Source: Basidiobolus meristosporus CBS 931.73
Lineage: Eukaryota > Fungi > Basidiobolomycota
Direction: 5' to 3'
DNA: 64,000 bases
Assembly: GCA_002104905.1 (NCBI GenBank)
Contig: MCFE01000016.1
Coordinates: forward strand, 1 to 64,000
In this document: positions 1 to 64,000 of the stretch, one piece after another
Numbering within the stretch: position 1 is the first letter of the stretch
Layout: each line of letters starts with the position of its first letter
Translations under genes and position numbers: made by a program
Notes under the pieces: model-generated
Database searches by the model: none
Told to the model about the DNA's origin: nothing
Seen by the model: only the letters and a program-made list of their open reading frames with translations

Positions 1-2023
1 CTTACGTTAGTACTGTAAGCATGGAGTGATAAAGCCAAAATCTTATTTTTATTTCGAACAATAGTTTCCAGTTCGCTGCTTGTGAATTGGAGAAGCAGGT
101 AATTGATTTATCAAGGATTACGAGAAAGCACTTTATGCTCATTATGCTTTATAGACATTGTTTATGAACAATGACCCATTCTTTTCAATCAGCTCGCAAA
201 AATTTGGTTGGTAGTTATCTTCTTGCTTTGAAAGTATAAGGCCCTAACGTTGCAACTCAGATGGCAGCTGGGTACTCGTCTATCGCAGCGAAATATGCAA
301 TTCCACAAACACACCTCAATGGGACGCTTTCAATGGTATGAACAGATTAAACTTAACGTCGTGGTGGCTCGGATCACTAAAGGTGGGATTCGCAGGGCCA
401 CTGGCAAAATTCACGGACGATGAAAATGATGGAAGGCTGCTCATCCAAGTTTATGATCACCGTCGGAACGGAGGTTCGTGACATGGGCAATTGCTGGTCC
501 AGGAAGTAGTGGCCTTAACATCTCATAAACTATTCAGGTCACGTCTTGATTGGTGAAATTCAAACAACTATCCAACAACTTGTTGCATCGAAAGGGAAAA
601 ACCTGGCTTTGGTGAATGAAGCAAAAGCCAATTCAAACCCTGGAATCCTCAGTATTGAAGAATTTTCAGTGGAGAGGAAATTCACGTAATGTCATTGTTG
701 GTTGTTTGTAGCTATAGTTACCTCTCGGCTAATGCGCTGCGTAGTTTCTATGAATATATTTCTGGGGGAGCACATATCAACTTGAGCGTAGCCATCGACC
801 TCAGCAGCTCCAATGGTAATCATGGCTACCATGTGGGTTTGAAACAGCGTTAATTTATGGTGAGCATAGGTGATCCGAAGAATCCTCAATCCCTCCATTA
901 TCAAAATCCCAGGGAAAGTAACCAGTACCAAAGGGCAATCATGGATTTGGGTGAGTTGCAATGCAGGCTTCTCTGGCGATGCAAATCTAACATTCTGTAC
1001 AGGAAACATCCTCGAGAGATATGATCAAGATAAACTGTTTCCGGTAAGTTCCACCTGCATTTCCAGATTTTCAAGACACATTGCTAACGCCGAAGTTAAA
1101 GGTATTTGGCTTTGGTGCAAAATCCAATGACGCCCAATCCACACATTTGATTACTCTTTGTGAACGGGTAAGTGATCCTGTGTTTGATGACCGTGTGTGA
1201 GAGTGATGTTGATGTCTATCAACAGGCGACAGGAATCAAAGGAGTTTTAGAAGCATACAACCAAGCACTGCTTACTGTCCAACCTTCGGAGCCCACCTAT
1301 CTTTCGCAGGTCTGGTAGAGGCGTGATGATATTTATGTTCCTATATTGAAGCTGATGTCTTGATTAAGGTGATTGACGAAGCATGTAGCAGATTGGAGTA
1401 TGATTTGGCTCAAGCGCGTAGAACTTCTTCTTACATTCAACACTATCACGTCCTGCTGATTATCACCGATGTAAGAGTTCTTAGGAGGAGGTAGGCTAAT
1501 GAGATATCCTAACGCGCCTGGTAATAGGGGAACATCGACGATATGGAGAACACAATCGGCTCGATCATCCGCGCCTCTGAATTACCATTGAGTATTATTA
1601 TCGCAGGCGTGGGATTCAATGACTTCACAAACATGGAAGTATTAGACTCCGATGAGAAAATACTTACGGTAGCGTGTTTTTATGTTATTACTCTATTCTC
1701 ATTGGCATACTCAACTTCAAATGACGTGTTTATAGCTCAATGGCCAAACTGCCAAAAGGTAATATTCTCGCGAATTCCCTGCGATGCATTTTCTTACATT
1801 TTCAAACAGAGACATCGTTCAGTTTGTGCCTCTAAACCAATTTCAGGGTCTTAACTCTCATAAGCTCACTAGAGCTGTAAGTTGGACACATCCACCTAGC
1901 CCGCGTTTCCCCGCTCCCACTAACGTATTCCCTTGCCTTAAGGTGCTAACCGAGATTCCTGATCAATTCATGGAGTACATGAACAATCAACAAATACCCC
2001 CTCCTAAGCAGAGGCTGCACTAA
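1..2023 (+). CDS. Copine (C2 domain + vWA domain), multi-exon; 5' part presumably upstream of the window
   Basis: Spliced exons give a C2-like segment (LLIQVYDHRRNG|GHVLIGEIQTT). Copine vWA motifs follow: FYEYISGG..NLSVAIDLSSSNG, DPKNPQSLHY, FGFGAK, YHVLLIITD, IIRASELPLSIIIAGVG, RDIVQFVP, VLTEIPDQFMEYM. Stop at 2023. Confidence 0.9.
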
Positions 2024-2650
2024 TCTGATACTCTTGCTGGCTGCCTAATATCCATATCCTGGTGATGCAATCTCCACAATCACACCACCAACACACTCAG
2101 CACCGTGCACAAGCTATGTATTGGCCATCAATCGATATTCATGACAACAAATATGGATGCTTAAATAAATCATTCACGAGATCGTGTTTATTCATACGAT
2201 ACTAATCGGAGTACATTTGCTTGACATGTTGGAGCCTGGGTAGGAGGATGATGGGATAGCATTCGTTTGTACCGTGGTGTCAAAATCGGATATCTTGTTG
2301 ATGCGAAGAACAAGTATAAATGGCAATAAATGGTGATTTACAACAGTAGCCAATGTAGATGGCCTTGAGGGTGTCGATGCATTTGTACAGACGGCTGTGT
2401 ACCATTGTGGATTCAGATGCCCAACAGCTTACCGGCACGTGGGAAGAGACACTATAAGAGAACTGGCTCTTATAACAGAATATCTTGAAAGGCTGCTTCC
2501 CAATTCGTTGAACCACCAGGTTGCTCTAACTTTTGTATGTTTAGCAGCTGCATCCTTTGATCCGAGAGGCCCGAACCAAAGAAAGGGGACGTGGCGAAAG
2601 ACGGCTCCATCAAGAACATGGTAAAATGAACAAGACACAAGCCCAGAACC

Positions 2651-3762
2651 ATGCAAAGTCCTATCAAAATACGAATTGTGCTGTACGGTAAACCAGAAGA
2701 CATGTTAAGGTACGCTGACTACCAGGTTAATGGACTACTGGTAATGGGGACGGAGACGCCCCTTATAAATGAATGAAGACGCTGAGTTAAATCAATATTT
2801 TTAGAATCCCCTCTCAGTTGATCTGCTCGGTAACTGGAGGACAGGAACGGAAGCAAAATGAATCAACCACTAGCTGTTTGGAAGCAGGTGACTTCCCTGC
2901 TTTTGAAACAGTGTGTTGATTCTCAAGTAATCCAAATCTGGCATTTGGTGAGGATGATGATGCAGCATTGATGGAGATAGTAAGTCCGCTGATAAACCTG
3001 TATAGAATCGGATCATCATACTGTGGAGATCAAACTTTTGGGTTATCATCATGGAAACCCCACCTTTCCCGCCATTTGCCTATGACACTCGATCTACAAA
3101 ATAATGGAGATGCGGCAAGGTGATTTGTCTGCGCGACACTCTCGAGAATGGGATATAAATAATTGCAGTCTGGAGCAGAGCGCGGCTGGCCAATTAACCC
3201 AGCAGGCCCTTGGATTCGAGCCAACCTCTCGAACCTTATTAGATGCGATCAACATCGTTCGGATTGTCTTGCAGGGAGTACTGTCTTACTGCCAAGATTA
3301 TCCAATGGATCATTCAAATCGACCAGTACCCTGATGCCATCAGTTGATTCATCATCTGGCTATCACTACGATTGATTCATGGACTTTGATACAATCGTGG
3401 GATCTGGTAGAACATCGACTTGTAATGGCCAACTAGGAGATCGTTGCGCCCAATGGATCAGCAGGACTCATGTACAGTGGTCGACCATTGTACTTTTCCA
3501 AGAAGGCCCATTGATTATTGCTACTGATTAGCACAGCTCCCATATTCCCCTGACTCTGCTTAGGAACAATGCTGGTTTGTGTCCAGTCGCAAGGAACAGG
3601 CAACCACCACAGCAGAGAGGCGCTACGACAAGCTCTCATGTTCGATCGCACCTTGCTCTCACCACGATATCCCTTTTGTTTGTGACCAATGATTTCGTAC
3701 ATCCGACTCCAACACTGTTCTGCAGTGTGCTAAGTGCTCTGATTCACCCATCTGACTATTGA
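2651..3762 (+). pseudogene. Putative disrupted multi-exon gene of unknown family
   Basis: ATG 2651 (MQSPIKIRIVLYGKPEDML). Phase-consistent GT-AG introns at 2710-2804 and 3120-3168, plus a later intron joining the 3577-3762 frame. In-frame TGA at 2917-2919 and 3332-3334. One further join needs an unusually short ~30-nt intron. No family recognised. Confidence 0.35.
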
Positions 3763-4364
3763 GTGATTGGGAGGTTCTTGATGCATCACACTGCTTGACA
3801 ACATGATTGCTCCGTAGAAAACAGGCACAGTAGCATTTTATCTTGTACGCGCTTACATGTCCAATGATTTTGTAACATTATGTGGATTCTTGATCGTGGT
3901 TTTGGTCATGGAGCCAGATTTGTGTTAAACAACTTGATGTGGTGTGGAGCTTATTAACTGTGTTTGCTTCTTTTGATTCAAGTGTCTGTTGCGAAATTAG
4001 ACTGCGCCAGATATTGATCCCAGGCTGCTCTACGATCTATTAGACCCGTGTTTCATCTCACGTTGCGTGTTCGATATGCATCAGTGCCATGTATTGAGCG
4101 AACGAGGTCAGTTTGACAGACGTTAATTCAACAGCACGTAACAAACTATCGTAATGAGACTTCCCTCAGGAAAGTGCAAATTGCCATACCCTTCGGTTTG
4201 GGTTTTATCAGCGCGCCATACACCATTTTAAGCCCACACGCTTTCTTCCCGAAGAGCCAAACGCCACCGTCACGTTGACTGTAGTGAATCAAAAAATGCG
4301 GTGAATACTGTGTGGACAGCGAATTCCACTGGAAAATCAAGGCCGCTCCTGCTGAAAGTAGTGT

Positions 4365-4881
4365 TTATTTCTTCAAAACATGAGAATTTGGCCGGAGACA
4401 TTCCTCTTCGAAACCTTTCAAGTGATACACTTCGATTCCGTTCTTCTCAAGCTGCATGGCTCCAGTACAATCTTCTACAAATTTTGGAGGTTCCAAAACA
4501 CCTAATACTACACGCTTGATTTTAGCCTCTATAAGTCGCTCACAACACGGCTTATTTCCTGAAAGACGTAAGCTACAAGGCTCCATTGTGGTGTACATCA
4601 CAGCGCCGTGTGCCTCTCCTAGGTCGCTAAGTTTTAAGAGACAGCACTCTTCAGCATGAGTGTTTCCAGGCAGTTCTCTAGAATAGCCTTCGCTAAGAAC
4701 CACCCCATTTTTTACCAAAACCGCACCAACACAATAGGCTGTGTCCACAGGGATGGATAGGTTGGCTTGTTCGATGGCCTTCTTTAAGAAAATGGCGTCC
4801 TCCAAAGATTCTGGTGGACAGCGAGTTAGTAGTGATTGATTAGCTTGGTGAGCCAAATTTACCTGGGTTCGAAGTTGCCAT
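4365..4881 (-). CDS. Stand-alone zinc-dependent deaminase of the riboflavin pathway (RibD/Rib2 deaminase domain)
   Basis: Exon 1 4881-4863 (MATSNP), intron 4862-4811. Motifs FCVGAVLV-like YCVGAVLVKNG, GYSRELPGNTHAEECCL and YTTMEPCSLRLSGNKPCCERL, typical of fungal DRAP deaminases. Confidence 0.88.
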
Positions 4882-5148
4882 GCTACGTAGAACTTAGTAT
4901 CGGTATACGCAAGAATGAGTACTCATGCTATTAAAATAGTTAATGCATTGCATGTGATCTATCACTCGTACAGATCAAGCTTTACTTAAATGGTGACCTT
5001 ATTGATCAATATTGCAGAATCCACCAATAGAATTACGGAGAAGGTGGCCTTTATTGAGATTTATGTGGAATTTATTTGTGATGCAGACAACAGTCAAAAT
5101 ATACTAGCGAAGGTCAAAGTATTACTCTTCTTGTGTGCCAAGTTCCGG

Positions 5149-6836
5149 ATGTCTTTACTCAACTCAATATTCCGCTGGCTTTCAAGTACGTCAGAGGTGT
5201 TACCTATTTTAATGACACATACCCACATTTATCTTTAGTTCGGGAGACTGAAGATCAAAGCTCTGCCTTTACTCGCTCATGTAAATATAAAACTGGAAAG
5301 GTACTAGGAAAAGGCATGTTTGCTGTAGTGAAAGGTACTTAACAGTATATGTGTCTAAGAGGCATTAAAACCTTGATATTTTGAGGATGCTTAATACTGA
5401 GTCTTTCTATGTGTCCATTGTAGAGGCTATACACGTAAGTAGTCGTATGAATTCACCATTTTGACTGTTTTCCATTCAAACAGAGTCAACTAGATAGAGA
5501 GTGGCGAGACATATGCGGTGAAAATTGTCAGTAAGAAAGTTAAAGATAAGAACATACCTCATGAGATAAGCGTTCTCAAAAAAGTGTCAAGGGGACACGA
5601 GAATATTCTTTCCTTGATAGATTATTTCGAAACGCAAGAGAACAGTAAGCATTCTTTGCCTCCCATCCATCAACGCAATATACTAACGTAGGATTTGATA
5701 TCAACCAAGTCTACATTGTCACGGAGCTTGCCGAGGGTGGTGAACTTTTTTACCGAATTTATGATCGCGGAAGTTATTTTGAAAGGGATGCTGCCCATAT
5801 AGTGCACAGCATTTTAAATGGAATTGCGTACCTTCATGAAAACGGAATCGTACATCGAGGTATGACAGGATTAACTCCAGACCCCTAGAATTGCTTCAGG
5901 TTGATTTATCTTCATTTTATATCTGTCACTTACGTGTTAGACTTGAAGGTAAGAATCATGTACGGACTGAGGCTTCATCTGGCAAACGTTAAACACTTTT
6001 AAAAATAGCCGGAGAACATCCTATTCCGCACTAAAGATGAAGAGTCGGACATCGTTATTGCCGATTTCGGTCTGGCCAGGATAATGGATGATGAAAAAAT
6101 CCGCATACTAATGACTGAATGTGGTACTCTGGGCTACATCGTAAGTTGTCAAACATGGCGTTCGTGTAAATAGATAGGACCATCTAAACTCACTGGCCAT
6201 CTGAATTCAAGGCACCTGAAGTATTTGGCAACAAGGGCTATGGACAACCGGTGTACGTGTTCTTTACTCTCAATATCCCAGTACACTCAATGACCAATAT
6301 GCTTTATAATCCAGTGACATGTGGGCGGTTGGAGTTATCACCTATTTTTTACTCTGCGGCTACTGCCCATTCGACCGCGAGGACCAGAACTCCGAAATTT
6401 TAGCCATAGAGAGATGCGACTACGCTTTCGAGCCAGCAGAGTACTGGGAGGATATATCGGATGAAGGTTTGAGGATTGGTATAATATTCATATCCGAACA
6501 CTCACCAATTTATCGCTTGCTATAGCCAAGCAATTCATCTCATCGCTTCTTGTTCTTGACCCAAGCAAACGAATGACCGCCACCGAAGCACTTGGTAGTC
6601 CATGGCTTCGCAATTATATCCAGGCTTCTAAACTACCAGTTGGTGAACCGGATATTCTGCAGCAATTTAAGAAGGGATCGGAAAGACGCCGCGCTTTCCG
6701 CCGAGTCATCAACGTAATCAAGGTTGTTAATCATTTGCAACACAGCTACCAGATTGACATGGCGCTACCTAAAGATGAAGACATTGAGGCTGATACGCCG
6801 GTTACGGTGTACGATCCTGCAGAGAATGCGATGTAG
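5149..6836 (+). CDS. Calcium/calmodulin-dependent protein kinase (CAMK1-type), many exons
   Basis: GKVLGKGMFAVVK, YAVKI, YIVTELAEGGELF, IVHRD|LK|PENILF, IADFGLA, CGTLGYI|APE and DMWAVGVITYFLLCGYCPF. Basic amphipathic C-terminal segment RRRAFRRVINVIKVVNHL. Confidence 0.92.
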
Positions 6837-7162
6837 TTTGTTCGTTTTGGCCAACTTTGCCGATCAGTCTAGCGGTTCACCGATTCAGCCCTTGGAAATG
6901 AAAAGAATGGGCGTGTTTATTTTAATGATTGTTGAATGAAATGTAGAATAAATTATCCCGAAAGTCAAGGAAGATGGGAGAAGTTGCATGTTTTGATGAA
7001 GATTCATTGAGATGATGTGATCTTGTCTACGAAATGGAGAAGGAATGGTACATGGTGTGCTGGTGCTGAAAGAGTAATATGATCAACGCTTGAAAAAGAT
7101 CAAAGTGATGTTCTAATTGGAATTCAAAATCTCCATAGTTCTCGTATTCTGCCCCAATCTAG

Positions 7163-8914
7163 TCATTTCTTTTTGTCCTGATCAGAATCGGAGCCAGCCT
7201 CGTTGGCATCACTGGTTGAACTATCACCAGCTGGACGTCCGTGGCCCTCCTGTTCGCGCACAAACTCTTCGATCAGTTCACGCTGATGAGGAGTTACGTT
7301 TCTGTAGGAGGATGAAATCGTATTAGTGACGCAACTGGAGCAAACAGGTATAAATCCAGAAAATATCCTTACCTTGGGATCTCGACCTTGAGCTTCACGT
7401 ATTGATCGCCATGGGCATTTCTGTTGAGTTTCTTGATTCCTCTGTTTCTCAAGATGCTGACATCCTCTGGTTGAGTGCCAACAGGAATCTTCAGTTCCAC
7501 ATCACCATCTAGGGTGGGCACTCGGATATTTCCACCAAGAATGGCAATATGCAAAGGAACCTTGGCATCAACAAAGACATTGGGGCCCTCACGACGGAAG
7601 ATACTTGAAGGCTTGACTCGAAGTCTAACATAGAGGTCACCCGCGGTACCTTTACCAGTTACTGGCATGTCGCCTTCGTTAGACAGCCTGATCTTGACTC
7701 CTTCGTCTACACCAGCAGGAATGTTGACGTTGACCGTTTTAGGTTTCTTCACTCTACCAACACCATTACAGCTAGGACACTGGCTACCAGGAGGGATACT
7801 TTTGCCGGTTCCAGAGCAAGAGTTGCAAGTACTCGCGATCATCCCAATCCCAATCGAATAGGTGGTCTGGCCTGTACCACCGCACACTTTGCAAGTCTCC
7901 TTCTGCTTGCCACTCTTCAACCCTTCACCATGGCAAGGATCGCACACGCTGACTGGGGAGATCGTGATTCGCTTGGTAGCACCCTTCACTGCTTCCAAAA
8001 AATCAATAGCCAAGTTGACTTGAATGTCATCTCCCACTGTAAATTGACTAGCTGGGTTGGATCTTCTGCCGAATCCCCCACCAAACATTTGGCTGAATAT
8101 ATCATCCGCGTTGAAGCCATGGAAACCACCACCAGGGAACCCACCAGCTCCAGGAGGCGCATTGCCATTGAAAGCAGCGTGTCCGTATTGATCATAGGAG
8201 GCACGCTTTTGCTCATCAGATAAAACCTGTTTACAACAAGATAAGTTGGATACACACTTGATTACCAGATGGCGCTGCGGAGCAGTGCATCAGCCAAGCT
8301 ATACCTCGTAGGCTTCTTGAATCTTGACAAATTTTTCCTGTGCCGCCTTATCTTTGTTGGTGTCTGGGTGGTATTTTTTCGCAAGCTAAGAAAAAGGGTT
8401 TAGTTGGCGATTGAGAATTGGTGGCAAAGATAACCGATAAGTACCTTGTAGTACGCTTTCTTGATATCCGATTGGGAAGCGTTACGAGACACTCCGAGAA
8501 GTTCGTAAGCGTCCTCTTTCATTTCCTGTGCAGGAGCTAGATTTCAATGGAGGTGTAAATAACGGTGGACCGGAGAAATGCGCTTCAGACCTACCAGTGC
8601 TATGAAAGTAACTCTAGAAAACCATCAGCGAATTGGACCATGGATACTTAAGAAATATGACAAACTACCTTCTGATGGGCTAAGCTGGGGAGAGCGCCTA
8701 AAACGGAGGTGGATTCTAGTAACCGTAAAATAAATAACCCTGATCTATATATCTAGTAAAAGGACACACCACCGAAATACCACATACCTTGAAATACATT
8801 AGGGTTGACAGCTAAGCGCTTGTTGAAGGAATTACCAAAGGTCAAGTTCGAGAAACCTCTATTGGGCCACACCAGATATGCCCTGGCGGTGCGTACGCAA
8901 TGCTTGGTGGCCAT
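7163..8914 (-). CDS. MDJ1: Mitochondrial type I DnaJ/Hsp40 chaperone (Mdj1-like)
   Basis: Arg/Ser-rich presequence-like exon from ATG 8914. J domain (DAYELLGVSRNASQSDIKKAYYK|LAKKYHPDTNKD), G/F-rich linker, four CxxCxGxG repeats, C-terminal IPAGVDEG..GDLYV. Last exon ends DQDKKK* at 7163. Confidence 0.92.
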
Positions 8915-10254
8915 TGGAAAAGCTGATATAACAGAATTCATTCGAGTAACGTTTGTTGGTGTATATCTGCTTCAGGAATCTATTGAAGTCCACTGTCAAG
9001 AACCCAGTTTCGAAAATCCAAACCAAGTTATTAATAGGAAGAAAATTCGCAAGGTCAGTTCTCCGCAGCCCGACCGGCCCCACCTGAATTTGTTGGTAAT
9101 TCATTCCTAAAAAAATGATGCTTCCAAATTCTGTACAGCATCCGCGAGATTCCAATTCAATCATAAGTTACCGATCATAGATCGAATTCGACATCTCGTT
9201 TACGGATACTCATCAGCCGCCATGTCGTGAATTTTCGAGCATCATTCAAATGCTGTTGTGTGCATTCCGTGCTTCAACACCGATTCGCTGATGAATCATG
9301 AATGATCAGCCGTGATCCAATGAGTGCTCTGGATAGAATATGGGGTCCATCTATATCTAAATACTCTGCTCCACTAGGCCAACTCCCACATGCTTACCCA
9401 AGGCTGCCACAAGTGACGAAGTCTAATTTCTTGAAATTGCCTGTATTGCACCAACTATATAATCCAAGGTCACCCTCGTGCCTCTAGTGTCAGCTTTATC
9501 TGTGGGTATTCCTGACACAATCCCAAAAGCTTTACAATCTATGCAAATTATTACCTGGCACTCTTAATACTCTGTCAGCAATTTACGTTACGCCTGTAAA
9601 ACCTGAGGAGAGCTGACCCTTCTCTATAACCTTAATCCTGACTTCATGGGCCTTTCCAAAGGCCCAACTAATTTGTAAGTCACAGCGGTCCAATTATTTC
9701 CGGTAACTAGTGTCTAACAATTTATTCGCTTATCTTAACTGGAGTGTTGAGCTCATGGGCAACTCGTGGATTGAAGCCGCTCTTCTTACTTAATTTCCAC
9801 ACGTCTCATGCCTATTCAGGTAGAGGAAAGCGCCCCTATTATTCACGTCAATTTGAAATTTATCTTGATGGGGTTGGTGGGGCAAGATTGCTTATGAGAG
9901 CATGTGATAGGCGTGCCTAACGATTTCCAGATTGTTCATAGAAAAGGCACAAAAAAAAAAGTAAAAAAAAAAGAAATATACACCCACTTGCCCGCTATCC
10001 AATGGCTTTAAATCAATGCCTACTATTCGATAAAATAAGAAAAATATCCCTTATTTGTGTTCTTGAATATAATCTAATGAATCTTCACAGTAATTTGGCC
10101 ATCCATAGAGAGGAGATTTGGTTAAAAAAAAAGCTATGTGAGCGAGAATGAACATGCCATTAAATTTATTGACTTACGAGACATCTTGTCCGTTTCATCC
10201 TTCTTGGTGAAGTTCCCAGTCAGTCATTCAAAATCCCTTCCACTAAGCTTAGAC

Positions 10255-12373
10255 ATGGCTCCCCGTACTCCTGACATAGTGGACGCTTATACCCACGTCC
10301 CGAAACAGAGTGATTCCCTCAAAGTCCACAAGAAGGTCAAGAGCGGAAAATCCGCCGCTGGGAGCAAACACGGCTTGATTGACAAAAATGGTTTTCGTTT
10401 TCCCACCAAAACCATTTTTAAGAAAGAGCTCTCCCAGACCTGGGGCAAGGAATTTGGTGTTGGTCCTGGGTTGAATAACCTTGGGAACACGTGTTTTATG
10501 AATTCTGTGCTTCAGTGCCTAACTTATACCCCGCCCTTGGCATCTTACCTGTTCAACGAGGGCCATAAAAAGACCTGTACGTCGTTAATGTCCCGATATT
10601 ATTGGCAACTCGGTTGTGTTTCTGATCCTTTGCTCTCTATTTCTTAGGTAAAGTCCCAGATTTTTGCGCCCTCTGTGAAATGGAAGACCATGTGACCCAG
10701 TGTTTCTCGGGAAAGAACACCTCTCGAGGATCCATTTCCCCCAAGAGAATCGCCGGGAAATTGAGAAGTATGTAGCCCAAACAACTTTCAAGTGGTTGTT
10801 CGGTATTCTAATGATCCTGCTACCTACCAGGCATTGCCAAGCATTTTCGTCTAGGCAGACAAGAAGATGCTCACGAGTTTACACGTTATTTCCTGGACGC
10901 CATGCAGAAGAGCTGCCTTCATGGTTACGACCCGTATGTATCCCAAACAATGTCGAACTCGAGTGTTGGATGTTAATGCCGAATTCCATATCTAGAAAAT
11001 TGGATGCCAGAATCAAGGAAACCACGCTTATCCACAAAATTTTTGGTGGTTATCTACAGAGTCAGGTGAAATGTCTCAGCTGTGGCTACGAATCCAATAC
11101 CTTCGATCCTATGCTCGATGTAAGCCTGGAGATCAGAAACTGCCCCTCGATAGAGAAAGCCTTCAGTTTATTTACCAAGCCTGAGATGCTTACCAATGAC
11201 AACCGTTACAAATGTGAGAAGTGCAACCGACTTGTCGATGCCCAAAAACGAATGACCATGTACGACTCCCCCAACATCCTCACCGTTCAGCTGAAGAGAT
11301 TCAGTTACGGTTTTTCGTTGCACGGCGGGAAAATCTCCAAGCCTGTCAGCTTTAGCGAGACTCTTGAGCTGAAGTCTCATATGAGCAGAACCAAGGTATA
11401 TTTATGTTCGTCTGGTTTCAACACTGCTTCCCTGAGGCTAACTTCCGTCTTTTCAGGAGAATTCCGGCACTTCTTACAAGCTCTTCGGCGTGTTGGTGCA
11501 CGCTGGTGGATCTTGCCACTCCGGCCATTACTACTCATTTGTCAAAGCCCCCAATGGATCCTGGTACTGCATGAACGACTGTTCGGTAAGTGCCAAGTGT
11601 ATTTATTCTACAAGTACAGCTCGCTAAAGGGCATGGAGTCTTCAGGTCGAACCAGTCAGCTTGAATACAGTGCTCAAGCAAAATGCCTATATGCTATTCT
11701 ATGCAAAGGATCAGCACCACTCTGACTCCCATAAGAAATCTGCTGAGGTAGAGTTAGTCCTGGGAATGCTGTGCTTGTTCTCCTGTATCCTGACGACCAT
11801 GCTTTTTGTAATCAACAGAAATCTCGCGCTCACCAAATGAATCCTGATCTCAATGGTAAAGCCGACCACCCTCGCTCGGCTGCACCCGAGAATGGTGATG
11901 TCCCTAGCGTGGAGCCAGTGAGGTCCGTCAAAACGGAACTACTGGATCGAGCCAGGGAAAGAGCGGAGCTAAAGAAGAAAGAGATTAAGCATGAGAAATC
12001 CACAGTGTTTGCTCGTATCGCTGATTCCATCATAAGCCATTCCAAGCAAGCCATTTCAAGTGAGACAAGTACCCCCACTGCTCACAATGAGGACAAGTCT
12101 GAGAGACAACAGGATGAAGTTCGCGTTAGCAGTCCAGACATTAGTGACGATGGCAGCACCACCAGTATCAGTACCTCCAATTGGGTCGTCTCAGACTCCA
12201 GTGCCAATTTACTTAATTCCGCAAGTAGTCAAAGCAACGGATGGATCATCAAATCCGTTGGGCAGGAGAAGGGCGATGATTCAAAAGTGCAGCAGAAGAA
12301 ATCCAAGAAGAGAGTACACGAGGATCCCTACATGTCTTTGAAGTCAAAGAGATCCAAAATTGCTGCCCACTAA
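10255..12373 (+). CDS. Ubiquitin C-terminal hydrolase, USP36/USP42/Ubp16-like
   Basis: Cys box [51 protein letters not shown], His box [19 protein letters not shown], and a low-complexity Lys-rich tail. Confidence 0.92.
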
Positions 12374-12549
12374 GGCGCTTTGCAATCCCCCCTCGCTCTA
12401 GTCATTGATACTTCCGCTAATGAGGTGGATTTGATGTCACCAATCCATTTTTGATCTGCCTGCTTTTAATGCCACTTTAAATATTCTTTTTGTTTCATGT
12501 ACGTTATTATATATATTATGGTTCAACCAGTTGAATCCCAAACTAAGTA

Positions 12550-15500
12550 AACCTATAGAATCGGTTTATCCCAACCGGAGCTTTGTTCATCTCACCAGTT
12601 ACGGCGTAAGATCCTGTTTCAGCAAAACAATTTTCGCGTGATTTAAACGCCACTTTGTACGGAATTTGCGGGCAGTATTCTTGATAGGAATCTGAGATGG
12701 TTGACTGGATGTTTGCATCTTTTGGAGTGCAAATAATGTAAGTCAGAGTGAAGAGATGTACCGTACCCATCTGTGGTGTACCGAATGGCGTTATGAAGGT
12801 TATTCATCGATGAAGGTGTGTAAATAGAGCTCTACCGAACTGATGCCAAATCCAAATTCCGTTGTCAAGTGTTCAACAATTGGAACAACTGATATTCCTC
12901 CTACTCACTACATCTCTACCAGCATTTAGCTTTGATCAAATTAAAGAAAAATGGCATCATTCTCATGGCTGTAGTAAAAGGGTATAAGATACTGAATAGT
13001 TGTGAGGAAGGTGAATGGTATTCAGTTGTATGGCATTGTGTTTGTTGGACTAAACTTGATCAACTAAGTATTCCAAGTTTGGTTCCAAATGTTGCTTGAC
13101 ATCTTGTGGTATCAATTAGGTATTGGATTCTCAGTTGGTATCAGTGTCACTCTTGAATCTGAAGTATTATCCCATGTTGTGATCTTATTCAAGGAAGCGA
13201 GCTACCCAAAAGCTTAGATAAGACACTGCCAGTAAACATAGTTCTTCGACAGATATCAAGCTTCATCCAAACTTTTATACATCTTGGTTTTGTGCTGATA
13301 TTTGATATCCTTGGAGATTGTGGAAGCAGGAAGAATTCTTCAAGAATCATCCAACAGATCCCGTGCTGTGTGGGCAACTTTTCACGTTTTTCCCAATCAG
13401 AAATTTCAAAATTGGATATTTCTGAAAGCTTGTAGCCAGATTTTAGACTTTGCCCAGCAATAGTGTATATATATGATATTCATATGGTATTCTGGTGCAT
13501 TCCAGCAAAGATTTAAGGTAAGATTTCCGCAGCACATTCCCATGTTCATCTAAAATGTAGCAAAATATGCTAAATGCACTCTCCTCCACATACTTCAAAT
13601 CCCTTCCCAACTCCCATTGTTACTAGACAGAGGCAAGGCAATGCTCAGGGAGGTAATTGCCCGAAGATTTTGACATGGAGGCCTCAATACTGCAGCTAGT
13701 AGAATTGCAACTTACACATGAACTGGCGAGAATCAGAAGATTGTGAAAATGCATTTACATCAAGGGTAGAGAGTTGTATAGATTGACTACAGGAAAAGGT
13801 TGTGGATGATCTTGAAAAATCATGGGCAATGTATGGGGTCCTTACTACAATTCCAAGGAATTGATCAAACGCACTTCAGAATTGATTTTCAAAGATATTG
13901 ACCATGTGTACGTAAAAAAGTCTAATGTACGATTAATGGTAGAGATTTAAAATTGTGGTGGTATTTTCCAAATCAATCCCTCGGAGTATCCTTCAACTTC
14001 TGAAAGCATGATTATCAATTATCAATGCTAAATAAGGAATACTTGACAATACACTTCCAGACAACTGTAGTAGGGCGTAGATAATATTTACAGCACTAAC
14101 CTGATTCTCCACAACAACGTATTTGATTAGACTCGCATGCTATCTAGAGCTTTTCGAGTACTCAACACTACGAGTTATTGATGCAGTAAAAGGGGATCCT
14201 AGTACTAGATATAAGATGAGGCGTTAACCCCCATCCATCAAATTTGGGGCTATAGGTTAAACAAAAGAACTCTCTTTTCCAAATAATTCAAAGTGGTTAC
14301 ATTTATCCCAAAATCCGAATTAGACTAGAATGGAAAAATAAACGTTTATAGCTTATATCATGTCCAGCGGTACAATGAGGAAATCTAGGCGTGCCAGCGA
14401 TGCTCGACTTCTGCATATTCAGCTGGGCATTTGGGGATCTGGTAGCCGTTGCCATTTCTGATAGTATTATAGCTCACTCGTCCAAAGTGCACAGGCGTAC
14501 ATCTGGCTAATGTTCGCCCCAGGTAGGACCTGGTTCTGGATGCTATGGGAGTGATGATGTTGGTTGAACTAAATGAGCATTGATAGTCACAATCACAATC
14601 GAATCTAGCAAGTGTGCGGTTCCCAAAGTAAGTGAGGTGAAACCAATATGTAGGTAGGGTTATTGTGGTTTAGGGCTCAAACTTAATTCCCCAATTAGTA
14701 TGTATATTTTTAGGCATTTGACCGACAGTTGATGTAAGAATCCGCATTCAGTTTTTATTAACCTGCCAATTATATCTGTGTTTGTTCAACATGCGAGGTA
14801 TTCTGGTTAAATAATATGAGGTGACCAGCTGCGTTACATTATGCTATTGCCAAATTGCGGAAATGAATTCGACCATGAAAGACAAAGCCATGGACTCTGC
14901 CATGTCAGTATAGATACTGTTTAGGATGCTGATTCAATCTAATCTTGCAAATGCAAGGATGTTCCGCATCAGGATCTGCCTGGTGATAATGCTATGGTTG
15001 ACCATACTGTGTAGCCAATAGTCATCATAAGTGGACCAAAAACCTGCGAAATTACAGTCTTCGGTTACAAATAGGTAATTCCACAAGCGATCAATTCTCA
15101 GAGGGTTGATTCCAGAGACAGCAGTCGCTAAATGTTTTGTGCGTGAGGGCGATGGTTACCAGCATCCATTCTGGGTTTTGAGGGGTTGGTAATCATCGGG
15201 TGGCAACTGGTTGATCCTATCCCTTATTTACCATGCATCCGAAATCAAATCCTTGCTAACGAGCAATATTAGGACTCATGCGCAATGTAGGATACGCAGA
15301 CCACGAAATAACCTTGATCTAGGTCGTGCCTCAATACGCATACGGACCTTCAGCCTTGTCTTATGCGGCAGCTATTTAGCCTCTTGAATTGATTGATGCT
15401 CCTGGAGACACAGTCAATTGATTTTAGTAATATTAGCTAAAGGATCCTCATTGATAAGGAATAGGAGATGCGCTAGAAAGATTGGAACTAATGTAAGAAT

Positions 15501-15750
15501 CGCTCAAAGTCTTGCCTGATGCAGGTCGATGTTCTGCATTATAAGTGTAAACCACTTAAGCTTAGATATGGTAAGCAATCCTACTGGGCATCGGGTATGA
15601 ATGAGGCAGGGTTTAGCCCATTTACTTAGGTCGATAGAGGTCCATGGTGATTCTTTAGCACGCAAAATTTTCCCCAGTCCATATATAGGACCTCGTTGTT
15701 GCTGTCTGGGACACAAAGAAAGTTTAAACCTAAAGCTAATAAATAAGATT
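12550..15750 (-). mobile_element. Heavily decayed non-LTR (LINE-like) retroelement fragments
   Basis: No intact gene. Long minus-strand frames are broken by scattered stops. Weak resemblances: 'NWGIKFEP' (RT domain 6-like, ~14680), 'MYACALW..YYQKWQRL' (post-RT region, ~14480) and 'LCLQEH' (APE endonuclease-like, ~15405). CpG-poor. Boundaries are approximate. Confidence 0.3.
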
Positions 15751-17522
15751 ATGTGGCACTAACGTCAACGACCTGATATACTCTTGTGGTACTTCACCTT
15801 ACAGTTTCCATGTAGGCCGGATATATGAATTATTCCATGGGCTCACCCAGTTAATGAATGATATTGTAGCCATGGCCAATCGGCTGTCTTCATGGCTGAT
15901 ACTCGTCACAGCTGCAAAACCTCAACCTAGCCTAATGATCTCACATGATGTCCATTCGGTTCTTAAACCATCTAGATTAACCAATCAACAGTCTTAGTTC
16001 GCACCTGAAACCAAAAAAAGTTTAAATTATCAATGTCCTCCTAATGGTAAATGGCTATGAGTAGTGAAGTCTCGAATGGAATTTTTGAATAGGTAGAGTG
16101 AAATCGAACTCGATTGCAGAAACTATCACTTCATAATGGATTACGACTATGACATGGAGTATACCTGGCTGGCGAAAATAGACGGGCGGAGTGCTATCAG
16201 GGTTCGAGGGCTCATAAAAGCTTGCTTGGTGACCAGGTGGGTGGTATGATACGTGATTGTTGAGAACTTACTGTACATTCTAAAAAATACGTCGAGTTTC
16301 AGACTACCTCGTCATGAGGTGCCAATGCTGCCAACCTCATTTCCTCGTACTGATAATGCCTATTCCATTTTCTTTATAGAAATATCAAATATCACATGGA
16401 TATGGGGTCTCAAAGGGAGAAAACATCCTAATGATACAAACGGTGTTTCATGTCTTGATTAAAAGCTATGCGCTTGGGAGTGTGAGTGTTAACGTCACGT
16501 TATAGTATATCGATTCCTTCTATTTGATACAAAGAAAATCGGTGAGACCATGCCCATTGCAATGACTAATGAAGGCAATGTCCTGAATTCTTCACTAATA
16601 GTACCAAAGATGTCTTGAGGCACACGCATTATGGCGAAGGTGGGTATGTGATGAATCAATTTCCTTCTTCTCTACTCCCACAATGTCGAAGTTACTGTTA
16701 TATCAATAATCAGATCCACTTGGGAGAGTTGAGCATGAAAAAAGAGCAGTATTTAGCGAAGCCTAGGATCAAGCTCTGCGGATGTAGCGTGGAGAGTATA
16801 ATAACACTAATAAAAAAGCCCAGCCACTTCTGACCTATATAAATTAGCGGTGGCTACTGCCAACACCATGTTGGTTAACTTACGGACGGATTTAATATTT
16901 TAATGTGAATCGGTTTCAAATAGGCCCTTAATGGAATGACTAAGTATCAGATTTGAACAAGGATCAATGCTTACTTGGAACACAATATGAAACATCTCGA
17001 ATCCATCATTCCATTGATATTGGTTTCGTGATATTTAATTCTTTACTCCCATATTATTATGGATTCGAGATGAATCGATTTTGCACAAAAATAAGCTTCT
17101 ATAGATCCAGATTTGACCGTAGCAGGTACTTTCCTTTTCTGATTACTACCGTGGTATCAAATGACCTTCACAGTAGGGTAATATTAGAATTGAGAACCCC
17201 GCTGATCATTGGGTCCGGGATAAAAGACTTTTATGTTAGCCTTGAATAGGATCCGGAGATCCACAAGCCTAGGCAGGCAAAAGTACTATCCCCTTTATTC
17301 GATAAACAAGTTTTTTATTTATAAAGAAGCTCAATGGAATGCCTACTATAAAAATAGAATTCCATAATCTCTCAAATTTCAGCAGTGGAAGCTTACCCTA
17401 TCCTATATAAAGTGGTCGCCTGAGCCGTACTCGGTCACTACAAATCTACTTCACAATCCTTGTACATTTGATAATTGACTTTCAAATCATTGTAAATTCA
17501 ACAACTACAGCGTACATAAGAC

Positions 17523-18608
17523 ATGTTCAAGAGATCACGAAAAGACTCATCACTACTAAGCAACGAAGGGCTTGAAATCGACGTTCACAAAGATGTCCTT
17601 ACCATGTATGGCACCTCAAGCGAGTCTGTTGGGTGTGTTTTGCGTGGGACATTAAGATTTCACTTGATTGAGCCGATGAAAGTTAAATCCATATCTCTCA
17701 GGTTCCTAGGGAGAGTAAAGCTGGGCGATGGTGCTGGTATGTTAACTTGACATATCCTACTCTGGTTTACATGTTTACTAAGATTCATGTTGCTTCTTAC
17801 AGATTTCCAATGTCAAGAAATAGATCTTATCGATCACAAATGGACTTTCCTTGAGTCCGAGCAAGATCCGTACTTGCTCGCACCATCCAATTACCGATAC
17901 AACTTCGAACTACCTTTGCCTGGAAACTTGCCAGAATCAGTAGAGGTTCCACATGGAAGCGTTTCTTACAAACTCATGGCGTTCGTCGAGCGGCCTGCTT
18001 TCAGAAATGACTTCAAAGCTGAGAAAGGGGTTGATATACAGCGTGCACCATTACCATCAACAGATGAATATCTGCAACCCACCATGGTGTCTGGGATTTG
18101 GGCGGAGAGGTTGGGATATTATATCTCTACACCAGACACAATCTACACAGTTGGGGACACATTCCCGGTGATGTTCAGTTTGCTGTCGCTTGATCCATAC
18201 TTCTGCATGATCAAAACCACCGTAGTCCTGAGAGAATTTGTTACATATAATGTAAAAAACTCCAAGCCAATTTTGAAACAATACGACTTGAGTCGGGCTA
18301 GCGCCATCGCCAGCCGTAAGCAAGAACTATCTTGGGATGGTGCATTGAATCTGGAGATTCCTAAACGAACACTTTACGATTGCGAGACGGATTATATACG
18401 CGTTTTTCATAAGTTTTTCGTTGAAATCGAAGTGATGGAGGTTACCGGGGAGATCCAGGTTCTCCATGTTCTGCTGAAAGTTGGAGTCCAATCAAACCTA
18501 CAAAATGAGCTGGCCCAATCTCCTCCTGAATATGAACCCATCTCTGGCTTCTCCGATATGCCACCACCACCATATAATCGAGACCACTCGAGTCTCGTTG
18601 TAGTTTAG
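17523..18608 (+). CDS. Alpha-arrestin (arrestin-related trafficking adaptor)
   Basis: One intron 17737-17802. GCVLRGTLRF..EPMKVKSISLRFLG, YRYNFELPLPGNLPESVEVPHGSVSYKLMAFVERP, and C-terminal PY motifs PPEY and PPPPY. Confidence 0.9.
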
Positions 18609-20399
18609 CATAATTCACATCACCTACTATTTCGCATCCTGTGCCACCCAGACACCACTTTAGAGATTGACTGCATAATTCGATATTTTTGTTGAACGCT
18701 ATTTTGTAAATACAGGCTTGTTTCTTACACCCCTCAAATATGTTTAATTCTAATCCACATACATACTATGTAGAGTAACCACTCCTAACTATATGATACA
18801 TAGCTATCACTCCATAAAGCCAATAAACTAAGTAATAGTTGAACTACACGTGGATACTGGTTAATAATCATCATCTAGCAGATGGAGATCAGCTATATCG
18901 GCGACTTGTGGCGGGACCTTTATGCAAATAGAAACAATCCTCCATGTGAGTCGTAAGGAGTATCAGGTGGGCAGTCACTCCCCAAATATCCAGGGAACGT
19001 ATTCTGGCTAGTGGTAGAGTTAACAGTGGTGATTTTCTAATGCTACCAGCTGCATCTGAATCCCATGTTTCAGAATGAACGATTTCCTTACCCTTGCCTT
19101 ATCGGGGTTACTCCTTTCGCTTCAACGCGCACTGAAGTATAGAGAAGCATGAACTTTCCATTATCGTGACGTGGAGGTCAAGGGTTTACAGTCATAAATC
19201 GGCTTGAGCCTCGAGTATAGATGCGGGAATTTCATGAGACTGAAATCCAGTAAGACAAGGGAGATACACACAGGATTCGGGGCAAACATGACCTATCGGG
19301 ATGCTACATACCTCGAGGTGCCCACAGAGATTCTCTCAAAAGGTACCAAATCTCGCAGGTGACATCTTCAGCGGAACCGTTCAACCTGGTGATTGTCAGA
19401 GGATTTTCAGTTGCATGTTCCACCATCCAATTCCATTCTCAACAAATAATTGAGCGAGAATTAAGGTTTACCCATTGTTTGAGTTTAAAAGTTTAATATT
19501 GGGAAAACCGGATTTTCCCGGTAGAATCTCGGTTAATTGGCCAAACTCTCGAATGATATAAATCCACTTACCCAAATCAAGAAACCGGATCAATTGTGCG
19601 ATACAAAGCGCACCAGTCGAGAATCATGATGCTTGGTGCATGAGTGGAGGAGACCAGCCACATTTCTCTTGTTTTGACCAGATCCCCGCCCACCGACACA
19701 TGCGTGCTATGATGAGCCGTGATGCCTAGTTTCACCCTGAGGCTCTCCACGAACTTGAGATTTGCTTGTTCGTTCCATGCCCATATCCTCTCGTAACCAG
19801 TGCATTGTGGTAAGAGGCAGCATCATATGTGGAACCCATGGTCTGGACGTGGAATGATTATACTGATGTGATGACAATACAGCAATCTTTGGGGATAACC
19901 CGTCCAAAATGCACCCGAATATTCCCATACTTCTCGACCCCCATTTAAGCACCCAAATCTCGAGCAGCATCTAGCCACTTCGATACTGAAGCTCCACATG
20001 GAAAAACATTCACGATTATGGGGCAATTGGCTTCTGTTCGAAATAAGCGGAGATTAGAGTCCCAAAATATGCTTATTCTCTCGTATCGCGCAATAAACTG
20101 TCGATCTCAAGACAACGATGATAATAATAAGTGAGGTGCGTTTCTAATGGCCAAGAAAGGTATGGAAAGGCTGACGGTTACCCCCTAATGCATCTACTAT
20201 CGTGGGGGCAATGGTCACACATATGTAGGAAAAAATCGACTGCTAAAGTGAAGCCTTGTGGTATCACATCACTTATTTATCTCCTTTGGGCTGTAATACT
20301 ATATGATGCTCAATATTCCTAACAACAGCACTGCAGAAAAGGAATTCGTATCAAACATTCTAAGCCTCGATGTGGCTTTGGTTGTGATGGAATCTACGA

Positions 20400-20950
20400 C
20401 CACCTTAATCGAACTGAAAGGATAATCTGGACACTTGGAACATTAAGACATGAGATTATTTCCAATTATTGATGGATGGCTAGGTAAATTCGGCAAGGTA
20501 GAAAAGCTTTTTAGTGCTGATTTTTAGCTGTATTGACAATTATGGATTCGTATCACTTCACGAGATACGCAGAAATTCCAAAGTTGTCCATGACAAGGGC
20601 TACCCTTTCAACTGGTGAGGATAGCTTAACCAACATTGATGCGTCCGCTCCAGCTAACGAGTCCAGTGGCGGTGTGGGCCTTCGACGAGATTGGTATTTG
20701 GCGCGGAAATGAACGTGTTGAGGCCAAATCTCACTGTACTCATGAGTGTCAGTGGAGTACTGGCTTGGAGCCGATGTACATTAATGCTGGGCATCATAAT
20801 CACTAGAATCACTTGAAACATCCTTCCAGCACAGGTGCAGTGCTTGTATTGCGGAGCCTTGATTCGATAGATGTGTAGCAGCAGGCTTTTCCAGTTTTTC
20901 AAACAATCCGCCACTCACATGGTCTTGAGGATATAGCGCATATCAGTAGA
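20400..20950 (+). mobile_element. Degenerate Ty3/gypsy integrase-like fragment
   Basis: Interrupted frame reads SGHLEH*..GWLGKFGKVEKL..QKFQSCP*Q..RPLQLTSPVAVWAFDEIG, resembling the H2C2 zinc-binding region and the first catalytic-Asp region of gypsy integrase. Multiple stops; recognition is weak. Confidence 0.3.
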
Positions 20951-21959
20951 TACTTGGTCTCAGAGATGTTTGGAATCTTCAGTCTGTGATCTTAATCTCC
21001 ATTACCATCATCACTTGCATTTCGCATCCAAGGCATGTTTCTCAGAGGATTATTTATAGATAATCATTGCTCAATACTGCCAATGAAGCAATCCTGATGT
21101 TGGTGATCTTATGAAGGCCAAGTATCACCGTTTCGAACACCCGCCAATTAGTGGTGAAATGAATATCAAACAGCGATGCATGTTCTTGAACTGCAAAATC
21201 AGCATGAGTTATAACTACAGTCAGATTAGTCATTTGGCAGGGAATTGTCACCTAAAGCGCATTCACGGGTATAGATGTGAACCTCAGAGGTTTCGGAAAC
21301 CTGGATGTGCCGTGTCTCAAGTACGCTACTCATCTCCAACTTGTGAATCAAAAAGCTGAATACATTGGGTAGCTGAGACAGTTCGTAAATTTGATGCACC
21401 GACTTTGCCAACATAGTGGTGCTCAACGACTGCAACACATGGTATATTGTTGGGGGTACTCCATTGGATGCATGTCTCTATTTCCCAACCTATTGCTCTA
21501 TAGAATTCCACTAAACTACAAAACTGTAGATCAATAATTTGAGCTCATATACCACAAAAGTAGATATCTTGCAAGTATTCCAGTTGTCCAAATCACTTCC
21601 AATACTTCCCAGTATCTTGTAACATATCATACTAACGAGATGCTATGAAATAGAAATAGTTGCCGAAGTAATACGGCTTGGGGATAGAACTCAGCTCATG
21701 GCCTACTTAGCCCAGCTACACTCTAAAACTTTGAGCCAACTAGCTTTATACACTGGTACTAATAGAAATCCATTGTTCTTATATACCTGACTCCACAAGT
21801 TTCCGGGATTTGAATAAATACAATTGCTTGACAGCCCAGCTGTCAAATATCCAATATAATACTTGTTGGGGAAGATTTTATGAAGTGATGTGCAAAGGTT
21901 AGGGCCATTTGTGCTGTAACTCTTGTATTCACACCTGAAGAGTTACATTTACCCAAGTC

Positions 21960-23690
21960 ATGAGAGTCTTGGAGATATTGGAATTGATGGAGAGAATAGG
22001 TAGAATATTTAGTTTTCACTTGATGACTTATTGAATAAAGCAGTGGTGCTCTATTGCAGGTTGCTGCAGTAGAGTACACTGAGAAGATTCTCAAGAATAT
22101 GAGTGCTATCTTTGAGGGCTCCTGCACAACATCAAAAAAAAGTCTTTTTCTCATATTCCTGATAGCTAGTGACCCTATTCTTGTTTTAAACTTTGTAGTT
22201 ACACCTAAATATTCCTCTGACTTGATCACTTAGGTCTTTACCTTCAAATCTTAGAGAATTCTTACCAAATTCCTTGTTGGGATTTACTAGGAATATTTTC
22301 ACCAAAATATCAGGTACCCAGAGCATGAAGTTCTGTTACGTTGTCCAGACATTCCTAAACCTTGCACACATGCTCTCTGGACCTTCTCAAAGATATTACA
22401 CATATTTTTATTGCCAAGACCATGTAAAAGTATAAATACTACTCTTACAGTCAATAAATCATTGAGTGAAAGCCACATAAGCTACTTGTTCTCCTAATCA
22501 CCTCTAATATCTTCAGAACTCTTACAGCATAGTATCTATATGTAGGCTTATTGAGCATGGATAAATTGGCCAACTTTTAGAAAAGGCATAATACTGATAA
22601 GATCTCACAAAGTGGGGTATTTGTTACAAATTTTGTAACTACACCTAATTATTCACTTTACTTAGTGATAAGTAGATTATTGATACTTTAGTTATAAGTT
22701 ACAGGTGTATGAATGTCTTAAGTATACATTGAATACTTATAACAGAATCTATGGTAGCTTGTAGGAGCTTTCTTTTTGTAAATTCTGTAATTACACCTAA
22801 ATAATCACTTAACTCAGTCCATTGGATCACAGTCTACCAATCTTAGAGAATTATGCCATAATTCCTTGTTGGGTTTTACTTCAAATATATTCACCAAAAT
22901 ATCAGGTACCCAGGACATGAGAAACTGCAGTTGTCCAAACAGCCCCAAACCTTGCAAACATGCTCTTGGAAACTTTCTGGATATATTATAAGAGTTTGTT
23001 TTGCCCAGACCATGTAAAAGTACAAGCATTACTCTTACATTCAGCAAATCATCAAGTGAAGACCTCAGAGTCTACTTGTTCTCCCACTCACTTCCAATAT
23101 CTCCCAAACTCTTGCAAAATTGCTCAAAGTGTACTCAGAAATATTGTAAGAGCATACAAATGTATCTATATCACTTGAACATTCAATAAATCACTGCATC
23201 ACATAATAGTACAGCTTTAACAATCACTTCTTTTATTGATTAAACCATTGCATATCAATTGGGGTGATGACCCAACCTGAAGTCCAAGCCCACTATTGAA
23301 CAAATAATAAAGCTTACACGAATATTCTTTGTGCTGGGCTATTTGGTTTTTACTGTTGTAAAAATTTGTAATTCCACCTAAATATTCACCTGACTTAGTC
23401 ACTTAGATCATTACCTTCATATCCTAGAGAATACTGACCAAATTCCTTGTCGGGATTTACTTAGAATTTTTACCCAGAACATGAAAATTAGATAAGTTGT
23501 CCAAACAGCCCCAAAATTTGCACACATGTTCTTGGGACCTTCCTTAACCTATTTTACGTGTTTGTTATGCCAAGACCATGTAGAAGTGTAAATACTACTT
23601 TTACATTCAATAAATCATTAAGTGAAAACCACATAATATACTTGTTCTCCCAATCACTTCCAATATCTCCAAGACTCTTACAGCATTTAC
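21960..23690. repeat. Three diverged direct copies of a ~330-bp unit, plus a short partial copy and an inverted partial copy
   Basis: Copies at ~22190-22530, ~22780-23120 and ~23362-23690 share 'gta(a/g)tt(a/c)cacctaaat', 'aattccttgt(t/c)ggg', 'gttgtcca', 'gaccatgta' and 'tacttgttctcc..aatatct'. Partial copy at ~22628-22665. Inverted copy of the unit's 3' end at ~21960-22050. Confidence 0.9.
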
Positions 23691-24809
23691 TTGGTGATGT
23701 CCATTATATCAAATCCTATTTCATTTGAATGCATTATGCTGCAATGTATGGGATAGCATATAAACCATTCACCTTGGCAATACTTCATAGTATTATTTAT
23801 AATCCCTATGAAAACTAACAAACGGACTTGGGGTATTCAGCTGGTATTCTTTGGTCAATCTTTTAAGTGTAACTTTGGAGTCAGTGAGCAAAAACATCTG
23901 ATGATGTAAGTTGTAACTTTGAGAAATGTTGGACTGCAGGTAATATGCTAGTCTTTGGTATTTTTTTTGGCTTGTAGGAAATCTGCCTAATGAAAAATTA
24001 GGCCAAGGATGAGGTTTGCTTGGTATTTACTAATGCATTGAATTGATGAGATGCTGAGTTAATACAAAGTTTCAAGCCTGTCCAAAAGCCCCTGCACTTT
24101 GCACACAACTATCAGTAATCTTCCTCAGGGCATCGTAATTATCACCTCTACAAATTGCTGCTAAAATCATTTATATTTTATTTCGCCTTGATTAGACAAC
24201 AAAACAAAACCACACGTTCAGACACACCGAGCTTTTAACGCACTACATCTAATAAATTAAACCTAACTTATGTTCTATTTGGTGATATCCTATCCTTCTT
24301 GTATTACCAACTCCATTGAGGATTTCAGAGCATGAAAGAATGCTGAGTATTAACTGGAAAGGCATATTGCATGAAAGCCTATAACAGACGCGGACAAACA
24401 GGAGACTTGAAGGGATATTTTGGGTATCAGAAGCGCATTTTCATATATTGATATACTAGACTGAGTTAAGGAAGTCATGATTCTGCAGTTAATTGCATAT
24501 CTGAATGTGAATTAAACCTAACATAGCTCCTAATTATCATAACAATCACATGAATCATCAGTATCAACACGGTTCGGAAAGAATATACTATCACTAGGAA
24601 ATCAACTTGGAATTGGAAAAAATGGAAAATATATTATCAGAGTCCAAGATGCTCGCCTAGTCTATAACGATAATACATAAATAATCTGGTGCTAAACCAA
24701 CTTAACCAGTAGCAATCTGGTTCAACAAATCGCTTCCTCAAAATGTCCAGAGTACCATACACCTTGCTGTTATACCATTTTGTATTTGATTAGGAATTAT
24801 TACAGTATA

Positions 24810-25110
24810 CACCCATTCTTTCAGACACATAAATCCCGCTCATCGTCATTTGAATGTAATACTAATCCCCAGGACAGGCACATCACCTTTTTCTTTTGCA
24901 ACCTGAATAAACTAATGCTCCGACTCTTCAGCGCGGATTTATTGTATATGGTTATCCACTGTTTTATATCTTCAATCATACAAATGATCTGCAGGAGACT
25001 CATTCAAATCAATGGTATTTGGATCTCGTTTTTGAAACCTTTAAATAATCGTTCAACATTGTAGAAATATTGAAAAGAGCGCACCCCTTCCGAAGATATC
25101 TCGTAATTAT
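24810..25110 (-). mobile_element. LINE reverse-transcriptase remnant
   Basis: Frameshifted pieces YLRKGCALFNI (like GxRQGCPLSPxLFNI), then IEDIKQW..KKKVMCLSWG..DERDLCV (like KCKVM..ExDLGV). Stops and frameshifts are present. Confidence 0.4.
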
Positions 25111-26755
25111 TGGTGTAGATTCATTGCTTATATTTGGGAAACGAAAGCTGCATTTTCATCCATTACCCCTGACCATTCTCAAGCTCCCAATTTCATTTAC
25201 CAAATACCATCCACGCACAGCTATATTAAATTGACCTCATATATCCACATTTTTGACATGGTATGAGCTTGCCGAGTTTTACTTTATTAAAAGGCCTAGA
25301 GAGATGTGGGTAATGCTTGGAGCCTAGATAGCTTTGACCTTCAGGGATCATAATCCACTATCAATTCTTCAATATTTGGATCGAATCTCTGAATACTTCC
25401 ATCTGTATTAAATATCTCTAGTGACATCATAATTGCGTTGGTATTGATAAATTTGCGAGGCAAGTGGCTATATGCTACGTTAAGCCCTTTTCAGAATTCC
25501 ATGAAACAATGATGTGATTGGGTGGTGGTGTGGGTCAGAAAACGACCAAGAAGCGCTGGTGAAGAGTGTTCACCCAGCCCTGAGGAAGCCAAGGCAGGAT
25601 CTCGAGAGATTCTAATACAGAATGGCATGTTCCAATCCGATGCTATTTCTAATTTTGTTCCAAAATTGCCACACATTTGAAATGTTTCTTTTATATGATC
25701 ATATAATAGCACGTTATTTCGCATTCGCCTTGATTCTCCTATTCTCCCACACATCACCAATGGTGCATTGATCCCTTTTCACAGCATGCACACTTGTATG
25801 ATTTAGAAGTATTGAACTTGAACAATGCTATACTCTAAAATTAATCCAACAGTCACACACAGCCGAATTTGGACATAGTTGGGAGTATTGTAGCTTGGCT
25901 TAAAAGCTCTTGTACGGAGATTTTCAATTATGTCGTATTAATATCCCATCACAGGTATTACTGTCCCAAAATGAAACTCTAGGACATGAAGCCTCGCTGG
26001 AATCACGTCCACTAGGATTGACTTGTTAAATACAATGACTTCCCTACTTCAGACAGGGCTTAAGAGGTAGGCGCGGTGTATTGCTCATGATTAGATTACT
26101 CGATGAGTCAAGCTCTTACTGTGGAGCTTCCACCAAGAGTGGATTTTCCAGGCGCGAATTTTGTTCCAATTGTACAATACTGCGCAGTAAATTATGAACT
26201 AGCACTAATATATTAGGTGTGGTAACACCATATAGCAGAGACTTGTATACTACAGGATTACAGCATACACCGTCAAATCTCTACAATTGTATCACAATGG
26301 ATAGCATGTCTCCTGGTTAGTCGAGCAAAATCGAGCTAGAAATTTGATTACCTTTTGCTATTCAGACTCTGATCACTTTGGGCTGACACGCACCGTCAAC
26401 ATAATCTCTCCTCAAATGCGTATAGAAACAACCATTTGGAGCAGCATGTTCCTTTACAACAATAATATGGGTGCTTCAGCGATATAGCCCACAGTAAGCG
26501 ATTGACGACAACTAAAACTCTAAAGGGGTAAACTAGTTTAAACTTGAAAGATATCTTCATTAGCTGCGATACTGTGTTATGGGATCCATAATTAACCCGT
26601 AAGTCGAATCAAGTCTAACCATCTCCAGGATTTTAAAAACGTCCACTTGAAGTTAACAGACATCGTTGTATAGCCTTTTGTGATTTCATCATTTTGAATT
26701 TTGACATATCTTAACTTTAGCTACTGCAGCCACTGCATTAAGGTAGACTCGTTCA

Positions 26756-27826
26756 ATGACTTTCCACGCTAAAAGGATCCTGCCACATATTCCTCACCAC
26801 TCGAATACGAAATACTACGGCACCCGCCTTCGCGTTCTTGATGTTGAATCCATCGAGCTGGCTCGTCAACTAACACTCTTTGACTCCTATTTGTTCAATC
26901 AAATCAAGTCCGTGGAGTGCATGCACGAAGCGTGGCGACGAACAGAATCGTGGATGGCGGTCAATATCAAAGAGGTGCTAAAGGTATTCCAGCAGGTTGG
27001 TCATTTTCATCCAGAAGCAATATCAGAGGTGCCATTGCTATTTTTGGAAACTAATGGGTTTTTCTTAGATCAAATATTGGGTGGCTTATACAATATTGAG
27101 CGAGAAGGATACAATCAAACGCACCCATACAGTAGAACATTTCATTAGCATGGCTTCGGTAAGCACGCTCGTTAGTAAGCTAAGTTCATATCAGGTCAAG
27201 CGGCTAAAAACCTCATCGTCGAAACTTTAGTACTGCTCTTCATGGAACAATTTTAATACTTGCATGGCAATACTCGAGGGCTTCAGTGTCGCCCCAGTTC
27301 CTTCACTGTGGCATACTTGGCAGGTATTGTAAACGGCCACCTTTAGCAAAATCCTGCCCCTAACCCACTTCTCTCGTAGTCGCTTGGTAGCAAGTATAAG
27401 TCTTGCTTGGAACATCTGCGAGCACTGATGAGCCCCTGTAGTGACTTTCAGTTGTACCGTGCCAATCTTGAGTCACTCTCCACTCCGTGTGTACCTTACC
27501 TACGTAGGCTGAATTTCCTTGACATTGATATCACCCACGCGATATACTCAGTTCCTTCTACAGACACGTACTTGAACGATTGTGAAACCAGTGCCATCAG
27601 CGTGGAACAACTAATCCTCGAAGTTGAGCGACATCAGGGAAATTACGACTTCTCAGTCAGCGCCGATTTACTGCAATCTATTATCCAAGGGCTGCACGAC
27701 CACGGGGCCTTGAGTGCTATCATCAAGATAGTAAAGCAGATGGAGGAAAAAAACGAAAGTCACACTAGTTTTCCCGACGAAGAATACCGATTTTCACTCC
27801 GGTTGATCCAGCATTCCCACATTTGA
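26756..27826 (+). CDS. Stand-alone RasGEF (CDC25-like) domain protein, ~269 aa, paralog A
   Basis: Exons 26756-26995, 27069-27158, 27231-27323, 27380-27503 and 27564-27826. Motifs ELARQLTLFDSYLFNQIKSVEC, IKYWVAYTIL, NNFNTCMAILEG, YRANLESLSTPCVPYL. Confidence 0.85.
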
Positions 27827-28584
27827 ACGCAACCAAGCACCCAAAGATCGTATACAACACATGAACACCAAACTAGCACCCACACCCCATATTTACCCCT
27901 TAATTTGAAGTAGGTTTATATATATTAATAGAACCTCATCCAGACTTGACTTTCGTAATGTGGAAGAGTTGCCATTATCTCAGTTAATTTAATAACAAGT
28001 AATAAATGGGTTGTTGATCAACTTCACAACACGACAGATAGAGCTCACAGACCTGATATAGCTCGATGAGCCACGATATGATTTGGGGTGATCCTGCGAC
28101 CACAGTCAATGGATATGCCAATGAACAATGTATGAAATGAGCCACTGAATGAATGGAATTATCGGTCAATTAATTAATTAATTCATTCTATTTGTCACAC
28201 CCCATCCTACATGGGCTCATGAATACCATTGGTGATTTGCTTCTGATATGGGGCATACACCAAGCCCCCTAACCGTTTTTATATAGACCAAAAATAGACG
28301 GATGCATGAGGAAACATACATATTAAACAAATTGGGTATTTACATCCGTTTTCTGATTAACATGATCAATCGATCTGTCGAGTGATGGGTTTCTTCATAC
28401 CCACGAAATTTTCAGTTAAATCTGCACACAAGTAATTCCCTTTTTTCTTCTGTCTCTTAGTTTGCATATAATTCTCGGGTGCTTCTCGTTTAGTTCTTTG
28501 AACAGTCTCTCTTTCCACGCCCAGCCAGCCTTTCAATATCTGTAGTCCCGGCGCCCAGCTAAAAAACGTTCCTATTTCATTTCA

Positions 28585-28882
28585 ATGCCTGCCTCAGGAT
28601 TAAACGCTATGTCGGAGCAGAAGCTCAAGAAGATGATTGAGCAAAATAGCCGATTGCGGGAGCAACTGGATTTGCCTCGTGTTCCAGTATCCCAGGCAAG
28701 CCAAATGTAGGTAACTGTAAGACTGTTCACAACAACCGGCGGCTGACACTCCTTTCTGTTGTAGGCTCATAAAATATGTCACCACCACACGTGATTATCT
28801 GGTTCCTTCTGTGTGGGGAACGCCGGGAGCTAATGATCCTTTTGTTAGCAAAAGTAGCGGTTGCGAGTGCACAATCCTATGA
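28585..28882 (+). CDS. Heterotrimeric G-protein gamma subunit (Ste18/GGL-like)
   Basis: Two exons, 28585-28706 and 28765-28882: MPASGLNAMSEQKLKKMIEQNSRLREQLDLPRVPVSQASQMLIKYVTTTRDYLVPSVWGTPGANDPFVSKSSGCECTIL*. GGL pattern plus CaaX 'CTIL'. Not in the ORF track. Confidence 0.93.
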
Positions 28883-29260
28883 GTTTTCTTTATCTCCATG
28901 GGTATTTAGGGGCCTGGTCATCCAGAGCATCGGCAATATGTATTTTGCGCTCACGACCGACAACGCTCCACATAGGTTTTTTTGAATCACCCTAGCCTGC
29001 AGCCGTGATGTTCCTTCATCTTCTATCATAGTTGAATATTTTCCCCACATTTTTCTCGTCGGTTTTATTTGTTGTACAGAAGTTATATATCCCGCTAATA
29101 AGGTAGTCCCCTCTTCTAATGGACTCGTTAAAGCCTTAATAATCACTTACACTTGAAATCTTATTCTTACGTGTTGATAACCTATATGCCTTCTTGAGTT
29201 ATTAGTTTTCGTATCGGTCAGATAGAGAAGCCTTGAACTGGGCAGTTCTGTATTGTCAAC

Positions 29261-30118
29261 ATGGGGGATTGCAGGCGTTTTCTCAGAATTGACGATTGGA
29301 TTTTGAGTATAGCCTGCAGCTGGTTTCTTGCTCGCGAGGATATTGATATGCAGACGTACATCCCACGGGATGTAGGGAAGAGCGTATTTCAAGAGGCAGC
29401 TAACATCGAGGATCATGCCTTGGTACACGTGAATATACTGGCCTAACAGGGCCTGCAGGCTGGGTCGAAAACGTGCTACAAACAGATGATTGTGGCTGAT
29501 ATGATCTCATATGAGTTGATGAACATACAGGCAACCAACCAAGAATCGAAAAACGGCTTTGTTACTTTTCTCCGAGGGATCTATAAAGTTGGCCGGTATG
29601 CTGAACAACCCAAAATCAAGGTCTCCCCTTCATTACCTCTACTGTAAATCACCAATACTCTACTTTAATTCACATCCAATCTACCCTTATTTTATTAACC
29701 CATTATGTCACTAATGCTTCAGTGGTTCTTAACGATTTGTCAGCTTGACCGTAATAATAAGATACAGAAGCTTCAGGTCAACGAGGCAACTCCAGAGGAT
29801 TGGGAGGAGTGGGTTTACCTCCAATCCGATGGTTCCTTGGGGAAGTTACCAGAAATCACGACGTCTCTTCAGGAGATTCGCACTTTTGCTTCCAAAGAAC
29901 CAAAAGCCTTTACACTCTCCGATTATGCCAAGCTTGAAAAGTTGTACCGATATCTTCAGAGCTCCCATGTAGATGTGACTGATAGTTATCTGACTCAATT
30001 AAAAGATCATCAGCAGAAGGTAGCCAGAGCCAAACATGATGGATTCCACTTCCACCCTAATCTGGAGCACTACAAGATGAACACCAGGTCTAGTGGAGTC
30101 TCACTTCGCGGTCATTAG
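29261..30118 (+). CDS. Hypothetical protein, multi-exon; 5' and 3' ends uncertain
   Basis: Protein-like exon ~29735-30118 (LDRNNKIQKLQVNEATPEDWEEWVYLQSDG..DYAKLEKLYRYL) preceded by an in-phase exon ~29453-29620 (GLQAGSKTCYKQMIVAD..QPKIK). The start is ambiguous, and a competing minus-strand ORF (29147-29428) overlaps the 5' part. Confidence 0.45.
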
Positions 30119-30787
30119 ATGCTAGTATTGTTAGCAGGGTTGGCGGGTTTATGTATCGTACGTAAGGATAATCTAGTATATGTCTATTTAGTGACTGCCC
30201 GATTTCACATCATGCTCTGTAACGCATATGCTACTCCACCTTTTGTTCATTGAGGAATAAACCTTATGGTCGTATACTTGATCGAATGACGATTTGTGCT
30301 AATGTGCATGACCAATGGGGCGATTTGTACGTTAAGCTCGGCTCAATATACGGAATATAGAGTTCAATTGGATTGTCGATAAGCAGCCACATAATGTCCA
30401 CATCCCAACGGAACAACACGAACAACAAGCTACAAGATCCGAAACAGAGTGCTTCATGGAGAATACCTGTTATAAATAGAGTGGAATCCATTGAATGAGA
30501 AAATCCCCTTGTGTGTCGAGAGTTTGAAGAACCAACAGTGCTTTTGTATACACATGACATAATATCCAGATCGGAATGGATGGAACTCGTTGAAAAAAGA
30601 TCAGAGGAAGATTTCCGCTTGTTTCCAAGTTAGTTTAGCATGGCGAGCAGTCGTTGGCACGGTAAGGAATTAAGAGGTCATGTGGGGTTTCAGAATCATT
30701 TCCCGAAGTTACAACTCGACTTATTTATAAGTTCGTCGTGGCGGTTGTTAAGCTCAAACAAAACACATTCACTTTTACGAAGTTAGT

Positions 30788-33700
30788 ATGGTACTTCCTC
30801 CTCTTGGACCACCGGGAAGAGACCGTAAATTATGGCTGATACACACGATTACCGCTTTGGCAACGGTCGGATCCCTTACTGCACAACAATCCTATGCTGC
30901 TACCCAGATCGACACGCCATCAAAGCCTTCTGTTAACGACATTTCCACACCATCCCCCAACCTTGCTGCTAATCAGGCCAGTGTTTCGAACTTTGGGGTC
31001 GCCCTAAATATCCAGTCCAAAAGCCAAGCAGTGAAAAAGGTGGGACGATCCGGGAAAACAATCGTCAAGAAGGTGTATAGGCCAGGTAAGATCATACGTA
31101 AAACGATACCCAGGCCTGATACGAAGAAAAAGCGCGTTGATGGGAAAACGGCCCCGAAACCCTCTCAGCAACCTAATGCAGTGGAGAAGCCTATTGAGGT
31201 CGAGAATCCCATAAACAAGAAAATCCTTTTACCTGGCAAAGATGCCCAGAAGGAGATTAAAGATTCCACCAAGGAAAAGAAAGTTGACGAGGGCAAAAAA
31301 CCTGAAGCCACACCTGAGAAGATTTCAAATGGGTCCAACGAATCTTCGCCAAAGCAGGTAGTTAGCACAGCCGATGCTACAGTGAAAAATACCAGCGACA
31401 CCATGTCGGCCAATGAAAAGAAGGAAAGCACACCCAACAATGCAACTGAGGGGAAAAAGGAAAGTGGGAAAGGGGACTTGACGAAAACCCCTCCTGAAGA
31501 AAACAAGGTTGTTAAACCCGACACGAATATTGCTGGCAATATGGAAGAGTACAACGGCGGTAAAAGGGACACGACGACAATCTTGAAACAGGAACCTTTG
31601 CTGGATAACAAAGAAGTTTTATTGAAGACGTATATCCCAGGGAAAACGCTTGTTACGAAAGTGCCAGTAGGGCCTACGTATGCTACTAAAAAGACTCTCA
31701 TTCCTGGACAAATTACATACAAAGACGTGGAGGTTCCGGGGAAGACGATAGTTCGGAAAGTCCCTTATGGCCCTACTTACAAGTCAAATCAAGTCGTCAT
31801 CCCCGGCAAGAAGCTGGTTCAGAGAGTCAAACTCCCTGGAGAGACACGGGTTCGGAAAATACTATTGGGACCGACTTATGGTAAAAAGAAGGTTTATGAG
31901 CAATCGAATGGAGAATCAGCCTCTGGGGTCGGCTACAAGCAAGTCAAGATACCTGGCGAAGTTAGAATAAAACGTGTCAAGTCTCAACCCTTATACGCAT
32001 ACGAGGACATGACGATCCCTGGTGAATCGAAGTACAAGGTAGTTCGGGTTCCAAACAAAACCTTGGTCTACAAAACTGCTACTCCTGCGGAATACACTAT
32101 CCAGAAAGTGCTCGTTCCCGGCAAAAAAGTCATTCAACCAAATCCGGGTAGTACCAAAGATGTAGTCATCAAAAAATATATCTCTGAAGAATATGGCTTC
32201 AAGTTTACCGAGACGCCTGGCAGTTATGTTATCAGAAGAAAACTTACTCCTGGTCAAAGCATCAAGAAAAAGGTTGTGCGCAGTCCTCAATACGGCTACA
32301 AAGTAGTTAGCGTGACTGGGGAGCCAGTGAAAGTCAAGGTACGTGTTCCTGGTGAGATTATTGCCACGAAGGTTCGAGTACCTGCCGAATATGGCTACAA
32401 GAAGGTCTACATCCCGGGAGTATCCACTATCAAAAGATTTAAAGTAGTAAGCGGCTCAAAGAAGATACCTTATCTCAAAAAGCCTGTATACAAATATGAA
32501 AAGCATCTGGTTCCTGGCGAAAAGTCTATTAGAAAGTTCCGCATACCTGGTCAGACTATCAGAAAAATCGTCAAGATTGAGCCGAAATATATTTACAAGA
32601 AAATACCAAGAAAAGTCAACTTTGTCACCAAGAAAATCAGAGTACCAGCCAAAACTTTCACAATCAAGGTGCCGACAAGAGAAGAGTACGGGTATACTAG
32701 GTACCTCTCCCCGAGTGGGTTCAGAATCGCGAAAACCCGTATCCCTGGAAAACGAATTGCCCAAATTACTCGTATCCCCGCAAGGTTTGGCTACAATATA
32801 ATCAAGCAACACGCACCGCCAAGATATAGAAAAATATATGTCCCTGGAAGAACGATAGTACAAAAAGTACGGATTCAAAGGGATGAAGTTACGGCTATAG
32901 ACCTTCCACCAGTCCAGGAGTATGTAGAGGAATACTTTGACAGTACAGATGGTATCTACAAACACAGACTCCAGCGTTGCTCTTGGGATATTCGTCAGAG
33001 CCAGTATGACTGCAAGATCAAAGAAAACTCTGTCGATGAGACATTAGAGTCAAGCCCAGATTTTGAAGAAGAAACGTATGTCCCACCTGCGCAAAGATAC
33101 ATTGAGGAATATGTTGATAGATATAGCGGTGAGACCAGTCGACATCTCAAAGAATGCATTTGGAGACCTGAGATCAAAAACACTGTTTGCACTACAAAGG
33201 ACCTAGAATTACCAGATACTTCAAGCCAAAGATATTTCGAGCCTGGAACCACGGTTACTAATATATATCTGCCCCCTGACCGCGTATACATCGACGAATA
33301 CTTGGACAAAGCAACCAATTCGATGGAAAGAAGACTACGAGTTTGCACGTGGGATATCAAAAGCACAAGCTACAAATGTAGTAGCAAGGATATGGACGAC
33401 AACAGCTTGGCGATTTCGCCTGGTACCAAGGAATCGACAGACGAAAATATGGGCTTGAAGGTTACTACAAAAGCCCAGGCTTGTACATCAACACTGGGTG
33501 GTGAATGTGAAATCAATCAAAAGGAGTTCGGAAACTTCAAGCCACTGTCTCTCAATGGACCAAACGATCCCGCGGATATTAAATTGTATAGCGGTTTGAC
33601 GTTACAAGACATCTACTGGCCAGAGATAGATCCAAACGCTCTTGTCGCAGATAGGGTCTTTATCTACGAGTTTGTGGATCAAGCCGTGATGCAAACGGAA

Positions 33701-34537
33701 AGACGGGTGGTTGTATGCAAGTACGATGCCTACTCGCAGTCATGGACGTATGCTAGCATTTCAGGTGAAATACTGTCCACACCTCTGAATATGGAAGAGA
33801 CCAGCGAGGACGATGGCACGATAGTTTTGGTGAATGGGAAAACGCAGGAAACGGTGTACATCCCTCCGAAAAAAGAGGGATACACCATTCAACCAGCCGA
33901 CAGAATATACATTCAAGAGTACTTTGATGAATCAGTTGGAATTAGTCATCGTCGATCAAAAATATGTATATATCTCACGCAGCTACAAAATTGGAAGTGC
34001 CAGGAGAAGACCGAAAAGATTGATAACGCTTTCACTGCTACCGTTCATCTTCCTCCCATTGAAGACAGAAGCATGGCAGGTATGGATGCTGGCTCCAATA
34101 GTTATGAAAACATCCTACAGCAAGAAGCTATAAGCACCAATCCAACCGACGCTGGGCAAAATCAATACGAAATATGTACACTAGATGCTGATGGTAAATG
34201 GAAATGTACCCCTAGCAAAGACCAATCAAAGAACCCTCTGGAATCCGCATCCATCGACCTGAGCTTTATGAATAACTTGATACTGCCGTATGAAGGTTCC
34301 ACTGAATACCAAAGGGAGTATCCTAGGGAAAATAACAACACCCTTGACAACATATTCAAGTACGATTCAAACAGCTTGGACAACGAAATTTCGATGATAA
34401 ACCAAATGGACGAGAACAGCATCGAGCCTCAGGGTTTAACTTCTCAAGTCGACGGTTTAGAAGGCTCTTTTGATGGACTTGCAGAGCTGTTGGATTTGGG
34501 AAATTCAAACATGTCAGATAACCTCCATAATCAATGA
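30788..34537 (+). CDS. Large intronless repeat protein (1249 aa), probably secreted or surface-exposed; family not recognised
   Basis: Single 3750-nt ORF. N-terminal hydrophobic segment LWLIHTITALATVGSLTA, a Lys/Glu/Ser/Thr low-complexity region, a Lys/Val/Pro-rich repeat array, five acidic ~43-aa modules, and an acidic Asn-rich tail. Confidence 0.9.
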   Translation: MVLPPLGPPGRDRKLWLIHTITALATVGSLTAQQSYAATQIDTPSKPSVNDISTPSPNLAANQASVSNFGVALNIQSKSQAVKKVGRSGKTIVKKVYRPGKIIRKTIPRPDTKKKRVDGKTAPKPSQQPNAVEKPIEVENPINKKILLPGKDAQKEIKDSTKEKKVDEGKKPEATPEKISNGSNESSPKQVVSTADATVKNTSDTMSANEKKESTPNNATEGKKESGKGDLTKTPPEENKVVKPDTNIAGNMEEYNGGKRDTTTILKQEPLLDNKEVLLKTYIPGKTLVTKVPVGPTYATKKTLIPGQITYKDVEVPGKTIVRKVPYGPTYKSNQVVIPGKKLVQRVKLPGETRVRKILLGPTYGKKKVYEQSNGESASGVGYKQVKIPGEVRIKRVKSQPLYAYEDMTIPGESKYKVVRVPNKTLVYKTATPAEYTIQKVLVPGKKVIQPNPGSTKDVVIKKYISEEYGFKFTETPGSYVIRRKLTPGQSIKKKVVRSPQYGYKVVSVTGEPVKVKVRVPGEIIATKVRVPAEYGYKKVYIPGVSTIKRFKVVSGSKKIPYLKKPVYKYEKHLVPGEKSIRKFRIPGQTIRKIVKIEPKYIYKKIPRKVNFVTKKIRVPAKTFTIKVPTREEYGYTRYLSPSGFRIAKTRIPGKRIAQITRIPARFGYNIIKQHAPPRYRKIYVPGRTIVQKVRIQRDEVTAIDLPPVQEYVEEYFDSTDGIYKHRLQRCSWDIRQSQYDCKIKENSVDETLESSPDFEEETYVPPAQRYIEEYVDRYSGETSRHLKECIWRPEIKNTVCTTKDLELPDTSSQRYFEPGTTVTNIYLPPDRVYIDEYLDKATNSMERRLRVCTWDIKSTSYKCSSKDMDDNSLAISPGTKESTDENMGLKVTTKAQACTSTLGGECEINQKEFGNFKPLSLNGPNDPADIKLYSGLTLQDIYWPEIDPNALVADRVFIYEFVDQAVMQTERRVVVCKYDAYSQSWTYASISGEILSTPLNMEETSEDDGTIVLVNGKTQETVYIPPKKEGYTIQPADRIYIQEYFDESVGISHRRSKICIYLTQLQNWKCQEKTEKIDNAFTATVHLPPIEDRSMAGMDAGSNSYENILQQEAISTNPTDAGQNQYEICTLDADGKWKCTPSKDQSKNPLESASIDLSFMNNLILPYEGSTEYQREYPRENNNTLDNIFKYDSNSLDNEISMINQMDENSIEPQGLTSQVDGLEGSFDGLAELLDLGNSNMSDNLHNQ

Positions 34538-36871
34538 GACGCTGGGCTTGACTATTTTGCATAGAATATCAGCTGGTACTCTGAGTATAATAACCATAGA
34601 TATATGTTTTATCAACAGGAATTTTTATTTATTGAATCAGCCATATGATAGCCAAACTGGATGCAACAGCTTTTTATTCAATTTATATCGATGCATTGAG
34701 AACTTTCGCTTTGGCGCTGCGACGTCAATAGTCGATGCATTAAGTGATTTGTTGAAAACAATAAATACATTAATTTTCAGCATGCACATTTCCATCAATA
34801 TTTCATCGCAAGCTTAAATCCATAAAGGCATGTTGCTAAGCCAACTCGTCCCCCCCTCCTACCATCCTGTTTATAGGCAAGGTGCTCACTTCCATCTAAA
34901 TTGCTGCCTGTCAACTACATGGTACAAGCTCCTTCCAGAATGAGGAAGTCCTGTCTTAGCAATATGGAATTCTCTCCTCACTCATTTCTACTGAAGACAT
35001 CTTCATGTCAGAGTTAGAAGATTTCTACATCTACTCGCAACTATACTAGAGTATCCAAGTTTGAATTATTTTCTCCGTTTATCCGTGCCAACTGGCAACT
35101 AAATTCGTGAGCTTAATAAACATACCTTCGAAATCATGGTAGGGGAGCACAAACAAAATTTCTGCATTCTGCATAATATTTAGCTTCCAGGAGATCGATT
35201 GCTTAGCCCTCAGACACTGTAAAGCTCCGGTAAAGTTATCAATACCATTGAGTGTGCACTTTCCATATCGGGTTTTCTCAAGATTTCCAACTGCACCGGC
35301 ATTATTATTATGCATATTATGATGTAAACTGAGTATTTTGTGGAGTGCATCTCTGTGCTATTATCACTTCAGTGAAGATGGATTGGCTTCCGAGACCATG
35401 GTTAATGTACTCAATGAGTGTGCAGTCAATCGGCTCAAATGCTTATGCGTTGGCGAGTATCTTTGCAAATGCCCCTTATATTTAAATGATGTTCACTTCG
35501 AACATGGCTTAGGCAAGGTCCAAAGCGTGTTTGAATCCCAGCAAATTTAATATTCTCACCGAATTCAAAATGTACATTCGGATATTCAGGTTTACTATGA
35601 TTGCAATAGTAAGCAACAAACGGTGGAAAATCCAAACTCGGGAGAGTTCGCCACTGCTGATGATTATGCCATACCCGGAACTTGGTATACAATCCTCACC
35701 AACTCGTGGAAGGGCATATGATGAGACTATGGCGTGGTGGGACAGGATGGTATTACAATAAACCAGACGTACCAATGGCTGGCCGTGCAGTGCTTCCATG
35801 GTATAAGCTTTTCGATCATTACCTCGTCATGTTTTTGATGATGATAACCCAGCTGTCGTACAATTGTCTAGATGAAGAAAAGCGACGATATTCAGGTATA
35901 TGAAAAATCCACAAGAATTCCGACCAAGTATTATATCATTATTGATTATCGAATAGTGCTCCTCGAAACCTTGGTTTCAGCCAATTAGTGTGTCTCGATC
36001 AGTCTTTGCTTGTACCGGTCACGCTCCCAAATGAATACTCATTCATACCATATATTGCGCTTAGTACTGTTGAATTCGTACTTATTAATGATTTCTTCGT
36101 TTAATATTCCACTATGCCTTCTTAGAACACGAAAAATCCAGCGTTCATATGTTTTGGGGTATCAAGATTTTGATCGTAAATCTGGTTAATTCCGCCAGTG
36201 TATGGGACCGTGTGATACACTGCCCCAAACATGTAGGGTAGAGAAGTGTGGCCTTGGAGTAATGTTACTGATGGCGGAAATGGTCGAAATCCGCTTTGTT
36301 CGCCCTCTTCGTGGAGTCATTGCATTATTATGCATCTTTTATCATAATATTTGACCTCGTGAGTTGGTCGTCAGGTTTCCGGCCCTTGTTGTCTAGAACT
36401 CAAGCTTCAAAGCCCTCGTTCGCACGTATACTGGAAGGCAAACAGGATATCTCAATGCCAGATTTATTCTTTCGTATGCCCCAAACCTCTGCGGCCCATA
36501 TCAGGTAGGACGTGATCACTTTGCTGCAATCTTCCTTCAGGTGACTACGTAACTCCCGATCAATTGAGGTTCTTGGAAAGTAATACTAATTACGGTGCTA
36601 CATAGGGACCATATATAGTTCATCATATATTTCCAATTTCCCTACAATGACCGGCGAAAGGCGTCCATGATTTAGTAGATTCAATTGATTTCCTAATGTG
36701 CGGCTACCAATTCAGTCCTGTGTAGCCTGATTGCATTTTTCTCAAGTATTCGCTATGGGTATAAATTCTGGTGCCAGCCTCACGCATACTTATTATTTCT
36801 TGTCATTCCTACCGGCAAGCTGGTGGTTATCTCACATCCTCAACTCCTTCACCCCGCTAACTCCACCGACA

Positions 36872-37841
36872 ATGCCCTCGCAAAAGATCGAAACCTACTT
36901 CAAGAGGAAGGGCAATTCCAACACTACCTCCAAATTGTTCAAGACCCGCGTGCTTGATATTGACGCTGCAGAGCTCGCCAAACAGCTGACCCTCCACGAC
37001 TCCTACTTGTTCAATCTGATCAAGCCTGTAGAATGTATGAATGGTGCATGGCATCATGAGGAGGATTGGATGGCTGTAAACATCAAGACAATGCTACGTA
37101 CTTCTGAGCGGGTTGGTTTACGAAATAGCATACTTCTGCTCCTGGAATGTAATTCTGACGCCATTCTTTTCATTTAGATCAAGTATTGGATCGCACGCAC
37201 GATCATCAGTGAGCGTGAGCCGTCCAAACGCGGTTTCCTTATCAGCTATTTTATCAATGTTGCAACCGTAAGTGCACCATTAAGAAGTTGGATATTTATT
37301 GGGAAGCAGGCAACTAACTCTGGTAATGTAGGAATGTATCAATTTGAGAAACTTCAATACCTGTATGGCTATCTTGGAAGGTCTTCGGATTCCACCAATC
37401 CCTATACTTCGCACTTCCTGGCAGCTGGTCGGCCAGAAGTCCAAGCAAATGTTTGAAGAATTAAAGGTGCTCATGACTCCGGCGGGTAACTTCCCTTACT
37501 ACCGTCGCAGATTGGCCAGTCTCAATGGAGACCCCTGTGTCCCGTATCTGAGTAAGCGATGATTTTTGATGATACCAACGAGCTCAAACTTATGCTTCTC
37601 TTTTACAGAACTGATCTTGGATGATTTCGAAGACCCCCAGACAAACCTTAATTTCCAAATGATGAGTGAAGTTGAGCGCTACCAGAGTAGTTACGCGTTA
37701 CCTTGCTTCCAGGATATACAATCTTTCATCCTGCTGGCCTTGGAGCACCACGGTGATGAAAATGAGTTTCGAAGGATCGCTCAAAACTTCACTCAGGAAT
37801 ACGAGTACACTGCGAGCCCAGTTAGTAGGAATTATTATTAA
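36872..37841 (+). CDS. Stand-alone RasGEF (CDC25-like) domain protein, ~260 aa, paralog B
   Basis: Exons 36872-37111, 37178-37267, 37332-37551 and 37609-37841. Motifs ELAKQLTLHDSYLFNLIKPVEC, IKYWIARTII, LRNFNTCMAILEGL, NFPYYRRRL..PCVPYL. Shares three intron positions with paralog A. Confidence 0.88.
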
Positions 37842-38297
37842 TTTATAGAGAATACCCACATTGGGCACCCAATTTGTTCATAGAATATAGACGAAATTAT
37901 CCTACTCCATGCCGCGTACAATATTTTGTGCGCGAATTATAGAAAATAAAATGTGATAGACTGTTCTGTAAATTCACTCTCATCTTAACAATAGAATTGA
38001 GTATTTCGTGTATGGGGAAGTAATCGACTGCGTATCTATTGCGATATCCAGCATAACTTGAAAATGCAATACCTGATGTATGGCTGTCGAAAGCCATATA
38101 CATTACTTGGGGTTTGTTAATATTCACTACATGGCTGGACCATCTGAAAATACTCTACTATGTTCACGAATGAACACTAACATTATCCCGGAAAACCAGT
38201 GAGTATATTGCACGCCATTCTCACAGATCAGCTGCTTCGGGAGCCCTAGTGTATTCTATTTCTTCAAGACTCCATATGAATGGATTCCGGTGCGGGA

Positions 38298-39410
38298 TTA
38301 AACGTCAACATCAAAATAAATATACAGGAGTTGGAGCAAAATGCACATAATAAGAGCCGCATAGTGGTGTAAGCCATGTGCTGGGGGGCTAACATTAGAG
38401 GACACCTCTATGGAAGGCTCTGCCTCCGGAGGTAAAGGGGTATACGCTACACGATTTAGTTGGGCTGTTGCTTTGAACACATCACCAACTTTATAAAAAT
38501 CAACTGCAATGAAGTTTGGAATTTGATTGCGCTCTTTTGTACATTGCTGAACGTGTAGATTCAATTGATTGCCGTTTGTATGTGAGGCAATGTTCAGAGC
38601 TGGAATAGATATGTTTCCTCGACCGATGTTGAGCTCCGTGAAGGCAAAATGATTTAGGACAAATATAGGACGTGGTTGATTCTTCGGACGGTCAATACTA
38701 CAGTTGAAATGAGAATTGGACGGGACGGAGTACGGGGATTCCCATGCGTAGGTGAACTCATGATGAATCCTAAAAACCCCATAATCAGTAAAGTGTATAA
38801 AGCAGGCTGTTTACGCAGCAACTTACCACGGGAACCGAGGATCCGTCTTATTGTCGATGAAGATTACTAGACGTTTATTGCTTTGGATCATTTGTCTAAG
38901 TGTTGGCCAGGGCATCTCTGGTGCTTGAGTGAGCGCATATTTGTGTAGATCATTTTGCATAAAAACAGTAGCTATCAAATCTACAGGAATCATTGAGAAA
39001 TTTTCTAGGAAAATGGTCAAGACCTCTCCAGGGTTATTGTATAGAAATGAGTTAATTTCTTGCAAAGTAGTGCTTAGTGTACCAGCATCAAGAAGTTTGC
39101 AGTCGGTATGGCACAATTTAATGGTTTTCGGGTCCTCTGGCGTCAGATGAAGGTCTAACATCAAGCCACGGATACCATCCTTCAGTTGCTTCGAAATACG
39201 ATTGTTTTGATTTCCAGCCAGGTTGGGAACAAGGGAATAAGAGTTGTGAGTTGTAGCATAAGTCACTTCGTTAAACCTGCGACTACATAGCTCAGAATAC
39301 CCATTGCAGGATTTCAGTAGATTCAAAGCAACATCACTGGAGTTCTTGCTGATGAAGTCGGTCAATCCTACACTAAAATGGGCTAGTAGTAAAAGGAATG
39401 AGGCGAACAT
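38298..39410 (-). CDS. Secreted or anchored PLC-like phosphodiesterase (PI-PLC X-domain-like)
   Basis: Signal peptide MFASFLLLLAHFSVG. CNGYSELCSRRFNEVTYATTHNSY, NQ..ISKQLKDGIRGLMLDLH, NPGEVLTIFLEN, LNHF, PNFIAVDFY. Intron 38826-38770. Hydrophobic C-terminus. Confidence 0.88.
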
Positions 39411-39953
39411 TGGAGAACGTGCTTTAGAGTATGGAAATTCTTGCTGCTAGATTTAGAGCTCACTTTTATCTAACAATAAACTTTCATTCTGAAACAGAGT
39501 AGAACTGGTATGAAAGATGAATTCCAATAACCTGAAACCATACAAAACTTTGTTATAAAGTTGAATTAGTGTCTGACACTTTCGAAAATTGCCGTTGTAG
39601 ATTGGGTTGGAAATGGAGCTATTTTGTAAATTGTAACGATATCAAGCGGTCACACACCAACTTCATTTCACAACTTATCTATACCAATGAAAGCATCTTC
39701 TACTTCAAGCACAGTAAATGGCTTTCTACCACATGCGAATATGTTAAACATCAACAGTTACTTCATCTGCAGTTCCAAAATCCACCTGTTTATTATAAAT
39801 GTGTAAGGTATAAATCAGATATATACGATTACGTGTAGCAAAGAGCATATCTTTGCGCATGTTGCGCCTGTACGCCTATTTGGCAGCTCTTCTATTGTTC
39901 TGATAACCTGGCTTGGCTGCATACTCTGATAATCAGCTTGCTCAAGGCAGTCT

Positions 39954-40495
39954 TTAGTAGGATAGCTTGCTCTTTTCCTCAGGGTTGAATTTTTGGAATT
40001 GACTGCAACCAAGAACTGTAGTAACGACTTTGAACTTTCCTCTAATCTTTTCCAGAAGCTCAATAAGTTCCAGCTCAAGAACATTTTCTAAGGGAAAGCT
40101 CTCAACCATAGAAAGTAGACTGTTCAGTTGTCTAAGAGCCCTGGGGCAAATGGTCAGTTAGCAAATTTCGAATAACCAAAGTGTGGGTTGGTGTGTACTT
40201 TTTCAAGTTCAGGTTGGGGTATGCTTCGGCGAGTTTTAACCACATAGTAGTACAACCTTTGTAATACCCTACTTCTTGAGCGATCGCATAACCGTTGAAG
40301 CAACCGAGGACTCTTCCCTCCACGATTCCGGCTTCTTTGCCAGCTCGGAGACCATCCTCTCTTCCATGTTCAGTGAACCTGTAGAAGATCAGAACACTGC
40401 CTCGAAAAGCTTTGTTAAATGTTTACCTACATTTCCTCAAGATAGGTCAAGTTATCAAGAGCTTTTGCGATGTCTGTCTGATTTGGATTTTCCAT
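39954..40495 (-). CDS. LTO1: Lto1/ORAOV1 homolog (Yae1-Lto1 Fe-S targeting complex for Rli1/ABCE1)
   Basis: Spliced: MENPNQTDIAKALDNLTYLEEM|FTEHGREDGLRAGKEAGIVEGRVLGCFNGYAIAQEVGYYKG..|ALRQLNSLLSMVESFP..LLEKIRGKFKVVTTVLG..KLSY*. Deca-GX3 pattern and IRGKFK motif. Confidence 0.88.
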
Positions 40496-41120
40496 TTGTA
40501 CGTGTTCAAGCAACACTACCCTGGTGTGTTCGACATGCTTTTGTAGGAAAATTCGGAAAAAAAAGAGTTCCAATCATATCTTGGTAATGGGAGGTAGATT
40601 TGATATTAGTAATCGAATCGGATCACATATTTATATAAAGAACATATACACCTGGTACGTTCCATATAGACATTATGCGGCTATATTCCAGGTTATCGTC
40701 TATGTATTTGTCGATACGCTTTGGGACATAAAATCAAATCCAACGGATCGGTAGGTGAAGCTGTTTTGGAACAGTCGAATTAGAGGAATGTACTCCTATA
40801 GCAGAGTTATCGAAAATATATACAACTTTAGAATCATTTGAGTGATTTTAAAATGTTTTTGACTTGAGTTTTCAGTTCAAATAGACAAACTTGTGTGTAG
40901 GTAACTAATGATCTCCCAGCACCAAACACGCTTCTCAAGTATGTTATATGTATATATCTAACAACAATGTCTATTAGTTTACATATCTTTATTCCAGAAA
41001 GCCTCAATCAAATTAATTTTGTGACTAGATTTTGATGTCAAGCCACTTGGGTAAATTAGAAGCAAACCGGGTAGTGCTAGATTTATTATACTGGTTGACA
41101 AATTCCTACAATACTAGAGC

Positions 41121-41884
41121 TTATTTATCAGCAAATGCCATGCTCCAAAATCTTTCCTCAAATTCAGCGATGGTTAGGAAAATTTCCTCGGCAGCTTGCA
41201 GAAGCGATTCAGATCCACCTGAAGCCGTGCTAAGGGAGACCCGATATTCAGATTCTAATGTCCTCTCGAGTTCAGTGACAAATTTCTTGAAGTCTTTGTT
41301 TCCCCAGCGTTCAGGAAATTCTTGATACTTGGGCTCGACCCTCGACAAAATCTTCGACCAGGCGGTATTATACGACGCCTCAATTGCCCATATGGAGAGT
41401 ATCTGAAGATAGTAGGGCAGTGTGGGGACTCGGTCGGTCATGAACCTTCCATACTCGGCGCAAATGACTTGCTTAGTCACTTCCTCTTTGTCGAAGCTCC
41501 CAAGCTTTCTTCCCCACCCTTTGGAAGGGGTCTTCATGCTCCTTTCTTCCAGCTTTCGATCAAACCAAGTCAACTCATCCTTCATGAAAGTGCAGGAGGT
41601 AAACAAGACATCCAAATGTCCGAGCGGAGCCACCCTGAGTAGATTTCCGAGCATTTTGGCGAAGTCGATTGCATATAAATAGTCTAAGTATGTTGCTTCG
41701 TTAGAATACAATCTTTCAGGTAAGCTGTAGTCAAAGTAACAATACCTTGTTGTAACCAAGCATTGAATTGCCTATCGGTAATGGTACCATCGGCGACGCC
41801 GTTAAGGAAGGGATGTTCGGTGGCAGCTTGCCACTGCTTCGAGTACTTGGAGAGAAGGTGGTCAACTAGAGAGAATTCGGCCAT
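41121..41884 (-). CDS. TenA/THI-4 family protein, TenA_E (Cys-less) subfamily; thiamine-pyrimidine salvage
   Basis: WQAATEHPFL..FNAWLQQ|DYLY, ELTWF, IWAIEASYNTAW, ERWGNKDF and EFEERFWSMA. One intron. Confidence 0.88.
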
Positions 41885-42364
41885 TTTTACGATTTGTTTG
41901 TGTTGCGGTGGCTTTTATAACGTGCAACTGGTAGGAAAAGTCATGTGCAGATGAAAATGATAACGATTAATATTTATGGGGATGATCACTGACCGATGTT
42001 AAAATGATGCAAGATGAGTTAGATTTCATTGGAAACGAGCAGCCCTTGAATTTGCCATTTCCAGGTAACGTCACTTTTTTGGCGGTTAGTTATACATTCA
42101 GAGAGGGCCTAAACATCGTGTTTTGAACAACAGAATTCCATTGGCAGTGGCGTGTGTCGACAATACTGGAGTTCTGGCAAAGGAATTTTGAATTCCTCTA
42201 GGTGTTAAAAGTGGGTTCATTGGGAAGCAATGGCTTTTGCAAGGAAAAGGTTAGTCAATTTAGCCACCAAGGTTCCTGCGGCAGGGTTGTTATATTACAA
42301 CAATAATACAATGCAAAATGATTTAGTAGTCACATGAGAAAAGTGTGTAAGTACCGAGCGTTAT

Positions 42365-43039
42365 TTAGACTATGCACGAAGTAGGAGGCGGTGATGAGGT
42401 TTCCTTTTTGAACTTCAAAGTTAGTTTACGTGCCGATTTAAGGCTGGCTCCTCGGAATCCCTAGAGAGATTTAAGATCAGCCCCCGAACCGAAGTAAGAT
42501 GGAATATCGGTCCATACCAATAATAAATATACAACTCCCACAGAGAAGATACACCATCCTGGAATTTCGACAAACAGGGACCAATTCTGTCTTGTATTAC
42601 TAGCGATCTGATCTTTGCATAAACTCAGCAAGGTGTTTCCAATCCTGCAAAATGAGAATGTTACGAGATGTCATGGGTGAGATTATCCACAGTTTACTGA
42701 CCAGCATTGCACCATCCCGATATATCCCAATCCATGATTCTCGTCGAAAAACGGGAAGTACACGTACAACCGCTGTGGGTAGCCAGACTCAGCCATGAGA
42801 ACGATCAAAATTTGAATGATAAGCACAATCCGGTTGATAAACTGAAAGAATCCATTCTCCTACAAGTGTTATTAGGTATGAGTAAATGTCGCAGATAATT
42901 CGAATATGCATCTCCTTACTACTCCAATCAGGTGGAATAACTCGATGTTTAGATACATGCAACTCAGTATTGCGTAGATACACGAAAGGAAAGACCAAAC
43001 TCGAAGGGAGTTCAACAGAACATGCGTGATCGAAATCAT
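42365..43039 (-). CDS. Hypothetical multi-pass membrane protein (4 exons)
   Basis: Spliced reading MISITHVLLNSLRVWSFLSCIYAILSCMYLNIELFHLIGV|ENGFFQFINRIVLIIQILIVLMAESGYPQRLYVYFPFFDENHGLGYIGMVQC|WIGNTLLS..IPGWCIFSVGVVYLLL|GFRGASLKSARKL..CIV*. All junctions are GT-AG and phase-consistent, with about four hydrophobic segments. Not in the ORF track in this frame. Confidence 0.7.
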
Positions 43040-43641
43040 GAGAGTATAGATAAGTTTTTTGTGGAGAGAAGACTGTTGGTGAATGCTGGTGGGTTCTATT
43101 CTTTATATATTCGTCGGGAGCATCAATTCCGTTGCATGGTAGTCATCAGTTCTTGCCTCATTTCTTTGTTTACCAAACACTGGGGAATATCTACTTTATT
43201 AAAACTTTGCAACTTGTTTACGATGGTAAGGTTTTCATAGCTCTAATAGCTCCAAGATACACTTCAAATGCTCAGCAAAACCTGATTCTGATCAAGACAC
43301 TGTTACACGGCTACTCAAGCATTGTTTTGACATGCTGTGGTATCATTAGAAGTGATGGTCTCCTATCCTTTGATTCGAAATGAAGTTTTCTATTTATTTG
43401 ATGTAATTGATTTTGTCGCATCAGCATAGCCATCTCAACTCAAGCGACTTGACCAGCTTTGCTAAAATCCGCCTTGATCCCAGCAAACTTAAGTGAAAAA
43501 CCAGCAACTGATATATTGCACATTTATTTAAATTAGTTGCGCATCCTCACTGAAAAGGATCAGCTTAGCTGCGCATTAAATACATTTCCATGATCCATCA
43601 GAGAGTAAAACGTTATGCAGAGGTGTTTATATACCAAAACT

Positions 43642-44741
43642 TCAATCCGCCTTCTTGTCAATCAATGAAGGATTAGCAAAGACGCGTTCAAGTTTCTTGC
43701 CTATGGAAGCTCCTTGGAAGCCGTCTAAGAAACGATGATCCAGAGTAGCGCAGATGTTTACCATAGGACGAACCGCGGGTTTACCATCCACCACCACAAC
43801 ATGATCTTTGATGGCACCGATCATGACAAACAGAGATACATTAGTGTATGGGGAAAATGGTACGTAGGCCTAGATAAAGAAAAAATAAGTGAATAGTCCA
43901 TAGGCAGGTTAAAAGCTTAAACCATACATCTTCAATTCCGAGCATCCCTACACTGGTCACAATGCAGCAGCCAAAAGGTCGTTTCTCCATACCAAACATG
44001 GACATATCGATTCCTACGACATTACTAGCCCATCCCACGAAATACATCTAGAAATATCAGTTAATTATCTCGATTTGTGTTCAACACTTGATCTTGCAAG
44101 ATTTCAAACGTACCACAGTTCTAATAACCCATACAGGAAGGAATTTCATGGGGCCCATGGATTTTGACATGTTCTTATCCGAACCGGAGCGGATAGGCTT
44201 TACTTTGGAGTTCAAGATAGAAGCAACCTCGCGAATAGATTTCTTATCGATGGCCTCAACTTTCGCTTGGTAGAGATTACGGCCTCCAAGCACCTGAACT
44301 ACATTATGGGATCATGTTAGCAGTGCCCTCGTAACGTTAAAACAATGCACTGCTGAAGATCTTACCCAAGAACGAAATATCCAACGTTTTGTTCGGTAGA
44401 AACCTATTCCACAGGATTCTGCGATTCAAATCTGGTGCATCCTTGAGACATTCGGCGAGTGCTCTGCCAACAAAATGTGTTACTGTAACCCTGTTGACAT
44501 CGTTGGGCTCCAAGCCTTCGTTTTTTTCTTTGATATAGGCAAGCATCTCCGTGCAATCCAAGGCAGCTTTAGTGAAGATGCATCCTTCGCGTGGAGCACC
44601 CCAAGTAGCAAGCATCACCTTCTGGCGGGGACTCTGACCAATCGTAGACCATAGCCAGTGAATGCTAAAAGCACCGCCGATTACAAAAAGAGTAAAGGGA
44701 GAGAGTGTCAGTTCTAAGGTATCAGTGTTGAAACTGAACAT
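43642..44741 (-). CDS. 2-oxoacid dehydrogenase E2-like acyltransferase, catalytic domain only, with N-terminal hydrophobic segment
   Basis: Four exons. VTVTHFVGRALAECLKDAPDLN, DISFL|VQVLGG, DKKSIREVA, FGCCIVTSVGMLG, and the E2 catalytic motif TLDHRFLDG at ~43720-43745. Confidence 0.85.
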
Positions 44742-45783
44742 GATGTAAAATGAGATTATTTCAAGGCAAAGCGTGAAATATATATGGGCCAGATACCTGG
44801 CTGAATATTATTATCCCTCTCCAATCAGAAAAATGATTTCTCATTTGGTCAAACAGAAATCACTATATTACAGTGAAGCCCTAACTATGGATGTTTAAAG
44901 TAATAAAGTCTTCATTTGATTTAGACTTTATTTGACTTAATTGGCCTCTTCAGTTCTCTCGGCAACTGATAGAGTCCATTTTCGTACACTGAAGTCAAAG
45001 CTCCGACTTGAGATTTCAAATTAAGGAATTGATCTATTTCATGCATTCGCTTTCATATGTGAATTCACATGCAAATTGATCAACAAGGCAAAATGGATAT
45101 ATGTGCCCATTAACTAGTAACAGAACATGTCCATATACCTTTCAAGCGCCTATAAAGCTGGAGTGATAGCGCGTAAAAGCTCACCAATGTAATAGAGTAT
45201 TTCATGACTTCCCCATCTCTCTGATCAGGCAGACAGCTTACAACTAAATTTGTGTAGCATTATTCGTGTGAAATAGTCCATCATCCTATAACATCCCATC
45301 TATCGCATGCAGATGCAACATGCTCATGATAGTATATATATATCCAATGGTCTATTCAGACGTTAATCAGGCCGTGTGCATGCTACGTTATTGGGTAGGT
45401 CGGTGGAAGGAGCGAGACAACCTTCGAGACCTGGTTGTTGGAATATCCATATCGGTACACGGATTAAGTTACAGTTACCAAGTAGGTAGTACGATAGGGT
45501 CGTACTTTCTAGTGGAGATGGTTTAATTTATGGGTTAACTTCGTGATTGTAAATACTCGATATTACCCAAATATCCTGGTATACTGATCGAATCATGGTG
45601 GATTTGATCTGATTTATTTCATGCAAAAGGATTGGCTTAAAAAAGGGACTACCCCCTTGAATTATTTTTTCTATCAAGAGAATCGTTGAGGTCTTGGTAC
45701 AAAAGAATACCACTAATCTTGGCTATTTTTCCTCCTCTTCTGTTTCGTGGTCGAAACGTACATCTCATTCGATCTGAATACAA

Positions 45784-46406
45784 ATGGCTCCTAAAGGTAT
45801 GCATAGCTTCCGGTTAATCTAAATTCGAGCAGTCATTAGGAGTAGATGTGAAAGCAGGATCATGTGTAGTGGACAATCCCAATGATGCAACCTTTTCATC
45901 CATCAATTCCTGATGCTGTATCATTTAATATGTCCAAATAGTAGATTCACCTACTAACTACCTTCGAACATATAGTTGCTTCCGAGAAGAACAAGGCCCT
46001 TGCTGCCAAGAAGGCTGCTTTGAAGGGTGTAAATGGCAAGACCACTCGCAAGGTCCGTACCTCCACCACCTTCCGCCTTCCCAAGACCCTCCGTCTTGCT
46101 CGCGCCCCTCGTTATCCTCGTAAGTCTGTTCCCAGCGCCCCCCGCATGGATCAGTACGAGGTTGTCCGTTCTCCTTTGAACACTGAAACCGCCATCAAGA
46201 AGATCGAAGATAACAACACCTTGGTTTTCTTGTGCGATGTTCGCGCCAACAAGAGACAAATCCGCGATGCTGTTAAGCGTTTGTATGATGTCGATGCCGC
46301 CAAGATCAACACCCTTATTCGTCCTGATGGTCAAAAGAAGGCTTACGTTCGTCTTACCGCTGATGTTGATGCTTTGGACGTTGCCAACAAGATCGGCTTC
46401 ATCTAA
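45784..46406 (+). CDS. RPL25: 60S ribosomal protein L25/L23a (uL23)
   Basis: Exon 1 45784-45796 (ATGGCTCCTAAAG), intron 45797-45975. [60 protein letters not shown]. Strong codon bias. Confidence 0.97.
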
Positions 46407-47102
46407 ACCTTCAATAAATCTTGAGAAAATTGAACTGATTTCATTTCTTCTCGCGTTTACTACCAGTTGTAATAAACTTGTAAAACTTGGATATAGTTTG
46501 AAAAGTTGCCAATGTTTTTTGAACATTTAGTTTTCCTGTATAGTCCTCCGTGGAGGTTTACGGAATAAAATTTTCGACCTGTGAATACGGTTGTCCTGTT
46601 CAAGTTGTAAATCCGACTGCTACTATGGATAAGCCCTACTATAGGCCTGGGTGATTATATCCTGTTACATCAATTATATAGCTAGTTATAGCTCATAAAT
46701 ATTGTAGGTGCTATAATATCAAATAGGCATTGTATCATAGGCCAACGCCCTTTGTTCAAGAACTCCATCATGTACATAAAGCCACAATGATATTCGTGTT
46801 GGGTTGATTGGTTATTGGTTCTGAGGTTTGAACATCTGTGGGGTCAAGCACCATTTGATGGAAAATGTTATGCCTATGATAATGTAACTAGTGTATTGTT
46901 TATAACTGTTATAGAACGTATTAATGATCGAAGATGATGTATTTTACATCAAAGGTTCGGTTTATTGTGGTTCTTCGAGCCTGGTAGACTCGATTTCAGG
47001 CCTATAAAGAACAAAAACATGAGAAGAATAAATGTTTAACAATGATAATATGTTCTCCAACTACTGCTAATGAGCAAATGAATTGGATCTTGATGAATAG
47101 TA

Positions 47103-48373
47103 TTACTGGCTAGTTAACCAAGCCTCAATCACTTTCTTCATTTGTGAAGAAGCATCACCCTTAGATTTACTATAGAGCTCAAGAATTCTTTCGGATGCCA
47201 TAATGTCAAGCTCAGATAGTCGCTTGGTATTGCCAGTAGAATTTCTGGATGAGCCAGGTCCTGGCTTGAGAAGGCGTGTGGTACACTAACGAGATACAGA
47301 CAGTTATTAGGTATATCAATCCAAGTATGACATATAAATGTTAGCACTTACAGCTTTAATACCATAAAGGCCACGAGTATGATCAGTGCATAGTTCGATT
47401 ACGTGACAGAATTCCTTCAATGCCATTGCTACGTTATCCATGGTAAATAGAACCTGTTTTGCCAACGTATACAGTTAGAAAATCGATACATAAATGGCTG
47501 TCTGTAACCTTCATCAAATGATACGAACCTCTGCATATTTCAGATGAAAAAGATGATTCAATGGCTGCAAGAGGATCACCTCTTCGAGGCAAAATGCGGC
47601 TTGTTGATACCTGGCATGTGAAAAGATGTAAAAAATATTGTTTTCATGAAGCATAAATAAATGACATACATGAACTGATCTAAGTAGAGTTCGCATAGTT
47701 CGAGCCAAGCTTCGATGTCATTGAAATGAATGTCTAAGTATTTAGATAAGCTTTGGATGGCTTCGATGGTAGAGCCACGGGCCTTTTGAATTGCGATTTG
47801 TCGCTTGACAGCCATCTATAGAGAAATGTATGTTACTACTACCTAAAATCGACAATAATTGAAAACATCCGCATTGCTTACAATGTTGGTAGGATCTTCG
47901 GTAAGGATATCGCTGTAAAGATTATATGCTTCATCGAGTTTACCTTCGGCCTCTAGGGACATACCCTGAAGACGCTGAACTCGGTGGGATTTAGAGAAAC
48001 GAGCTTGGAGTTTGTCTAGACAGGCCTAAGTAACAGTGTAAGTGTTTCATATAACCTTTTTTACTTGATCTTGTCATAACAAACCTTTGCTAAATCAAAT
48101 CTTCCTTCATCAAGCGCAGCAATCAACACTTGCTCATAAACACCCCAAACTTCAAGAAAAGTAGCAAGATAAAGTTTAAATTTCCAATTTCAGGTGTAAA
48201 CGTAGAGTAGGCTACAGGATAAAGATGGAGTTACCTTCATCACCGAGTTGTCTGGCATATCCCCCAAAGAGAATCTTTTCACCTAGCTCTACAACCACAT
48301 CGGGGCGACGCTCACCAGTCAAGTTCAAATCATGAAGTCTCGCATATGCGGTATTGTAGTCAAAGCTAACCAT
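47103..48373 (-). CDS. EMC2: ER membrane protein complex subunit 2 (TPR protein)
   Basis: Multi-exon. E|VWGVYEQVLIAALD, FSKSHRVQRLQGM, LSKYLDIHFNDIEAWLELCELY, AAFCLEEVILLQPLNHLFHLKYAE, RGLYGI. Last exon ends EAWLTSQ*. Confidence 0.92.
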
Positions 48374-48902
48374 TTGAAGAAAATAAGACACCCTTGTGTT
48401 GACGAAGATTCAGGTTCGAGTACAGAGTTATAGAAGTATTATTCCTCGAACTTCAAATAATTTACCGAACTTTGTTTAAGTTATTCTACTATTTTTTATC
48501 AATATTCACCAATCATTTACAACAAGGTACGAATCATGTGATACATGCCTTGGTTGGATAATATTACAAGATCCATCACAGCAGGAATTCAATTCTCGGA
48601 CCCTGAATAAAAGGAAATTCTGGATTCTTACTTGACATACACACACCGGCAAGAGCAGTCTTGCCGTTTCGAGAAAGCCCTTTTACCTTGAACTTTTATA
48701 CCTGGCTACTACACAACGATCTCTAGATAATTCCATAGTCAAGAATTATTTCACTTACATGTCAGTTAATAGAAATATAGTGATTCTTAATGTAGGAGTA
48801 ATACCATTTACTTTGGATGAACTGATCGAAAGGTAGCCTCAATGAGAAATCAAGGCCAATTTTTTGCCATTACCAAGGTTACCACTTCCTAGCTTTGTAA
48901 GT

Positions 48903-49990
48903 TTACCTGGGTGCAATATATGATTGCTGCTCTTGTGGTATGTTTATTGGGTTAGTGGTTACTTGTTCGGCTTCATTTAAGCAAGTTACAGCAAATGATA
49001 GTGACGTCTAAAGCAATAGTTGAATCAAGGACGGTGTAGTATTGAGTTCAAATTTTCATGAAAGCCTCACGAATACGCCCCCTTACTGAAATTGCACGTT
49101 GCTCATCTAACGCACGGGGAAGACGGTCCAAGGACTTTTCGAGCTCGGTGAAATCTCGCTCTCGACGAACAGTCCGCGGCTCTGCATCTTGGTTTAACAT
49201 ACGAGAACCTTCAAGTTTATGAATTCTGCCCAAGACCTCGTGAATAAACATCTCACGTTCTTGATTAGTAGAGAGCTGGTAACGTTGTAGACTCAAAGGT
49301 GTGTCTTTGGAGACGCTCAGTGTTGTAAGAAGCTCGTCCAATTCTTCTTCGCATACTTGTGATTGGCTTTTGAAGTCCTATCAGGAAGGAATCAGCTCCT
49401 ATATCATATACATGAATGGAATTAAAAGGTAACTTACTTGATCTTCTAGTCGGGATTTTTCCATTTTCTTGACCAAGCCACTGAGTCTAGCTAGCTCAAG
49501 GTTTTTTTCTTGATACTCGGTCATAGTGAAACGCTGTGAAGCCAAACCCTGTTGGCTATATTGTGATAACCTTTGAATAAGCTTTTGGGTACTCGAAGTT
49601 GCTCTCTGGTTGGTGTATTGTCCGCGCGATAGACGGTCTATATCTCGAGCTAAAGCAGCTGCACTCATCTTGGTCATTTGGCTTTCAGACAAGCTAGCAC
49701 ACTGGTCTTGGTATCTAGGGAAATGAGCGCTCATACGATTCACAGTAGCTATTACTTTACTAACTGAGTCGCTGTCCGCTTTGCCCTTGGAATCGACCAC
49801 TACCTCACTCGCTTCCGGATAGAGGCTGTTATAGCTTGGAGGCAAGGCACCATTTAGCTCACTATCGCTTTTTTTCGAATGCATATTTACTGTACGAGAA
49901 ATGTAGTATGCTCCGGCCAGGAAATGAATCCTTTCGTCAAAGGTAACAATGGAAGAGTCTATATTCACAATTCCGTACACTTGCTTCTGA
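48903..49990 (-). CDS. Hypothetical protein with internal 'LxxQR' repeats; 5' end not resolved
   Basis: Long minus-strand exons 49399-49980 and ~49080-49380 are joined by a GT-AG intron (GTAAGT donor after RLEDQ). A probable last exon ends IAPR* at 48903. Contains a PPSY motif. Confidence 0.65.
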
Positions 49991-52047
49991 AATAACCGGT
50001 TAAGACTCTAAGCTAGCTCAGGGAGTTATGTAAGATAGTAGAGAAGGACTGAACAAACAGAAACTGAAGCGTCCAATATAAGTGAAAATTTCGCAGAACA
50101 GAAAATCCAGTTTCAGTTAGTCTTCAAATAGCGGATTTCCTTTAAATGGCCACGGCTACAAAGCAAATATATGTTTGTGCTGTGCTCATTCAGTGGTGCA
50201 TCTATATATTATATTACCATGATCAAGTTATACAATGATCACTCAATTTTCCTTCGGCAGACTTCAGATCCATCTATGCTGGATAATGAAACTGTATTAA
50301 CATGCAACAAATCAACAGACAATGTTGATCATGATTTCACAAATCGGATAATAGGCTTGTCAAGAAGCTAAGTCTTGATCAGCACCAGTAAAGGGGGGAT
50401 GATTACACCATACACAATGGATGGAGTCACTGAAACATTCTTGATTGTTAGATGACTTAGATGTATGCCACACAAAGAAAAACAACAGATATATGCAAAG
50501 CCACCTTGAAACCATTGGAAACAGCATAATCAAGAGCACCTCCAACTCCAACGGGCTGAATGCTGGTACACTGCTCCGCAACCCTCATCCGCTGGCAAAT
50601 ATACATGCGCCAGTCTTGATGTGCTTTGTGCTTATAGGGCCCTACTCCAGCGCCCATCTACGTTCTTTTTTTGAAGCGCTTATTAGCTACGCTGAGTTTG
50701 AACGTACAGCCTACTTGCTAACCTCAACAGCACCGTCTATAGCCTGTGCCTAGATGCAGAAACACAGGGAAGCTCCTGATTGACTATTGATTTAGTTCAT
50801 ATCTATTAAGAGGGGCTACTAAAACCACTCAAACAAGCAAACATCTATGTGTAGGCGATAGCACTTATATTCCTCGCTTTGGTAGAATGTACATGTTGCA
50901 TTTTGCACAGTACGTAGCTTTACACATGATCTGACAGCATTTTCGAAGTAATCGATCAGAGCTAGATGAAATCTGCTGTAATTACATTTGACTGTTTTCT
51001 ATCACAAATATAGGTCAACCCTGTGGAGACCAGATTAAGATATTTGTGGCAAACACAATGCGATTGGCAACCACTCTTGAATCATGATGGGTGTGTACAC
51101 TTGTACCCGACGATGCTGCCTCTTATGTTATAGGAGATGATGACAACAGCTCGGTCTCCGCCACACTCTTACTTTGGCCTAAGAGTTACCTCTATTACAT
51201 CGTCTAGTTAGATGGCTACACTGATGCGATAGACATGGCCAAGACAAACTGCCACATCTGACCTAGATAGCAATATTAGCCTAATTGGCTTACGCGGTGT
51301 TGGGCCCTGGATACTATTAATGAGCGACCAAGAACAAGAATTTGATTGGACCTGATTTTAAACCCACTACCGAAATATAGAAGTTCCCCCAGCGATTGTG
51401 TAGATGAGCGGTATGCGTCATGATCTCGGGATAGCCGTCAATTTGAAATCCTGGAATTCATGAATAGAAAATATGACCGAATATCAGTTTTATGCGTAGT
51501 TAAATCTGGTGATTTATTATCATCAGTGATGTTAGACGTTGCACAGTGATATGATTCAAAGCCAAAAAATGTACACAAGTGAAGGGTGAAAGCACACTCA
51601 TTATCAATAGAAGTTGATTCATATCTCAGCATTTTTATCGATCAATGCTAAGACTTGTTGAATTTACCGGATAATTTAAGCAATCTTTGTAGTTTGAATT
51701 GTTTCGTTTATCCAACCAATCTTGATCGAAACTCTTGATTTTCATGAAATGAAGGGATAGACGTTGTTGAGGTAGTGATAGTAAATTTTGATATCATACA
51801 TAGTCAAGGGATTTATCGTTGATTTCTCTAAATCATCGGAGATTATGTCAAAGAAATTGATCGGCATGATGGAAATGTGATATAAATATTTACCGCAATA
51901 CACGCGTGACTTTTTTGATTGTTATTACATGGTTTCGCGAGTCCCATGCAATATCCTAAACCAAACATCATACGCGTGTCGGATAGTTAAGTAGTTTGTA
52001 TACTCGCCACCTCTCTTATCGCTGTTTCCATCGCTACTCACTCAATT

Positions 52048-52407
52048 ATGTCCTTTGATAGCAATCTCAAACACTCAAGTGACGAAAATTTCCGTAGAAC
52101 CTGCAAGAAAGCCATACTCCCTCAAGAAAGCGAAAGTTTCTGGAAAGAGATGGAGTCGCTCTATCAGGAAATACATATCTTGCCAGACGTAATTCCGGTT
52201 ATTCCAGAACTAACAATTACCCCGCCAACCCCCAAACTTCCTAGTCTCGAGGCTACGACAAGATTCAAGCGTTCTCGTGATGAAGATGACGGGGAAGAAA
52301 ATTGCCCAGCCCATAATGATATTTCTGTTGAGCCTATCAAAAGAAGCTGTAGAAGCAAGCGTTGGATACCTAGTGATCTTTTACGAAAGTCGAACTATGT
52401 CAACTAG
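52048..52407 (+). CDS. Small low-complexity protein (119 aa), single exon
   Basis: Uninterrupted ORF downstream of a pyrimidine-rich promoter-like tract. Contains PELTITPPTP and a bipartite basic KRSRDE..PIKRSCRSKR segment. Confidence 0.55.
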   Translation: MSFDSNLKHSSDENFRRTCKKAILPQESESFWKEMESLYQEIHILPDVIPVIPELTITPPTPKLPSLEATTRFKRSRDEDDGEENCPAHNDISVEPIKRSCRSKRWIPSDLLRKSNYVN

Positions 52408-53892
52408 AGGCTACCCTTCCCCTCAATTGGACTATTGTATCGACTCGATTACAGAGGCCGCCTGGATCTGAGCGATTTCATAATTGTACAATAGTTAGTA
52501 TATAATCCATTAGTCACATACTTTTTTCGAGAACCATTAGTATATTTTAAAAGGTTTTTACAGTACAGCACACATGCACCCGAAGTATTGATGGTGTTAC
52601 AGCTAATAAAGTTCTTGAACTCTTGAAGTAATTATTGATGAATTCATGTTTAGACCAGTCATGGCGATAAGAGGTGTGCCTGATCTTGACATGAACGTTG
52701 TGTGTCCTAAAAGACTATCTGAGACCGTTGCTCAGCAGCCAGTAATATTTGTAAATATTTCGATCATTGCTTGAATGGCAATTGTGTTGGAGAGGTGCTA
52801 GAGGCTATCAAGATACCGATGATTAGGATTTGCACTGGCAAGTTTATGATATCATCGATAGAGTTGCAAATCCTGTAACTCTCCTTACGTTTCCAGCTCA
52901 CTACTTGGAAACTCTATTTTGTTCAATGGCGTTTTCTAACGAACCAAAGTTCAGGATGGTGAGCAATTGCTTCCAAGAGGGTGCGGAATATTCTTCAGAA
53001 TAATGTATCATGAAGATGTGTAAAGATATTGATCTTCTGGAGTCATTGTCAAGCAGAGCCAATATATACCAAGTGCCAAATTAAATTGATAACACGAATA
53101 TTTCTGATTCGTTACGATCATTTGCAAGTTTTAGATAAACAAGAGAGATGTTTATCTAAAATTAAGCTTATTCTCTGAATTTGAAAAGATATCTTTAGAA
53201 CGCATATAGTAGCTATTCTGCATGACGAGGTTCAAGTAAATTGTGGCTTTGGGCCATGTGCGATGACTGAGAGGCGGGGTAAAGAAGCGGGGGGTCTGTC
53301 ACCCACTAAGCGAAGGCCAGGTAGGCAGGTCTGCGCCGGGTATGTGTGGTTCAATTGGACCAAGGTATCCCGATAAAAATGTTTAGAAATCCACCGATGA
53401 AAGTAAACGTTTGAGAGGTTTTAAATAAAGTGTAAAGAGTGAAAGTGAATGATGTCATAGAGGGATTGCCGGTGAGAGTGCCATTCCAATTGGAAACGTA
53501 AAGTGGATAGGGAATATAAAAGATATTGAGGCCGTATGAGAGATGTTGTAGATCACTACTCTAATCTGCTTCCAGAGATTTGCTCTTTGAAAATCCTACG
53601 CCATCCGCTTATTACGGTTTTCTGAAACAGATCGATTTGCATATAGATTGTATGCTTATTTCGCACTGGGTTACGCTTGCAGCTTGATACAATCTTATAA
53701 CAGAGTAAAGGCTTTGTTTCATCTGGACCCCTATATAATTACTTCAAAAGGTGAATATCACAGAAGCGATTTGCAATACGAAGTTTGAGGAATAAGTACT
53801 ATCCCTTCTTCCCGCTCTTCCTATCGTTTCTGGATTGAGTTCAAATCAATACTCACCTTGGCAAATGTCATATATATGATATAGTGTAAACA

Positions 53893-56214
53893 ATGTCGAT
53901 GAGTACCACTTCCAGTACTAGCCAGAACTCCAAGATCTTTTCCAAGATCCCACTAAGGAGAGTTACTACACAGTTCAAGAATGCTCTCCCGATTCTGCAG
54001 TGGCTACCCAAATACAATAGATCATGGCTGGTTGGTGATCTCATTTCCGGCATAGCAGTCGGGGTAGCAGTTTTGCCCCAAGTGAGTATCTATGGAATAT
54101 TGATTGTTTTTCAACCCACTGACCACCAAAAATCTTGCAGAGTTTAGCGATTGCTCAAGTAGCCGGAATCCCGGTACAGCATGGGCTCTATTCCTCAACG
54201 TTCGGAACTATGGTTTATTCTATATTCGGGACATCGAAGGACGCTCTCATTGGGCCTACTTCAGTAGGTTCGCTTCTGACCAGGCAGACAGTCAACGAAA
54301 TAACGAACTATCCCGATAACTTCTATACGCCAACTGAAATCGCTATTGCAGCTGGATTCCTTAGCAGCTTTATCATCATGGGATTAGGCGTCTTCCGCTT
54401 AGGGATTGTGTTGAGTTTCATATCGGCCCCAGTTATTGCTGGATATACATCGGGTGCAGCATTGTATACATTTTTTCTACAGGTAAAGGATCATAGGGAG
54501 CCCCTTCCTAAACCTTGAAACTAAAATCGAATCCTAGCTTCCATCAATGTTGGGTATTGATGTTGAAATTCACCATCTACCTCCGTATGAGAAAATTGCA
54601 ACAGTATTGAGTTCCATTCCGAAGGCTCGACTGGTGGATGCAATGGTTGGAGTTGCATCCAGCATCTTTCTTTTCGGGATGTCCCAAGTCTATCAAAGGT
54701 TTCATACACGCTCCGCCTGGGCCAAGTATTTAGGGATGGGCCGCAACACATTATTAATAATTATCGTTACATTATTATTTTTCATGATACATACTTTCAC
54801 TGGCTCCATACCTGTTACTGTTGTTGACAAAATTCCGAACGGTCTACCACCACCCAAGGCGCCTTCATTCGATCTGGGGCTCTACGCCAAATTATTCGCC
54901 TCAGTGATGGTAATGAGCTTGCTAGCGGTGATGGAGCACATTGGAATGTGCAAAACCCTCGGTGCGAAATTCCCTATTCTTTGTCATGCTTGTTAGATCC
55001 ATATTAACCTGGAAATTATGTGAAGGGCCCAAAAATGGCTATACAGCTGATGGAAACCAAGAATTTATTGCCTTAGGCTTCAGCAATTTTTTGGGCTCAT
55101 TCTTCAATGGCTACATCACGTCCAGCGGACTGACCAGAGCCATGATTAGTTCTCAATCGGGTTCGAAGACTCCGCTGATGAGTACTTTTGCTGCACTGAT
55201 CGTAATAGGAGGATCATACATTCTACCTCCGGCATTCAAGTTTACTCCCAATGCCACTATTTCCGCAATTATTGGCGTGAACATATTGGAAGCATTCAAG
55301 GGGCCGAAGGTCTATCGCGAATTCTGGAGGATACAGAGTAAGTGCTATCGCTAAATCTCAAGGCAATCGCGAGAACTTTACTCATAGCACCACTATATTC
55401 CGAATAGAAACTGATTGTATAGCGTCGTTGCTGGCCTTAGTCATCACAGTATGCTTCGGAATGAAGGTAATATCCACTGCGACATCAATACATACCACCC
55501 AATTAAACGAAGCTATTTGCATTGTAGATCGGCATAATCATACCAGCCACGTTTACAATAGTGGCCATGATGTTGCGTATAGCTCGCCCAAAGTGGGAAA
55601 CAATGAGTCACCCAGAAAAAGACGCATTGACCGAGACGCATGACACTGGGATTGAAAGCCCACCCCCGGGGGTGATTATCTTCAAATGGAGAGAGTCTAT
55701 CTTGTTTACAAATGCGGAATATTTCAAGGATAAACTACGCAAGGTTGCCTACGAGAGCACGCGCCCCTTCAATCTGGTGGATCCAGAGGATAGAAGTTGG
55801 TCGGAGTATGTGGGTAAAAGGGCTGTGCTGAACCGTGTGAACAGGAGCCAAATGCCAACTCTTTGTGGGGTTGTTCTAGACCTCTCCGCAGTCAATCGAA
55901 TCGATTTCTCCGGAGTCAAGTCCCTGATCGACTTGAAGTTGGAATTTTCAACTTACGCAGGTAGAGAAGTGGCTTCGGAGTTTCCGTTCTACTTTGTCAA
56001 TACAAATAGGGAGATTTCAAAGGCGCTTTCCACCTCGATGATTCTATGCCCGCCGGATCTGGTCCTCATCCAAGAAGATCTAAGAAATGACAAAGAAGTC
56101 GAGCAAGAGTTTCAGACTCTGAAGCCGAATACAACACTGTTTACAAATCTGTTGGATCCTATAGCCACATTACATCAAGAGAGGAGTGATGTAGCTTCGC
56201 CTAGAAATCACTGA
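53893..56214 (+). CDS. SulP/SLC26 anion (sulfate) permease with STAS domain
   Basis: PILQWLPKYNRSWLVGDLISGIAVG..PQ|SLAIAQVAGIPVQHGLYSS..FGTSKD..IGPTS, DGNQEFIALG, SQSGSKTPL. STAS motifs PPPGVIIFK and VVLDLSAVNRIDFSGV. Confidence 0.93.
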
Positions 56215-57036
56215 CATATTGTTAATATCTTATATGGTAGCTGATGTTTGTATATCACCAATGATGCTAACATCTAGAATTCCATACGGATTCCATTTAG
56301 ATGTACAATCACCTCTGAAAGCTGCTGGTTATCGTTGGGTCAGTTTTCTGCATTGGTTGTGTAAGAGGTTTGTCCCTAGCATATGAGATTCGAGCTGATT
56401 TTCACTCGTTATCTTTCAACTATTGTATTATTACAAAATCGAATAAAATACTCATCAATTGAATTCGCTCGTAATTTACCAACGAATGATCAGCAGCCTA
56501 GTTGAAGTTTGCAAGAACCTTCTGTGGAGGAATTCTACTCCAGCTGCCCACTGTAAACTGACGTCAATTCCAAAATTCGTAAAGTTGGTTGATTTTGAAA
56601 TAGAACATACCTGTGTTACATTCTATTGACTCTACCGCAATTTCCCATCTATATGAAACACTTCTTTACATCCTACACACACGAAACAGGCAAGCGTATA
56701 ACCGTCAAGGTATACCTCGACTTGACCGTCCTTCATATAGACATCAATCCTCTGCCAAGATCATCAGGAGTGATAGAGTTGTCACAAAACTACCATATAA
56801 AGTAAACGGGGTGTCCCAGGCATGAGACTGTCCACTACATCCATCAACCCAGCCCATATATAGAACTACCGTCTTTCAGTGAAGCCCATTGTGATGCAAC
56901 GGATGCATAACGTTCTTCTGCTTTTAATTGGCCGAAGGTGCGGTCTCTCACTCTCTCTCCAGAGATAAATACTGTACTGTTCAGTAACTAATAAGCATAA
57001 CTCCTCCATTCTTCAGAGCCTTTTCATAGTCGGATC

Positions 57037-59145
57037 ATGAAGCCACATATATCTGGAAGCTCTAAATCTCACGGAAGATATTCTCAGCGCATAAGAGAAG
57101 GTGCTCATACACATGGCCAAACAGGAAATCCACCTTCAATTTCTCCAACTGTCAATGACCGGAACCCCTATTGCCTTAACTATGGCCAAGAAATTAAAAA
57201 TTATGGCAGTATAGAAGATGTGCCCACAGAAAAGGAATTAAATCGTTTTTCAAGTATGAACCAGAGTGCAAACAACCACCGATTGACGCGATCACATAGA
57301 CAGGATACCAAAGATATGGGGTTTGGTTTAGGAGAAAGAGCAACATGCCCCGATTACATACTTGAACCTGCCCAGGAAAGTTTAGATCAACCTCTTCTTA
57401 GTATTAAAGAAGAGGGGATTGAATTGGTAAAGATGGCTATGCCCTTGGTAGTATCTTACCTGTTGCAATACGTTATCAACCTGGCTGGTATAGTCATACT
57501 CGGCAGAATGGGTGCAGAAGGTAGATTCAAAGTATTATACGTTGTATTCGAGACAGTTGTTATTTAACATTTTTCAGAACTTGGTGCAGCTACACTGGCT
57601 AGTATGTTCTCTACGTTAACCGCATTTAGCCCCGGGATTGGTCTGGCTACCGCTCTGGATACATTATGCAGTCAAGCATACACTGGTGCGCACGATGTAA
57701 CAATCATTGGCGTTTACTTGCAACGGGCCATCTTATTTATGAGTGCATTATGGGGAGGACTTGGACTTGTCTGGTTCAATGCAGAGTGGATTTTCGTAAA
57801 TATCATGCGTCAAGATCCACATCTGGCTAGATTAGCCTCCATTTACCTTCAGTGGCTCTGGCCTGGGATGCTGCCTGTTTTACTATTCGAAAGTATAAAG
57901 CGCTATTTGCAGGCTCAAGGTAAGTGTATTTTGGCTAATACTCCCCCATCACAATATTTCTTACCACCGTTTCGCTCGGATCACCAGGAATTATGAATGC
58001 CAGCACCATTATCCTTGGTCTAGTAACACCATTCACATTTCTACTTACCTATCTTCTGGTATTTTGGCCACCCACAGCGATTGGATTCATAGGAGCTCCC
58101 ATTGCTTATTCCATATCCTATACGATTGTGTTGTTAATGATTATCGGTTACGTTCGATTTGTGGATGGTAGTGAGGCCTGGGGAGGGTGGTCCCGTAAAT
58201 GCCTTGAAGGATGGGGTACTTTTGCTCGGTTGGGTAAGCATCAACATTTACACGGCTTGTTTTGACTTCAGCATCGTGACATTCGGATTCTTTGCTTTAT
58301 ATAGCACTGCCAAGTGTAATAGTGATCTCTGCCGAGTTTTGCGCCTGGGAACTAGTAACACTTGCAACCACTTTTTTCGGAATCACTGCTCTTGCCGCAC
58401 AGTCAGTGCTAATTACTACTGACGCATGTCTCTACCAAATCACTCTTGGTACGCTCTCAAACGCTTACTTGCTTAATGAATTTCTATTCACAATTTCTCC
58501 AATGCAGGTTGGGGAGTCGCCTCCAGTATACGAGTAGGCCATTATCTCGGAGGAAACCTACCTCTTCACGCGAAACGTGCAGCCTACGCCGCCACTTATA
58601 TTAGCCTTTTGATGGGATCATTCAATGCCATTATACTGATTGTATTCAAAAGCCACTGGGCTTACATATTTATTAATGACGTTGATGTTATCAAACTGGT
58701 GGCTACTATTACACCAATTCTTGCTGTTTGTCAGGTAATGTAGATTACAGCACAAACCTCAACTATCTTTCCAAACAAATTAACCTCTTCCTGATTGAAT
58801 TAGATGTGCGACGTGGTTGGAAATGTTTCCGGAGGTATTTTACGAGGCCAAGGCCGACCTTCTATAGGGGCTTTTTTCAACCTTGTGGGGTATTACGTTA
58901 TCGCCGCACCTCTTGGTGGAATTCTAGCTTTCAAGTTCAACATGGGTCTTCAAGGGCTTTGGTTGTCTCTAAGCGTAGCACTGATTGTGTTGACACTTGG
59001 CCAATGTATAATCGGTGTTTATATGGCTGACTGGGATTTGATTGCTGTAGCTAGCCGAAGGCAGTTTATCCAGCGTGAAGGTGATGATGCCGATAATGGA
59101 CCTTTGGTGCCTCAACCAACCAAGGAGACGATTTCGCCAGATTGA
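57037..59145 (+). CDS. MATE-family efflux transporter
   Basis: LVKMAMPLVVSYLLQ, |ELGAATLASM, GIGLATALDTLCSQAYTGA, GVYLQRA, FESIKRYLQAQG, IGFIGAPIA, AEFCAWELVTL, RVGHYLGG, GGILRGQGRPSIGAFFNLVGYYVIAAPLG. Confidence 0.93.
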
Positions 59146-59736
59146 AGAAAATGCTCATAACGATTCGTCATTACAATGTATACAGTGTACAAATATCTAT
59201 TTGAAGATGCATTGATTTTACTTTTCCTTTGAATTGAATATTCGGCATGTAAATTAATAAAGCTTCAATGTGGCAGCAGTCGAGTTCTTGTACCCTGCGT
59301 CCCCAAGGCCATTCAATACTGTAGGATGAAAAAAACGGACGCATTTGTGGTTACTAACTTCCACATAGTATTCTCCATAATCGCTATACCGACATGTGTC
59401 TTTAAAAACCTCAGAAGACCCCATAACCATTTGCTCGTGACATTTAACCAGTATCAAACCCTAGATTTATTTGGGTATTGTAATCTCGAAGCTGGATGAG
59501 CATTTGGTTTATAGAAATGCTTACTTGGCTGCGAAATAGTACCAATAAATTAGGGAACAAAGGGTGATACGACGTGGTTTAGTTAGAAATGGAAAGGGAT
59601 GGTTGACATCTAATTAATTCTCAATCAACGACTAAATGTTCTAGCATACGTCGAATAAACCAGAGTTGAGTACCGAGGAAATTAACATCGGTATACAAGA
59701 CAAGTAGTCAAAGAGGAATTTGATATCCTCGGATGA

Positions 59737-61496
59737 TCAAGAAAATGCCCTCAATCCTCCATTAAACCCTGAACCAGACCTACCATCATGTTCGTGTTGG
59801 GGGCTTTGCTGAGGATACCCATTGTTGTTAATTCTACCCTGCTGAAGTTGGTATTGAGTTGGGGCTTGGGGATACTGCAGCTGCTGCTGAAATTGCGGAT
59901 GTTGTGGAGGATGTTGTTGATAGGCATGGGGTGGGAGCTGTTGGTGTTGAAAGGGATGTTGCGGTTGTTGGAATACTGGGTTTTGAGTGGGTTGGGGCTG
60001 GGGCTGTGGTTGTTGCGATTGCTGAGCTTGTTGGGCTTCAGGGGTATCCTCAAGAGCACTAGGGGCAACATACAAGCGTTTATCAATGACCGGTGGAATA
60101 GGTTGGATTTCAGTACCAAGCTCTTGCTCTATCTTGTAAAGGTTGAAACGATCCTCATAAGTAATGAGGTTGATAGCTATTCCAAGGTGTCCAAAACGCC
60201 CACTACGCCCAATGCGATGAAGATAAGTCTCCGCATTCTTGGGAAAATCGAAATTGACAACAACATTCACAGCTTGAATATCGATACCACGAGTAAGAAG
60301 ATCAGAACACACAAGATTACGGCATACGCCGTTGCGGAAGTCATGGAACACCCTGTTGCGATGGCTCTGCAACATCCTGGCGTGACTGTAGAAACAAGAG
60401 TAGCCGAGCTGAGTGATCTTTTTGGCAAGAAGTTCGACACGGTTGGTAGAGTTGCAGAAAATGATTGATTGATTAATCTGAAGTTTTGAGAACAACGTAT
60501 TTAAACAGTGGACTTTTTGACGCTCCTCCACAAATGCGTAATATTGAGTTACGCCACGTAGAGTTAACTCGTCCATGAGGTTAATCTCATACGGCTTGGT
60601 CATATGGCGATCCTGAGAGAAGTGTGGTTAAAACTATGCTCCGAAAAGGCCTATGCTTAGGTGATATTTACCTTGAAATGCTTAACAATGATTGGGAATG
60701 TAGCACTAAACAACATAATTTGACGATCCTTGGGAAAGAACGTAAGCAGCTGCTCGACCACAGGCGAAAACTCAGGGCTTAATAGCTTATCAGCTTCATC
60801 CATAACAAAGGTAGGGCATTCACTAAAGTCAGCAACACCTTTCCCGGCTAAATCCAGGATACGCCCGGGAGTGCCAACCAATACATGGACTGTTTCTTGA
60901 AGTCTCATGATATCATCTTTCAATGTGGTCCCACCAGTGGTAACCATGACCTGAATATCCATATGCTTGCCAAGGGTTTTACAAACTTGAGAAGTTTGCA
61001 GAGCCAATTCTCTTGTAGGAACTAGTAATAGCGCCTGAATCTTTGGTATTTTGATGTTCACCTTCTCTAGAGATGGAATCACAAATGCAGCAGTTTTTCC
61101 TGTTCCGTTCTTGGCCCTAGCTAGAATATCCCTTCCTGTAAGGGCAATAGGAATAGCCTCCTCTTGAATAGGTGAAGGACGCTCAAATCCGGCCTCGAAG
61201 ATTCCCATTAATAGTTCGCGTTTTAAGAAATAATCTTCAAACTCGTTTCCTTTGGTAGCTGTGACATCCTAGATTACCCTCATTCAGACAACGATAACCA
61301 GATAACAATATTCTTTCTATTAAATACCTCGGTTTGCGGGCGATTGTCTTTTGGAGGAAGCGCTAGAGATTTCTTCCAATTATCATTGTCATGACTAAAA
61401 CATAACGAAAGAGCCAAATCAATAAGATATACATATTGTTGCGTGAGTTATTACTTACGAAGGGTAATGGCCGTTGAGGTTATTTTGGGAGGACAT
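59737..61496 (-). CDS. DHH1: DEAD-box RNA helicase Dhh1/DDX6
   Basis: [17 protein letters not shown]|[96 protein letters not shown]. Gln/Pro-rich tail. Confidence 0.97.
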
Positions 61497-62779
61497 GGGA
61501 ATTATTGATTTAGCGAAAATAGAATCGTGTCGCTGGCAGGTTTTTTAGTTGAGTAACTTTTGGAGTTTAGGTACGGTGCAGTCTAAAATAGCTTGCAGGA
61601 GAATTGCAGATTTGCCAACGATAAATTTTCTTTGTACAAAATAACTACTTTTCATAAATGACATCATATTAATATCTGTTTAAAGCTTGCAACAATGTAC
61701 ACTACGATGTACTCACATCTGAACGGTGTTGTCCACAAACTTCAAGGGAAGTGCAAAGTGAGTGAATATAGAACAGTCAAACGGTGTCAAAGAAAATGTA
61801 TACGAGTTTTTAGAAATAGGTGAGCTCGAGTCACGAAAAATACGAGGAAATGAGCAAAGGAGATCTCTTTATCGTTTACAACTCGGGGAATTAAGCAGAA
61901 GAAATGCCAGGATATATCATGTGAATATAGCAGGACACATCTCCTTCGAGATTATTCGATACCCCTGTTATGATTATGAGTGAGGATAATACCTTTCAGT
62001 ATAGATTTGTTAATTAGGCTGCTTCGCTACTGGATGTACTATTGCATATTCAAATCACTCATTCCATATCATATTGACCCTTCAAAACTGGGTACCTCTG
62101 TACCCCAAAAATGGCTTTAAATCAATTTCATTCGAAGAAACACTATTACGATATTCCTTTCCCAACCACCAATGAGAGACCCTTTATCCAAATGGAGAAT
62201 TTGGAGAATTGGCATCATTAAAGAGCGTGACGTAACCTTCCATCAGTTGAAGTTTGTTCATCTCAAACTTGCTGGGAACAGTCGAAAGCACAAACCAACA
62301 TTATTTGCTCACAAATGATCTGCTACTCAGTCACAACGAAAGCAACAAGAAATCATGTGGGGATATGACTTATCTCTGGGATATCTTGTATAACTGCGCT
62401 TTATTTCTGAAACTCTAGTAAGGAACCGAAAACTAGTCACGGCTCAAAAAACGTTAAAACCATATCGATTGAGAGGCACAGGCCAAAAGTCAGCATAATG
62501 GTGCAAATGGTATGATCTTGGTTCACTCGAATGGGCTATGGCAGTTAAAACTAAAGTACATAAAGAATTAAAGAAATTTACCAAAAGACCAGATGAAATT
62601 GATGCTTGTATATTGAGTAGATGTGAATATTGGATATGATGGCGTTGGTAACATCCTACGCGTCGTGGTTGTTGGACACGAACGAGCGTTCAGATACCAA
62701 ATGATGATTTCGTGCTTGAAATGTAGTCATGATACAACTGTAGACATGTATCCCGCATATGCCATGCTTTTTTGGTGCT

Positions 62780-64000
62780 CTAGAGTTGGCGCGGTACCTC
62801 GATTGTCTCGATGCTTTGAATAATATCTCCCTCCTGGAATTTGTCAAAGCCTTCAAAAGACATACCGCATTCGATGCCCTTTTTGGCTTCAGTAACATCC
62901 ATTTTAACCTGTTTCAATGAAGTGAGAAGACCTAAACATGATATTGCTTAGTATTATGAAGCGACCAGTTTGCTAAATCAAAAAAGAAATACCTTCAAAG
63001 ACTGTCTCCTCTTGTCTAATGATTCTAATCTTGTTATTTTTCATAATAGATCCATTGGTAACTCTACATCCAGCAACCGGCGAGGTTAACCTTCCTTTAA
63101 CGTTGATTTGGAATACTTGTTGAATCTTTGCTTCGCCAGCAACTTTAGTGGTATATTCGGGAGGCAATAGTCTGGCCAACATCGATTTCGCATCCTCCAA
63201 TAGCTTGTAGATAATAGAGTGGCTCTTAACTTCGACCTTCTTGAGCTTAGCCTTGGCCATTGTTTGTTTGTCTCCTTTGACGTTAAAACCCAAAACAATT
63301 CCTTCACAAGCAGATGCCATGTCTACATCAGCTTCAGTAATCGCACCAACACTGGAGTGAATGACCTTCAAACGAACTTCGTTCGATGGAAGCCCGCCTA
63401 ATGAGGCTACAACTGCTTCTACCGTTCCGCTGACATCTCCTTTGACAATAACCGGTAATTCAATGATTGGATTCTTCTCCTCGCTGCTGCTTTGATTCTT
63501 GGATTCGCCTCGCTCCATGGTAGGGTAGGTGGTTCGTAAGCCGTGATAGTACTCCCAGACATCTCTTTTAAACTTCTTCTCCTTCAAACGCTCTTCAAGT
63601 TGTTCCTCGCGCTCCTTCTGTCGTTTTTCACGAATCACTTCGATGTCTTTCATTTCAAGCTCACGGGTAGCACGAATTTTGCGGTTTTCAACCACAGTTT
63701 TGGCTAACGACTACAATGAAATAAGTAAACTAACAATACACTATTCACATGGATATCCAAGATACCTCATCTTGAGCTTCCAACATTTCATCACCGGCTT
63801 TTGGAAGGTCCTTCCAACCAATTATTCTTACTGGGGTTCCAGGTCCTGCCGTTTTGACAACTTTTCCTTTGTCATCAATCATACGACGGATTTTACCCCA
63901 TGAAGTGCCAGCTACAATCACGGAGCCACTTTTAAGGGTACCACGGTGAACTAATACAGTAGCAACATTTCTAATTGAATGAATATCAATGATGAGTACT
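62780..64000 (-). CDS. IFM1: Mitochondrial translation initiation factor IF2, C-terminal part (5' end beyond the window)
   Basis: LPVIVKGDVSGTVEAV, IHSSVGAITEADVDMA, IIYKLLEDAK, VAGCRVTNGSI. Last exon GLLTSLKQVKMDVTEAKKGIECGMSF..DIIQSIE..RQL* (stop 62782-62780). Confidence 0.93.

Follow-up and report, generated by a model that had tools for sequence, protein, structure and literature searches.

The fungus Basidiobolus meristosporus CBS 931.73 (a zoopagomycete) encodes a protein of 1,249 residues, one third of which is an array of repeats that is real, conserved, unusually regular, and hierarchical: units of 33 residues, each made of three 11-residue sub-units. Judged by the sequence searches described below, the repeat matches no known family and the protein is an orphan restricted to its genus. 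The locus is best explained as a single-copy, Basidiobolus-restricted gene for this repeat protein. We tentatively read the product as a lineage-specific secreted protein of the wall or matrix, whose polycationic and beta-rich array would bind polyanionic partners; we put this reading slightly short of evenly balanced.

The stretch of DNA analysed (hereafter the window) comprises the first 64 kb of contig MCFE01000016.1, and coordinates in the window are those of the contig. It is intron-rich in the manner typical of eukaryotes and otherwise poor in open reading frames (ORFs), with only ten of at least 200 aa, and a tRNA scan of its 64 kb found none. By far the longest ORF (3.75 kb) is the gene described here. 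Such an ORF in so ORF-poor a window, together with a syntenic ortholog and a paralog in B. ranarum, shows that the gene is real. When 431-aa and 212-aa pieces served as queries in word searches, neither transcript-derived fragments nor shorter kin came up, and the literature on Basidiobolus wall or adhesive proteins yielded nothing about this gene. Its parts are as follows.

30788..34537, plus strand: single-exon gene for a hypothetical protein, 1,249 aa and a stop codon (from the ORF list; the same model is called in GCA_002104905.1).
30788..30898, plus strand: signal-peptide-like N-terminus, aa 1-37 (n-region RDRK, h-region LWLIHTITALATVGSLTA, and an S-Y-A/A junction that fits the -3/-1 rule).
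30899..31630, plus strand: linker rich in K, S, T, E, P, and N, aa 38-281 (29% identity to the ortholog, pN 0.54).
31052-31135, plus strand: short degenerate proto-array inside the linker, aa 89-116, GKTIVKKVYRPGKIIRKTIPRP (HMM match).
31631..32878, plus strand: repeat array, aa 282-697, 12 units of 33 aa and a half unit (iterated HMM, autocorrelation, and landmark spacing).
32903..34210, plus strand: acidic C-terminal region, aa 706-1141 (pI 4.5, charge -32; modules from an iterated HMM).
34211..34534, plus strand: acidic, poorly conserved tail, aa 1142-1249 (pN 0.63, pI 4.05).

The units of the array start at residues 282, 315, and 348 and, after a 6-aa insert, at 387, 420, 453, 486, 519, 552, 585, 618, 651, and 684. 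The three 11-mers of a unit share the form h-K-K-h-x-h-P-G/P-x-x-x, and the unit consensus reads RVPGKTIxkKV / pIPpEYGYKK / VxIPGkxtIKKI. Autocorrelation scored with BLOSUM62 peaks only at multiples of 11 (lags 11, 22, 33, 44, 55, and 66), with z-scores of 7.9 at lag 11, 13.9 at lag 33, and 10.1 at lag 66. The spacings between successive xP[G/A/N] landmarks are likewise all multiples of 11, with the 6-aa insertion as the one exception, and ten consecutive units form a run free of insertions and deletions. Conservation within the unit is highest at Tyr17 (90%), Pro3 (85%), Gly4 (82%), and Lys10 (82%), and positions 2, 7, 11, 13, 17, 19, 22, 24, 30, and 33 are hydrophobic in 62-97% of units. The beta-branched and aromatic residues V, I, Y, and T, which make up about 37% of the array (V and I, 21.7%), recur at fixed positions, as does Pro-Gly at fixed turns; proline accounts for 9%. 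No tandem repeat was found within the array at the DNA level.

A preliminary description of this DNA had located a Lys/Val/Pro-rich array at 31615-32880, essentially where the HMM now places it, and had estimated about 14 [ILV]PG turns. There are exactly 14 in aa 276-698 (at residues 283, 305, 316, 338, 349, 388, 410, 443, 520, 542, 575, 586, 652, and 685), whereas 5,000 composition-preserving shuffles averaged 0.76 and never exceeded 5. The strongly cationic character and scarcity of acidic residues that it noted are equally evident: the 423-aa array contains 96 Lys and Arg against 23 Asp and Glu (net charge +73, pI 10.4), and 24 base-base dyads against 5 acid-base dyads. The short alternating units of that account do correspond to strand-like, regular repeats, but the real unit is the 33-mer of three 11-mers rather than a loose alternation. 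A dibasic KR site at 31562-31567 is attributable to chance: KR occurs 5 times in aa 41-698 against 5.7 expected, and KR259-260 is not conserved in the ortholog, so that a Kex2-type processing site is rejected.

Only two relatives were found by word search, both hypothetical proteins of B. ranarum. The first (P0002, 1,540 aa) is encoded by a single exon and is the syntenic ortholog, with the same RasGEF, G-gamma, and 135-aa neighbours upstream as in B. meristosporus. The second (P0003, locus L002) is a paralog truncated by the end of its contig; the start given in its annotation, which involves a 44-nt "intron," is spurious, and its actual frame continues past the contig end. Unit number and unit length are maintained in both proteins, the array of the ortholog having the same number of units as that of B. 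meristosporus and a single 1-aa deletion. Between B. meristosporus and the ortholog, the array has a pN of 0.33 and the Cys-containing C-terminal modules one of 0.30, compared with 0.54 in the linker and 0.63 in the tail; pS is saturated at about 0.8. Since units are only 25% identical to one another within the protein, compared with 47% between orthologous units, and are the same in number and length in the two species, the array appears to predate the species split and to have been held in register ever since; by this sequence comparison it is old. The 11-mer is still prone to expansion: in the linker region of the ortholog, just upstream of the old array, lies a young DNA tandem repeat of 33 bp × 7.8 copies (94% matches) that encodes PGKTIEKNDYT units.

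Outside these two Basidiobolus clusters, a profile HMMER search of 1.84 billion representative proteins returned nothing below 1e-10. It did return five weak matches at the level of the repeat (E 3e-6 to 7e-4), four of them metagenomic and one encoded by the ascomycete Trichophaea. These are unrelated proteins that have short "V-x-V-P-G-x-T"-like or other Pro-punctuated repeats, with an 11-residue period in three of them (P0004, P0005, and P0007). A Pfam scan assigned the five to no family, and their likeness, confined to the motif, is probably convergent. With the whole protein as query, hmmscan against Pfam-A at E <= 1 gave only a sub-threshold match to Hyaluronidase_1, and a Pfam scan of the ortholog found no family. 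Among PDB sequences, the full-region profile met Wnt-5a (E 0.018) and the unit profile the DNA polymerase III beta subunit (E 0.8), both at chance level and neither a relative. ESM Atlas feature searches with the array and with the C-terminal half gave no usable match, and the Atlas holds no model of the protein. The earlier judgement that the protein could not be assigned to a family therefore stands, with no Pfam, PDB-sequence, or exhaustive HMMER relative outside Basidiobolus; the bacterial "VPAEY" repeats to which it had also been likened correspond to no bacterial family that we could find.

What speaks most strongly for either a regular structure or a periodic binding register in the array is that unit length is so strictly conserved at 25% identity. 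Candidate shapes are a three-sided solenoid, in which each coil would be one 33-mer, a meander sheet, and a fold induced by a polyanion. AlphaFold2 modelling of aa 270-700 reached a mean pLDDT of 32 with a three-sequence alignment and 42 with an in-register repeat alignment (11 gapless rows, consisting of non-overlapping four-unit windows and partial windows from the three proteins). DSSP assigns only strands and coil to both of these low-confidence models. In the model with pLDDT 42, every predicted hairpin has a turn of PG or PA type at its centre (unit positions 3-4 or 25-26); the sub-unit containing EYGY acts as a connector. The extended beta-hairpin rod that had been proposed at the outset agrees with these hairpins at PG turns, but the confidence of the model is too low for the agreement to count as evidence. 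A homotrimer prediction, in which three copies of a four-unit segment were modelled as a trimeric fibre, scored 0.00 and speaks neither for nor against such an assembly. Simpler indices point in both directions: Chou-Fasman propensities of the array are 1.06 for beta and 0.97 for alpha, the h-K-K-h-x-h pattern is not a clean alternating strand pattern, and on the charge-hydropathy plot the array falls slightly on the disordered side (H 0.446, boundary 0.475), by which the array alone may be unfolded.

The main rival explanation, which we consider unlikely, is that the array is an intrinsically disordered elastomer or entropic spring in a secreted protein, comparable to the PEVK region of titin or the VPG repeats of elastin, and that its periodicity is a legacy of ancient tandem duplication. 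Its position on the charge-hydropathy plot would be expected of such a spring, as would a P/V/K-rich composition with PG every 11 residues, and in B. ranarum the 11-mer is still expanding as a simple repeat. The low pLDDT of both AlphaFold2 runs points the same way, but alignments of 3 and 11 rows are shallow and could explain it by themselves. Harder to reconcile with disorder are the strong positional conservation of V/I/Y and PG, the complete lack of indels over 330 residues whose units are only 25% identical, and a share of V, I, Y, and T that is atypical of disordered regions. As an example of the role that a disordered elastomer could have, wall elasticity during ballistic discharge of the conidium may be mentioned.

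Whether folded or not, the array sits in a protein that is probably secreted, a conclusion drawn from the signal-like N-terminus, the 13 invariant cysteines of the C-terminal modules, and the lack of any membrane segment or GPI signal. The signal peptide was assessed by eye and by hydropathy. Residues 14-33 form the sole hydrophobic segment of the protein; their h-region is moderately hydrophobic, with a Kyte-Doolittle maximum over 19 residues of 1.17, below the usual level of a membrane span. The n/h/c layout and agreement with the -3/-1 rule are also present in the B. ranarum ortholog. The acidic C-terminal region (aa 706-1141) consists of five full modules of 38 aa and one partial module, with the consensus LPPxxxYxEEYxDxxxGxxxRRLxxCxWxxxxxxYxC. 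Each module carries a C-x10-C pair; an extra Cys pair lies at 899/907, and the module scheme leaves Cys977 without a partner. The first 730 aa contain no cysteine, and the 13 that follow are invariant across the three proteins. Conserved modules with paired Cys are suggestive of an oxidising environment outside the cell, and the pattern argues for a C-terminal half that is extracellular and disulfide-bonded. That the protein looks exported, as first proposed, fits with its signal-like N-terminus and with the confinement of the invariant Cys pairs to the C-terminal modules. No further hydrophobic window exists beyond the N-terminus, and the polar C-terminus has no GPI-type signal; a regex scan of the protein for the PIR motif Q[IV]xDGQ[IVP]Q was negative. 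A fungal wall protein of the GPI-anchored or PIR type can be rejected on these grounds, there being neither a C-terminal hydrophobic signal nor a PIR repeat.

If the N-terminal stretch were not a signal peptide, the protein might instead act inside the cell as a polyanion binder, on chromatin, nucleolar RNA, or microtubules, in the manner of the 31-32-aa PGGG repeats of tau and other microtubule-associated proteins (MAPs). The charge of the array (+73 net in 423 aa), its 5.7 KK dyads per 100 aa, its repeat period accompanied by PG motifs, and the only moderate hydrophobicity of the h-region would all accord with that role. The N-terminus, however, conforms to the layout and cleavage rule of signal peptides in both species, the 13 invariant cysteines occur as C-x10-C pairs with no arrangement in the modules resembling a zinc-binding site, and Pfam gave no match to nucleic-acid-binding or MAP families. 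Intracellular readings are less likely than secreted ones, and this one we consider very improbable indeed.

We therefore return to the secreted wall or matrix protein. It would consist of a cleavable signal peptide, a disordered spacer, and a polycationic domain in which a 33-residue repeat recurs about 12.5 times. Each 11-residue sub-unit would form a short strand, with V, I, Y, and T at fixed positions and Lys and Arg between them, closed by a Pro-Gly or a Pro-x-Glu-Tyr-Gly-Tyr turn. The constancy of unit length and number despite divergence would reflect either a periodic binding register or a regular beta-rich superstructure, in which the strands form a hairpin or meander sheet or wind into a three-sided solenoid, each 33-mer making one coil. 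With its charge of +73, the array could bind polyanions such as acidic wall polymers or negatively charged substrates; alternatively, its partners could be the acidic, disulfide-stabilised C-terminal modules of neighbouring molecules. The regularly spaced pairs of tyrosines might stack on sugars or undergo oxidative cross-linking.

A bolder version of this scheme, which we regard as improbable, is that the 33-residue unit, with three 11-residue sides and a proline turn on each, represents a beta-solenoid or hairpin-rod fold not seen before. On this view a cationic rod and a tail of acidic disulfide modules would make the protein a dipolar fibre. By self-assembly from head to tail it would build a wall or adhesive material peculiar to Basidiobolus, such as might occur in the ballistic conidium or at the sticky tip of the capilliconidium.

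If the array folds, it would be a repeat class without a solved relative, set apart by its 11/33 hierarchy, its proline turns, and its extreme positive charge, and also a candidate for a wall or adhesive material peculiar to one lineage, in an early-diverging fungus that occasionally causes disease in humans and animals. If it stays unfolded, the strict conservation of repeat length in a disordered polycation would be striking in itself. In either case the protein lends itself well to structural study; its practical impact is at present modest. From sequence, its repeats appear to form a new family inside a broad and well-known category, the repetitive secreted structural proteins.

Articulins, alveolins, and plateins, to which the array had been loosely compared, are built on a similar plan: short V/I-rich, Pro-punctuated, strand-like repeats in a low-complexity medial domain between an unrelated head and tail (PMC4303705; PMC6212826). 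With the epiplastins the array shares a high content of V and I and, in the low-confidence AlphaFold2 models, beta-strand and coil without alpha-helix; plateins, moreover, have ER signal peptides (PMC4303705), as the present protein putatively does, and proteins of this kind whose role is unknown exist outside the alveolates (PMC6212826). It might on these grounds be a skeletal protein of that sort, forming a beta-rich meshwork under or within a membrane compartment. The repeat period of plateins, alveolins, and articulins is 12 residues, however (PMC4303705), whereas that of our array is 11/33, with z = -1.1 at lag 12. The epiplastin class is defined by enrichment of its medial domain in acid-base dyads with short strings of V/I between them, belongs to protists that build an epiplast, and is reported absent from early-branching fungi (PMC6212826). 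Its members are balanced in acid and base, with EK/KE dyads and VPV; the present array, with 1.2 acid-base dyads per 100 aa and a single VPV, is basic almost throughout, and it is further distinguished by the Gly that follows Pro and by its fixed EYGY motif. Epiplastins in the strict sense, moreover, are encoded by organisms that assemble an epiplast, and this fungus builds none. Neither the protein nor its ortholog matches IMCp, no other Pfam family of bearing was matched at E <= 1, and the Cys-pair modules suggest an extracellular location. We reject membership in the alveolin, articulin, or epiplastin families, and think a skeletal protein of their type very unlikely; the original likeness survives in composition, but not in period, dyads, or domain match.

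Beta-hairpin and solenoid rods include the choline- and cell-wall-binding repeats (PF01473), the single-layer sheets of OspA and SasG, and triangular beta-helices. The array resembles these in having about one strand and turn per sub-unit, a conserved aromatic-Gly, what would be exposed sheets rich in K, T, V, and E, and a strict repeat length. It differs in having no sequence match to them in Pfam or the PDB and no confident model; no solved counterpart of a 33-residue, three-part coil with three prolines was found by sequence. Elastin-like and STPG repeats were considered and rejected, VPGxG and PGPGxY being absent by regex and PF07004 unmatched in Pfam. Three of the weak HMMER matches (P0004 from Trichophaea hybrida and the metagenomic P0005 and P0007; E 3e-6 to 1e-4) have the 11-residue period and a V-x-V/L-P-G-x-T core in common with the array, but they are simple, near-perfect 11-mers, neutral or acidic in P0004 and P0005 and basic in P0007, without the 33-mer hierarchy, EYGY sub-unit, signal peptide, or Cys modules.

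Plant proline-rich wall proteins, extensins, and mussel foot protein 1 are secreted, basic proteins with short Pro/Val/Tyr/Lys repeats (PPVYK, SPPPP, and AKPSYPPTYK), in which Tyr and Lys are used for cross-linking or adhesion. A regex scan found no PPVYK/PPVEK, SPPPP, or decapeptide motif, and a protein of the plant or mussel type is rejected; the Basidiobolus array differs from both in its proline content of only 9% and in its longer, hierarchical repeat of three 11-mers. As an analogy of function, not of descent, these wall and adhesive proteins nevertheless offer the closest parallel to the role in wall or adhesion that we suggest for the repeat protein of Basidiobolus.

Downstream of its cationic array of 33-aa units, the 1,249-aa repeat protein of B. 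meristosporus carries a second series of repeats of opposite charge.

32903-34210, + strand: acidic 38-aa modules, five full and one partial (aa 706-1141)

These modules share the consensus LPPxxxYxEEYxDxxxGxxxRRLxxCxWxxxxxxYxC, in which the C-x10-C pairs are invariant. The first module begins in register with the array, and its LPPxxEY start is similar to the array's IPxEYGY sub-unit. No family match to the modules was found in Pfam, in the PDB by sequence, in the ESM Atlas, or by exhaustive HMMER search.

The AT skew of the + strand, approximately 0 elsewhere, climbs to between +0.18 and +0.21 over the gene (30001-34000), because the coding strand is rich in Lys, Thr, Ile, and Glu codons; that same strand also gives rise to long, spurious ORFs on its complement, among them:

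31165-31722, - strand: spurious antisense ORF
32456-32965, - strand: spurious antisense ORF

Directly upstream of the gene lies another reading frame.

29705-30118, + strand: 137-aa ORF

This ORF belongs to no Pfam family and shares 66% identity with the syntenic 135-aa gene of B. ranarum, so its conservation exceeds that of the repeat protein (38-47%).

In B. ranarum, the 38-aa module is present in 10 copies in the syntenic ortholog and 11 in the paralog (K7432_015417), copies that include a block of approximately 230 aa absent from B. meristosporus. The annotated start of the paralog (JASJQH010002086.1, 1-120) was rejected as an artefact, combining an ATG from another frame with a 44-nt "intron"; the true frame runs past the contig end, and the paralog is therefore a 5′-truncated fragment. 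The ortholog also contains a nucleotide-level repeat.

10417-10674 of the B. ranarum ortholog locus: 33-bp tandem repeat, 7.8 copies, 94% matches

This repeat encodes PGKTIEKNDYT. Lying in the linker that precedes the old array, it is a young, species-specific expansion of the array's 11-aa unit.

Follow-up and report, generated by a model that had tools for sequence, protein, structure and literature searches.

We consider it fairly likely that the intronless gene at positions 30788–34537 of the Basidiobolus meristosporus window (the whole stretch of DNA analysed, 64,000 nt) encodes a probably secreted, Basidiobolus-specific protein whose C-terminal half is a string of self-folding three-stranded modules on acidic linkers. 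The gene, taken from the ORF list and located on the forward strand like all of the features described below, carries the whole repeat feature and encodes a 1249-aa protein, P0001; an identical 1249-aa protein is present in the public collection. The gene occurs as a single copy and does not belong to a tandem gene array. Relatives were found only in Basidiobolus ranarum, where two proteins carry 10 and 11 module copies and are 37–48% identical to P0001. A literature search found no description of P0001, and neither homology nor the gene neighbourhood offered a clue to its function, with the flanking genes encoding RasGEF, PI-PLC-X and TENA/THI-4 proteins.

P0001 starts with a probable signal peptide (aa 1–38, 30788–30901), identified from hydrophobicity, with a hydrophobic core at aa 14–32 and Ser-Tyr-Ala preceding the likely cut. 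This N-terminal segment is the sole hydrophobic stretch of the protein (15-residue Kyte-Doolittle mean of 1.4) and is also kept in B. ranarum P0002, suggesting, on hydrophobicity, that P0001 is probably secreted or otherwise extracellular. A GPI signal at the C-terminus is unlikely, the last 20 residues having a Kyte-Doolittle mean of −0.55. Residues 281–699 (31628–32884) form a cysteine-free cationic array of a 33-residue (3 × 11) Pro-Gly/Tyr-Gly-Tyr-Lys repeat, recognised by autocorrelation (peaks at lags 33 and 66), repeat HMM matches and charge (net +72, pI 10.4). The C-terminal half (aa 700–1249) is strongly acidic (net −46, pI 4.4), with the negative charge located mainly in the linkers and in the tail; the latter (aa 1146–1249, 34223–34534), delimited by charge (net −15, pI 4.05), lacks both cysteine and a hydrophobic end.

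The original prediction described five copies of a module and a half copy in this one protein, and all of the quoted peptides are indeed located in the frame of the ORF, at aa 706–742, 765–801, 828–864, 953–988, 1035–1071 and 1129–1140 (nt 32903–33013, 33080–33190, 33269–33379, 33644–33751, 33890–34000 and 34172–34207, respectively). When an HMM built from four copies was used to find the fifth, the left-out copy scored 20.9–45.9 bits (E 1e-8 to 2e-16), while 200 shuffled versions of the protein reached at most 4.7 bits. Against the 27-copy family HMM the five full copies score 52–64 bits, in agreement with the core definition of the proposed family. The conserved core is 38 aa and not the ~43 aa initially estimated, and has the consensus LPPDRVYIEEYxD-xxTG-xxxRRLKIC-xW-x6-W-x-C, i.e. 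a Leu-Pro-Pro-Asp-Arg lead, a Tyr-Ile-Glu-Glu-Tyr-x-Asp strand, a Thr-Gly turn, an Arg-Arg-x-Lys-x-Cys strand and an aromatic-x-Cys closing strand. Nor can the module itself be called acidic, as had been done: an acidic first strand is balanced by the basic strands after it, which makes the core charge-complementary in itself and near neutral overall (net −2 to +1), and the acidity resides in the linkers and the tail. No repeat, tandem or otherwise, remains at the DNA level, so the duplications are old, and a six-frame HMM scan of the 64,000-nt window detected no further copies.

Modules 1 (aa 706–743, C731-x10-C742, 32903–33016), 2 (aa 765–802, C790-x10-C801, 33080–33193) and 3 (aa 828–865, C853-x10-C864, 33269–33382; the copy used for the single-module model) score 57.0, 52.5 and 64.2 bits, respectively, with the family HMM. 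Module 1 is 62% and 59% identical to module 1 of the two B. ranarum proteins, and module 2 is nearest to B. ranarum module 2 (53% identity). Further along lies a relic (aa 888–908, 33449–33511) with the spacing C899-x7-C907, which by the three-protein alignment and its cysteine spacing is equivalent to the second half of B. ranarum module 7; according to the same alignment, the block comprising B. ranarum modules 4–6 and the first half of module 7 is absent from P0001. The relic is followed by a conserved spacer without cysteine (aa 909–951, 33512–33640; Phe-Gly-x-Phe-Lys-Pro-Leu ... Leu-Tyr-Ser-Gly ... Tyr-Trp-Pro-Glu), many columns of which are invariant in the three proteins. In module 4 (aa 952–989, 33641–33754, 53.3 bits), the orthologue of B. 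ranarum module 8 (78% and 61% identity), the second Cys, originally described as lost in the copy near 33643, is replaced by Tyr, leaving Cys977 unpaired; B. ranarum module 8 carries the same change. Module 5 (aa 1035–1072, C1060-x10-C1071, 33890–34003, 56.6 bits) is the orthologue of B. ranarum module 9 (57% and 51% identity). Aligned with B. ranarum module 10 is a decayed copy (aa 1088–1111, 34049–34120) in which the Leu-Pro-Pro ... Asp-Arg start is present and the strands and both cysteines are gone, and which gives no match to the family HMM. The half module (aa 1119–1141, C1130-x9-C1140, 34142–34210), which matches the family HMM over positions 20–38 only (13.4 bits) and retains only the stapled hairpin, aligns with module 11 of P0003 at 50% identity. 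In total, P0001 contains five intact copies and three relics, two of which, at aa 888–908 and aa 1088–1111, come in addition to those listed originally.

Each P0001 copy is nearest to the copy of the same rank in the B. ranarum proteins, which argues that the array is old, and this positional orthology between the species further argues that each copy has been maintained separately and not homogenised. With three of the eight module positions of P0001 reduced to relics and modules 4–6 absent, copy number appears to be only weakly constrained. These losses, together with the restriction to three proteins of a single genus, would also be expected if the region were a decaying, fast-evolving repeat tract without module-specific function, its pattern reflecting the recent common descent of three close genes. 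We regard this as very unlikely, since copies within one protein are only 30–43% identical and yet agree in their Cys, aromatic and charge columns, identity between orthologous copies of the two species is 51–78%, as expected under purifying selection on the fold, an open frame of 1249 codons is maintained, and the fold of the single module is predicted with confidence by AlphaFold.

Across the 27 copies of the three proteins, the first Cys is invariant (27/27) and the second is present in 23; the other conserved columns are Tyr7, Glu10, Tyr/Phe11, Asp13, Arg21-22 and the aromatics at 28 and 35. The supposedly constant C-x10-C spacing is found in four of the P0001 copies, but not in module 4, which lacks the second Cys, or in the half copy, where it is C-x9-C; the pair is nevertheless retained although loop length varies between 7 and 10 residues. 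All cysteines of the mature chain are paired in such modules with one conserved exception, Cys977 of module 4, the only lone Cys, which is common to all three proteins.

Using an alignment of only five paralogous copies as input, AlphaFold predicts module 3 to be a three-stranded antiparallel meander with strands at model residues 11–19, 24–35 and 40–45 (pLDDT 86.2; all five models at 85–86, with three strands each). A 451-residue model of low confidence (pLDDT 45.9), in which module 5 is the best-scoring part (pLDDT about 59–73), gives the same strand-turn-strand-turn-strand DSSP pattern in all five copies; judged on this strand pattern, the modules are predicted to fold alike, as had been anticipated. 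In the model register Cys26 lies directly opposite Cys37, and column 28 directly opposite column 35; hairpin 2 has its largest number of hydrophobic pairs in this register. In hairpin 1 the model register (S=31) yields 36 opposite-charge pairs versus 1 same-charge pair, and the alternative register S=34 is slightly better than S=31 on charge and hydrophobic pairs. Note that both the geometry of the disulfide and the arrangement of the two faces were derived from the DSSP register and not from coordinates. We infer an intramodule Cys26–Cys37 disulfide, which agrees with the predicted cross-strand pairing and with retention of the pair over loop lengths of 7–10 residues; with the probable signal peptide, this fits the original suggestion of a disulfide in an extracellular beta-sheet module.

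We propose that the 38-residue modules are separate units joined by acidic, probably disordered linkers, and that each would fold independently as a three-stranded antiparallel meander. The acidic aromatic first strand (Arg-Val-Tyr-Ile-Glu-Glu-Tyr-x-Asp) would turn at x-x-Thr-Gly and pair with the basic second strand (x-Ile-x-Arg-Arg-Leu-Lys-Ile-Cys-x-Trp-Asp), and the second hairpin would be closed by the Cys–Cys cross-strand pair beside a Trp/Tyr–Trp/Tyr pair. One face of the sheet would then carry Val/Ile/Leu, and the other the two Tyr, the two Trp, the disulfide and Glu-Arg pairs. Such modules could act as multivalent beads, for binding or cross-linking, in an extracellular protein of the wall, matrix or surface, and Cys977 may link it covalently to a second chain or partner.

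The original prediction offered a different role, charge-driven self-assembly. In such a scheme, electrostatic pairing of the acidic C-terminal half with the cationic N-terminal half, within one chain or between chains, would lead to self-assembly or coacervation and so to a coat, matrix or glue, with the modules as folded knots. The opposite net charges of aa 281–699 (+72) and aa 700–1249 (−46) are in line with this, the division into a basic and an acidic half is also kept in B. ranarum P0002, and the conserved unpaired Cys could fix assemblies covalently. However, the module cores are near neutral and the negative charge lies in the linkers and the tail, and the acidic partner is therefore not the modules as such; moreover, the basic units and the modules show neither a sequence relationship nor a matching count. 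Charge-driven self-assembly of the two halves is pure inference, and we consider it unlikely. By analogy with complex-coacervate glues, one could imagine a two-part self-assembling extracellular cement or adhesive in which the Lys/Tyr/Pro-rich cationic half and the anionic module half condense and are fixed via the conserved free cysteine, a genus-specific material of, for example, the Basidiobolus wall or sticky capilliconidia; this we deem highly improbable. The preferred reading remains that of independently folding beads on acidic linkers.

In keeping with the initial description of the module as unrecognised, no match was found in Pfam, NCBIfam or PDB sequences. Neither whole P0001 (Pfam and NCBIfam) nor the two B. 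ranarum proteins (Pfam) gave anything above cut-off, and hmmscan of each of the five copies against Pfam with E up to 10 returned only DUF3135 at E 0.14. Searching 177,635 PDB sequences with the module profile produced a single row, a chance match to a GST that spans 14 residues (E 0.39). Outside Basidiobolus, an exhaustive profile search covering 1.84 billion representative proteins uncovered no credible relative, a metagenome scan gave 123 pattern matches of which 0 were confirmed, and ESM Atlas returned no usable match for either the C-terminal half or one module. Two candidates from the exhaustive search were rejected: P0004, a satellite-like translation of 47-residue tandem units in which 23 stretches match very weakly and the second Cys is missing, and P0005, a bacterial repeat protein that has only an Ile-Asn-Glu-Tyr-Phe-Asp-x-x-x-Gly hairpin motif in common with the module (hhalign probability of 20% over 19 columns). 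Descent of the module from the basic 33-residue repeat by charge inversion was also rejected (hhalign probability of 0.1%, no cross matches). At the level of structure, Foldseek comparison of the module model with solved structures gave a best E of 1.1 (threshold E ≤ 0.001), and VIA-align over 48,161 chains a best Z of 3.8, with none ≥ 5; the lack of a specific PDB fold match would not establish a new fold, as the predicted three-stranded meander is too small to discriminate. Judged by these sequence searches, the array is confined to Basidiobolus, in three proteins, and constitutes a lineage-specific orphan family. The proposal of a new domain family is thus borne out in that no known family matches, but the module is not a widespread fungal domain: it represents a new domain family that is limited to one genus and belongs to a familiar general type.

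Basidiobolus is an early-diverging fungus of animal guts that occasionally infects humans. Fungi commonly have orphan secreted repeat proteins, and the module bears on no long-standing open question. It adds a well-defined and confidently modelled domain without detectable relatives to the catalogue of lineage-specific Basidiobolus secreted proteins. Its 38 residues and single staple put it within reach of synthesis, NMR and binding screens, and it may be a tractable entry to orphan-protein function. It is also of possible interest for protein design, as a natural minimal sheet in which an acidic strand is zipped to a basic strand and the hairpin is clamped by Cys and Trp.

Several known small modules invite comparison. 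If the module were a small carbohydrate-binding module of the type-A CBM kind, a flat aromatic face comprising Tyr7, Tyr11, Trp28 and Trp35 would lie on chitin, chitosan or glucan of the fungal wall or substrate, with avidity provided by the tandem copies. In the predicted register the four conserved aromatic columns do share one face, the protein is probably secreted, and the size, three-stranded sheet and predicted disulfide bring to mind CBM1 (PF00734) or CBM5/12, which are disulfide-stabilised, three-stranded secreted modules of about 36–45 aa with an aromatic face and a fungal context. We nonetheless find this reading doubtful: none of the five copies matches any CBM family in Pfam with E up to 10, no CBM structure is among the top Foldseek or VIA-align rows, the charged Glu/Arg ladder of the module sheet has no counterpart in these families, Glu, Arg and Lys also occupy the aromatic face, an uncommon feature in a planar platform for polysaccharides, and CBM1 has two disulfides (four Cys in about 36 aa) where the module has two Cys and one predicted disulfide.

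The bead-like module that we favour resembles the WW domain (PF00397) in being a free-standing three-stranded antiparallel meander of about 35–40 residues with conserved aromatics, often in tandem. It differs in giving no Pfam match, in lacking the WW signature (two Trp 20–22 apart and a terminal Pro; the module aromatics 28 and 35 are 7 apart) and in its much longer strands (9–12 residues) and predicted disulfide; WW domains are cytosolic whereas the module protein is probably secreted, and no WW structure is among the top Foldseek or VIA-align matches. The thrombospondin type-1 repeat (PF00090) is likewise an extracellular three-stranded tandem module, with layered Trp/Arg and disulfides, but its length of about 55–60 aa, three disulfides and WxxW are not found in the module, which gives no Pfam match to it. 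The best structural rows are COMM-domain beta-sheets (9q6a, 6bp6 and 8f2r), which have a three-stranded meander with long strands in common with the module at a Z of only 3.4–3.8, below the tool's quoted chance-arrangement level, and without sequence similarity. COMM proteins are found inside the cell, carry a helix after the sheet, and stabilise the sheet by pairing it with that of a second chain. A lone three-stranded sheet with strands of 9–12 residues, such as that predicted here, is unlikely to form a stable monomer, which implies that the modules would have packing partners.

The repeat module lies within a single long ORF at 30788..34537 (+), which comprises 1249 codons and is one of just ten ORFs of at least 200 aa across the 64 kb window. 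The neighbouring genes (RasGEF, PI-PLC-X and TENA/THI-4) are broken into short exon-like pieces, and the DNA is therefore eukaryotic; next to these exon-split surroundings the intronless gene is unusual. RasGEF-domain exon pieces are located on either side of it, at 26756-27826 (+) and 36731-37177 (+) (Pfam E 6e-8, 1e-3 and 1.5e-6), and may represent two paralogous genes or a local duplication. The exon-like ORFs at 38826-39410 (-) and 41124-41759 (-) contain PI-PLC-X (E 2e-5) and TENA/THI-4 (E 5e-8) domains, both of an ordinary housekeeping type and unlinked to the repeat protein.

The public protein collection holds an identical 1249-aa entry (P0001), and the sole relatives found are two hypothetical Basidiobolus ranarum proteins, P0002 (1540 aa) and P0003 (1129 aa, with its N-terminus cut). 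All six module peptides initially read from the DNA were located in the ORF at the expected places. Leave-one-out profiles built from four of the full copies (aa 706-743, 765-802, 828-865, 952-989 and 1035-1072) recovered the fifth at 20.9-45.9 bits, while the best score over 200 shuffles of the protein was 4.7 bits. Profile iteration over the three proteins yielded 27 copies: the window protein has six (five full and one half), P0002 has 10 and P0003 has 11. The core is 38 residues long. Its N-terminal part consists of a Leu-Pro-Pro-Asp-Arg lead, Val-Tyr-Ile-Glu-Glu-Tyr-x-Asp and x-x-Thr-Gly, and its C-terminal part of x-Ile-x-Arg-Arg-Leu-Lys-Ile-Cys-x-Trp-Asp, a variable loop and Trp-x-Cys-Thr. 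The first Cys is invariant (27/27 copies) and the second is present in 23 of the 27. An HMM scan in every frame detected no extra copies in the remaining 60 kb of the window.

Searches of Pfam and NCBIfam with the whole window protein gave no match, Pfam searches with individual copies at E up to 10 gave nothing beyond one chance row, and P0002 and P0003 had no Pfam match over the cut-off. The original suggestion of a candidate new family, which a match to a known Pfam domain would have contradicted, is therefore not refuted, with the caveat that the profile was built from only five sequences. That profile retrieved a single chance row from all PDB sequences and, in an exhaustive search of 1.84 billion representative proteins, P0001, P0002 and two rows that we rejected. 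The first, P0004, is a 2529-aa predicted protein in which a His/Thr/Pro-rich unit of 47 residues recurs approximately 50 times, and it looks like a translated satellite; its E of 5e-16 arises purely from 23 summed, very weak stretches, illustrating how repeats can inflate profile scores. The second, the bacterial repeat protein P0005, shares just a 14-19-residue hairpin motif (hhalign probability 20%). A metagenome scan and the ESM Atlas added no relative, and our literature search found no description of the protein.

Each window module is nearest to the B. ranarum module of the same rank (51-78% identity, versus 35-43% to its own neighbours). It follows from this resemblance and from the three-protein alignment that the array is older than the divergence between the species and that its copies evolve one by one. 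In that alignment, a block of approximately 230 residues is absent from the window protein; in B. ranarum it carries modules 4-6 together with the first half of module 7. The window protein retains a module 7 relic, its C-x7-C end (aa 888-908), a decayed module 10 lacking both Cys (aa 1088-1111) and, of module 11, no more than the stapled hairpin (aa 1119-1141). Module copy number is thus under no strict maintenance. A decaying tract without module-specific function seems to us very unlikely. No DNA-level repeat is left among the copies; the gene's only DNA-level tandem repeat is a 7-bp microsatellite, AGGGGAA (3.9 copies, 31449-31476), in a Lys/Glu-rich coding stretch.

The protein opens with a mildly hydrophobic segment, its sole one (aa 1-38) and a probable signal peptide, followed by a Lys/Pro/Thr/Ser-rich stretch (aa 41-280), a cationic array that lacks cysteine, has a period of 33 residues and carries a net charge of +72 (aa 281-699), the module region (aa 700-1145) and an acidic tail whose end is not hydrophobic (aa 1146-1249). 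Descent of the module from the adjoining basic repeat was rejected (hhalign probability 0.1%). The description of the module as acidic did not hold: the cores carry a net charge of -2 to +1, their first half being acidic (-2 to -5) and their second basic (+1 to +4), and the negative charge of the C-terminal half sits in the linkers (each -2 to -7) and the tail (-15). Charge-driven pairing of the protein's two halves, as originally proposed, is in our view improbable. Within the module region, a cysteine-free spacer (aa 909-951, 33512-33640 (+)) matches the modules in its conservation among the three proteins (Phe-Gly-x-Phe-Lys-Pro-Leu ... Leu-Tyr-Ser-Gly ... Tyr-Trp-Pro-Glu) and may be a separate short element.

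In structure prediction the copies fold alike, as originally expected: a model of aa 695-1145 (451 residues, three-sequence alignment), although poor overall (pLDDT 45.9), repeats one pattern in every copy, namely a strand of ~9 residues, a turn of 4, a strand of ~12, a turn of 4 and a strand. Its residues 317-330 form an extra short β-hairpin, predicted with low confidence, just upstream of module 5 (aa 1011-1024, 33818-33859 (+)), which B. ranarum keeps as x-Ile-x-Leu-x-Asn-x-x-x-Lys-Glu-x-Ile-His-Ile. A single module folded with the five-copy alignment reached pLDDT 86.2 (all five models 85-86), with strands at model residues 11-19, 24-35 and 40-45; a three-stranded sheet is the fold predicted for the unit, at good confidence. 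The four-residue turns set a predicted register in which both Cys are directly paired, and so are columns 28 and 35, both aromatic. In this arrangement, one face would carry Tyr7, Glu9, Tyr11, Arg22, Lys24, the predicted disulfide, Trp28 and Trp35, whereas on the other Val6, Ile8, Ile19, Leu23, Ile25 and the hydrophobic column 12 residue would surround a Glu10-Arg21 pair. Over all 27 copies, hairpin 1 in this register has 36 opposite-charge pairs versus one same-charge pair, and hairpin 2 has many more hydrophobic pairs than in any other register; since one other hairpin 1 register scores slightly higher, the model register is compatible with the data but not proven. Foldseek (best E 1.1) and VIA-align against 48,161 chains (best Z 3.8) returned no specific match, the best VIA-align rows being pieces of bigger sheets, e.g. 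COMM domains, Pur-alpha and monellin; for so small a unit, this outcome neither demonstrates a new fold nor points to a function. A CBM-like polysaccharide binder appears unlikely.

The mature-chain cysteines of all three proteins fall in close pairs separated by 7-10 intervening residues, with the exception of one lone Cys each (Cys977 in the window protein, Cys1166 in P0002 and Cys729 in P0003), the partner of which is replaced by Tyr in 3/3 proteins. The pair is retained although loop length varies, which is what a hairpin-closing disulfide would predict. A conserved odd cysteine in a putatively exported protein suggests an intermolecular link.

The 38-residue unit is conserved, repeated and genus-restricted. 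We propose that the chain is exported, that one disulfide beside an aromatic pair locks each unit, and that the units, as beads along acidic linkers, display a conserved aromatic and charged face. As a three-stranded sheet of which one face is hydrophobic would need a partner, the units probably pack against each other or a ligand. This structural part of the explanation we consider reasonably probable. The role we favour, with much lower confidence, is multivalent binding or cross-linking within an extracellular structure, in which the lone Cys would serve as a covalent anchor. The module constitutes a genuine domain family, newly delimited here and confined to Basidiobolus, and its general type, given the presumed disulfide and export, is a familiar one: the small disulfide-stapled extracellular repeat.
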